From contig OZ024754.1 in the NCBI GenBank assembly GCA_964016885.1, forward strand, positions 27,156,001 to 27,220,000: 64,000 bases of DNA, given 5' to 3'. Both the position numbers and the translations under genes were made by a program. Source of the stretch: Eledone cirrhosa. Its lineage: Eukaryota. This document shows, piece by piece, positions 1-64,000 of this stretch; positions within the stretch are counted from its first letter, which is position 1; every line of letters starts with the position of its first letter. Under the pieces are notes generated by a model that saw only the letters and a list, made by a program, of their open reading frames with translations, was not told the origin of the DNA and made no database searches.

Positions 1-800
1 ATATAGAAAACACTCCTCGATGACTAATTTATGAGCCTGTAAAGTTTCAGGAAAATCGGTCGTAAGATGTAGGCCCCTAAGTAATACACAGATATACAGA
101 CACACACACATACTTAATTTTACATATATACATATATATATATATATATAAATATTTATATATATGTATGTATACATATATATATATATATAAATATTTA
201 TATATATGTATATTATACATATATATATATATATATTAATAAATACTTATATATATATATATATATAATGTATGTATATATATAAAACGTGTCTGGTTGT
301 GTTTATGAGGTTGTTAATATTGGTAGAATTCAATATAGGTAGAAGATCGGAAATTAGGAAGAGCTATGGTCTAATAGGACCTTAAGAGCTCTTCAATGTC
401 TGGATCGATAGATCGAAGAAATCTTGGGGAAAGGAGATAAGGAAATGACGAGAGCATATTTAGCCGAGTCTTCTTTGCTTCTAAAGAGATAACGGAAAAT
501 ACGAGTGGCATATAATTACCTCATCCCCATTCACATACACACGAACGCGCACACACCCACCCACACATACACACTAACACGAATACATGCACGTACGCAC
601 ACATACACGCACATACACATACATATATTTGCATTTTTATATACATGTGTATATGTACACATGCACACCCGCGTACAAGTACAAACATGCACACACAAAC
701 ATATATGCATTTGTATACACATGCATATATGTACACAGGCATACATGCACACACATGCATGCACACGGATACACAAACAGAACATACACGCACACAGACA

Positions 801-914
<114 letters not shown>

Positions 915-1140
915 TATATATAAAGTTATATCTGTATATATAAAGTGAGGGTAACAGAGACTGCGCGAATATCTATATAAATATACATATTTTAAATATG
1001 TGGACTTGTAAACTTGCCAGAAAATACGAATTTCGCTGTAAATCGATTTTCGTTCCTTGTTGGGTCTTTATTAGAATGTGTGTACATCATCGAAACAGCC
1101 ACAAGGAAACATGTATATAATGAACTTACATACCCATCCG

Positions 1141-1192
<52 letters not shown>

Positions 1193-1243
1193 TAGTGATA
1201 GTAAGTACGGAGGAGGTGACAGATTATCATTAAGTTTATAACA

Positions 1244-1782
1244 ACAATATCCAATGAAATCACACTTAACAATATCCAATGAAATTACACATAACATTAT
1301 CCAATGAAATCACACATAACAACATCCAATGAAATCACACTTAACATTAATCGAATGAAATCACACATAACATTATCCAATGAAATCTTACATAACAACA
1401 TTATCCAATGAAATAATATATAACATTATCCAATGAAATCACACATAACAACATTATCCAATGAAATCACACATAACAATATCCAATGAAATCCCACATA
1501 ACAATATCCAATGAAATCACACATAACATTATTATCCAATGAAATCACACTTAACATTATCCAATGAAATCACACATAACATTATCCAATGAAATCTTAC
1601 ATAACAACATTATCCAATGAAATAACATATAACATTATCCAATGAAATCTTACATAACAACATTATCCAATGAAATAACATATAACATTATCCAATGAAA
1701 TCTTACATAACAACATTATCCAATAAAATAACACATAACATTATCCAATAAAATAACACATAACATAATCCCATGAAATCAC
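1244..1782. repeat. Minisatellite, ~23-27 bp unit (ACATTATCCAATGAAATCACACATA-like)
   Basis: About 20 head-to-tail imperfect copies with no unique spacers. Confidence 0.95.
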
Positions 1783-2243
1783 AAGCAGACCTGAATCATA
1801 GCTGATTCAATGCAAGAAGGTAACGCCAAGAAGGTAAGCGACCCAAACAAAAGAAGGAAGGATTTTCGAAAAGTTGAGGCGATTACTTTTGTAGACAAAA
1901 ACAACATACAAAGTGCATTCTGTATAAACCATGTACAACATGCTGGTTGCTCACCTGGAGAAAAATATAGTGTCAGAGGAGCAGAATGCGTGCCAGAACG
2001 GGATGCATGGCTGTAAAGAGCAGCCAACTGCCGGTGAACCGACCTATTAGAAGAGACAGTAAAAAGAAAAGAAAAGAGGATAAGAGAATCTTTAGGTTTA
2101 CGGGAGACAGGCACTCTGTCTGTGTAGAGCTTTGGTTTAATACAACACACAAATATCGTTGAAAATTAGAAAATAAAATTAGTAACCCACGCGCGTACAC
2201 GTACAAATCTATATCCACGCACACACACGCACACTTATATATA

Positions 2244-2368
2244 AATAGCGTATATCCTCGAGTAATAGTCGACTCCTATGTTTAGCCACGTCACTCAAAA
2301 GTAGTATCCGTGAAATAGTCGATCCCATAAATTTAACCCTAAACTATGGTCTAAAATATTCGTCTTTT
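2244..2368 (+). mobile_element. Probable pogo/Tigger-like DNA transposon end (MITE fragment)
   Basis: TAGCGTATATCCTCGAGTAATAGTCGAC resembles the TACCGTATATACTCGAGTATAAG-type terminal repeat; internal sub-repeat AATAGTCGA; ends at a (TA)n tract. Confidence 0.4.
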
Positions 2369-2813
2369 ATATATATATATATATATATGATTTTGGTAAT
2401 ATGATTCTAGGTAATATTTACTGATGTATCATTGTATTTCTTCAAATCTTCTTTTAATTTTAATTTAGTAAAGCTGGTTTACAACCGAACGATGATCTAT
2501 TTTTTTGCACTTTTGTCGGCCTTAACATTTGCCAGACAATTGGATTGATATTTTGTGTATTAATCAAAATAATTAATATTTGTAATTCTGCTCCTAACAT
2601 TGAAATGTAGTTGAGCTGGACTATGGGCCCTCCGTGGAGCTATTTTTAGCATTCATGTTAGCCGGACTGTATCCTTCTGCTTCAGCACCAACTACTTGTG
2701 TGTTTACACTTGATGTTGAATGCATGACTACTGGAGGATCTATGTGCGTTTAGTAATAGTAAGACATCCTCTACTGGTGATAGGTCTGATGCCTTTATTA
2801 TGCCTGTTATTTA

Positions 2814-2997
2814 ATAATTGTGTCTACTTTTGGCACAAGGCCAGCAATTATCCCAGTGCATTACTGGTGCTTTATTTTATCGACCCCGTAAGGATGAAAG
2901 GCAAAGTTAAGCTCAGCGGGAATGGAAATCAGACCGTAAAGTGCCGTAACTCTATGCTGCAAAGCATGGCGTCCAACCTTCTACCAATAATGGTAAT
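2814..2997 (-). mobile_element. tRNA-derived SINE, family A (diverged)
   Basis: Shares TTTTGGCACAAGGCCAGCAAT...TTTATCGACCCCGTAAGGATGAAAGGCAAAGTTAA with more than 15 other copies in the window. Confidence 0.85.
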
Positions 2998-3420
2998 ATG
3001 CATCATTAAAGAGGCGAGAATTTTAAGTGCATAGCTGTCAACATCGATAGACACACTTGTTGAAAATCGCATGTCGTGTGTGTCTGTCTGTGTGTTACTA
3101 TCTGAGTGTGTATGCGTGTGTATGTGAGACTGGGCATCAATAAGATTTATATGCAATAAACATGCAAATCATCCTTTCTTTCTTAAATAGCTCCTCTTAA
3201 TTTTTTTCGTTTCATGGAATTTCCAAGGGTCCAGCTAGAAATAACGATTTTAATTATTGGACTCAAGGGCACATGTCAGTGAGGATAGTACAAGGACGAT
3301 AAACAACACAAAGAGGTATTTGCATCGGAGGAAGGGAGGGGGCAACATCGAAAAAGGCAATACTGATTACAACATTTCAAATGAATAAATAATAATAATA
3401 TTAGCACAAAAATATAATAT

Positions 3421-3829
3421 AATTGTTTCTACTTTTGGCACAAGGCCAGCAAATACCCAGTGTATTACTGGTACTTTATTTTATCGACCCCGTAAGGATG
3501 AAAGGCAAAGTTAACCTCGGCGGGATTTGAACTGACAAAAATACAATATAATACTGACGATAACATTATTATGGGTGATGATGTGGATGATGATAGTTAT
3601 TTTAAACAAAATATTACTAATAATAACATCAATAATAAAAATAATTGTTTCCACTTTTGGCACAAGGTCATCAATTACCCAGTACATTACTGGTACTTTA
3701 TTTTATCGACCCCGTAAGGATGAAAGGCAAAGTTAACCTCGGCGGGATTTGAACTCAGACCGTAAAGGGCCGTAACTATGCTGGAAAGCATGGCGTCCGA
3801 CCCTCTACCGATACTGCCAATCCACCGCC
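3421..3829 (-). mobile_element. Two SINE family A copies (partial 3421-3535; full-length 3641-3829)
   Basis: Minus strand begins GGCGGTGGATTGGCAGTATCGG (A-box) and has GAGTTCAAATCC (B-box); AATAATAAAAATAAT target duplication flanks the full copy. Confidence 0.92.
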
Positions 3830-4732
3830 ATTAATAATAAAAATAATAATGAATAATCTATATTCTATTATTAGAATTCAATAAAATTGACATTGATTTA
3901 GAAAAGGGAAGAATATTATCAAGTCAAAAAAATTGTATTTTGTATTCAAACAAATGAAAAAGCAATATCCGTTGTCGATTCTTTAATGATTCGTATGCTG
4001 CCTCTCTCTCTATATATACTCAATTACAAAGCTGTGTTGTACAAGCTGTCCGTAAATTTACAGACAACATCCAAATGCACTCATGATATTTAACAAAACA
4101 TTCAACTCTAATGTAAATAGGAAAGACAAACAGAATATTTGTAAGATGAAACATTTAAAGGATGCCAATATGGTGTGCATAGGCGTTGATACGATTATTG
4201 TTTGGAAATATTTCCATTGCTTCATAATTCCATGATAATAATATTGATTAAATATTGAATGTGCATTATTTGCCCTTCAAATCAATAAGGTTACATGAAT
4301 GTATGTATGTATATATTTATGTTGCATGCATGTTTGTATTTATGTATTCTTGTATGTATGTATGTCTGCAAGTTTCTATATTTGTATATATGTATATATG
4401 GCTGTTGATGTATGTGTATGTATGCATATATGTTCGTCTGCTTGTATGGATATTTCAATGCGTATGTGTATGCATGAATGTACATTTGTATGTATGTATG
4501 TATGTATGTATGTATGTATGTATGTATGTATGTATGTATGTATGTATGTACGCTTGTGCGTATGATGTGCGTATATGCACTCTTACCAATCTATGTAAAA
4601 CGTTCCGGGAAAGTTGGTGACGCACACACTAGAAAAGTTTTATTGGTGTGAAATATCAATCCTGATGGTTTCAGAAGTATTGATACCACTGGGGCACCTA
4701 AACAAACACACACACACACACGCGCGCGCGCG

Positions 4733-4798
<66 letters not shown>

Positions 4799-4910
4799 AA
4801 CACAGACAGATATAAAAGAAACGGATGAGCTACGCGTTGCGAAATTTTGAAATGTGGTGCGTCCTATCGCAAATGACCATAACAAGAATCGATCCCGATA
4901 AATAATTAAA

Positions 4911-5015
4911 TAATTGTTTCTACTTTTGGCACAAGGCCAGCAATTATCCAGTGCATTACTGGTGCTTTATTTTATCGACCCCGTAAGGATGTAAGGCAAA
5001 GTCAACCTCGGCGGG
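4911..5015 (-). mobile_element. SINE family A, 5'-truncated
   Basis: Core and 3' tail match the other copies. Confidence 0.85.
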
Positions 5016-5103
5016 AATAGTTGATAAAAATCATGTATATACGTCTATGCATATTTTCCCGCGTCCATTATATTATATACGGAAATGTATGTACAACCCA
5101 CCA

Positions 5104-5560
<457 letters not shown>

Positions 5561-5773
5561 GATTCAACATTGAAGACAGATGAGTTGCGTAACGTCGAGT
5601 GCTTTTCTCATATTACGCCAAGGTTAACATTGCAGAATGACTAATTCTACCCAGCGGTAAACCACCAAATTTAAAAGAGATGTCAACATGAATGGGCGTG
5701 TTATTTTTATCTAAAGACATTTTTTCCAATTCCAACCGGCCAGTCCCCTCAATCTATCTTATTTCTCATTCTT

Positions 5774-5808
5774 TCTTCTGATGAAGGACTGCGTCCGAAA
5801 CGTTAAGA
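5774..5808 (+). ncRNA. Minimal type I hammerhead ribozyme (PLE-type)
   Basis: TCTT-CTGATGA-AGGAC TGC GTCC-GAAA-CGTT-AAGA; palindromic ACGT stem III; homologues at 45619-45654 (+) and 17857-17891 (-, GAAA changed to GACA). Confidence 0.8.
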
Positions 5809-5892
5809 CCCACTTCCTGCTATTTCAAGCGTTAACCTAATATATTCCTTCCACATACTGTACCGATTGTGTTGCTATTTCTGTTTACCTTT

Positions 5893-5932
<40 letters not shown>

Positions 5933-5964
5933 GAAGTGGTTACACAACAGTTAGTTCAATATAC

Positions 5965-6002
5965 CGAGAACAATTGTTTCACCTTAGTGAATCCTCAGCT
6001 CG
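5965..6002 (-). ncRNA. Minimal hammerhead ribozyme in PLE 3' terminal repeat
   Basis: Minus: CGAG-CTGAGGA-TTCACTAAGGT-GAAA-CAATTGT-T-CTCG; lies about 200 bp downstream of the GIY-YIG fragment on the same strand. Confidence 0.75.
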
Positions 6003-6184
6003 TAATGGACATGGTTATACGGAACAGGAAGGACAATCGTACGAACGCGCATGCGTAGAAACCGTCACTTCACACAGACAATACTAAATTGCGTGCGAGA
6101 GGTGTAAGGGAGATAACTGCGAAAGTCCGAAAGTTTCTAGTTGATTAGAAAATTAGGATGTTGTTGTAATTCAATCGGGAGCTT

Positions 6185-6575
6185 TGTAAGAGGTGTTTCC
6201 AGACGTGTGGACAACGTGTGAAGAATTCAACCTTGAGTTTAGGCAATCGCTATTGCGTAATCTCTTTAGAATATTTATTCGCTCATCAATACATAGTCCA
6301 CACGACGGATTATCCCTTACGTATGGCTTGGACTTAGTAATGGCTTTCCATTGAATGGAGTAGTCTATACGCGTTTCGTGGATGAACGTCTGTCCGGGTA
6401 CCTAAATGTCGACTGGTGGTTCAGGAAGCCTTCGTTAAATCGCCCCTTCGCCATGCCCACATAGGATTTGACTTCCTGTGGTTGATTTGGTCGGTTGGAA
6501 GTGACCACAGTTTTATAAACTACAGCGGGTGTGTTGCGTTGCTGTTGAAGGGGACAAGCTTCCGGCTTACGGCAA
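6185..6575 (-). pseudogene. Penelope-like retroelement GIY-YIG endonuclease fragment (frameshifted)
   Basis: Manual translation: CRKPEACPL..AVVYKTVV..KSYVGMAKGRF..NHQSTFR / YSIQWKAITKSKPY..CGLCIDERINIL..LNSR / EFFTRCPHVWKHLL. Not in the ORF track. Confidence 0.85.
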
Positions 6576-7429
6576 GAGCCAGATTTGCATATAAGCAGAC
6601 TGATCAGTGGATCTGGTAATATGCAGATCTGACTGATCAGCCAGTCTGCTAATATGCAAATCAGGCCGATCAGTCACTGTGTATTTTTGAAAATAGCTTA
6701 TATTTTCACTAGCTCTGACAGTTTGGCAGGTGAACAGTGAGCTGTACTGATGAAGGGTGATACCCAGAAACATTAGTCTCTGCAGTTCTGTTCACATGCC
6801 AACACAAGAGCAAGAATGAAGTGTTCATTCTACTGACATGGCTATAACATTGAGGCTTGTTTGGATAATTGCAAACGAATAGAATGTTATTATTAATATT
6901 CGAAAAACTCAGATTACATTTATATATATATATATATATATATACTTTACTCCGTCACTCCTATGTGGGAAAAGTACGTTGAGTGCTTGAATTGAATTGT
7001 ATCAATGTTTACCCTAATATATATATATATATTCACCTATCGCGTATACACACACACATTTACACACACACATATATATATATAGAAAGCACAATTTGAG
7101 AATACATGTTGGATTAGATAATTGTTTTTAGCAGAATAAATATTCTTGGAGAAAGGAAGTTCCACAGTTCCATATTAATGAGAATACATTGGTCTGGTTG
7201 ATTTACTGGAAGAGGATTAACTAAATATGACGACGAAACAAATTTTTATACAATTAAATCCCAATGAAATCCGATTAACTGAATTTCGATCCAATTAACA
7301 AATCGCCGCCATATTGTCAGCAGAATAAGATTGTTGTTATATAAGTGAGAGAAAGTGAATGAATAATACTACATTACCGAAAGTGTATAACATTGCATAT
7401 GTGGAAGTATGACGGTAATAATAACGATG

Positions 7430-8030
7430 ATTTCGGATTTAGGCACAAACCCAACAATTTTGGGGGGAAGGGAAAGTAGATTAAATCGACTCCAGTTCGT
7501 TACAAGTACTTTATTTTATCGACCCCGTAATGATGAAAGGCAAAGTTACCCTCGGTAGGATTTGAACTCAGAAAGAAAAGGGTGATAACTCTATGTCGTA
7601 AAGCAGATTTGTCCGATGCATCCACCGCCCTAATGGTAATAATTATTTCTACTTTAGGTACAAGGCCTGCTATTTGAAGGGGGAGGGGGTATTAAATCGA
7701 CCCCACTGCATTACAGGAACTTTATTTTATCGACTCCGTAATGATAAAAGGCAATACTGACCTCGATGGGATTTGAACTCAGAACGTAAAGGGCAATAAC
7801 TATGCCTCAAAGCATATTTGTCCGTTTTATCCACCGCCCTAATAGTAATAATAATAATAATTTCTAATTTAGGCGCAAGGCCAGCACATCAAGTCGATTA
7901 TATCAAGTCGATTATATCAAGTCATTACTCTATATTTTATCGACCCAGCACATCAAGTCGATTATATCAAGTCGATTATATCAAGTCGATTATATCAAGT
8001 CCATTACTCTATATTTTATCGACCCCGGTA
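7430..8030 (-). mobile_element. Tandem cluster of SINE family A variants (7430-7629, 7641-7839, partial 7860-8030)
   Basis: Repeated AGGCACAAGGCC...TTTATCGACCCCGTAA...GGATTTGAACTCAG...TCCACCGCC. Confidence 0.85.
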
Positions 8031-8475
8031 AGAAGAAATGCAAGGTTGAGCGCAATATAAACACACACTCGACTATTACTGCAACATAAATGCATGCAAG
8101 GACCCTGAACTCCCGATAAAGTCGTTTTCTTTAACCTTTATAGCAGTTTTATAGCGTTTTTATAGTTATTTAAACCTGTTTTGAGACTTCCGTTTGCTCC
8201 AACAACCAATGTTCAAGTCGTTTAATTTAACAGACAGCTTAACGTTTAAGTGGGTGAATATTTGACGTCAAATAAAGCGTTTTGCTCAAGGACACATAAG
8301 TCACCAGTAATCGAACTCGTCACATAATGATTCGATGGTCAACACTCTAACCATTAAGCCTCGCACATTCACCGCTGTCCGCACACAATATGTCATATCT
8401 ATTCTACACATGTATTGTTCTTTGCATATTGTATACGCACGCGCACATACACACACACATACACAGCCCCACACA

Positions 8476-8513
<38 letters not shown>

Positions 8514-8974
8514 CACCACCCACCATATATATGTGTATGTGTACGTGTGTGTTCAAATCTGTGTGTATGTATGAGGTTATTGACCTCTTTCAATGGTTGT
8601 TTTAAATGAAAGAATAAGTTTGCCAGTCTTTCATGCAACTGTGTTGCCGGATACATCGTCATAGGAAGTAAACATACACACACACATTTACATACACACA
8701 CACACACACACATATATTCACATACACTCACACACACACATACATTCACATATACTCACAGACACACACTTTCACATACATTCACATACACTGACATACA
8801 TACACACACACATACACACGCGCACAGATACATTCTCTCACACATACACACAAACACACACACACTCACACGCACAAACACACGCTGATACTTATGTATA
8901 TATATCGTCTGCCAAATAAATAAATTCTTTTTACTTCGTTTTATTTTCTTTTTCTCTCTCTTCTTTTTCACCCC

Positions 8975-9312
8975 CTCCACTTTCACCACCTGCTCCCACC
9001 ACTTTCACCCCCTGCCCCATCCCCCACTTCCCCCCACTTGCACCCCACCCCCACTTGCACCCCACCCCCCACTTTCACCACATGCCCGCCCCCCACTTTC
9101 AACACATCCGTCCCCCCGCTTTCACCCCTCCCCCCAACACTTTCACCACATCCATCCTCCCACTTTCACCACCTGCTCCCCCCCTCCACCACCTACCCCC
9201 TCACCACCTGCCCCCACTCGTTCACCCCCCGCTTTCACCACCTACCCCCACTTTCACCGCCTGCCCCCCCCCCACACTTTCACCACACACCCACTTTCAC
9301 CACCTGCTCCCA
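8975..9312. repeat. C-rich minisatellite (CCCCACTTTCACCACC-like)
   Basis: Repeated CACTTTCACC motif; the opposite strand has G-runs. Confidence 0.85.
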
Positions 9313-9519
9313 CCGTTAGTAATTATTTCACAACAATTATAAATACAATGGTTTCTGATGTAGGCACAAGGCCAGCAATTTTGAGGGAGGGGGGGGGGGG
9401 GGGGAAAGACCCCAGCGCGTGACTGTGTTCATATACTCATTTATATCATAATTATCATCATCATCATTATCATATTTATCTTGCTTATCAGCCGATACAC
9501 CGACATGCTCATGATCACA

Positions 9520-9571
9520 ACCCCACCACCACCACCACGACCACCACCTCCACTACCACCAACACTACCAC

Positions 9572-9602
<31 letters not shown>

Positions 9603-10441
9603 ACTACCACCACCACCACCACCACTACCACCACGACCACCACCTCCACTACCACCAACACTACCACCTCCACTACCACCACCACCACCACTACCACCAC
9701 CACTACCACCTCCACTACCACTACCACCACCACCACCACTACCACCACGACCACCACCTCCACTACCACCAACACAAACACCTCCACTACCACCACCACC
9801 ACCACTACCACCTCCACTACCACTACCACCAACACCACCACCACCACTATCACCAACACTACCACCACCACCACCACCACCTCTACTACCACTACCACCA
9901 CCACTACCACCAACACTACCACCACCACCACCACCACTACTACCACCTCCACTACCACTACCACCACCACCACCACCACCACCACCACTACCACCTCCAC
10001 TACCACCACCACCACCACTACCACCACGACCACCACCAACGCTACCACCTCCACTACCACCACCACTACCACCTCCACTACCACTACCACCACCACCACC
10101 ACCACCACTACCACCAACACTACCACCACCACTACAACCACCACCACCACTACCACCTCCACTACCACTACCACCACCACCACCACCACCATTACCACCA
10201 ACACTACCACCTACACTACCACCACCACCACTACCACCAACACTACCACCACCACCACCACCACCACTACCACCAACACTACCACCACCACCACCACCAC
10301 TACCACCTCCACTACCACTACCACCACCACCACCACCACCAACACTACCACCACCACCACCACCACCACCACCACTACCACCAACACTACCACCACCACC
10401 ACCACCACTACCACCTCCACTACCACCACCACCACCACCAT
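9520..10441. repeat. Cryptic (CCA)n triplet array with CTA/CCT/ACA interruptions
   Basis: About 920 bp of in-register triplets; source of the poly-Pro, poly-Gly and poly-Val ORFs. Confidence 0.95.
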
Positions 10442-10589
10442 TTGTATTCGTCAATAGCCGAAACCGTTAATAGTTTCTAAATATGGTATCTGTGTTCCAT
10501 TGTCATTGATTATCGATTAAGTATCAGTGTTAAATAACCCCCCCCCCTCATCCATATAATTGGGTTACTAATCATTTTAACGGTCACCC

Positions 10590-11745
10590 CTTCACACACC
10601 CCCACATAAAACCCTACACACACACACATATACACCCACACACTCACATAAACACCTACACACACACATATACACCCACACACTCACATAAACACCTACA
10701 CACACACACATAAACACCCACACACACACATATACACCCACACACTCACATATACACCCACACACTCACATAAACACCTACACACACACATATACACCCA
10801 CACACTCACATAAACACCTACACACACACACCGTTTCACACTCACACAGTCATAAACATATCCACATCCACATCCAGCCAGAAACTCACACGACGACGAA
10901 AAACATACACAAATATTCACACAGTCACACACAGTCACACACACATATACTCCAGCCTACACACACAAATACATCCACAAAGCTAGACATGCACACGCAC
11001 ACACACACTCACAAACACACATATATACACAATCACCCACAACTCAACATTTATACAGCCACACTCACACATACACACACTCACAACCACACATATATAC
11101 ACATTCATCCACAACTCAACATGTATACAGCCACACTCACACACACACACACTCACAACCACACATATATACACATTCATCCACAACTCAACATTTATAC
11201 AGCTACACTCACACACACACACACACACTCACAAACACACATATATACACATTCACCCACAACTCAACATTTATACAGCCACACTCACACACACACACAC
11301 TCACAAACACACATATATACACATTCACCCACAACTCAACATTTATACAGCCACACTCACACACACACACACTCACAAACACATATATACACATTCATCC
11401 ACAACTCAACATTTATACAGCCACACTCACACACACACACACTCACAAACACACATATATACACAATCACCCACAACTCAACATTTATACAGCCACACTC
11501 ACACACACACACACACGCACACTCACAACCACACATATATACACATTCATCCACAACTCATCATTTATACAGCCACACTCACACACACACTCACAAACAC
11601 ACATATATACACAATCACCCACAACTCAACATTTATACAGCCACATTCACACACACATTGACAAACACACATATATACACATTCATCCACAACTCAACAT
11701 TTATACAGCCACAATCGCACACACACACACACACTCACACTCGTG
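10590..11745. repeat. CA-derived minisatellites (~40 bp unit at 10590-10830; ~60-65 bp unit at 10995-11745)
   Basis: Unit CACAACTCAACATTTATACAGCCACACTCAC(AC)n...ATATATACACATTCA repeated about 12 times. Confidence 0.9.
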
Positions 11746-12169
11746 CACAAACACATACATTTACTTATTCATCCACACAGCAAGAAACACAAACACACGC
11801 AATTACACATTCATCCATGCAGCCATAAACGCACAAATATACACTCACACAGACACAAACACACACAATTGCAAATGCATCTACAGCTTAACATGCATAC
11901 AGCCACAGACGCACGCACACAGTCTGTTGTACAGGCACACACACACACAACCACACGTTCACACCCTCATACATCCACTTAATCAGACGCACACACATGC
12001 ACAGACGCATACACTTGCACATACACACACACACACGCACTTGCACAGTCACACACACACACACACACATACAGTTGCACATCCACACAATTGTATGGCA
12101 AATACAAAACAGTGTCTCTCATCTCGCCATTTTTATCTCTTCTCGGTGCAGGGCATCAAGTCTCGGTCC

Positions 12170-12170
12170 T

Positions 12171-12207
<37 letters not shown>

Positions 12208-12234
12208 GAGAGAGAGGTAGAGAGAGAGAGATAG

Positions 12235-12287
<53 letters not shown>

Positions 12288-12391
12288 GAGAGAGAGAGAG
12301 AAAGAGAGGTAAGTAGAGAGAGAGAGAGAGAAAGAGAGGTAGAGAGAGAGAGAGAGAGAGAAACGAACTGCCAACAGACAGGCATTGGGGT

Positions 12392-12422
<31 letters not shown>

Positions 12423-12516
12423 AAGAGAGGCAGGTAGAGAGAGAAAGAGAGAAAGAGAGGCAGACAGAGAGAGAGAAGGAGAGAGAGAGACCAACTGCCA
12501 ACAGACAGGCATTGTG

Positions 12517-12566
<50 letters not shown>

Positions 12567-12825
12567 GTAGGTAGAGAGAGAGAAAGAAGGCAGAGAGAGA
12601 GAGGGAGATAGATGAACTGCCAACAGACAGGCATTGTGGTAGAGAGAGAGAGAAAGAGAGAGGGAGAAAGAGAGGTAGGTAGAGAGAGAGAAAGAGAGGT
12701 AGAGAGAGAGAGACGAACTGCCAACAGACAGGCAGTGAGGTAGGTAGAGAGAGAGAGAGAGAGAGAGAGAGACGAACTGCCAACAGACAGGCGGCATTGT
12801 GGTAGAGAGAGAGAGAGAGAGAGAC
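12170..12825. repeat. (GA)n array punctuated by AACTGCCAACAGACAGGCATTGTGGTA
   Basis: Five copies of a ~27 bp motif separated by variable GA tracts. Confidence 0.9.
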
Positions 12826-13049
12826 GCTAGGGCTTGCCATTTATAGTCTTACGTAAATAATCAACGATAATAGATGTATATAAACGAAATATTGGTAAGA
12901 ATGAATCTATTTTCATGCCACAATTTATATAACAACACTTTTAATGCTGACATCGAGACATCACGTAGCCATAACACACTACCATGCAGTTGATCTTGCT
13001 AGTGATGGTGATAGTCCTCCGTCGTTTGTGACCAACAGTGTTCCGGTTG

Positions 13050-13335
13050 TTTGAATAACAGAAAATAACCTGTTTAGGAAATTAATGTGCAAGTGGCTGA
13101 GCATTTCACAGACACGTGTACGATCGACGCAATTCTCAGGGAAATTCAGCGAGACATAACGTGACAAGGCTGGCCGTTTGGATGACAGATGCAGATCATT
13201 TTTCCATCTGAATGGATTGGAGCAACGTGAAATTAAGTTCCTTGCTCAAAGGGAACAGCGCTCCGCTGGGAATCGAAATCACGAATTTATGGTCGAGAGT
13301 CGAACACCTTGTCTACGAAGCCACGCGCCTCCACA
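13050..13335 (-). mobile_element. SINE family B (GGAGCAACGTGAAAT..AAGT..TTGCTCAAG)
   Basis: Same core at 8250-8370, 34370-34641, 52370-52520 and 60360; minus-strand head has B-box-like GATTTCGATTCC. Confidence 0.75.
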
Positions 13336-14289
13336 CTTCCGTTCACACATACACTCTATTACAAAGCTATTTGTACATTAATTTCATGATTACCCTGTTG
13401 ATCGAACAGGAACGCTCATCGCCGATACTGACGGAAACATTACATTGAATGATGTGTTTTAAAGAGTAAATACATTTGTCTAAATTTATATTTGTTTTAC
13501 TTCAAGTTCAATATTCTTATCTCAATTTAATGTTTGCTCAAAAAAAGAATGCACCAGAGGTCATAAACTATATAGATACCATTATTGTTTGTCTCATATT
13601 TATATCCTAATAAATTCTGTATATTTTAGGACAGGCTGTAATTATATCTATTCAGATATTTACAGAATTAATTAGTTCCAGTATGAAAATAGTTTTGATG
13701 CTCCAAGAATAACTTATCACAATTTTCTTTAAGTTACAAATTTAGACATTATTGTGAATGATTTTAACGGAATTCATTCAATATATTTTATCATATTTAG
13801 ACCAAATGCGATATACTTGTATATTCTATTTCTTTACTTTAATACTGTGACGTCTTCCCAGATAATATTTACGTAAAATCCATGATAATTCGAACATAAA
13901 ACTAGGAACATTTTCAATGGCTAGACTGTATTATATTAACTGTAAACCATTTTCTCCGTGAGTCAGGCAAATGCAAAGTTCTAACGAAAATGTTGTAAAG
14001 ATCATTTTGATTTCAAATTCATGAAACACAAAAGTAAGATAAGAAAATGGTTGGGAGTGAGACTTTCTAAAATGCTTTAAGTTATACCAGAAATCCAGAT
14101 TCTCTTAATGGTGGTGTCTGTACGTACATGTATCAGTATATGCGTATATATATGTCTCTTGCTCCACTGGACAATGAAACAGGAGTTCTGTGTCATTCCT
14201 TTGTATTTTTCTTTTTTTTAAATAATTTTTTAAGGTTTCCCCTTTAAAAATTTGTTTTTCATTTTGCCGTGTTTTCGTTCGTCGTCAGA

Positions 14290-14860
14290 ATTGAAAAGAG
14301 GATTATTATGAACCAGATACATTTGGCAGGTCATGTGGTCAGGATGGAAGATGGAAGGCAGCCGAGGCCATTATTTCATGGGGAGCTGACTAGAGGAAAT
14401 TTTCCACACCAAAAACCAACCAGAGCGGTTGAGGTATATCAAAAAAGACAATTTTAAAGTTTTGAAGATTGATATGGAAAACTGGGAGTCATTGGCTGAA
14501 GGCTATATATTATGGGGAATGATCATTAAGAATGGATGTGATGTATTTGAGAAAAGGCGAGTAGAACATACTGCTTTCAAGCGTTCACTCCGTAAGCCGG
14601 ACACAAGTGCAATGCCAGCAAAAACCCAGCAGTTATTAAAGTGCAACGTATGTGGCCGATTTCTTCTTTCAAGAGCTGTATTTGTTACCTATCTGTCGCA
14701 CGAACAGAGGAGAAACCGATCCACATGCGAGATAGTTTCATTTGCAAGGCAGCGTGGTTTCATTTGCAAAGCAGCTGGTTGAGTTGATCATGATCGTGCA
14801 TTGTTCAATGAAAGGACGGCACTCTTCTGACAAGAAATAGCAATCAACATTATGTTCGTG
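14290..14860 (+). pseudogene. RTE-clade LINE 3' fragment (RT C-terminus plus C2H2-like finger)
   Basis: QIHLAGHVVRMEDGRQPRPLFHGELTRG / IDMENWESLA..W..IKNGC..FE / CNVCGR..LSH, with frameshifts. Confidence 0.85.
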
Positions 14861-14995
14861 TATATATATATATATATATATACTCATTATTAAAATATTA
14901 TTACTGTATATTAATATTGGTCAACAAACAGCATTACCCCCATCCATTTAGATGGAATATCTGAATATCTCTTCAATGACTGTCCTCCAATCATT

Positions 14996-15106
<111 letters not shown>

Positions 15107-15111
15107 GCACG

Positions 15112-15161
<50 letters not shown>

Positions 15162-15162
15162 A

Positions 15163-15225
<63 letters not shown>

Positions 15226-16104
15226 TACAGACACATTCAAGATATCTCTTGTCTGTACCATATGTAGCATATCCGAACCCCTTTTTTGGTCATTCATCTC
15301 ATCTCTATTCTCGTATTGTCAGAAAAATTACATTTCCTAACAAAAAAAACAACAACAACAACAACAAAAACAACTCTAGCAAAATCAAAGACATTAATAA
15401 AATGTGATATTAACGCAAGCAGAAGTAATCGATCGATTGAGAGGTTATTTTTTTCCATTGATTTCCGACAAAATCTATAATTTCTTCTCTATCAATATAA
15501 TGTTTATAAAGCAAAAGAGATAAAGTGATTGCTGAAAAGAACATTTTCATTTACAAGGAATCGCTGAATGTATATATAAAAAGTCTTTGATTTATTCCGT
15601 CTCTCCAAATATAGAAATTATACGATAATATCCCGCAATAGTGCAGTTATTTTCTCAGTTTTATATTTCTCTCGCTCCCTTTGACCACCATGATGTGTTA
15701 AACCAAAGAACACTATATAATTGTTTTTGACATAAAGTATCTTTTCATATGCTACAGACAGATAATATTTGTTTCAACAGCTTATGTATATAGCTATGTA
15801 TGTATATAATTATGTACTATGTATGTGTGTTTATATGTATGTACGTATGTACGTATGCATGCATGTATATACGTATGTAAATGTGCATGCATGTATCTGT
15901 GTATGCATGTATGTGTGTATGCATATATGTATAAATGTATTAATATATGTATATTTGTGAGTGCGAATGAATTATGTGTGGGTGTAACTAGTTGCTTGTT
16001 TATTTGAATTCGGATGTGTGTCACTGTAAATGTTACATCTATCTAAGGATCTGCCGCACATAAGTGACTGAAACCAGTATAATCATATAAGAATACATAA
16101 ATAA

Positions 16105-16146
<42 letters not shown>

Positions 16147-16158
16147 GTACATACATAT

Positions 16159-16195
<37 letters not shown>

Positions 16196-16204
16196 CATAT
16201 ACAT

Positions 16205-16238
<34 letters not shown>

Positions 16239-16247
16239 TATACATAC

Positions 16248-16329
<82 letters not shown>

Positions 16330-16443
16330 GTTAAAATACTGGAGCGTGTTTGAATTAAACACCCTCTTCGTATTATAGAAATGACAGTAAAAGGTATAGC
16401 TCAATGTAGTTAAAGAGAGCCGAAAAAAAAAATATATATATAC

Positions 16444-16486
<43 letters not shown>

Positions 16487-16525
16487 TACATGCATATATA
16501 TATATATATATACATATATACATAC

Positions 16526-16568
<43 letters not shown>

Positions 16569-16593
16569 CATATATATATATATACATACATAC

Positions 16594-16624
<31 letters not shown>

Positions 16625-16641
16625 CATACATACATATATAT

Positions 16642-16674
<33 letters not shown>

Positions 16675-16677
16675 TAT

Positions 16678-16901
<224 letters not shown>

Positions 16902-16978
16902 CAAAGGAATTGTGGTAAGGAACCAGATGGACCATAACGCACCAAAGTACTCAATACTTAGGGTAGTAGAGTGGGAAA

Positions 16979-17081
16979 TAGGAAAATGTATGACCCCGAC
17001 GGCAGAGCTCAAGCTGTTTCGACGGCTATTTCTGGACTCGAAACGGCTTGAGCTCTGCTGTCGGGGTCATACTTTTTCCTA
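16979..17081. repeat. Short inverted repeat (~45 bp arms)
   Basis: TAGGAAAA..TATGACCCCGACGGCAGAGCTCAAGC..TTTCGA and its reverse complement; partial copies at 29335 and 34157. Confidence 0.8.
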
Positions 17082-17672
17082 TATATATATGTAGAGAGAG
17101 ACAGAGAGAAATTGGCTTTAATGTTTGTTTAAGTGGATTAAATGTTTAAAGATTGCTCACTTTTGAAAATAAATTTAAACGTGTTAAACGATTTCTTATA
17201 TACAAGACTATACAATTCGCCATTATATATTGTTGACGTCGACAGTAATTTCCGGTTTAACGCCGCTAGAGGTTATAACTTTGAACATATAATTATACAG
17301 AATATTAATTACTTAATGAATACCACACACACACACACAGACATGCACACACACTCACACACACACACTCACACGCAAAAAGACCCACATACCTATACAC
17401 ACACACTCACATACATGCACAAAGATATACACACACAAAAGCACAACGACACACATACGCACACACACACAGACACACCCACTTGTCCGTAGTTGAAAAA
17501 GAGAAAAAAAAACAACAAGAAAACAAACAAATATAATCTAGTAATCGATACATATTTCATTTCGACATCTGTTGTTCTACAGTGTCATTCCATGGTGGTT
17601 CCAATAACACAGACGCGTGCACACACACATACACATACATACATGTGTATGTATGTATGTGTATAACTATAC

Positions 17673-17774
<102 letters not shown>

Positions 17775-18110
17775 CTGTATAGATCAAGGAGACAACAAAC
17801 AGAGGTACAAAAAGCCTTATTAGTTTCACGCTTTATGTGGAAAAGAGGAAAGAAGGTTGGACGTGTCGGACTTAAGTCCTTCTTCAGGAGAACAAATTAG
17901 AGACAGGACCACAAAGGAGAAACAGAAGTAAAGGAGGTTCAACTAAAGAAAAGGTAGTGTGTAAGTCAGACAAACTGTTAGGTACTCTTGGTAACGAGTT
18001 GGAACGCAAAGTGGAGTGTGCGTGTATCACACATATTATGTGTGAGTAAAAGTGTATGTTTAAACGTGTGTGATATTTTAGGTAAATTGTGTAAATTATC
18101 AAAGATAGTG

Positions 18111-18155
<45 letters not shown>

Positions 18156-18158
18156 ATG

Positions 18159-18202
<44 letters not shown>

Positions 18203-18567
18203 TACTGAAGTTTCCGTTGAAAATTGAAAAAGTCATAGGAGTGAAGAGTGCTCTATGTAAGTACCAGAGCTAAATTTAATGTATAATAAACAATACAATA
18301 TAATTACCTCATTACCAGCTATCAACATTTTAGTGTAGGAAGTGTTAGAAGGTGTTGGGATATTCTTGATGCAGTAATCCAAATGATGTCTATCCATGTT
18401 CAGTATTGGTTAAAAATCCTTTTGACTGAAGAGTGCTCGACTTTAACAGGGCTGGAAGGTGCCAATCTCATAAAAATGTAGACTATGCTATGATCATTCT
18501 CTTGGGAGCTGTATAAGTATTGAAGTTTCCGTTGAAAATTGAAAAAGTCATTTAAAGTTTAAGCAAA

Positions 18568-18661
<94 letters not shown>

Positions 18662-18689
18662 GTATATATGTATCTATCATCATCAGCAG

Positions 18690-19165
18690 CAGCATCAACA
18701 ATACGATCAGAGTCGGAAATTCCTGATAACGACTCTGCACAATTCATTGTTCCTGGCAACAGCTCCCTACTTAGGTTTGTATCGTCTGATAGTTGATCGA
18801 TGAAGGTTCGAGCAGGTCTTCCTCTACTTGATGTTATGTTGGGAAAATTTCCGTATATATTTGCAACTGTAATATGTTGACACCAGTTTATGTTTTATAC
18901 AACCCTAATCATTTTAGTTTATGCACCATGTAGTTTCTTCTCCTGTGCTTGAGTCAGGGGCATCTACCCGATTTCACACTGACTCAGCAGATGTTCTGAA
19001 GATTGATATATTTCTTTTTCTGTGTACATCTGATTTACATATCCTTCCCAGTTTGTTAATTGCAGCCCAGACTTTGAAAATTCTAATGTCAATGTTCTCT
19101 TTTTGATGAAACCAGCCAGCCGCCCACATATAGAAAGTCATTAGCTTGTTGTAACTTATTCTAAT
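18690..19165 (-). pseudogene. RTE-clade LINE RT fragments
   Basis: Minus: NDFLYVGGWL..IDIRIFKVWAAINKLGRICKS..IFRTSAESV and [37 protein letters not shown]; (TGA/TGC)n-type tail. Confidence 0.8.
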
Positions 19166-19300
19166 CTATTTTTTCAACGGTTACTCACTTGCATATTCCA
19201 TTGTCCTACGTGCCCCCCTCCTTCGGTCTGTTTGCCTCGTTTTTTTCTCTTTCTTCCTCTCTCCTCACTACTTTTCCTTTTTTTCTTTTCTTTCCCTCCT

Positions 19301-19425
19301 GGCCTTTTGATCGATAAAAGGCCTTGGGCGCGCTGATGATCGCTTTTGATGTCCTGTATTGAGCGCCGAAACATCTATGATCTGCGGTTTACAGCTGATG
19401 AAGGATTTCTTCTCTTGTTTCGTCT
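19301..19425 (+). ncRNA. Candidate permuted/pseudoknotted hammerhead ribozyme, copy 1
   Basis: GATGT-C-CTGTA ... GAAA-CATC ... TACAG-CTGATGA; GUC site at 19353. Confidence 0.6.
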
Positions 19426-19536
19426 ATATTACCATCCTAAACTTTGTTTACAGTAACCACACAGCTCACTTCGTTTCTTGTCATTTAATATATATATATA
19501 TATATATAAAATTACAAGAAATATATATATATATAT

Positions 19537-19975
19537 ATTGTTATACTTGGGGAGGGTCATACTGTTGTAATAATATTGCCAGAAATAATAACAGAACACA
19601 CTCACTGTTTGGTTGGTTTTCACTTCTGTATTTTTTATATCTCCACAGTTAATTAATTTGGTCCTCAATGTTTATCATTGACTGACCAACGGTCAAAAAT
19701 ACAGATATAAACACATATATATAGTCTAACAAAGTTCTTTCGTTGCACATCTGCAACATCATCAGTGGTACTATTATGTTCCTCCTGTTGTATTGTATGT
19801 CTACGCCATTTTTATTTTATCTGTTTATTTATTTCTTTATTTTTATCTTCTTCTCTGCGCATGCGTTTGCATGTGTGTATAGCGTTTGATGTGTGTGTTC
19901 GTATTTGGGTGACTGTGTTTTGGTTATTATATTCTATCTTAGTTTATATGTGTTTGTTGTTATTGTGCTTGTGTA
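19537..19975 (-). mobile_element. PLE terminal-repeat fragment with HHR (19728-19769)
   Basis: Starts TTGTTATACTTGGGGAGGGTCAT like the 59.3 kb element; CTGATGA-TGTTGCA GATG TGCAAC-GAAA-GAACTT; opposite-orientation copy at 39124-39427. Confidence 0.75.
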
Positions 19976-19994
19976 TATATTTATTTATTTATTT

Positions 19995-20063
<69 letters not shown>

Positions 20064-21229
20064 GATGGATAGTATAATAGTATCTTTTAAGGTATTATAA
20101 AATATCCAATAATTACATTGTTATAGAAAGTTTTAATACTTTCCAAAATATATTATTTGTATACTAACACAGCCCAAATAGACATCTTTCAACGCAATTC
20201 AAAGCAATATTTAATAGTCTATGAAGCCAGCTATTACAAAGCTAGAATTAGTTATTCGTTTTATCTGCTCTCTATTAATTCACAATTGATCATGTTCTCC
20301 TTTTAAAAAAAAGAAATCAGTCCAACCATGTCACGATTTCTTTGTCGGTGAATGTTGAAAGTATTTACAATGGAAATGGATTAATATTTTGTCGAGCGAA
20401 AAATTGAGGGGAGGTGGAATAAAATGCATTAGACGTTACCCCTCTGCTATAAAAAGCAAACAAAAATGTTTTAAAAGTGGCTTCTGAAATCAGTATTTTT
20501 AAATTGATAAAATGATTATTAAAATAAAACAAAGTCAGTAAAATAGGCAGTAAACATTCGACGGAAATTTCGATTGAAATCGGTTCAATACAATTTTAAT
20601 ATTACACTTCATTGTGAATGAGATTCCAGAAACATTACATTCAACAAATCCAATTTATCTCAAAACAGAAAATAATTCTGGTTTCACAGTAACCACAATA
20701 ATAAAGAGATGTAATTTGGTTTCAGTCAAATTTTATTTCTGGTTCTTTCATTTTTAATGGTGATAATAATAAAGGTGGGTGGAGTCAGTAGCTGGTTTGT
20801 TCCATAAAATGACAGACTAAAGCCAAGTCAATGAAGAATACTGTGCTGAGTCACTCTACTTATTAAGTATAGCAGCTAAATCACAGCGTATTGTCTTAAT
20901 CCTTTTGTTACCAATCTGCCTGAAACCGCTCCCGGTTTTCTGATATAAGATTGTGCATAGTTATCTAAAATACTTTCATCATATTATGTAACATCATTTG
21001 TTACGGCAAGGAATTTTAATGAATTGAGATAGACAGTCTATATAACTTCCGGGGACGACATTTATGTTATATATACTCGTTGTTTTGTACCAGTATATAT
21101 AAAACAGTGACGTCAGAGGCTGGAATTAAAAATCGTAGTGCATAACTTCAATAGAGTATGTGGTGTGGTAAATAAATATATATTAGATCTGAACATAATG
21201 GAATCAAAGTCCCATTGTCACTGCCTCCG

Positions 21230-21520
21230 TCACTTTCGCTTTCCCTGTCTTTCACTATCAGGCCCACGCGCTGACCCCGGAAGACAGGATGGAGAAGGTA
21301 GTTTCCCGGATGATGGTGAGGAAGACGCGTTGGAAGAACTGGCGGGGAGTAGGGAGGTGGTCCTAGGGCCAAGGACACCAGAAATTTCCACTGCTACGAG
21401 CTCGACCGCAAATCTGTCGGAGAGGGACCGATATTTGAAGAGTTCACCCTCCTCGGCCCGAAGTGTAACCGAGACTGGGTTATTCGCAGTCTGGAGAAAG
21501 TGTCGCTGCATGTGGTATCC
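21230..21520 (+). other. GC-rich unique segment, possible exon
   Basis: Polypyrimidine tract plus CAG near 21260 followed by a stop-free frame (GPRADPGRQDGEGSFPDDGEEDALEEL...); no recognised domain. Confidence 0.3.
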
Positions 21521-22971
21521 CAGATTTTCTATTTTGTTCCTTTTAACAGTCTGTTTTGTTTTGTACAATTATTTTTTTTATATAATATCAATGGTTTTTT
21601 TCACGAGTTTGTATAATGAATATATTTCTTTTTCATTTCAATTATTTTATAATAAAACAGTTCTGACAATTAAAAAAAATAGAAGTAGATTTTCTATTGT
21701 GAAAAAGAAAATGAATTCATCATAAACAAGCTGACATATTTTCCTGGCAGAAATGTCATGTTCTTACTATACAATATGCATAACTGCTATAGAAAATATA
21801 ACACAATCTAGCCTAATGAGCAACGAGATGGTCTTGTTCGTCTTTGACAGATATTGTGTATATAAACTGGTAACGAACACCCTCGTAAGGGCTCGGTATG
21901 TATTTTAATCCTCAGCCGCTCACTCGGGTGTTCGACACCAGTCCTAGTTTCTCTGCCGTTTCTAATACGTTGATAATCGTCAAATATTATGATGAATCGA
22001 ACATACGTGTCATTGGGTCATACGAAAGAATAATCCAACATGAGGCAAATATATATATTATGTAGAGACTTTTGTGATTATAATCTGCATATATATATAC
22101 GCATATATTGGGACCAAAGGTCGATTAAAGGTGCTTATCATTTTTCAATTTACAGGGAAATTCGTATTTCCTGGTATGTTTACATGCATACGCTTTAGAT
22201 AGGTGTGTATTTATATACAAATTAGTGCAGTTTCGATTACCCAAATGGTATATATACAGATAAACGTTTATCGTGCACTTCGGTTGTTAGGGCCCTTCTC
22301 AATATATGTCTTAATTAATTAACACGAGCGTTATATATATGTCCATTTCAGAATAATATAAGCTCAACATATATATTTTTTTATGTGGGTGTTTGGATGG
22401 TGTGGACGACTTCTGGTGGGTCCGAAGGTCTATTAAAGGTGTTTAATTTTTCCAATTTACAGGGAAATTCGTATTTCCTGGTATGTTTGCACGTGTACAC
22501 ACTCACACATATATATATATATATATGAGAGTCAGAAATCGATATAGAGTTATATGTGGAAAGAGATACATAGATAGATATATGAATCATTCTACAGCCT
22601 GTTTAGTGAATTTCACACAGAATATTGCAGGTTCTGTTCATACAACACTGCAATAAGGATACACACACACACATACACAAATACCGACACACACACATAA
22701 TCTCTCTCACTCTCCCTCTCAAACACACACACTCCCACATATCCCCCCTCCCCACACACGCACAGGCACACAATTACACAGACATACATTGCAATGCACG
22801 AAGATAAACATTCTTAAGTATTTGATGACACTCGATCAAATCAAATTATGGACAGAACGGTTTTAATTGTATTCTTTCAGTAAAGAAATAAAATAATTCT
22901 GATAAGCATCTCACTCTCGATGTTTAGGTTGACGTCGGTATCGAGGTGTAGAGCTAGACAGAGTGTAATAC

Positions 22972-23190
22972 AATGATTTCTTATATAGGCACAAGGCCAG
23001 CAATTTTGGGGGAGGGTAAAGTCGATTAAATCAACCCCTGTGCATTACTGGTACTTTATTTTATCAACCCCGTAAGGATGAAAGGCAAAGTTAACCTCGG
23101 CGGGATTTGAACTCAGAATGGCGCAGGGCCGTAACTCTATGCGTCAAAGCATGGCGTCCGACCCTCTACCGATACTGCCAATCCACCGCC
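22972..23190 (-). mobile_element. Full-length SINE family A nested in a PLE terminal repeat
   Basis: A/B boxes present; GTGTAATA duplicated at 22963-22970 and 23191-23198; both flanks match the uninterrupted 55.3-55.5 kb sequence. Confidence 0.9.
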
Positions 23191-23245
23191 GTGTAATATA
23201 ATAATACAAGGACGAATGGTTACTCCTTCATTACGTTTATTGGTT

Positions 23246-23330
23246 GGTGACGCGCGTTTCGCTATTGATCAGCTCTAGATTCGATTTGTATCGATCTAAC
23301 CCAACTCTGTAATGAATGGCTCGTCGGACC
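23246..23330 (-). ncRNA. HHR variant with long stem II and CCGACGA core
   Basis: Minus: GGT-CCGACGA-GCC...(nested hairpins)...AGC-GAAA-CGCGCGT-C-ACC. Confidence 0.6.
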
Positions 23331-23699
23331 GCTGTGGTAGTAATGGCAGAATGAATATACATGGCGTAGGAAAAAGTCTAATGTTCACATGCTGGTCAGT
23401 AAAAGTTGTTTTGATTGGTGGGTTAATTACGAGGAATGTTTTCGCCTGTGGTGTAGGTGGGGTGGAGTGGGGGTGGCAGTGAGTTTAGTGATGAGTTGGT
23501 GGTGAGGGGCCGAGGTCGATGTGAGTGGCGGGTTATGGCGTTGTGACTGTCCTAGACATGTTGGCGTGTATGATGAGGCTGATGTTCTGTGTGGGGTGTG
23601 GATCTGGTGGTGGTGCGGTTTATGATACTGGATGAAAGATTGCGTTGTTTTACTACTGGGTAGGGTGTTGAGCTTGCTAAGGGTGATGGGGTAGTGCAT

Positions 23700-24064
23700 A
23701 TGAAAGATATATATACACATAGAAGAAAGTTATAAAACATTGTATACCATATCATAAAAGCTCATTCAACCACAGGCCGAAACGCTCCCACATCAGACTG
23801 GCGGATTTGATTTGGGACCTCAAGGATAAGAACCTGAGGTACCAGATAAAATGGTCAGCTAGGAGACGCATGCCCCGATTCCCCACCGGCGGAAACCACT
23901 GCAGGTTATGCCTGGCCGAGTCGGCCGAGATCATAAAATTGAAATCGGCCGTAAATTCGAGATCGGAAATTATAATAAACTGTAGACACACCAGGAAGAA
24001 AACTTTCTCCGCCCTGATATTGGGACACGTGTCACGGAGAAACCTTAACTTAAAGATAATATAG
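23700..24064 (+). pseudogene. PLE GIY-YIG endonuclease C-terminal fragment
   Basis: KIYIH.. / HKSSFNH..LADLIWDLKDKNLRYQIKWS..CRLCLAE..IIK..VNSRSEIIINCRH. Confidence 0.85.
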
Positions 24065-24829
24065 GAATAACTACTACCATTTTCTAACACCATTTCTCAT
24101 TTCATTACCACTGTTATCTTTGTCAAATTTTAATTTGTAACCCGTTTTAAGTTTTGATCCTGTAAATGGTATGTCGCATTCATTACCATACCGCCAAACA
24201 CAGCGCCATAAATCCACAACCATCAACCGCACCAACACATACCACATTCCAACGAGGCACACACATACCACCAACACCATGCACTTCACCACAACAGTTC
24301 ACATCACCCAATTTTGTATCAGTAATTTCACGGCCACTATTCAACATCACTTCTATCTTTTCTACCACCTCTTAAACCCACATGATATTTTCTACATGCA
24401 ACACATACACGTACACCTGTAAATGTCTCATGTATACACACGCGTGTGTACACGCATGTATGGTTATAGATTTATGTATGGTTGTGCATATAGGTGTGTG
24501 TAGCGTGAGTGAGTGTGTATGTATGTCCATACGTCCCTGAGCGCACCAATGTACGGCCTTATAATAGTCCGGGTTTCTGGACTGTGAGTCTCTCCATCTC
24601 GTCGGCGTGTACACATGCGGAGACCCAGGCGATTGTACGATGACTACATGGGCCGATGCGTCCGAAAATACATAAATATATATATATGTATATATATATA
24701 TACATAAATATACGTACATATATACATATATACATAAATATACATACATAAATGTACATACATATATACATAAATATACATACATAAATGTACATACATA
24801 TACATATATATATACATATACATGCATAT

Positions 24830-25190
24830 GAGGGCTGACCCCTCGTTATCGACTATGGCCATTGCACAATGCAACATTATTAATAATTATAAATTATAAA
24901 TTATTGCTATCGTGCAATGCCTGTCCGTGAAGAGTTTTTTTTTAAAGTGAGGAAAGACTGTGCACTGAGCCAATCCCACTCTCTGAGCCACAGTAGCTAT
25001 AACCCCAAAAGAAGAAAATTTCAACATCGTTGGTAACTACTGAGCCGCAAGTTTTATGTCGGAGTTATACCAGTTTCCTGAGATGCCTTCTCTTAGAAGA
25101 ATACCCTGATAAAGGCTAGGGGTCCTTCGCTCCCAGTGGTTTAACCACGCGATCAGGTATCCAGCCCGATTATTTCAAGGTCCCCGCGCA
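24830..25190 (+). mobile_element. Interspersed repeat family C (RTE 5'UTR-like or SINE-like)
   Basis: Near-identical to 26590-27200 (+) and 57160-57667 (-); contains a GCCTTCTCCTAGAAG..AAGGCTAGG motif. Confidence 0.75.
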
Positions 25191-25463
25191 TATATATATG
25201 TGGTGGCTGCCAACTCGTTTTCGAGTACGGCCACTAATTTATATCCATGTAGGAGAAACCCTACCGATGCGCTGAACAAGTGTGACTTTTTAGTCCAGCC
25301 AGCGACTTGAAAACTCTGGTACAAACACTTGTGACAATTATTGACACATAGTGCTGGGCCCATGGTACCATGTGATGACAAGTGCAGAGAGATTTCCACA
25401 TATAAAGCAATATACATATATATATACATATATATATACATATATATATACATGTATATATAC

Positions 25464-25562
<99 letters not shown>

Positions 25563-25738
25563 TAAAAAAATAATGAATAAAACAATGAAACAGTTCCTTA
25601 TATTAAACAAAAAAAGTTCATTATTTAACGATCGTTTCTAGGATATATATGTGTTAGAATTGGCATGCATATTCAACAGATCTATGTACAAAATTATACA
25701 AAATTATACAAACTATCAAAATTAAATATACATACCAA

Positions 25739-25800
<62 letters not shown>

Positions 25801-25919
25801 ATATATATACATATATATATATACATATATATAGTAATAATAATAAAATTGAAGACTAAAATCCAAAGAGGGCTCGATAAGGATAAATATATATCAAATA
25901 TATAAGAACCGTAGAGCAA

Positions 25920-26066
25920 ATATTTATTAAAATAACAGATTAAAGTTTAAGCAAAGAATCGCTGCTTTCACCCTTAACGGGATCTTCTGAAACTAACAGA
26001 AGATCCCGTTAAGGGTGAAAGCAGCGATTCTTTGCTTAAACTTTAATCTGTTATTTTAATAAATAT
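25920..26066. repeat. Perfect palindrome (70 bp arms, 7 nt loop)
   Basis: 25920-25989 is the reverse complement of 25997-26066; right arm reads CAGAAGA-TCCC..GGGT-GAAA (degenerate HHR-like). Confidence 0.9.
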
Positions 26067-26240
26067 ACATATATATATATAGTTATATATATACCTACAC
26101 ATATACCTACACACACACACACATATATATATACATATATATACATACATATTTATACATACATATATATATATACATACATATACATAAATATATACAT
26201 ACCTATATATATATATATATATACATACATATACCTACAC

Positions 26241-26303
<63 letters not shown>

Positions 26304-26405
26304 CATATACATATATACATATATATATGCATATATATATATATACATACATATATATACGTACATATATATATATACATACATATATATATACATAGAT
26401 GTATA

Positions 26406-26539
<134 letters not shown>

Positions 26540-26589
26540 TATACATATACATATATATATACACATACATATATATACATATATATATA

Positions 26590-27200
26590 TGGCTGGCCCC
26601 TTGTTATCGAGTATGGCCATTGCCCGATATACCATTATTAATAATTATTAATTAATTCTATCGTGCAATGCCTGTGCGTGAAGATATTTATTAAAGTGAG
26701 GAAAGACTGTACACTGAGCCAATCCCACTCTCTGAGCGACAGTATCTATAACCCGAAAAGAAGAAAAGATCAACATCATCGGTAAGTACTGAGCAGGTTT
26801 TATATCGGAGTTATCCCAGTTTCCTGAGTTGCCTTCTCCTAGAAGAATGCCCTGACAAAGGCTAGGGGTCTTTCACTCCCAGTGATTTAACCGCGCGATC
26901 GAGTGTCCAGCCCGACTATTTCTATGTTCCCGCGCATATACATACACATGCACCCATGTACATATACATATACATACATATGTACATGTGTATATACATA
27001 TTGACACCCTTTTAGATGGTCGTTGACTCTTATGAATTCTTTCGCCCTTTATCAGGTTTTGTTTTTTGTCCTGCAGGGTGTCCAAAATCAGCCTCCTCAC
27101 CAAGTAAACTTGGTGGGGTTGCCGGTTTAGGCGCCGACGACCCGACCATGCGACAGGTTGTACTGTGTTACATGTTACCAGTAGCACTCAAGAGTGACCC
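26590..27200 (+). mobile_element. Repeat family C, longer copy
   Basis: Homologous to 24830-25190 and 57160-57667. Confidence 0.8.
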
Positions 27201-27240
27201 GATATAATATATATATTATATATATATAATATATACATAC

Positions 27241-27273
<33 letters not shown>

Positions 27274-27430
27274 CATATATATACATACATATATATATAC
27301 ATATATATACATACATATGTATACATATGTATACATACATATATATATACATATATAAATATACATATATATATACATACATATGTATACATACATATAG
27401 ATACATATATAAATATACATATATATATAC

Positions 27431-27468
<38 letters not shown>

Positions 27469-27503
27469 ATAAAAATATAAACATATATATACATATATAT
27501 ATA

Positions 27504-27591
<88 letters not shown>

Positions 27592-27649
27592 GTATTAAGG
27601 ATACTATTTATGGTTATGTATATACTAAAACCTTTTATAGTTATATATA

Positions 27650-29900
27650 TTTTAAACCCTAAATAGTGAAAGACAGTAATTTATTACTACCTTAATACCA
27701 GTAAGATAAATAGCTCAATGTAATAACATCAGTTGTTCTACAGAGCAGTTATATAGAAATTACATGAATCAAATTTCTTTTCAAACCATTTATTAGCTTA
27801 CAATTGTTTCTTCCAAACCGAGGTTCGGAGTCTTCGGAGCAATTATTCAATGATTCCAACACAAGAGACATACAGAAACACATGTACATATCGATGCACA
27901 GTGGGTTGACATCCATTATAATATTTTAGCATGGCAATTTACATTCAAAGATTAAAGTCATATTAAAAGAAAATTAATACATACATGTATGTATAACTCA
28001 TATATCACTTGTACATAATTCATTGCACTAAGCATATAGGTTATATAGCTCCTATATGCTGAGTGCAATGAATTATGTACAAGTGATATATGAGTTATAC
28101 ATACATGTATGTCTTGATAGTCAGATTAGTGACATGGTAAGTGAGAATTGATCTCTGGTCTACCCTTGTGATATTTAACTTTGCCATGCAATCAGACATG
28201 CACTGACCCGGAGCTTACCAGGGGTTATATATAGAAGTGATTCTAATAAAACCCTGCCAGGTTCTGTGGGTAGACTACACTTACAAAGATCATTGATTCG
28301 GGGATCTGGCTCTTCATGTGGAATATTCAGTTGTGACACTCTATGATAGAGGGTAGTCATCCTAATATGAACACCTTTAGTACTTCTTGATAGACTAGAC
28401 TGTAATTTAAAGATAGGATACTTAAATTTAGATACTGTTTATAACCTTATATGATAGGGACTCATTTGGGACACCATTTAATGTACATTAGGATAATAAA
28501 TTTAGTTATAGAAATCAGCTAGTTACCTCCCTCACGCATTAACTCCCCTTAATCACACACACACTTACGGAAAATAAAACGATGTTAATTATCGCAGCAA
28601 AAACAACCTGCTCTATAAAATTGGATTAAATAACAACAAGCTGTAATAATCTAACCTAATTCATCAAGCATCCAATATTGAATCATCGTCGATTATGTGA
28701 AGGACATATAATCTATATATTACGTTTCCTGGATTGTGAAAATGGTGGTGTATACGAAAACCATAACATTATTTTGCTTCTCACTTTTAATATTTCTCTG
28801 CACACAAGCTTCTATATCATACATAAAAAATACTTTACCAATACAACCCCCATAATACTCCCCTCATTGCCCGCTTAAAGTGCTTTTATTCCACATAACA
28901 CCTTGCCGCACTATAATCTTATATAAATAAGACCCACGTGTAACTATTGCATACACTAACTACTTCAAACTATCCTCTTGCATTATCTTCGTAAACTGCC
29001 AATGTTGTATTTTAACTTTAATTTTGTTTTAATTTTCTTTTAATATGACTTTAATTTTTGAATGTAAATTGCCATGCTAAAATATTATAATGGATGTCAA
29101 CCCACTGTGCATCGATTTATACATGTGTTTCTGTATGTCTCTTGTGTTGGAAAGGAGGTCATGTATGTAAACAATCATTGAATAATTGTTCGGAAGACAC
29201 CAAACCTCGGTTTGGAAGAAACAATTGTAAGCTAATAAATGGTTTGAAAAGAACTTTGATTCATGTAATTTCTATATATATATATATAAATATACATATA
29301 TATACAGGGATATGTTTAACCCCGAACATGTTTAACCCCGACGGCAGAGCTCAACACATGCACATTTGAACATTACAGAAACAATTGTCACACTACATCC
29401 ACCATAAACTCATAATTTTAATACACAAACACCTTTGCCTGCTTGATATGCTTGTAAACCTATGTTATTTTATGTGATACCTTTGCCATGCAGTAATTAT
29501 ATATGCCTAGTACCATTGCTTGTTTCCTACCTAGCTGTCCCGTATATGCCTAACGCATGTACACTCTCTATACTACATTAATTATTATACTATTCCCTTG
29601 TAATCTTTATCACATCCATTCCACTCTGTAAATACGAAACTGTTGATGACAGCATTAATATCCATGTATCTATATGATTGTTCAGTTGAATAGGAAGTTA
29701 ATTATATGTCCAAATTTTACTAGTGCTCCGAGGATGTCAAACGAAAGTTTGGAAGAAACGATTGTCAGCAATAAAATGATTTGAACACAGTTTTGATTAT
29801 TGTGTAATTTATATTCCTGCTCTGTAAAACATCTGATGTATTTACATTGAGCTATTTTTCTTACTGGCAATAAGGTAGTAATAAATTACTGACCTTTCCT
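27650..29900. mobile_element. Rearranged PLE remnant: inverted repeats (~27750-27965 and 29040-29275), internal hairpin 27978-28112, HHR variants at 27796-27840 (-), 29188-29232 (+) and 29724-29770 (+)
   Basis: Reverse-complement arms; GAAA-CAATTGT-A and GAAA-CGATTGT-C stems III; weak PLE-linker-like peptide on the minus strand near 28.2-28.5 kb. Confidence 0.65.
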
Positions 29901-30005
29901 GTTTATAGTTGTATATAGCGTATATATAACTATAAATAATATTATTATTATTTATATATATATATATATTTACATGCAAACACACACACACACACACACA
30001 CGCGT

Positions 30006-30088
<83 letters not shown>

Positions 30089-30129
30089 CGAAACATAAGT
30101 AAATTGCATGAACTCATAATCCTTTATTT

Positions 30130-30185
30130 ACTGCTATATATATTTCGATGTTAGCCATTGAATGGCTATGACCTCATCAGGCAGT
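30130..30185 (-). ncRNA. Type I hammerhead ribozyme
   Basis: Minus: ACTGC-CTGATGA-GGTCA TAGCCAT TCA ATGGCTA ACATC-GAAA-TATATAT-A-GCAGT. Confidence 0.85.
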
Positions 30186-30263
30186 TAGTCAGTTCTTAGA
30201 TATGCCAGCTCTGTGTTTATAGTGTTGATGGTATCAGAGCCTTGGGACACACACACACACACA

Positions 30264-30294
<31 letters not shown>

Positions 30295-30297
30295 TAA

Positions 30298-30367
<70 letters not shown>

Positions 30368-30584
30368 TTAGAACCCTGTAACCATTAACTCTAAGTATAA
30401 AGTACAAATAAATACTGAGCCGATTAACAATATATAGTAAGAAACACAGTAAACCGTGTGTCCAAAATTACAAGGGTTGAAAAACCACATATGCTTGAAA
30501 TATTTAACCAAGAAACAGACAGAATGACGAAATGAAAATAAAAATATATTATCAAATAATACAAACCGCCTCAATAACCATTAT

Positions 30585-30666
30585 ATCTCTCGGACAGATT
30601 ATCCCTAATCTGTTTCGCCCTGAGTGTGTTTGTAACAGATAATCCTGGGCTTCATCAGCGAGAGAT
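30585..30666 (-). ncRNA. Complete type I hammerhead ribozyme
   Basis: Inverted copy of 31014-31095 with one substitution in loop II. Confidence 0.9.
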
Positions 30667-31013
30667 TGCGATTAAATGCCACAAACACTATATGCCAACG
30701 TTCACACAGAAAGATGAATTCATCACCTCGTGCTTCGCCAGCCAAACGTGGTAAGCGCGTGTTGAACAGAAATAACAGTCAAACAACTGCTCAGTATTTG
30801 TTTGTACTTTATACTTAGAGCTTAATGGTTACAGGATTCTAATTCATATATATATATTTCGGCTCTCTTACAGGATGAGCTATTAAGTTGTGCGTGTTTG
30901 ACTGTTATTTCTGTTCAACACGCGCTTACCACGTTTGGCTGGCGAAGCACGAGGTGATGAATTCATCTTTCTGTGTGAACGTTGGCATATAGTGTTTGTG
31001 GCATTTAATCGCA

Positions 31014-31095
31014 ATCTCTCGCTGATGAAGCCCATGATTATCTGTTACAAACACACTCAGGGCGAAACAGATTAGGGATAATCTGTCCGAGAGAT
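31014..31095 (+). ncRNA. Complete type I hammerhead ribozyme
   Basis: Stem I ATCTCTCG/CGAGAGAT; CTGATGA; stem II GCCC/GGGC; GAAA; stem III ACAGATTA-GGGA-TAATCTGT; GUC cleavage after 31087. Confidence 0.93.
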
Positions 31096-31248
31096 ATAAT
31101 GGTTATTGAGGCGGTTTGTATTATTTGATAATATATTTTTATTTTCATTTCGTCATTCTGTCTGTTTCTTGGTTAAATATTTCAAGCATATGTGGTTTTT
31201 CAACCCTTGTAATTTTCGACACACGGTTTACTGTGTTTCTTACTATAT

Positions 31249-31302
<54 letters not shown>

Positions 31303-31649
31303 CTTACATACATATATATAGATACATACATATAGTTATATATAAAATGTCTTAAGAGAAGACTTGACAGAATCACTTATAGGCTTATTGATACTTGAAC
31401 TCTGTGCATACACTAATAATAAATTTAATGAGTGGTCATATAAGGACATTATATACTTAATACATTAGTCACTGAGTGGAGAGGAAATAAGTACATAAAA
31501 AACATTTAACCTTATGGTTTATTGTTTCGTAGTATTGGGTCCATAAATATACCTAAATTTATATACGTCTTTTTCTAAAGTTATATACGCATAAGCTATA
31601 TATATATATACATATATATACACACACACACATATATATATACACACAC

Positions 31650-31869
<220 letters not shown>

Positions 31870-32138
31870 TCACCTGCCCGAAGGCTACTAGAGTTGAGAG
31901 GTGGTAAAGATTCGCCAAGTAAAGTATGCCTCCCCCTACTCCCTTAGTTAACTAGCAGGAAAGGTTTGTTAAAGATAACTTCACTGAGAGACGGGGAAGC
32001 ATTGGAGGAACAATTTGTTGCTTTTGTTCGTCTCAAAAACATAAACACTCTTTTTCCTCTGTTTTTTTTGGGTTTTTTTTTGCTTGTTTCCTTAAAGTTT
32101 ACCATCATTCGGTTGGTATACATCTATTACGCAATTTA

Positions 32139-32194
32139 CACCTGAAGATGTCACCGGGTTCTTACGCAACCTGTCCACTGAAATGTGCATTGTG
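32139..32194 (+). ncRNA. Minimal HHR (CUGAAGA)
   Basis: CAC-CTGAAGA...GAAA-TGTGCAT-T-GTG; same family as 5411 and 38394. Confidence 0.65.
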
Positions 32195-32538
32195 ATTGCC
32201 GAAATAAATAATTAAAGAAATTCAACATATTTGGCCTCCTTTCATTTCACTTTTAAAAAAAAGTATATATATAAATCACGTAAAATGATGATGATGATGA
32301 TGATATGTATATATCGAATGTAGAAAAGTAACACACGAGTTGATATATATAAAAACAAATAGTAGAAAGGAAAAAGATTTTTTTCAGTAGAAAATGAGAT
32401 TCTTTCAGTGTAATATCAACACATGTATTTATTTATAAAGAGGATATTTCCGCATGTAATAATGGTACCGGTTCCATCATTATATACATTGTCAACTGCG
32501 GATATACATAATATGGTTAAGTTCCATATTTATACAAA

Positions 32539-32724
32539 TAATTGTTTCTACTTTTGGCACAAGGCCAGCAATTACCAGTACATTGCTGGTACTTTATTTT
32601 ATCGACCCGTAAGGATGAATGGCAAAGTTAACCTCGGCGGGATTTGAACTCAGACCGTAAAGGAACGTAACTATGCTAGAAAGCATGGCATCCAACCCTC
32701 TACCGATACTGCCAATCCACCGCC
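32539..32724 (-). mobile_element. Full-length SINE family A
   Basis: A/B boxes; TATTTATACAAATAAT target-site duplication. Confidence 0.92.
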
Positions 32725-33597
32725 CTTATTTATACAAATAATAATAATAAAAAGTGGAAGAAAAATTATTAATGTTTACATACATATTTTGAGAGGAGAA
32801 TTCATATATCTGTCCGTGTTTGTCCTTCTTTCTCTGTTAGTTGGCTGACAGAAGTAGTAGTTTATATTTTTTGGTTTTGACTGGTAGTAGTTGGGGGAGG
32901 AGAGTGAGAAGGAGGGGAGAGGGGAAGAAGAATAGGTGGGGCAGAAGTCTGTTGTGGTGAAAGCCACTCTCAGAAATTGCAACAATGGCGAGCTGGGATT
33001 GGTTTGGATGACCTTGTTTCTAAAAATATCTATCTTGGTATTTTATCTTAGAAGAAATCATCAAAATTAACTTTGTGATTTTGTCACAAAAATGATTCAG
33101 AGTTACTGAAATACTAATTCCATCTTTAACAGAAACTGCCAGATTCGGTGGAGTGGAGAACATTTTGCCACATAAAGGATTCAGAGTTACTGAATACCAA
33201 TTCTATCTTCAGCAGAGACTTCCAGATTCAGGGGAATGGAGAAAAGGGGTTTCATCGATTCTATTACGGGAAAGCAACCAACCAACTATATTGTGGGCCC
33301 ATGAAGGATGAGAAAGAAGGATGACATTGGTGGGATTCAAAGCCAAAACGTATTGGGTTGTACATATTGTAAAGCATTTATTTTGACACCTTAATGCTCC
33401 TATTTATTCGATTATCTCGTGAAAGTCTTCAAGGACTAGCTTTAGTTTAGTCTGAAGTGGATGCATTTAGAAGGGGTTCGTATTCGGCGATAAAGTGTGA
33501 TTCCCTGCTAATGCGTTGGATGTAGGAAGCGTTGTCTTTAAATTTGAAGAGGGAAAACATTCTGAAATTGGGTTGTTCATTAGATGTGCAGGTCGCA

Positions 33598-33635
<38 letters not shown>

Positions 33636-33641
<6 letters not shown>

Positions 33642-33945
33642 GGATTACAAAGGAGAATACATACTGTTAGAACATGTTTATACAAAAGAACCTACGTACG
33701 TTTCGCCAGAACAGGACTTCTCAAGGGCATACAGGTCTAGAGGGTGTTCAGTACAGAACCCAGAAGGGGTTTTAAAGTGACAGTCACATCAAAGTTCATT
33801 CTTGATTCAAACAGACATGTTGTTATTGTCATCGAGAAAGGGGAGTAACTCTGCCCTTGAGAAGCCCTGTTCGGTCGAAACGTACGTAGGTGCTTTTGTA
33901 TAAACATGTTCTAACAGTATGTATTCTCCTTTGTAATCCTTTCAT
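33636..33945. mobile_element. Inverted repeat with paired CUUGAGA-core HHR-like motifs (33690-33728 -, 33853-33891 +)
   Basis: Arms 33636-33729 and 33852-33945; GCC-CTTGAGA...GAAA-CGTACGT-A-GGT. Confidence 0.7.
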
Positions 33946-34107
33946 TTGTAACCGCTCTGCTTATATTCTCGCCCGCTAAATATTAACGCTTCCGATATTA
34001 AACCCTGTAGGCACAAGTATTGTGCACAAATGCACCAGCTTTTGGCAATTAACTATATGTATCGCTTATCCCTTCAAACCTCTACTCTCTCACGATACGA
34101 AAATACT

Positions 34108-34141
<34 letters not shown>

Positions 34142-34369
34142 CTATCTATATATATATAGGAAAAGAGTTTGTACCCCGACGGCTCAGCTCCGGCCGTTTC
34201 GACATCCATATGTGTGTGTGTATGTATACATAAATATATGTATATATATATATGTGTGTGTGTATGTGTGTGTGTATGTGTGTGTGCGTGTAACTGTGTA
34301 TATATGCGTGTGTGTGTACGTGTGTGTACGCAAAAGAAAATATTTATACATACATCTAAAAGTCTAAAG

Positions 34370-34641
34370 TCTGTCTTAAGCCAAAAGGCTCATTTGGCCG
34401 GTGCTTATCCCGGTTTCATGGCGTGAAGCGACTGAGAGTACAAGACTCCCCCCTGGACAGGACGCCAGTCCATCGCAGGGTTAAACCTCCAGCTATTGCT
34501 GGTACTCATTTTCAACTAAGTATACTGGAGCAACGTGAAATGAAGTGTTTTGCTCAAGAACACAACACGCAACCCAGGAATCGAACCCACGACATTATGA
34601 TCCTAAGTCCAACACACTTACCACTAGGCCACGTGCCTCCA
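34370..34641 (-). mobile_element. SINE family B, near full-length
   Basis: Minus head TGGAGGCACGTGGCCTAGTGG...GGTTCGATTCC (A/B boxes). Confidence 0.88.
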
Positions 34642-35017
34642 CTAATACAAACATAGGATATACTTTTATACTACGTATATTTTGAAGTAGTATTTATTGT
34701 TAATATTTACTGTTCATATATAAATTTCACCGATACTACATTCTTCCGAAAACAAATGTTATTGAGAATGAATTTAACCCAGTAGAATATATCAATACGA
34801 GAAAAGGATTAGGGTATTAGAAAAGCCGTTATGTAGAATATATGAATAAAGAACATTGAAAATATGGAACTTGGAATTGGGAGTCCGGCTTTAATATATG
34901 TACAGAAATTACTGAGGCGAATGAGTGAAGGAAGTATTTCCCAGGTGGTTATTTAGCCGTGTAGTAAATACTATTGAATTACATCTTAAAGTTAAAGATC
35001 ACCCTTAAAACAATTAA

Positions 35018-35736
35018 CAATTGTTTCTACTTTTGGCACAAGGCCAGCAATTACCCAGTACATTACTGGTACTTTATTTTATCGACCCCATAAGGATGAA
35101 AGGCAAAGTTAACCTTGGCGGGATTTGAACTCAGACCATAAAGGGCTGTAACTCTTTGCTGCAAAGCATGGCGTCCGAGCCTCTACCGATATTGCCAATT
35201 CACCACCCTTAAAACAACTAATAATGATGCTAACTCTTATAAATTCATGAATTATGTTATTTTGAAACATCCTTCATAAAAACTTGCTAATTTTTAACCA
35301 GTCGTTTTATATATTAATAAATTGCGTTATTCCAAATATCTAACTTATAAATAAGAAGACGTACACATGTATATGTTATGTAATGCATAAATAGATTACA
35401 AGTATACCTGTATATATATATATCTATGTATTAATCTTTTCGCTTCTATATTTCTAATGAAAATCAATACCTATGATTTTCAATAAATTTGGAAACATTG
35501 AAGCATTTGAATGGATTTAGTAATATAATTTCATCCGTCATTATTCTTACATGGATTGGCAGTATCAGTAGATGGTCGGACATCATGCTTTCTAGCAAAG
35601 AGTTACGGCCCTTTATGATCTGAGTTCAAATCCCGCAGAGGTTAACTTTGCCTTTCATCCTTACGAGGTCGATAAAATAAAGTACCAGTAATGTACTGGG
35701 TATTTGCTGGCCTTGTGCCAAAAGTAGAAACAATTA
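35018..35736. mobile_element. Two SINE family A copies in opposite orientation (35018-35207 -, 35551-35736 +)
   Basis: Both match the family consensus; the first has a CTTAAAACAA target duplication. Confidence 0.9.
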
Positions 35737-35782
35737 TTCTTACATAAAATTATGATTCAAGTTGTTCAAATAACATAAACAT

Positions 35783-36003
35783 TTAAAACCTTTCGTTACC
35801 ATATTTCAAATAAATAGTAGTGCCTATGATTTTGAAATAATTTTGAAAATACACGTGTATTTCGAGAGATTCTGCAATATAACTAACTTTATCATTATCA
35901 ACTTGTTTGGAATAAAACTTAACAAAGTTTCTTTTATAAGATTATAAAAGAAGCCTTTTAGATAGATATAAACACTTTAAAACGGGAGCGGTTTCAGGGT
36001 TAA
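35783..36003. mobile_element. Short MITE-like element with TTAA ends (piggyBac-like termini)
   Basis: TTAAAACCTTTCGTTACC...GGAGCGGTTTCAGGGTTAA; related end at 20896-20940. Confidence 0.5.
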
Positions 36004-36440
36004 TGAACTACTAGTTTTACTTTAAATCAAGCTGGAAATATTGCCTTCCATGAGACAAATATAATATAAAATAATATATACACGCATCTGAGCTATAAAC
36101 CATAATTTTTCTGTCACCAAGATTTATATTTCGTATCGTTTGCTTTCATTTTGGACGGAAATGTGCTAATGAGATATTTAAATATTTCTTTGAGTTCCTG
36201 TAACATGACATATTCTAATTAGTAGAAATGGTTGTAGGAATTCTATGAATCGAAAAACGGTGATCGTGCAGCCTAAGAAGCCCAGTTTAGATAGGTAAAG
36301 GCGAATTGATAATATTTTTACTCTTTTTATAAGTAATAAATATGGTGATTAACTATATGTCAATATATATCTATCTATTTATCTCTCTCTCTGTCTATCT
36401 GACGAACAATTTATCTATCTAGCTATCTATAGATACATAC

Positions 36441-36471
<31 letters not shown>

Positions 36472-36476
36472 CATAC

Positions 36477-36570
<94 letters not shown>

Positions 36571-36912
36571 ACACACATACATACTTATATGTATCTATAA
36601 ATATATAGCTAGGTCGGTAGATAGATAGATGAACAGATATAAAGATACAGTACTTTATTATGTTTTATTTCCTATAGAAATATATATATTTATGCTGATG
36701 TCACATCTTGTGTATTTGTATATAACTGTATTTGTATATACGTATATTACTATTTACGTCTTCTCGTCTAACAACAAAGGTCATTATGAAAGGTGGTGAA
36801 ATATTGCTCCAACGCTTTTAAATAATCTCCGTCAGACTTTCAATACATCATAAATAATACAATATACAATCAAGTAACATTAATCTTACTACATGTATAT
36901 ATTGTCACCTCC

Positions 36913-36989
<77 letters not shown>

Positions 36990-37021
36990 TAAAATAACAG
37001 ATTAAAGTTGATATATATATA

Positions 37022-37801
37022 TGAATTAAAATGAAGAATTAGAAATAGGACTATCCATCATCAGTGATCTACTAGCCATCATAGGTATTTATTCGCTAGC
37101 GCGAACAATAACTAAAATAAGTTATTGGGATAAAAAGAATTGGGTGGAGAAAGAGAGACAGGTATACAAACATGAATGGTGAGGCAACGTAAAGAGAGGA
37201 AAAAATGTGAAAATCAAGTCAATGATTCATTTGAATATAAGAACTTACGAATATTGACGAGAAGACGAGAGACACATCCCAAGCATGCGAAAGTAAGCGA
37301 GGAAAGAATTACGTATGGTGTGGGGCGACGGAGGAAGTGAGAGAGAAGGTGAGTAGCAGAGAGTGAGTGAGTGAAAGTGTGAGGAAGAGGCTAGCCGAGA
37401 GAGGGTCACTAGCAGAGGGGGTGAATGAAAGTAAGAGGGAGAAGGAGGTCCCATACCATGCTTAATTCTTTCCTCGCTTACTTTCGCATGCTTGGGATGT
37501 GTCTCTCGTCTTCTCGTCAATATTCGTAAGTTCTTATGTTCAAATGAATCATTGACTTGATTTTCTCATTTTTTCCTCTCTTTACGCTGCCTCACCATTC
37601 ATGTTTGTTCACCTGTCTCTCTTTCTCCACCCAATTCCTTTTATCCCAATAACTTAGTTTAGTTATTGTTCGCGCTAGCCTGATGTATCTGGTCTTTAAT
37701 GCGAAGAAATACCTATGATGGCTAGTAGATCACTGATGATGGATAGTCCTAATTCTAATTCTTCATTTTAATTTGTATAACACAGCACGCTATTTTTCAT
37801 T

Positions 37802-37805
<4 letters not shown>
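37022..37805. mobile_element. Inverted-repeat insertion in (TA)n (arms ~37024-37311 and 37463-37773)
   Basis: About 290 bp reverse-complement arms around a GA-rich spacer; homologous to 41.1-41.63 kb. Confidence 0.85.
37647..37760 (+). ncRNA. Candidate permuted/pseudoknotted hammerhead ribozyme, copy 2
   Basis: GTAT-C-TGGTCT ... GAAA-TAC ... AGATCA-CTGATGA; AUC site at 37689. Confidence 0.6.
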
Positions 37806-37866
<61 letters not shown>

Positions 37867-37948
37867 GTTGCAAATGACCTCCACCCACATCAATCACCAC
37901 CTTCTCCTACCACCAGAAAAAATACAAATACCACCATATTACTTGAAA

Positions 37949-37991
37949 TCCTGATGATTTCTCCCGAATGAAACAGTTCTAGTCCTGTAGA
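37949..37991 (+). ncRNA. HHR-like motif with weak stem I
   Basis: TC-CTGATGA-TTTC TCCC GAAT-GAAA-CAG..CTGT-A-GA. Confidence 0.5.
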
Positions 37992-38004
37992 AGCCTTTTC
38001 TATA

Positions 38005-38055
<51 letters not shown>

Positions 38056-38058
<3 letters not shown>

Positions 38059-38620
38059 TAATGAAATGACAGGAGGCTGGACTTGTGTAAATCCTTGAAA
38101 GGTTTATTATACTATGATCATTTCAATGACGGGGTTCCGTATGAATCCGGTGATATCATTAGGTATTCGAAATATAATAAGTGAATGTAATAGATAAAAT
38201 CGATGGGGCTGATAATCAAAGACCCGAGGACGACCGCCATCCAGCATCTTCCACCTTTGCCGGTCGCCCTCAAGTAACGTGGCTAAAGCTTACAGTGTGC
38301 TACTACCGGTCAAATAAAGGAAAACAGATAGGGATAGGAACATAAGTCAGCGTTAATATCATGCCACAAGAAAAAAGAAAGAATATATTTCGAATACCTG
38401 ATGATATCACCGGATTCATACGGAACCCGGTCATTGAAATGATCATAGTATAATAAACCAAGTCCAGCCTCCTGTCATTTCATTATAATATTTAACTCCG
38501 TACTAGCACCACCAACTACAAAAACAAAGACGGTTGAACTGCTTTACGTTCAGTACTCTCCATATTATTACATTAAGATTGACCATACGGAATTGACCAG
38601 CTCTATCCAGTGGTGAACCT
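38056..38620. mobile_element. PLE-type inverted repeat (38056-38176 and 38384-38488) between (TA)n tracts
   Basis: Reverse-complement arms, each with an HHR motif. Confidence 0.8.
38394..38451 (+). ncRNA. Minimal type I HHR
   Basis: ATAC-CTGATGA-..ACCGG...CCGGT..-GAAA-TGATCAT-A-GTAT; palindromic stem III; the inverted copy at 38109-38166 has CTAATGA. Confidence 0.82.
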
Positions 38621-38896
38621 CAAACCTGAATAAATATATATATATATATACATACATCATATATATATATATATATATAGTAGTAGGCAGGCCGCTGTCT
38701 TATTAACAACTCGCTTTCCACTGATTGACCTCGATGTCACGTGATTGATTCTTTTTGAATTTGCCACAGACGTAGAGGCAGTGATTTTCTCAATGGCTAG
38801 GATTTCAGTCCACGCTTCGCTATTTCCTTTCCACTGAATTATTTTTTAATAAGTTTCCAGAGTCCTCGCTATGCCTAGAAACTTACATGAAAATAG

Positions 38897-38978
38897 ACTT
38901 TCCTGACGACGGAATGCTTTTCAATATGTTCTTCGGAAAATATATTTACTCCATTCCAGAAACTAATTAGTTGGAAGT
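38897..38978 (+). ncRNA. Type I HHR with extended stem II
   Basis: ACTTTC-CTGACGA-C GGAATG...CATTCC A-GAAA-CTAATTAGT-T-GGAAGT. Confidence 0.75.
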
Positions 38979-39043
38979 GATATTTTAGTAAGTAAGTCAA
39001 TTTTATAAATTTTTTTATAATTTTATAATTTTCTTATCTTACG

Positions 39044-39123
<80 letters not shown>

Positions 39124-39124
<1 letters not shown>

Positions 39125-39427
39125 ACGGCGATAAATAAAAATGGCGTAGATACTACAATACATACAATACAGCAGGGGAAACATGATAATAGTACCACTG
39201 ATGATGTTGCAGATGTGCAACGAAAGAACTTTGTTAGACTATATATATGTATTTGTATCTGTATTTTTGACCGTTGGTCTGTCAGTGATAAACATTGATG
39301 GCCAAATGAATTAACTGTGGAGATATAAAAGATACAGAAGCGAAAACCAACCAAACAGTGAGTGTGAACTGTTATTTTCTCTGGCAATATTATTACAACA
39401 ATATGACTCTCCCCAAATATAACAATA
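39124..39427 (+). mobile_element. PLE terminal-repeat fragment with HHR (39194-39235)
   Basis: Reverse complement of ~19537-19820; flanked by (TA)n. Confidence 0.75.
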
Positions 39428-39671
39428 TATATATATATATATATATTGTTATATATTAATTATTAATTTATTGATATTTTATTTGAGTGACCCGAATCTT
39501 CCTGGTCGTTCTTTTTCGGCTGCACGGGTGATTTTAGGCATGATCTCTATGTGTTGGTATTTTAACGATAGTTATAGCTCTGATTTATCCAAATTATTGA
39601 GCCCTCTGCCACACATGTCGGATATTGTTTATCGTGATTTCGTCGGCTGATATTCCGATTCTCGATTATTC

Positions 39672-39861
<190 letters not shown>

Positions 39862-40226
39862 GTGTGTGTGTGTCTGCGTGTATGCGCGTGTGTGTGCGTA
39901 TTTGTTTCTGGATATTTGCCATCGTTAACGTCTCCAAAATATCATATCAAACACAATCTATATACAGTATAGATATGAAATCTCTCATTTGTATGAAATT
40001 ATCCGGAAGGATTTCATACGAATGAAACTGTCGAAATCATTTCTATATATAATAAATATGCTTATAACGTGTTATTTTACTTATTAAGTACATAATATAA
40101 CTGATTTTTTCATCGATCCCCATCGCAATAGCTTTCTTAAACGCACACACACACATACATTTATATATATATTTATATCACAAAAAAAAAAGAGAATCAG
40201 TGTTGCGACGAATGGAATTTATTGGA

Positions 40227-40318
40227 CATATTACAATCGTTTCTCTGGCGACCAGCTGGAGGCACGATCGATGTGATGATCGATCCTGACTCTGAAAATA
40301 GCAAGGTCCTCAGATACG
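40227..40318 (-). ncRNA. HHR with long branched stem II
   Basis: Minus: CGTAT-CTGAGGA-(~60 nt)-GAAA-CGATTGT-A-ATATG; a similar degenerate motif (GATA in place of GAAA) lies at 40858-40945 (+). Confidence 0.6.
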
Positions 40319-40342
40319 CCTTGATTCTACGAAGCAGATTTT

Positions 40343-40402
<60 letters not shown>

Positions 40403-40979
40403 TATGTATGTATGTATACGTACATACATATATGTATACAGACGTACACTAGTATGTATATATATACATACATGCACACGTATATATGCACGTATCGGTT
40501 TACTGAACATTTATTATAATGTTTGGTTTGTTTGTTTATATGTGTGCATGTATATATATATATATACATACTACTGTACGTCTGTATACATATATGTATG
40601 TACGTATACATACATAAATACTTACATTTAAGTAAGTGCCGTACTAAGAGTGAGAAATGAAATTTCGTTTCATTCTATTCTATATATATATATATATACA
40701 CATGTGCTATTTAAGTGAGTTACTTATGGTTACTAGCGGCGACGCTGCTCGAAGGACTCGACGCTGCTACGGTCTCGTTGGGTTGTGCTCCAAGTTTAAG
40801 GCGGCTGTAGTTTGCAGAGTGTATATAACCTTTGAATTGGACCACCCGTGTAAACTCGCATAACTGAGGAGGTTTCGATTACGAGTCGAGATCCGATCGC
40901 CTGATCAAACTCGAACTGATCGATATCGATACAGTTGTAATATGCAATAAAGTTTGATAACAAACTGCAAATATAACTT

Positions 40980-41084
<105 letters not shown>

Positions 41085-41470
41085 CATCGGCTCTCTCTCT
41101 CTATATATATATATTTACCTCGGCTGCGTTTGTCTGTTTCTCTCTTACTGCTTCCCCGTTCTCTCTGTTTCTCTCACCCTCTTTCGCCCCCTCTGTCAGT
41201 TACACTTTCTCTCGACTGACCGCTTCCTCGCACTTCCACTCACTCACTCTCTGTTACTCCCCTTCTCATTTCCCCCCGTTTGGCTTACAGTGGGTTTCTT
41301 CTTGCTTACATCTCACTCACGTCGGGCGCCTGTACCTTTCGCTCATGAAATTCATCCAGCTTATGCTGACCAGGACAACCATGTTGCTTGTTTTTTTTCC
41401 TTTCTTTGGTTTGCTTTTATCTTTCTATGTTGTTCACTTGCCCCCCACGCTTTACGCGATTTACTGGTCC

Positions 41471-41580
41471 CAATAACTTTTTTTAGTTATTGCTCGCACC
41501 AACCTGAGGTATATGATTTTTAATGCGATGAAATACCAATGATGGTTGGAAAATCACTGACGAAGGACTATTTTTATCCT
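41471..41580 (+). ncRNA. Candidate permuted/pseudoknotted hammerhead ribozyme, copy 3
   Basis: GGTAT-A-TGATTTT ... GAAA-TACC ... AAAATCA-CTGACGA; AUA site at 41513. Confidence 0.62.
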
Positions 41581-41622
41581 ATGTAACCCATGTGCAACCA
41601 CGCAGTATTCTTCTTTCTTCTC

Positions 41623-41672
<50 letters not shown>

Positions 41673-41902
41673 CCTTTAATTTAAATGTCTAACCTTGTCA
41701 GTGTTTTATAGAGCTGATTCGGGTTTGGAATTGTGTTAAGGGTACACGTGTTTGTGGAATACACAAACACTTAGACTCTATTACAAGATTAACTCTACCT
41801 ATAAGTTCAACCTTGCCACAAATTGTGTTATGCAATTTACGTTACATGTTTCTGTTGTATAGTCAATCCCTCTCTCTCTCTCTGGCTCGCTTTTTCGCTC
41901 TT

Positions 41903-41963
<61 letters not shown>

Positions 41964-41985
41964 CTCTCCCTCGTTCATCCCATCC

Positions 41986-42240
41986 TCATATCTGAGGGTC
42001 GGGAGTCATGTACTTATGGACCAGCACTCTCCATCTTTTCCTGTTTCTCGCCATTACTGTACATTCCGCCAAACTCCTTCCTGTCCATTCCTTAATATTA
42101 TCTGTCCATCTCCTTTTCTGCCATCCTCTGGCCCTTATTCCTTGTATTCGTCCCTCAAGGATGTGGGTAGTTAAATTTTGGGCTCTGATGACATGACCAA
42201 AATACTGAAGTTTCCTTTTCCTTACTGTTTCAAACAACTG
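41986..42240 (-). pseudogene. RTE-clade LINE RT C-terminal fragment
   Basis: RKRKLQYFGHVIRAQNL..ILEGRIQG.RARGWQKRRWTDNIKEWTG..R.RWR. Confidence 0.9.
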
Positions 42241-43892
42241 TCAATCACTTACACATTAATTCACGAGTTGGGCGTTCATTCAATAAAACATCTAAATGGT
42301 CATCATCGACACCAACGGATGATCCATCCCGAGATTTGTATTAACAACAGCAGTGCATATCGAAAGCAAATATAAACATTAAGGATGAGACCAACAACAA
42401 TAAGAAACTGATTGCATTTATCTTTCGTTTGAAACGAAATCAATCAGATCGAACAATAATGTGTTGTTATCGAATTTCCTTTTGTTTTAGTTTTTGGCGC
42501 TTATTAAATATTATAGATGGGCAGGAAGAAATGAGTGTGTATAGATCAAAAGATACACAGGGAAGTATGTGTGTTTATGTAGATACATAATAGAATGTGT
42601 GTGTATATTTACACAGTGAAATGGTTTCCTGTGTGTGTAGATACTTAATGCACTGTGTATATATTTGCACGATAAATGTGTGTATCTCTGTATTGTTTCT
42701 ACAGTGTTTTTGCAATTACATTTTTTGTTCTGTGTAGATATTTAATGAAATGTTTGGGTACCTGTGTGTGTATTGTGTAGTATTAGTGTGTGTCCTGTAC
42801 TAAATTCGTGCTATGAAATTGATTATAATTGTTTTTTTTTTGTACAATATCTTCGATTAATGATTTTGATCAGGAAAATTTTTCAAGTATGATTTTATTA
42901 AAATTACTCATTAATTTCATTTCAAATCAGCAGATACAAAACATAATTTATGCAAGAGGTTAAAATAACATTACTAAAAATCAAATAAAAAACATTCCAT
43001 ACATTAATGAAAATAAAACAATCTATATAGAAATTAAAATGAATTATTAAAAATAAGGAAATATAAAAACATTCACTATAAACAAAATTCATATAAAATG
43101 TAAAAGAAAAAAATTGAAAATACAAGTTAAATGGAACAGAGTGAAAAATAAATAAAAAATGAAATTTTCAATAAAAAAGAATCAAAATTCGAAAAGGAAA
43201 CCCCAGAACGTAGTACACAATATTTTACATACAGATTGACATTGAATATAAAATATGGTTGGTGTATTGGTTTCAAATTTTGAAAATTTAAAAAACGCAT
43301 TTTGAATATTTATTAGATATCACGGCATGTCTTTATCGCTAAATATTTATCTGTATTATAATGGTGTTTAATTTAATGTTGTTGGACATTTGACTGTCCG
43401 ACGATGTATGATTCAATTGTTTACCCAATAGAACTCACTGTTCGTGAAATTACGAAGGGTTGTTGAATAGTTCCTGGCTCTAAGGGTGCCGTGAAAGGGT
43501 ACAGCTGTTACCTTTACAGGGGAGGTAGGACCGCTGCAATAAGTGTGTGAATCTGTGAGGGGAATATGTTGAATAAAATCATAATTAACTGATCCTCATG
43601 CATTTTCTTTTACCGAAAGCCAGGACTTTTCAGCACCCTTTCGTAATTCATTGAGCCTTTCTTAAACGCGTGTACCCTTAATGTAGTTCTGAAGGATACT
43701 CAGCGTGATACACTGTGTGACAGTGTTAGCCCTTTCAATTACAGGTACAGGCCAGCTTGTATTATACTTTCAGTGGTTGAAATCACCACAGACAAGTGAA
43801 CTCTTATGGTAGTTCTCAAGATAATTCAGTGTGACACGGCATGTGATAGCTATGCTATTTGATATAATTCATTGTTTCCCAGCTGAATGAGG

Positions 43893-44011
43893 GTGGTGGA
43901 CTGGCAGAGCCGGTAGAGCACCGGACAACATGCCTTGCAGCATAGAGGTACGTCCCTTTACGTTATGAGTTCAAATCCCGCCGAGGTTAACTTTCTCTTT
44001 CATCCTTACGG
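43893..44011 (+). mobile_element. SINE family A, 5' half
   Basis: GGTGGTGGACTGGCAGAGCCGG...GAGTTCAAATCCCGCCGAGG. Confidence 0.85.
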
Positions 44012-44369
44012 ATGGACGATTAATTTAAAATTCATCCGACGGGCTTCCTAATAGTTTCCATATACGCGATTTAATTCCTCCTCGCCATATGATCGAACAC
44101 ACACGACTATATATTCAGTAAATATACATGGCTGATCATACAAGGCATGTGTATATAAACGTTATAGAATTATTCAGATGCTGAATCAGAGTTAGAATAT
44201 CAAATATTCACATCTAAATGTAACCCCAAATCAATTTAATGAGCATTTAAAATACATCAATATATGTAAATACATGCATAACTTTGAATATTTTCATTCA
44301 ACACTGAATAATAATTTAATCAATTTTTAACCAATTTACAACAATATGAATATCGAGGAAAGTTACTCG

Positions 44370-44660
44370 ATATAGTGCATAGTTGAGCGATCAGGGAGTC
44401 ACTCCAAGTAGAGCCGCTACTCCAAATTGAGAGATTACAGCTCCGATACTATGGGCATGTGCTTAGAATGTCTTAGGAAAGAATCACTAGACAGATTTCA
44501 AGGACAAAACCAGCTGGAAAGTTTGGCTGGTCTCGTTTGGGGGTCCAGCTGAATCAGTTGGAGACAGTAGCTTCTGATAGGACCCACTGGAACGAGTGTT
44601 TGAGGACTCTGCCCCTACGATCTTCTCAGGAATATAATAGGTAAAGAAGTGAGGAAGTTA
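44370..44660 (+). pseudogene. RTE-clade LINE 3' fragment
   Basis: QVEPLLQIERLQLRYYGHVLRMS*ERITRQ...WSRLGV..VASDRTHW. Confidence 0.8.
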
Positions 44661-45118
44661 TTGATACCACACAACACAACAAAAGAAACAACAATAGGTT
44701 AGGTATAATATGCAACAGTTCATGAAATGATTGTAACGCATCCCATTAGCAAGCACTTCATACAGAGGAGAAGAACGTAAAAATATATACATATTGATAA
44801 AATTCAGAACTTGTACCATAGAAACTATAAATTCTCACGAGGAAATATGAAAATTAACCTGATAAAAAATGCTGATCAAATAACACCACACGCAAGTAAT
44901 TACAATAGTACACACAAGAACAGAACAACACGCCAGTATTTACAACAGTACACACAAGAACAGAGTTATATCTCTGGCTTGACTAGCCCCACTCTCACCC
45001 ATAGGCCTACACACACACACGCATTTGAAGTTAGTAATATCTAATTACCTTCTATTGCATTCTTAAACTCAATCGCAGTACTCATATACATAAACAAACA
45101 CGCATACATACACACACA

Positions 45119-45222
<104 letters not shown>

Positions 45223-45383
45223 CAATGTTAATTTATTTAGCAGCATCTCTTACTACTAATACATGTCGATACACACACTTATATTAACATACTTTTGCTC
45301 ATAGCTTCGTACTTACATGCACACACACTCTTTTACTCACATATACAAAACATTTCTTCTTAGCTTCGTACGTACCTATAATA

Positions 45384-45414
<31 letters not shown>

Positions 45415-45618
45415 TGCTTACGCACGTGCTCAAGTATAGCTCTTTTCACAAAACGGTTTTTTTCCATTTCAGGGAGACGCGCCCCATCATCCACTTTTCT
45501 AAAAAACAAATCATACACAAAACGCCAGCATCAACAGTTTTGCAAGAGATGTCAACATGAATGGACCTGTTATTTTTATCTAAAGACGTCCCCTCAATCT
45601 ATTTTATTTCTCATTCTT

Positions 45619-45654
45619 TTTTCTGATGAAGGACTAGCGTCCGAAACATTAAAA
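45619..45654 (+). ncRNA. Minimal HHR-like motif (family of 5774)
   Basis: TTTT-CTGATGA-AGGAC TAGC GTCC-GAAA-CATT-AAAA within a ~200 bp repeat shared with 5675-5900. Confidence 0.65.
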
Positions 45655-45743
45655 CCCTCTTCCTGCTATATCAAGCGTTAACCTAATATATCCCTTCCAT
45701 ATAGTGTACCGATTGTGTTGTTATTTCTGTTCACCTTTTACAT

Positions 45744-45807
<64 letters not shown>

Positions 45808-45902
45808 GGTATCCCCCCAAATTATATACACAATTTGATTAGAATATGCTGTTGATGTGTGTATATATTTTTGGAACAACGTATATATATATATATATAT
45901 AT

Positions 45903-46452
45903 ATTGGTAAACGGAAAAGAAAATGCTGACAAATTGTTCACAGTGAAAAATAGTTTAATTAGGAATAAGTGAGAATTAGTAATAGTATTGGTTAGTATTC
46001 AGTTTTGGTTTTAAGTTTTACAGGTTGCGCATTTCTAATGCTTTTCAAAAATAATTTTGAGATAGAGCGTCCGTGATGTTTGCTCTAATCTTATTACTAA
46101 TTCTCACTTATTCCTAATTAAACTATTTTTCACTGTGAACAATTTGTCAGCATTTTCTTTTCCGTTTACCAATATATCATAACTTGTGTGTTACACCTCT
46201 ATTCCGTGCTGTTTGCTCTGATCAGAGCAAACAGCACGGACACTCTATCTCAAAATTATTTTTGAAAAGCATTTAGAAATGCGCAACCGGTAAAAACTTA
46301 AAAACTTAAAACCACAACTGAATACTAACCCATACAATCACTAATACTCTTTTATTCCTAATTAAACCATTTTTCAACTGTGAACAATTTGTCAGCATTT
46401 TCTATTCCGTTTACCAATATATAATAACTTGTGTGTTACACTTCTATTCTTT

Positions 46453-46458
<6 letters not shown>
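45903..46458. repeat. Complex nested inverted/direct repeat between (TA)n tracts
   Basis: 45903-45985 inverted at 46090-46176 and again at 46345-46421; 46000-46075 inverted at 46240-46330; small palindrome 46204-46240. Confidence 0.8.
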
Positions 46459-48245
<1,787 letters not shown>

Positions 48246-48500
48246 TATATATATATATTGACCTCAAAACATTGTTTTTCCACAATAAAATCAGGTTAAT
48301 TCACAACTTACGAGCGACATTGAGATTCCGATATATATCATATTCCACATATTGCCACATTGTCGGGAAACTGTGCACGAATCGGAACTAAATACTAATT
48401 TATAGATTTATTTTAATCTATCGCTGTATTTCAATCATCATTCTCCGTTTCCCTATCATCTTCCACTCGAATAAATTATTATTATTATTGGCAATATCTT

Positions 48501-48625
48501 TATGATCTGAGTTCAAATCCCGCCGAGGTTAACTTTGCCTTTCATCCATACGGGGTCGATAAAATAAAGTACCAGTAATGTACTGGGTAATTGCTGGCCT
48601 TGTGCCAAAAGTAGAAACAATTATT
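48501..48625 (+). mobile_element. SINE family A, 5'-truncated
   Basis: B-box through tail match the consensus. Confidence 0.85.
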
Positions 48626-49733
48626 ATTGGCAGTATCGGTAGAGTATAGAGTGTGTTGTGGCATAGAGTTACAGCCCTTTATGTTCCAGCATCTCAACAA
48701 ACAACGTGTGGATTTCAACAGAACGAAAGAGTTATGTTGCTACGAATTCTGTTACTACCTGAACTACACCTATTAAAAGATGTGTAGTGTATAGTTTCAT
48801 GAAAATTTAAACAAAAATAATTACTCTAGAAATATCAAGGAGATAATGAAATTAACCCAAATCTAATATGTTCCCTGTTCTACTTACGCGCATAAAAACG
48901 TGTTCAAATCTTGCTCTGGTCCTTTTAGGTTTAAATCTCTAACAGAATACAGTAATACCAACCTCTTTAATCCCCTTTCAAATTGGTATGATCTCAAGAA
49001 TAAAAATAAATATTGTTAGAAAAAATAAAGATTGTGTTTTGAGAAACAAATTAGAAGTAATATAGCTATATTTAGAATGTGGCTGTTGCCACAGAGAATG
49101 CCTGAACATCATCCATTATGATTTTATATTGTATTATTATAGCTGTATACGATTTCATGACAAATACAATTCAACCCAGCCTTAAATGGTATTTTCTCAG
49201 GAGTCAAAATACATCTGACAAGAAGGAAAAAAGGATTTTATTTGGAAAGCAAATACGAGATAATAGAGCTATATTTAGAATATAACTGATGGATTAAAAG
49301 TGAGGAGCAAAGTAGCATATCACAAGCAATAAGTGTACATTCATTTCAGACAGTGGATAATAATTCTACTGAGAATCGATAAAATTATGTTTTGTAACCC
49401 AATCTACGTTGAAATGCCGATGAAAACATCAAATACAAATAAATAAGCAACAATCAAAAGATGTAACAAGGGAGGGAAAATAGACATAAAAATGTCCAGC
49501 CTTGAATTGACTTCATGTAATATCAAAATGATAAGTTTGTAAACGATATAACCGCTACCACAAATCACAGACACTTATACACTCTGTAATGTTATTCATT
49601 TACTGGGGCACTGCCCAAGATATGTTTGCTCATATCATCCCTGGTACTTATTGTCTTTTTTAAAGTCTGCCATTTATTTTATCGATTTCTCATTCGTTGA
49701 GCTGCTATGCTACCGGGGATATACGCAGACAGA

Positions 49734-49890
49734 CGGCGAATTGGCAGAGTCGTTAGAACGTCGGATAGAATGCTTTATGATATTTGTTCAGGCTCTCTGC
49801 TCATGGTGTTCAAATCCTACTCAGGTCAACTTTGCCTTTCATCCTTTCGAGGGCAGCAAAATAAGTTCCAGTCTAGTATTGGGTCGATTC
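49734..49890 (+). mobile_element. SINE family A-related variant
   Basis: GGCGAATTGGCAGAGTCGTTAG...GTTCAAATCC...GCCTTTCATCCTTTCGAGG; sister copy at 51357-51510. Confidence 0.8.
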
Positions 49891-50139
49891 TTCCTCTATA
49901 TCTCTTTCTCATTTCCTCTATCTCACTTTCTGTCTCTCTCTCTCTCTAAATATATCTACACACACATACACACACACACACATATAAATATATTTATGTA
50001 TGTATAGCTTGTTCAGTAGCGAAACAAATGTTACTTTAAGCAAAATGAAAGTATCTAAACTAAAGCTTGTTTCTTTAGTAAACAAACCTTATCTATCAAA
50101 GGGTAATTAAATGAATAATTATATGGTACTAAGAAGTAC

Positions 50140-50782
50140 AGAGAGAGATGGAGGGGTAGAGATAGAGTGAGAGTGAGAGAGAGGGAGAGAGAGGGCGTAA
50201 GAGGGAGTAAGAGGTAGAGAGTGAGTGAGCGGTAGAGAGAGTGTGAGAGGTAAAGAGAGAGTAAGAGAGGTAGAGAGAGAGAGTGAGGGGTAGAGATAGA
50301 ATGAGAGGGAGAGAGAGAGAGTAAGAGGTAGAGAGAGAGTGAGCGGTAGAGAGAGTGTGAGAGGTAGAGAGAGAGAGAGTGAGAGAGAGCTAGAGATAGA
50401 GAGGTAGAGTGTGTGAGAGGTAGAGACAGATATATATAGAGAGAGGTACAGAGAGTGAGAGGTAAAGATAGCGGGAGAGCTAGAGATAGGGAGGTAGAGA
50501 GAGTGAGGGGTTGATAGAGGTAGAGAGGTAGAGAGAGTGGGGGAGTGATAGAGGTAGAGAGGTAGAGAGAGTGAGGGAGTGATAGAGGTAGAGAGGTAGA
50601 GAGAGTGAGGGAGTGATAGAGGTAGAGAGGTAGAGAGAGTGAGAGAGTGATAGAGGTAGAGAGAGTGAGGGAGTGATAGAGATAGAGAGGTAGAGAGAGT
50701 GATAGAGGTAGAGAGGTAGAGAGAGTGAGGGAGTGATAGAGGTAGAGAGGTAGAGATATATAGATATATATAAAGAGAGAGA
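50140..50782. repeat. GA-rich cryptic minisatellite (GAGAGAGTGAGGGAGTGATAGAGGTA-like)
   Basis: Visible tandem purine-rich units. Confidence 0.9.
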
Positions 50783-51039
50783 TTACATTTGCTGGGGTGT
50801 AGAGTCAGGGACAAGAAAGTGAATTATACTTTGTTGTCTGAATGTCTTTAATTTCAAATGGAACGCCGTGGCGGAGAAAATAATTGCTCAAAATAACTGT
50901 TTCATTACACTTTAGCAACCAGTCATGAGCGGTTATAGTTTAAACATAGGAAGAGTGTCTTTGTTGGTAAGAGTGTCTTTTGCCGGTCCAGGTAAAAGAG
51001 CTCAGCATGCTATTTTGCCGGTAAGAGTGTCTGTCAGAC

Positions 51040-51510
51040 ACCGTGATTTGCAGCATAAAGTTGTGACCCTTTACGGTCTGAGTTCAAATCCCGCCGACTT
51101 TAGCTTTGCCTTTCATCTTTATGGAGTCGATAAAATAAAGTACCAGTAATGCCCTGGTTTCGATTTAATTGACTTTCCCCTCCCACAAAATTGTTGGCCT
51201 TGTGCCTAAATCAGAAACCACCGCTGTGGTTAACTTTGCCTTTCATCCTTACAGGGTCGATTAAATAAAGTACCAGTAATACACTGGGATAATTGCTGGC
51301 CTTGTGCCAAAAGTAGAAACAATTATTATGAAGGTAAGTAATGTTAAAACTAGACTGCGAATTGGCGGAGTCGTTAGAACGTCAGATAGAATTCTTTATG
51401 GTATTTGTTCCGGTCTCTGCTCTCTGAGTTCAAATCCCGATGAGGTCAACTTTGCCTTTCATCCTTTCGAGGGCGATAAAAAATGTACCAGCCTAGTACT
51501 TGGGTTGATT
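51040..51510 (+). mobile_element. Cluster of three SINE family A-related copies
   Basis: Repeated GCCTTTCATC...GTCGAT..AATAAAGTACCAG cores. Confidence 0.85.
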
Positions 51511-52527
51511 CTTCCTCTATACATCTTCCTCATTTTGCTCTCTCTCTCTCTCTCACTTTCTATCTTTCTCTAAAAGAAATCTCTCCAACCTGGAAAGGAA
51601 ATGGGACACCTGGCTTAAAATGCCCAAGAAACGCCGTATGTCAATACGGCGTCCCTACGACTTCCCAACGACCATACCAATGTTAAAAATAACATCACAC
51701 AGATTTAACAAAGGAATTTATCTATTTTCACCACCAATTATTAAGTCAATTTAAACCCTAACCCTAACCCAACACTAATACTGTTTATATATACCGGTAA
51801 AATAAGCTCTAAAAGCATGCATGCCTATTTTACTTTTTTCGTTTATCAAACTGCGACCCTGGTGGGTCACAGCCTAGAAATAATTTAATCAATCATATCG
51901 ACCCCAATAGTCTTGTATATATTTTAACAATGGTTTTTGTTTTGTCGAATTGCTAGGTTACGGTGCATAAACTATAAAATGCACGCATATACAGGAGAGG
52001 CTGCCGCGTAGTTTCCACTTACCAAATTTCGTTAACATATCATTGCTCAAATCGAGGCCTTCTTAGAAATCACTCGCTCAAGGTCCTACGAAATGGGAAT
52101 GAACTTGTAGAATTCTGGAGTGGCCAAAATATATATAGTGACTGAGTGTAAATGTGATATATTTTATGAATGTGTAGTGATTAATTAGACTTCTATCTTA
52201 GGATTAAATTGATATATATATATATATATATATGATCACACGATATATATACATAATTATATAATTTATATATAATATATATATACTATATATATCACCT
52301 TGACTGGTCACAGCACGTCGTGCTGTTTTAGCCATAAGATAACGTCATCCCACTGGCTGGGCGGGCAGGCCGGTACTCATTTCTACAGCTGAGTAAACAG
52401 GAGCAACGTGAAATAAAGTGTCTTGCTCAAGGAAACAACACATCACCCGGTCCGAGAATTGAACTACCAACCTTTCGATTGCAAGCCCAATGCTTTAACC
52501 ACTAAGCCATGCACCTTCACACACACA

Positions 52528-52584
<57 letters not shown>

Positions 52585-52634
52585 TATGTATGTATATATA
52601 TATATATATGTATGTATATATATATATATGTATG

Positions 52635-52670
<36 letters not shown>

Positions 52671-52689
52671 CATTTATATATTATATAAT

Positions 52690-52768
<79 letters not shown>

Positions 52769-53315
52769 ATAAGTGTATAATTATATAATATATAAATGAA
52801 TATATATAGATGGGAACATGTACGGCATGAACTCAGTCCTTTCATATTGGGAGACTAAATCTTTCCAGTTCAGAGCACAGTCATCTTCGAGTGTGTGTGT
52901 CGGGGGGTGGGGGATGTTGGTGGAACCGACCACAGTATTGATCTGGTATTTCCTATATCGACCATGAATGGACGAAAAGTAAAGTTGGCATCGACCGGAC
53001 GGAAACTGAGCTTAGAGAGCCAGGGCAAATAAGCCATTGCATTATTGGAGCGGTGAAATAGCGATGTTTATATGAATGTATGTATAGTATATTCTATAAT
53101 TCTCGACAGAAGAGGGGGGAGGATGAGTAGTCTTGAGAGAGAAACAGGACTGTCGATTGGTCCTTTTTCTGTCGAGAACGAGTAAGTGACATAGTCACTA
53201 CTTTAAAATTCATAGCGAATGGTCTTCAAAATGTTCTTAATTAAACATACAGTATATTATCAAGTATACTATAAATGCATTCATATATATATATCGCTAT
53301 TTCAGAGCACCAATA

Positions 53316-53382
<67 letters not shown>

Positions 53383-54628
53383 ATGTATATATGTGTGTAT
53401 GTATGTATATATAAGGGGGCACACGGGACAAAGTAAACAGCAAACAGAATCAATGATAGGCGTATACACATGAAACCAAGTGTATAATAAGTAAATAAAG
53501 AATAACAAAGACAAACACAATACAATAAACAAATAACAAAGCCATAGCACAATACTGACATAAAAGTATTGCAAGTTAGATATATTAAACAATAAGATAG
53601 CAGATATATTAATCGATATTGATTAACGCTGAAGAGAAGTAGGTTCGTGGCCATGAACGAAACAGCTAGAAGGGGATGGAGGGAGTTTTATAATTTGATG
53701 CTTGCACTGGAATAAGAGCGGCCATTATTTTAAGTGCATTGCTTTTCGCTTGTATTTATATATTTATATGTTATTCATATTTGAATATTTCCAAACACAA
53801 AGAAGATAATTATTACACAACGATGGTGGAAAATTTAAAATAAAAATAAAAATGGATGCATTAAATATACTAAAATATATTATAATAGAGGCATACGTAC
53901 ATATATATGTTTTTTTATTTATATATATATACATATACACACACAGCCGCTAACAAACAAGTAAACACGCACACTTACTAGCACATGCATACACACAAAA
54001 GCACATTTACAGAAATACACACACACAGACACATATATATATGCATATAAATAGATAAATATATATACATATACGAACAAAGAAACTTAAAAGAACAAAT
54101 TTGTTTGAAGCATATTTGAGAATATGTTTTTAAAACTATAGTTAAAGGGAATATGCAAGTGTATATGCATACACATACACACACACACACATACACATTT
54201 ATGTATATATCTATATATAGACGTATATATGTATATATGCTTAAATATATACATAATTATATACACACGAAAACACACATACGTATATTATATATATATA
54301 AACATATAAATATATATATAAATATTCATACACACACACACACATATGCATGTATATACATATATTAATTTGTTATAAGGGATATTAATCTAGGATGTAT
54401 AAACGTAGAAAACCCACAACATAGCTAATATAAACTATGAAAGGTAAAATAATTACTTATACAATAAGATGTAAAGAAACTATGAGAATTCATTGGTTAA
54501 TGCAGATGTTTTGCGGGGATTAATGTTTTAACTTTTCATTTCATTTTATTTCAAAATATTCTTCAACACACGAAGAACAAATGATTTTAATTAAAGTTGG
54601 GCATTCAGAAATACAAAATGCCCACCCC

Positions 54629-54681
<53 letters not shown>

Positions 54682-54705
54682 AAATGTGTGAGATCCTTGG
54701 TACAG

Positions 54706-55066
54706 TTAGGTATATTTTAAAAATAGGAAAAGAATGACTTCACTTGTAGTGTTAACAAATTTTATGATTTAATGTTATAATATTATAATATTATGAGTTG
54801 GTAGATCCAGTAAGTTCTTTGTTAACTTCGGTGGGGAGAATTTTAGAGATTCCTGGTTAACTTAGTTTGACAATCGCCACAGACAGACGAATGCGAGAAA
54901 GTTCTCCAACCCAAGTTAACCAGGAATATCTAAAATTCTTCCAAAAGAAGGTAACAAAGAACATACAGGATCTACCAACTCATAATATTATAATATTATA
55001 ACATTAAATCATAACATTTTTTAACACTACAAGTGAAGTCATTCTTTTCCTTTTTTTAAAATATAT
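54706..55066. repeat. Inverted repeat (~165 bp arms) between (TA)n tracts
   Basis: 54710-54870 vs 54905-55065 are reverse-complementary with scattered mismatches. Confidence 0.85.
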
Positions 55067-55082
55067 ACATATATATATATGA

Positions 55083-55144
<62 letters not shown>

Positions 55145-55150
<6 letters not shown>

Positions 55151-55508
55151 AAAGGATAACAAGGACGATTGATTACTCCTTCATTGCAATTATTGATAGG
55201 TGACGCGCGTTTCGCCACTGATCAGCTCAAGGTTCGATCTGTATCGATCCTACCCGACTCAATTAAAAGGCTCCGTCGAGCTGCCGATTATTGAGTCGGG
55301 TAGGATCGATACAGATCGAACCTTGAGCTGATCAGTGGCGAAACGCGCGTCACCTATCAATAATTGCAATGAAGGAGTAATCAATCGTCCTTGTTATCCT
55401 TTCAATATATTACACTCTGTATAGCTCTACACCTCATCACAGAAGTGAACCTACACATCGAGTGCTCTCCCGGGTGAACCTGCAGTAACTCCAAGTTACA
55501 CCCCCTGG

Positions 55509-55510
<2 letters not shown>
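55145..55510. mobile_element. Palindromic PLE-type insertion (~119 bp arms, 55145-55263 and 55290-55409) plus tail
   Basis: Arms appear identical; carries the GAAACGCGCGTC-ACC half of the 23246-23330 HHR family. Confidence 0.85.
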
Positions 55511-55557
<47 letters not shown>

Positions 55558-55589
55558 ACATCCAAACATTATAAACGTCGTCATATATA

Positions 55590-55872
55590 GGTTAACTTTG
55601 CCTTTCATCCTTATGGGGTCGATAAAATAAAGTACCAGTAATGCACTGGTAATTGCTGACCTTGTGCCAAAAGTAGAAACAATTATTATTATTATATTTC
55701 ATTCTGAGTTCAAATCCCACCGAGGGACCAGTAATGCACTGGGTAATTGCTGGCCTTGTGCCAAAAGTAGAAACAATTATTATTATTATATTTCATTCTG
55801 AGTTCAAATCCCACCGAGGTACCAGTAATGCACTAGGGTAATTGATGGCCTTGTACCAGACGTAGAAACATT
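55590..55872 (+). mobile_element. Tandemly duplicated SINE family A fragments
   Basis: Three repeats of ACCAGTAATGCACT..GGCCTTGTGCCAAAAGTAGAAAC. Confidence 0.85.
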
Positions 55873-56713
55873 ATTATTACTATATAAAAGAAATCAAAGT
55901 AATGATAGTCACTTATGCAAATATTTACTGAAATAAGTTTCGTTCTTCACTTACATTAGATTGTGGGCAGGTAGTAAATGTCCGCATTTCCCGAATACTT
56001 ATGTGTGTCCTACAAAATAAATGACAAAAATGGAAATAAATATATATGTATATAGTGTTGTGTAACCACTTCTACCTAACTCGTCCCATGGACTGAGTGC
56101 TCTACTACTACGGATATTACCTTCCAGTGTTCTACCACTGTATATAGTGTATATATGTGTAATGAGTGTATATTTATATTTAGGGTGGTTATTGATGCTG
56201 AATAGACAGGTTGGAGCAATAACAGTCATATTTACATATAAATATATCGACAGACGATCGGCAAGATCCCAGACCTCCTTCACTTAACGAATGGTTTGGA
56301 TTACGTCAAATCGAACCTAGGAAACAATGTTTCCACTGTTTTTTTTCCAATTGATTATATTATCTGTCGGTCGCAAATCCATATATAAGTATACTTTGAT
56401 CACATATATCCAGTTATTAAGGTACATGTTTATCAGAAACCTCATATAACGGTAACTGCCATCAAAATTACCTTTAACATTCGTTGTCTCTACAATCGTC
56501 CTTAGTTTTTATTACTAATATTATGTGAATGAGACCGGTGAGCTTCATTGCATTGGGCGGTGGAATAGCAGTTCAGTTTCGGTAGAGCGTCGGACAACAT
56601 ACTTTGCTGCATTAAATTACGGTCCTTTAGGTTCTGACTTCAAATCCTGCAGACGTTATTTTATATATAGATACAAACACATACACACACACACACGCAC
56701 ACATACACACACG

Positions 56714-56903
<190 letters not shown>

Positions 56904-56912
56904 TACATGCAT

Positions 56913-56974
<62 letters not shown>

Positions 56975-57013
56975 ATATACATGCATACACACACGCACAT
57001 ATATATGTATATG

Positions 57014-57045
<32 letters not shown>

Positions 57046-57092
57046 TGTGTGTGCGTGTGTGTGTGTGAGTATGTGTATAGATATATATATAT

Positions 57093-57157
<65 letters not shown>

Positions 57158-57159
57158 GA

Positions 57160-57667
57160 TGATGATTTGGGACACCCTGCAGGACAAAAAACAAAACCTG
57201 ACAAAGGGCGGAAGAACTCATGAGTCAACGGCTATACAAAAATGTGTAAATATATATATATGCATGTATATATGTGTGTATGTATATGTGTATATACATG
57301 TATACATATGTATATATATGCGCGGGGACATAGTAATAATCGAGCTGGATATCCGATCCCGTGGGTAAACCACTGAGAGTGAAGGACCCCTAGCCTTTGT
57401 CAGGGCATTCTTCTAGAAGGCAACTCAGAAAACAGGAATAACTCCGACATAAAAACCTGCGGCTCAGTAGTTACCGATGATGTTGATCTATTCTGTTTTT
57501 CGTGTTATAGATACTGTTACTCAAAGAGTGGGATTGGCTCAGTGCACAGTCTTTTCTCACTTTAAAAAAATCATCACGCACAAGCATTGCATGATAGCAT
57601 TAATTGATAATTATTAATAATGTTATATCGTGCAATGGCCATACTCGATATCGAGGGGGCAGCCATC
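57160..57667 (-). mobile_element. Repeat family C
   Basis: Reverse complement of 26590-27090. Confidence 0.8.
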
Positions 57668-57680
57668 ATATATACATGAA

Positions 57681-57748
<68 letters not shown>

Positions 57749-59291
57749 GATAAATCTACCATATATATTTATATACTGTCACGAAAACGAAGCACAGCGA
57801 AGTATTACTTCCCAAACTTTTCTGTTTATGACAAATAAACCTTATCATATAATCATGAGCCAAACACATTGTCCAGGAATCAAACTCACGACATTACGGT
57901 TATGGGTCTAACGCCCGAACCACTAGGTCATGTACTCTCCAATATCTATGGTGGTTATTCCATCTCAGATGCTAGGATGAATTCATATCTCTTTTAACGC
58001 TAACAGAGCATTGATATTTTTGAAGTCGTATTTTCTTTGTTGGAAACATGGGAAAAAGCAAGGGGTGAGATTTCACACTTCCTGAGTTTCACGTGAGGGC
58101 TTTATTATTATATTTTCTTTACTTTCGTACAATGAATCCCTTTTCTGTAAAAAATCCTCTAATCGATAATCGATAAAAAATGGTATATTTTCGGCTGCGA
58201 TTCTTACTTTCACTTCAAATAGGACCATTAAAACAGTTTCCGCCGTATAGGAGCCTCTGGCAATGGTTTTTCATCTCGTGTGATCTTGTGTAAAGTTTAA
58301 GGTTAAAATTTTTGCTCGTAACATGACCACTACTACGATGTCCAGCTAGAATAATGTTACCATTGGAATTATATATAATCTCCATATTATTGACTGACTA
58401 CAAATATCAAGTACAAAGACTCTGTCAACAGTGGGATAATGGACAAAGGCATGTCTTAGCTGTTAAAAAATTTGTTTGACAATCATGAGGTACCAGGTTT
58501 AATCGCATCGCGTGAATTCTTGAGCGGCTGCCTTTGCCATAACCTCGGGTCGGCCTAACCTTTGTAAGAGACGCGACTAGAGTATGGCAAGCATGGCACA
58601 TACTAATAGCGCCATTTGAGGGTGGCACAAATTGAACTAGAAATACTTCCTTTAAAGTCAGATAAGCTATATAATCGGAGAGCGAAAAAGAAACTTCTTT
58701 AGATGTATGATCTACCTTTGATTATCATGGCTGAGAAGAGATAACGTGGCTGGATCATTAAAACATTTATATATAGAGAGAGATATATGAAACAAAAACA
58801 TTAGGCCCAGAGTTAAACATGCAGTGATGGGCTAGGGCGCAATTTCACTGCTTGTCATAGGCGCCAATATCCCTTGTTACGCCTCTGCAACCTAGCAACG
58901 TCAATGTCGTCATCATCATCATCACACGACCACAACAACCATTGACGATCTGAACTTCCAGCTATCAAACCATTCGGTCATCATTATATGTCGCATGTCA
59001 TATAATTTTTCTAGTTTTGGCACAAGGTCACCAATTATCCCAGTGCATTACCGATGAAATAAAGTACTAGTAATGCATTTGGATAATTTCTGGCCTTGTT
59101 CCAAAACTAGAAAGAATTATATGACATGCGACACTTTGTCAACACCAACAGTTAACATGCATCAATACGACCCACCCGGCTTTTTCCAGCCATAATTACG
59201 AGATTGCGAATATCCATTGATGTATGTATATAAAGGGGTTTACCATCCACTACTAGGTTTGTAAACACCTGCTGCCTGTCACCTCTGTCTT

Positions 59292-59324
<33 letters not shown>

Positions 59325-59474
59325 TGTTATACTTTGGGAGGGTCATGTTGCCAATAAGAAACACACGCACCAGAAACTTTCACTTCAATTTATTATAATA
59401 AATTTATAAATTTAGGAATTTATAAATTTTCGGTTGGTTGGTTGGTTCCACAACCAGATGATTGTTTATATATT

Positions 59475-59517
59475 GTCAAAGTTCTTTCGTCACACATTCT
59501 GTGACCTCTTCAGTGAC
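59475..59517 (-). ncRNA. Minimal type I HHR in PLE 3' repeat
   Basis: Minus: GTCA-CTGAAGA-G GTCACA GAATG TGTGAC-GAAA-GAACT-T-TGAC; sense and downstream of the endonuclease ORF. Confidence 0.8.
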
Positions 59518-59727
59518 TGGGGATTCTTTTCTTTGTTTTTGTGCCTCTCCTTTGTTCTTGTTTTTGTGTGTGTGTTGTGTGCTTAGTTTGCGCATGTGTT
59601 ACATCCGAGTGTCCGTGTGTGTTTATATTCATTTATTTGTCTATTTGCATGTTACTGGTTGGTTGTTTGTTCTATGTGCGTGTGTGTTTTCATTTTGTCC
59701 TTAATTGTAAGTTGTGATGTTGCTGTT

Positions 59728-60123
59728 CTATTCATGTTTTCTATTTAATTTTGGTTGGAGTTCATTTATGTTTATTGCCTCTGTGATTTGTCTAAACATT
59801 GCGTCTTTTCTGTGTGTAGATTCTCTTTTTATTTCTATGTTCTCGAATTTACCCTTATGTTCTATTTTAGCATGTTGGTAGAGTACAGATGATTCTTTAA
59901 TATCTTGAAGGGCTCGCCAGTATTCATTTATCCGTTCCCCTATACTACGAGCTGTCTCACATATGTACACTATATTTTTATCTCTACATTGTCCTTCAGT
60001 ACATCTTATGCTATATACTACATTTCTAGTTTTACAGTTCATATGGGGGCTTAATTTACAGATTATACATTTCTTATCTATACAGGGAGGTTTTTGAAAA
60101 GGGTATGTATTGCTAATAAGTGT
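59728..60123 (-). pseudogene. PLE GIY-YIG endonuclease domain with upstream Cys-rich linker
   Basis: CIDKKCIIC..NCKTRNVVYSIRC..C..VYICETARSIGERINEY..QH..EH..RQITEAININ..PKLNRKHE; frame open but RT absent. Confidence 0.9.
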
Positions 60124-60232
60124 TTTTATGGAGGTGTGTTTCTTATTGGCAACATGACCCTCCCAAAGTATAACAATACGGTTTCAACACACGTTTTCAG
60201 ATAAAGAATCTTGCTAAACAAATTCAGAAACG

Positions 60233-60295
<63 letters not shown>

Positions 60296-60469
60296 GCGTA
60301 TGTGTGTGTGTGCGTGAATTACAAGTGCCGCTCGTCTTTGTGCTAGAGATTATTGGAACTTGGAACAACGTGGTGAAATAAAGTTTTACTCGAGGAAAGA
60401 CTACATCTCCAGGAATTCCCGACATTTCGTAAGCCGAACAATCTCCTGCCATCACAAGAATGACACCAA

Positions 60470-61040
60470 TCTTTCTCTTACTGTCTCTATCACTCTCTCC
60501 TCTCTCTCTTCTCACTCTCTTCTCACTCTCTCCTCTCTCTCTCTCTCTTCTTTCTCTCTCCTCTCTCTCTTCTTACACTCTCCTCTCTCTCACTTCTTAC
60601 TCTCTCCTCTCTCTCGTCTTACTCTCATCTCTCTCTCTTCTTACTCTCACCTCTCTCTCTTCTTACTCTCTCCTCTCTCTCTTCTTACTCTCTCCTCTCT
60701 CTCTTCTTACTCACTCCTCTCTCTCTTCTTACTTTCTCCTCTCTCTCTTCTTACTCTCTCCTCTCTCTCTTCTTACTCTCTCCTCTCTCTCTCTCTTCTT
60801 ACTCTGTCCTCTCTCTTCTTACTCTCTCCTCTCTCTTCTTACTCTCTCTCACAACCTGCAGTGTTTCTCTCACTCACTCCTCTTTCTTTCACTCTCCGCC
60901 CTCTCACCATTGCCTCTCTCTCACTCTCTTTCTTCTCACTCTCTACTCTTACTATCACCTTTTTCTGTCTCTCCCCCTCCTCTCACTCTGTCCTCTCTCT
61001 CACTATCCTCCTTCTCACACACTCCTTTCTAATCTTTCTC
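60470..61040. repeat. CT-rich minisatellite (TCTTCTTACTCTCTCCTCTCTC-like)
   Basis: Visible ~22 bp tandem units. Confidence 0.9.
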
Positions 61041-61261
61041 GATCTCATATACAGAGAGTAGCAGCAAAAGGAAGGTGTTTTCACTAGAGTAACGTGGAGA
61101 GAGTTAGTGTTACAGAACACCCTTTGATGATCAGAAGAAGAAACAGTATCGAAAGGTACAAATCAATAAATGTATAAATGTTTGATCTTTGCTATGTTTC
61201 TGTTTTCACGACCATACGAAAGTCAGCTGTATAATTTGGTTGGGAACAGTAAAAATAGATA

Positions 61262-61313
<52 letters not shown>

Positions 61314-61322
61314 AAATAGATA

Positions 61323-61383
<61 letters not shown>

Positions 61384-61419
61384 GCCAGAGTATCGCGCTA
61401 TTAGCTTCCTCCGATAATG

Positions 61420-61467
<48 letters not shown>

Positions 61468-61598
61468 GAGGTTATATTTAATTTGTTGGGATTCAACAAG
61501 TTTAACATTTTTTATAACTGATATAAAGCACTCAACAAGTTAGTGGAGTAAATATACAATATATTAATAAATGGAAACTATATTTATAAAACCATATT

Positions 61599-61664
61599 TA
61601 TTTTATTATACATATTTCAAGGGCAACCAAGGCAAATTATGATGCGCTTTCATCAGATAAAATA
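61599..61664 (-). ncRNA. Type I hammerhead ribozyme
   Basis: Minus: TATTTTAT-CTGATGA-AAGCGCA...TGCCCTT-GAAA-TATGTAT-A-ATAAAATA; 8 bp stem I; within repeat 61463-61740. Confidence 0.82.
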
Positions 61665-61749
61665 CAGATTTGTTTTATAAATAAATAAATATTGACATAC
61701 CCGGAGAAAAGACAACCTTAACGGTTGGAGCTTCCTGGATATATATATC

Positions 61750-61787
<38 letters not shown>

Positions 61788-62175
61788 CGTGTGTGGGTAT
61801 GTGTGTGTATAGGTATGTATGTGTGTAGGTATGTGTGTAGGTATGTGTGTAGATATGTGTGTATATGTGTACTCGTATAAAGTACACGGTACTCAGAACT
61901 TACATGTAAGTAAATAAATATATGTAGACAACTAGATGTATGTCTGTGTATGTGTATGTATATGCTAAGTATATATAGATATACATACGTATATTCACAT
62001 ACACACAACATGACCCCCACCCCCATATATATGCACCGAAATGTACTTATGTAAATATTAAGGCGTATAGACATATATGCGCAACATATACACTCATTTA
62101 TATATATATGCATTTACATATCCATATCATTGACATGCATATATACACACTTACATATACGTATCTAAACATCTA

Positions 62176-62241
<66 letters not shown>

Positions 62242-62269
62242 ACATATAGTCGCACACACACAATCATAC

Positions 62270-62905
<636 letters not shown>

Positions 62906-63591
62906 ATAGATAACAATCCCGAAAATTGAAAGCTATTTTCATATGTAACGGCAGGTAGCTCGAAAAATTAATATATTGAGAAACCATACATAGTTGTATT
63001 TAAACTAGTCAGAGGTAGCTAGAAACCATAACAACAGCAACTAAAAGAACAAAATAAATAATAAAAAAAACAGAAAATCACCTTGCTCTGAAAATATCAA
63101 CTGTTGAACTTGGAGAAACCAATTTAGCAATGGTGTAAAACATGTTTAACTATGCCAATAAAATCCTAGGAGAATATAGGTAGAATCGCTAAAAGTTGGT
63201 ATGGTGGTGTAGATAACAAACCTGCTTTGAAACCATGTGATTTTGGTTTCATTCATACGAAGTAATACCATGAGCATGCGTGTTCTACTAAAGCCACAGG
63301 TTCACAAATGCTATGCATGTGATATCAGAATAAGTGTTCAAAGTACCATGATATTTATACATTCAAACTGAATAAGCAATCAATACTTATGAGTAAAGTG
63401 TAAAAATTATATTTTCAAAATAGAAAAGTGACAGTGACTTCGAAGTTTCAGCGTGGTCGCTTCAACATATATTTTCCAATTCGTGTATTTATGCTAACGA
63501 TGATCTGTTTGTCCAACTGTCATGTTACGTGACATATGGACGGATTCAGACGTAAACATCGACATACGCTTGAACCCGCAACAGACACTCA

Positions 63592-63702
<111 letters not shown>

Positions 63703-63829
63703 CACACACACACAGTCAAACTTGAAACTGGGTGGGTAACCCTGGGGGAAATGAATACTTTTAGAAAAGCAAATATAGAAAAAATACTATATATATATAT
63801 ATATATATGTTAATAAAAGGAATTCCAAC

Positions 63830-64000
63830 TTTGTCTGATATAATCGTTTTATTTACAATCCTTTAAAATTATAATGATATTATAATGAAATAGTATGGTA
63901 GAATATTAAATGCTAAATGTTAATATTCTACCATACTATTTCATTATAATATCATTATAATTTTAAAGGATTGTAAATAAAATGAGTAAATTAGACAAAG
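63830..64000. repeat. AT-rich hairpin centred near 63915
   Basis: TTTTATTTACAATCCTTTAAAATTATAATG...TAGAATATTAA and its reverse complement; may continue past the window end. Confidence 0.85.

What the first reader, a model, noticed from the sequence alone, without database searches (positions are those of the whole stretch)
41471..41580. Best-paired copy of the permuted hammerhead, with a swapped 10.1-11.1 pair
This copy has a 5 bp stem III and a 7 bp stem I. The base after CUGANGA and the base before GAAA are A/T here and T/A at 37.7 kb, as expected if they form the first pair of stem II across a nicked junction. CUGANGA is followed by a small hairpin in all three copies (AGGA..TCCT, GGA..TCC, AGGA..TTCT) but by no second GAAA. 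Instead there is sequence partly complementary to the GAAA strand (TGTTTCG at 19.4 kb, TATTT here), which hints at an alternative inhibitory fold.
Basis: partly seen in the sequence, partly recalled or inferred. Interest (0 to 1): 0.75.

Follow-up and report, generated by a model that had tools for sequence, protein, structure and literature searches.

The report
Split-core hammerhead ribozyme in Naiad-type repeats
Thousands of short jumping repeats in this animal genome carry a likely self-cutting hammerhead RNA whose parts come in scrambled order and whose stem II is predicted to be replaced by a four-armed junction, and the same fold can be read at the ends of published Naiad retrotransposons that were reported to lack a canonical hammerhead.

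Summary
41466-41569 holds a hammerhead core in the non-circular order S-G-C (5-bp stem III, 7-bp stem I, predicted cut after A41513), one of 9,455 pattern matches (0 control). The A/U-to-U/A swap at 41564/41529 is one event on the family tree. The pair holds in 24 of 38 representatives, 5 of 7 inherited changes break it, and at least 1,450 copies cannot form it. The downstream hairpin needs a TCCT found in 2 of 38 family copies, and the 'inhibitory' pairing is no better than shuffles here. Instead, GGAC after CUGANGA pairs far upstream (41467-70), and an upstream strand (41494-98) pairs with the bases before GAAA. With a hairpin they make a predicted four-way junction; a kink-turn-type motif extends stem III. 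By eye, published octopus, coral and ctenophore Naiad ends show the same junction. 5' ends of truncated copies pile up just 3' of the predicted cut (about 3-fold), a possible trace of cleavage in vivo. Cleavage is untested. The scan found this family before on other DNA, the junction included.

The parts
41115..41629 (+). Non-coding, about 515-bp repeat element between (TA)n tracts; carries the ribozyme about 115 nt from its 3' end
   Evidence: 90-97% identical copies at 29 other loci, with partial tandem and inverted copies; boundaries approximate
41466..41470 (+). P0, 5' strand (GGUCC); pairs with 41565-41569.
   Evidence: 85.8% of cells paired, A-U 15 / G-C 15 / U-A 2 at one position; two A-U to G-C double changes on the tree
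41471..41492 (+). 8-bp hairpin (CAAUAACU / AGUUAUUG), one arm of the predicted four-way junction
   Evidence: 95.7% paired, 4 of 8 pairs with double changes; pair probability 0.97-1.0
41494..41498 (+). Upstream strand UCGCA; pairs with 41524-41528 and takes the place of the 10.x strand of stem II (helix PII)
   Evidence: 87.4% paired, U-A 32 / A-U 4 at 11.2; G-C-rich equivalents in the 19.4 kb family and in Naiad consensuses (by eye)
41499..41507 (+). 5' strand of the stem that extends stem III, ending in a box-D-like CUGA (non-bulged strand of a predicted kink-turn)
   Evidence: 93.4% paired, 5 of 6 pairs with double changes; A opposite G in 136 of 143 copies, G opposite A in 130 of 143
41508..41520 (+). 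Block S: stem III 5' strand, U16.1 (41512), H17 = A41513, predicted cut between 41513 and 41514, stem I strand
   Evidence: H17 is A/C/U in 266 of 267 copies and 16.1 is U in 259 of 267, neither being scored in the search
41524..41537 (+). Block G: UGCGA (PII 3' strand), U41529 (11.1), GAAA 41530-33, stem III 3' strand
41538..41549 (+). 3-nt bulge AAU, GAU (box-C-like) and 3' strand of the extension stem: bulged strand of the predicted kink-turn
   Evidence: kink-turn rules recalled from general knowledge, not from a call
41550..41564 (+). Block C: stem I strand, CUGACGA core 41557-63, variable base A41564
   Evidence: position 7 takes all four bases (U192, C51, G15, A9 of 267); 41564 takes all four bases across subfamilies
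41565..41569 (+). P0, 3' strand (GGACU); closes the junction with 41466-41470
   Evidence: -5.4 kcal/mol as an isolated duplex
37641..37745 (+). Second copy (family B): H17 37689, GAAA 37706, core 37733; P0 is UAUCC/GGAUA
19297..19405 (+). Third copy (family C): H17 19353, GAAA 19368, core 19395; upstream GGCGC 19327-31 pairs with GCGCC 19363-67, so G-C at 11.1 comes from the upstream strand
37018..37154 (-). Inverted partner of the 37.7 kb element, with an internal deletion that removes the cleavage site, the stem I 5' strand and PII

Best explanation
This is likely a self-cleaving hammerhead ribozyme near the 3' end of a non-autonomous, probably Naiad-mobilised Penelope-like repeat, with its core blocks in the order S-G-C and stem II predicted to be replaced by a four-way junction. 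Shown by sequence comparison: stems I and III, the stem extending stem III, the upstream hairpin, PII (upstream strand on the bases before GAAA) and P0 (bases after CUGANGA on the 5' flank) all keep pairing through changes. Inferred: P0 anchors A9 and PII anchors G12-A13, bringing the G12-A9 and A13-G8 pairs together without a continuous stem II. The bases at 41564 and 41529 sit at the junction and pair opportunistically (with each other in this copy, with the neighbouring strands in others, with neither in some). The kink-turn would bend the extension of stem III so that the knotted strands can reach, possibly helped by an L7Ae-family protein. The RNA would cut after A41513 (AUA). In tandem or read-through transcripts this would free the element RNA, and the 3' product can apparently serve as template, leaving copies whose 5' ends lie just downstream of the cut.
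For: Order and stems: (3 hits against 0.06 in shuffles). Copy number: 9,455 against 0 for the reversed control. Whole structure on 38 rows: 90.9% paired, 22 of 37 pairs with double changes (shuffled 15.4+-1.7), slid controls 30-48%. Inherited changes keep pairing in stem I 9 of 9, extension stem 14 of 16, hairpin 2 of 2, P0-4 2 of 2. Unscored hammerhead rules are met: H17 not G in 266 of 267, U16.1 in 259 of 267, position 7 free. A direct 3-bp stem II exists in only 10 of 267 copies. The same P0 + hairpin + PII + S-G-C layout, in mostly different sequence, can be read by eye at the 3' ends of Naiad_Obim, Naiad_Ovul, Naiad_Amil/Aacu/Anas and Naiad_Bfor in the supplement of PMC8557442. Element habits match those that paper gives for Naiads: (TA)n targets, partial tandems, inversions. 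5' ends: 12 in the 13 nt at and 3' of the cut against 3.98 expected (p=0.0009; 11 and p=0.003 after removing an inverted partner). TA-flanked copies: 18 start in the 31 nt 3' of the site and 3 in the 31 nt 5' of it on the first 116.7 Mb of C1 (counted by eye; p=0.0015). Reverse-strand counts fall again further 3' (362, then 158).
Against: No cleavage was measured. The 10.1-11.1 position, highly conserved as G-C in canonical hammerheads (PMC4209133 passage), is A-U here, and several multi-copy subfamilies offer no Watson-Crick partner for 11.1 (paired by either route in 24 of 33 medoids and 117 of 143 copies), so some may cut slowly or not at all. PII and the first P0 pairs are nearly invariant in families A/B/E, so their support rests on few changes and on the by-eye Naiad reading. 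Nested folding gives P0 only 0.28-0.34 in this copy and less than 0.15 at 37.7 kb (it cannot model pseudoknots). CUGANGA, GAAA, GCG and RUGAU were demanded by my patterns, so their conservation is circular. No autonomous Naiad was sought by protein in this genome; an ORF listing of 248 fetched loci showed none that I recognised as Naiad. Of 29 Naiad 3' ends displayed I could read the full layout in 4 (three are near-identical corals); none of the 15 showed it within the stretch shown. Genome-wide reverse counts (423 for the 31-61 window, which includes carry-over from the 0-30 window) allow a step of only about 2-fold. The breakpoints fall on TA/AT microhomologies. In the anole Poseidon element, hammerhead cleavage needed protein and was not required for insertion in vitro (PMC11167929 passages).
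Confidence: 0.72

Rival explanations
1. One reading: A41564-U41529 is the required first pair of a nicked stem II, and the 30 nt after CUGANGA form a hairpin or an inhibitory fold that switches cleavage off.
For: Four pair types occur across families (A-U, G-U, U-A, G-C); the pair beats column shuffles (22 of 33 against 15.0) and holds in 143 of 175 A/B/E copies. In the 19.4 kb copy a 7-bp complement to the GAAA strand forms with p 0.6-0.8 in nested folding. Family B keeps a downstream UCC that could compete with P0.
Against: 5 of 7 inherited changes break the pair; at least 1,450 of 9,455 copies cannot form it; 20 of 20 family C copies have C/A. The hairpin of this copy rests on a variant seen in 2 of 38 copies. 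Hairpin and inhibitory energies equal shuffles over 55 clusters.
Confidence: 0.08
2. The RNA descends from a hammerhead but now acts mainly as a folded protein-binding signal (kink-turn plus junction) that recruits the Naiad protein or a host 15.5K/L7Ae protein; cleavage is lost or occurs only in the complex.
For: The canonical G-C before GAAA is lost in families A/B/E, and amplifying subfamilies have no partner for 11.1. Hammerhead cleavage in a Poseidon element was protein-assisted and dispensable in vitro. The 5'-end excess could come from reverse transcriptase stalling in the pseudoknot.
Against: H17 avoids G in 266 of 267 copies and U16.1 is kept, which a binding role would not obviously need. 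The best TA microhomology of the region (TATA ending at H17) is hardly used as a junction, while sites just 3' of it are.
Confidence: 0.14
3. The strands assemble between two tandem copies as an ordinary type I hammerhead, as dimeric Penelope hammerheads do, and the knotted single-copy fold is not the active one.
For: Partial tandem copies are common; metazoan PLE hammerheads are thought to work as dimers (PMC4209133 passages).
Against: There is no stem II between blocks C and G in 257 of 267 copies and no palindromic loop III. The extension stem, P0 and PII join segments that lie within about 105 nt of one copy, whereas tandem cores are 470-630 nt apart (positions).
Confidence: 0.04

Closest known systems
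Type-SGC hammerhead ribozymes (HRIMA-1 and SGC variant; Eckert, Friedrich, Weinberg, Weinberg 2023, PMC10085705; read: main text parts 1-6 of 8, supplement parts 1 and 8 of 42)
   Same: Block order S-G-C; full core CUGANGA, GAAA, UH; pseudoknotted stems I and III; a short linker from stem I to the strand before GAAA; the descriptor allows one extra base after CUGAUGA.
   Different: Published SGC ribozymes have stem II directly between blocks C and G with G10.1-C11.1, and the paper assumes block C cannot be separated from stem II. Here only 4 of 267 copies meet that rule; the two halves pair with two different upstream strands. The paper found SGC only in metatranscriptome or metagenome sequence and none in known genomes except one weak GCS candidate. 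A kink-turn-type extension of stem III is not mentioned in the parts read.
Naiad Penelope-like elements (Craig, Yushenova, Rodriguez, Arkhipova 2021, PMC8557442; read: abstract, passages, supplement parts 1 and 24 and search excerpts)
   Same: (TA)n insertion bias, partial tandem and inverted copies; consensus 3' ends of octopus, coral and ctenophore Naiads show the same fold by eye; the octopus hairpin loop and the coral UUAAU linker match those of family A/B.
   Different: The paper reports no canonical hammerhead, only 'HHR_core' or 'HHR_half_core' strings. The element here is about 0.5 kb and non-coding. In the autonomous consensuses the pair before GAAA is G-C from the upstream strand, whereas this copy has C opposite U.
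Minimal type I hammerheads of Penelope/Poseidon-type elements (Cervera and de la Pena 2014, PMC4209133, passages) and the anole PAc ribozyme (PMC11167929, passages)
   Same: Hammerhead in the terminal repeat of a Penelope-like element; a variable extra base between A9 and 10.1; possible need for protein help.
   Different: Those keep the circular order C-G-S, a long stem II with G10.1-C11.1 and a minimal palindromic stem III; this RNA has a long stem III and no direct stem II.
Pseudoknot (PK) hammerhead (Zhan et al. 2024, PMC11300833, passages)
   Same: Helix II is replaced by a pseudoknot helix with a separate strand, leaving only the A9-G12 and 10.1-11.1 pairs; shows that such a core can be fast.
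   Different: It keeps G10.1-C11.1 with a loop joining them and the circular block order; here the 10 and 11 sides are not joined by a loop.

Membership tests
Hammerhead ribozyme (class) | Core CUGANGA, GAAA and UH, with H not G and position 7 free | tested here: met
   H17 A136/C121/U9/G1 and U16.1 259 of 267 (not scored); N7 takes four bases; CUGANGA and GAAA were demanded by the search
Hammerhead ribozyme (class) | Stems I and III flanking the core, with covariation | tested here: met
   stem I 89.5% paired, 4 of 7 pairs with double changes; stem III 96.3%, 2 of 5
Hammerhead ribozyme (class) | Stem II starting with a 10.1-11.1 pair (usually G-C) next to A9 and G12 | tested here: not met
   a 3-bp direct stem II in 10 of 267 copies; single pair in 24 of 38 rows; replaced by PII and P0
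Hammerhead ribozyme (class) | Site-specific self-cleavage after H17 | not testable with these tools
   only indirect: 5'-end excess 3' of the site
Type-SGC hammerhead (Eckert 2023) | Block order S, G, C | tested here: met
   H17 41513 < GAAA 41530 < CUGANGA 41557
Type-SGC hammerhead (Eckert 2023) | Stem II of at least 2 bp plus G10.1-C11.1 between blocks G and C (published descriptor) | tested here: not met
   4 of 267 copies, all in the old, diverged group; this copy fails
Type-SGC hammerhead (Eckert 2023) | Extra helix joining the far ends of stems I and II | tested here: inconclusive
   no such helix found; stem I is tied to PII by a 3-nt linker (41521-23), and P0 and the extension stem may do the bracing
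Rfam hammerhead families | Match to an Rfam model | tested here: not met
   5 weak non-hammerhead matches at 41400-41625, none near its gathering score
Kink-turn (box C/D type) | 3-nt bulge followed by tandem G-A, A-G pairs between two helices | tested here: met
   41538-43 against 41504-07; A opposite G 136 of 143, G opposite A 130 of 143 (U opposite A 11), U-U 108. Some family C copies have Watson-Crick pairs there instead. The motif rule is recalled, and RUGAU was in the search pattern
Kink-turn (box C/D type) | Kinked geometry or L7Ae/15.5K binding | not testable with these tools
   needs binding or probing experiments
Naiad Penelope-like element | ORF with N-terminal GIY-YIG endonuclease, CxC linker and C-terminal RT | tested here: not met
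   the element is about 515 bp and non-coding; it can only be a non-autonomous dependent
Naiad Penelope-like element | (TA)n targets, partial tandems, inversions, 5' truncation | tested here: met
Naiad Penelope-like element | An autonomous Naiad with this 3' end in the same genome | not tested
   no protein search of the genome was made; the link rests on published consensuses read by eye

The most novel reading that the evidence does not exclude
Naiad elements and their short dependents carry an undescribed hammerhead architecture in which catalytic A9 and G12 are held by two different helices of a four-way junction, with no stem II, in a non-circular order and with a kink-turn brace. It cuts in the germ line, and the cut is recorded in the genome as a pile-up of copy 5' ends just downstream of the site. 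Families in this one genome preserve stages in which the pair next to the core passes from the downstream strand to an upstream strand, or is lost.
Probability: 0.55. Interest if true: 0.88.

Novelty: new variant of a known kind. Interest (0 to 1): 0.74.

Why it matters
If it cleaves, it breaks the assumption that CUGANGA must run straight into stem II, which underlies the published count of six possible hammerhead permutations and the descriptors that missed it. It would move non-circularly permuted RNAs from unidentified environmental RNA into animal genomes, at about ten thousand copies in this one. It would answer why Naiads seemed to be the Penelope clade without a ribozyme. The 5'-end excess offers a genomic way to test whether Penelope hammerheads cut the RNA that is actually copied, which in vitro work on another clade left in doubt. 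For experiments, the result fixes the construct: it must start at or before 41466 and end at or after 41569.

Tried and rejected
Rfam on the whole window: the 150 of 338 matches displayed were microsatellite-driven miRNA-type hits, none a hammerhead; the local scan found no hammerhead. Box C/D snoRNA: the weak snR66-type matches (25 bits against a threshold of 65) reflect the C- and D-like strings, but D precedes C here and both sit in the stem III extension; rejected. Direct stem II with the downstream strand: 11.2-11.4 pair in 8, 2 and 7 of 143 copies. One search used fixed offsets, so its hairpin and P0 figures are distorted by indels; I rely on the alignment-based for those helices. Rows dropped: one search kept 200 of 258 core matches with an S block, 195 without a microsatellite upstream; one search used 36 of 65 cluster medoids (families C and D, chimeric or deleted copies left out) plus two window copies, each near-identical to one medoid; one search used 55 of 65 clusters; one search used 175 of 179 copies; one search used 267 of 343. 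Pfam on two window ORFs gave nothing above cut-off. Paper searches: 'type-SGC'+'hammerhead' gave only PMC10085705; 'hammerhead'+'Penelope'+'Naiad' gave 4 papers, 3 listed; searches listed none whose title or abstract opening reports this fold in animals or a natural kink-turn hammerhead. The library lacks most subscription papers. The bioRxiv retrozyme preprint (10.64898/2026.07.22.740005, passages only) has 0 occurrences of 'SGC' or 'kink'. PMC3088659 passages gave nothing on a split stem II. Unread supplement parts of PMC10085705 (alignments, Figures S6-S8) could hold variants closer to this one.

Full report
Observation. The blocks run site, GAAA, CUGANGA. A scan for this order that asks only for the core strings and two stems finds three places in the window (19353, 37689, 41513); shuffles give 0.06. 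Position 41529 is T and 41564 is A; the 37.7 kb copy has A and T.

Context. The window lies in a 3.0-Gb, microsatellite-rich genome. The copy sits about 115 nt from the 3' end of a roughly 515-bp non-coding repeat between (TA)n tracts; other copies are 5'-truncated, partly tandem or inverted. A pattern for the core region has 9,455 matches and its reversed control 0. A second pattern finds a further old family (773 matches with up to 2 mismatches, 0 control). I fetched 338 loci and worked from 258-343 distinct core matches, depending on the call.

The 10.1-11.1 claim. Among 200 copies with an intact site block, 11.1/next-base-after-core is T/A 52, A/T 45, C/A 32, T/G 28, A/C 19, A/A 15, others 9 (the sample was enriched on purpose for diverse families). 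On an alignment of 38 rows from families A, B and E the pair holds in 24, or 63%, against 86-96% for the six helices. On a tree of 175 copies built without the tested columns, the A-U/U-A swap is one event, on the branch between families A and B; a second change gives G-U, and five further inherited changes leave a mismatch. Stem I, the extension stem, the hairpin and P0 position 4 end paired in 27 of 29 inherited changes (Fisher p=0.001). The terminal pairs P0-5 and PII-11.6, left out of that sum, fray as this pair does. Genome-wide, 1,450 of the 9,455 matches have A or C at both positions. I read it as a junction pair that forms where it can and is not required. PMC4209133 (passage) notes a conserved extra base between A9 and 10.1 in Penelope hammerheads, and the SGC descriptor allows one; 41564 may be that base.

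What replaces stem II. The bases before GAAA do not pair with those after the core (a 3-bp direct stem in 10 of 267 copies). UGCGA (41524-28) pairs with UCGCA (41494-98), upstream of the cleavage site: 87% paired, U-A 32 and A-U 4 at 11.2. Between P0 and PII lies an 8-bp hairpin (96% paired). P0, hairpin, PII and the core meet with zero or one spare base, which makes a four-way junction; the 3D arrangement is inferred. Family D lacks the hairpin and its PII is not resolved. Stem III continues across a 3-nt bulge and tandem G-A/A-G pairs into a 6-bp stem with 5 of 6 pairs covarying. This fits the box C/D kink-turn as I recall it; some family C copies have plain pairs there.

The 3' hairpin and inhibitory fold. 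The AGGA..TCCT hairpin depends on a C that 2 of 38 family copies have. Over 55 cluster representatives the local fold has a median z of +0.28, and the duplex with the GAAA strand a median z of -0.2; for this copy 31% of shuffles do as well. The 7-bp match in the 19.4 kb copy is real and dominates nested folding, and it recurs in that subfamily, so an off-state there is not excluded.

Naiad link. PMC8557442 says Naiads insert in (TA)n and lack canonical hammerheads, with core strings on either side at 35-50 nt in some. Read by eye, the 3' ends of Naiad_Obim and Naiad_Ovul and of three coral consensuses and the Beroe consensus show stems III and I in S-G-C order, a 5-6-bp upstream helix ending in G-C before GAAA, a hairpin, and a 4-8-bp P0 in other sequence; stem I is only 2 bp in Beroe. 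The other 25 of 29 ends displayed did not show it within the stretch given. I did not find or search by protein for an autonomous Naiad in this genome, so mobilisation by Naiad is inferred.

A possible trace of cleavage. Among 181 pattern-sampled copies, 12 have their 5' end in the 13 nt at and after H17, against a flat 0.31 per nt over the 17-300 nt upstream (3.98 expected; p=0.0009, or 0.003 without one inverted partner). For TA-flanked family A copies on the first 116.7 Mb of C1, I counted 18 starting in the 31 nt 3' of the site and 3 in the 31 nt 5' of it. Of 33 distinct copies listed, 14 start at the first TA/AT sites 7-11 nt after the cut. A window further 3' has fewer (158 against 362 reverse-strand matches, different anchor), so this is not a simple rise towards the 3' end. 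Against: whole-genome counts allow a step as small as 2-fold, breakpoints follow microhomology, and reverse transcriptase could stall in the knot. In an anole Poseidon element cleavage was dispensable in vitro and no reads ended at the site.

Comparison and verdict. It works like a hammerhead and shares its block order with the type-SGC ribozymes of PMC10085705, which cleave at 0.007-0.19 per min and were not found in genomes of known organisms. It fails their stem II rule (4 of 267 copies), so I do not file it as a member of that type. My searches found no paper describing it. Earlier notes of this scan describe the same family in this and other genomes, one with the four-way junction. I had read the helices and suspected Naiad before seeing them; they prompted the supplement check and are not counted as support. 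New variant of a known kind; cleavage likely but unshown; interest 0.74.

Noticed in passing
L249-L278, L171, L231-L239 (family D): An old family of at least 773 copies has G-C at 10.1-11.1, no junction hairpin, and GUCCCA/UGGGAC as P0; two bases of its linker before GAAA are far more variable than their neighbours, unexplained.
   Followed up: partly
L126, L129, L212: In part of family C the tandem G-A pairs of the kink-turn are replaced by Watson-Crick pairs, leaving only the 3-nt bulge; families E and B2 have U or A at the second position.
   Followed up: no
window 37018-37154 (-) and 37155-37800: Head-to-head inverted pair of family B elements; the inverted copy has lost the cleavage site and stem I strand by a short deletion.
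   Followed up: partly
L172, L292, L310, L317, L320, L327: Head-to-tail arrays of two to four units with cores about 470-990 bases apart, as expected of tandem or retrozyme-like transcripts.
   Followed up: no
L042, L056, L179, L284: Inverted junctions often fall within or close to the ribozyme, several between the cleavage site and GAAA.
   Followed up: partly
window 59728-60183 (-): 151-codon frame that looks by eye like a C-terminal GIY-YIG endonuclease remnant of a Penelope/Neptune-type element (label recalled); Pfam gave no match above cut-off.
   Followed up: partly
window 14390-14782 (+): 130-codon frame resembling the C-terminal zinc-finger tail of a non-LTR retrotransposon (label recalled); Pfam gave no match above cut-off.
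   Followed up: partly
L159, L243-L245: A 6-kb, 94-99% identical duplicated segment on C1 and C2 holds a core-like string with a longer spacer and no clear site block.
   Followed up: no
PMC8557442 supplement, bivalve Naiad 3' ends: Several bivalve consensuses end in a shared, structured-looking 3' region with no GAAA...CUGANGA layout in the stretch shown; they may carry a different RNA motif.
   Followed up: no
window 40730-40960: G+C-richer stretch with a short direct repeat between (TA)n tracts, with no match among the fetched loci.
   Followed up: no
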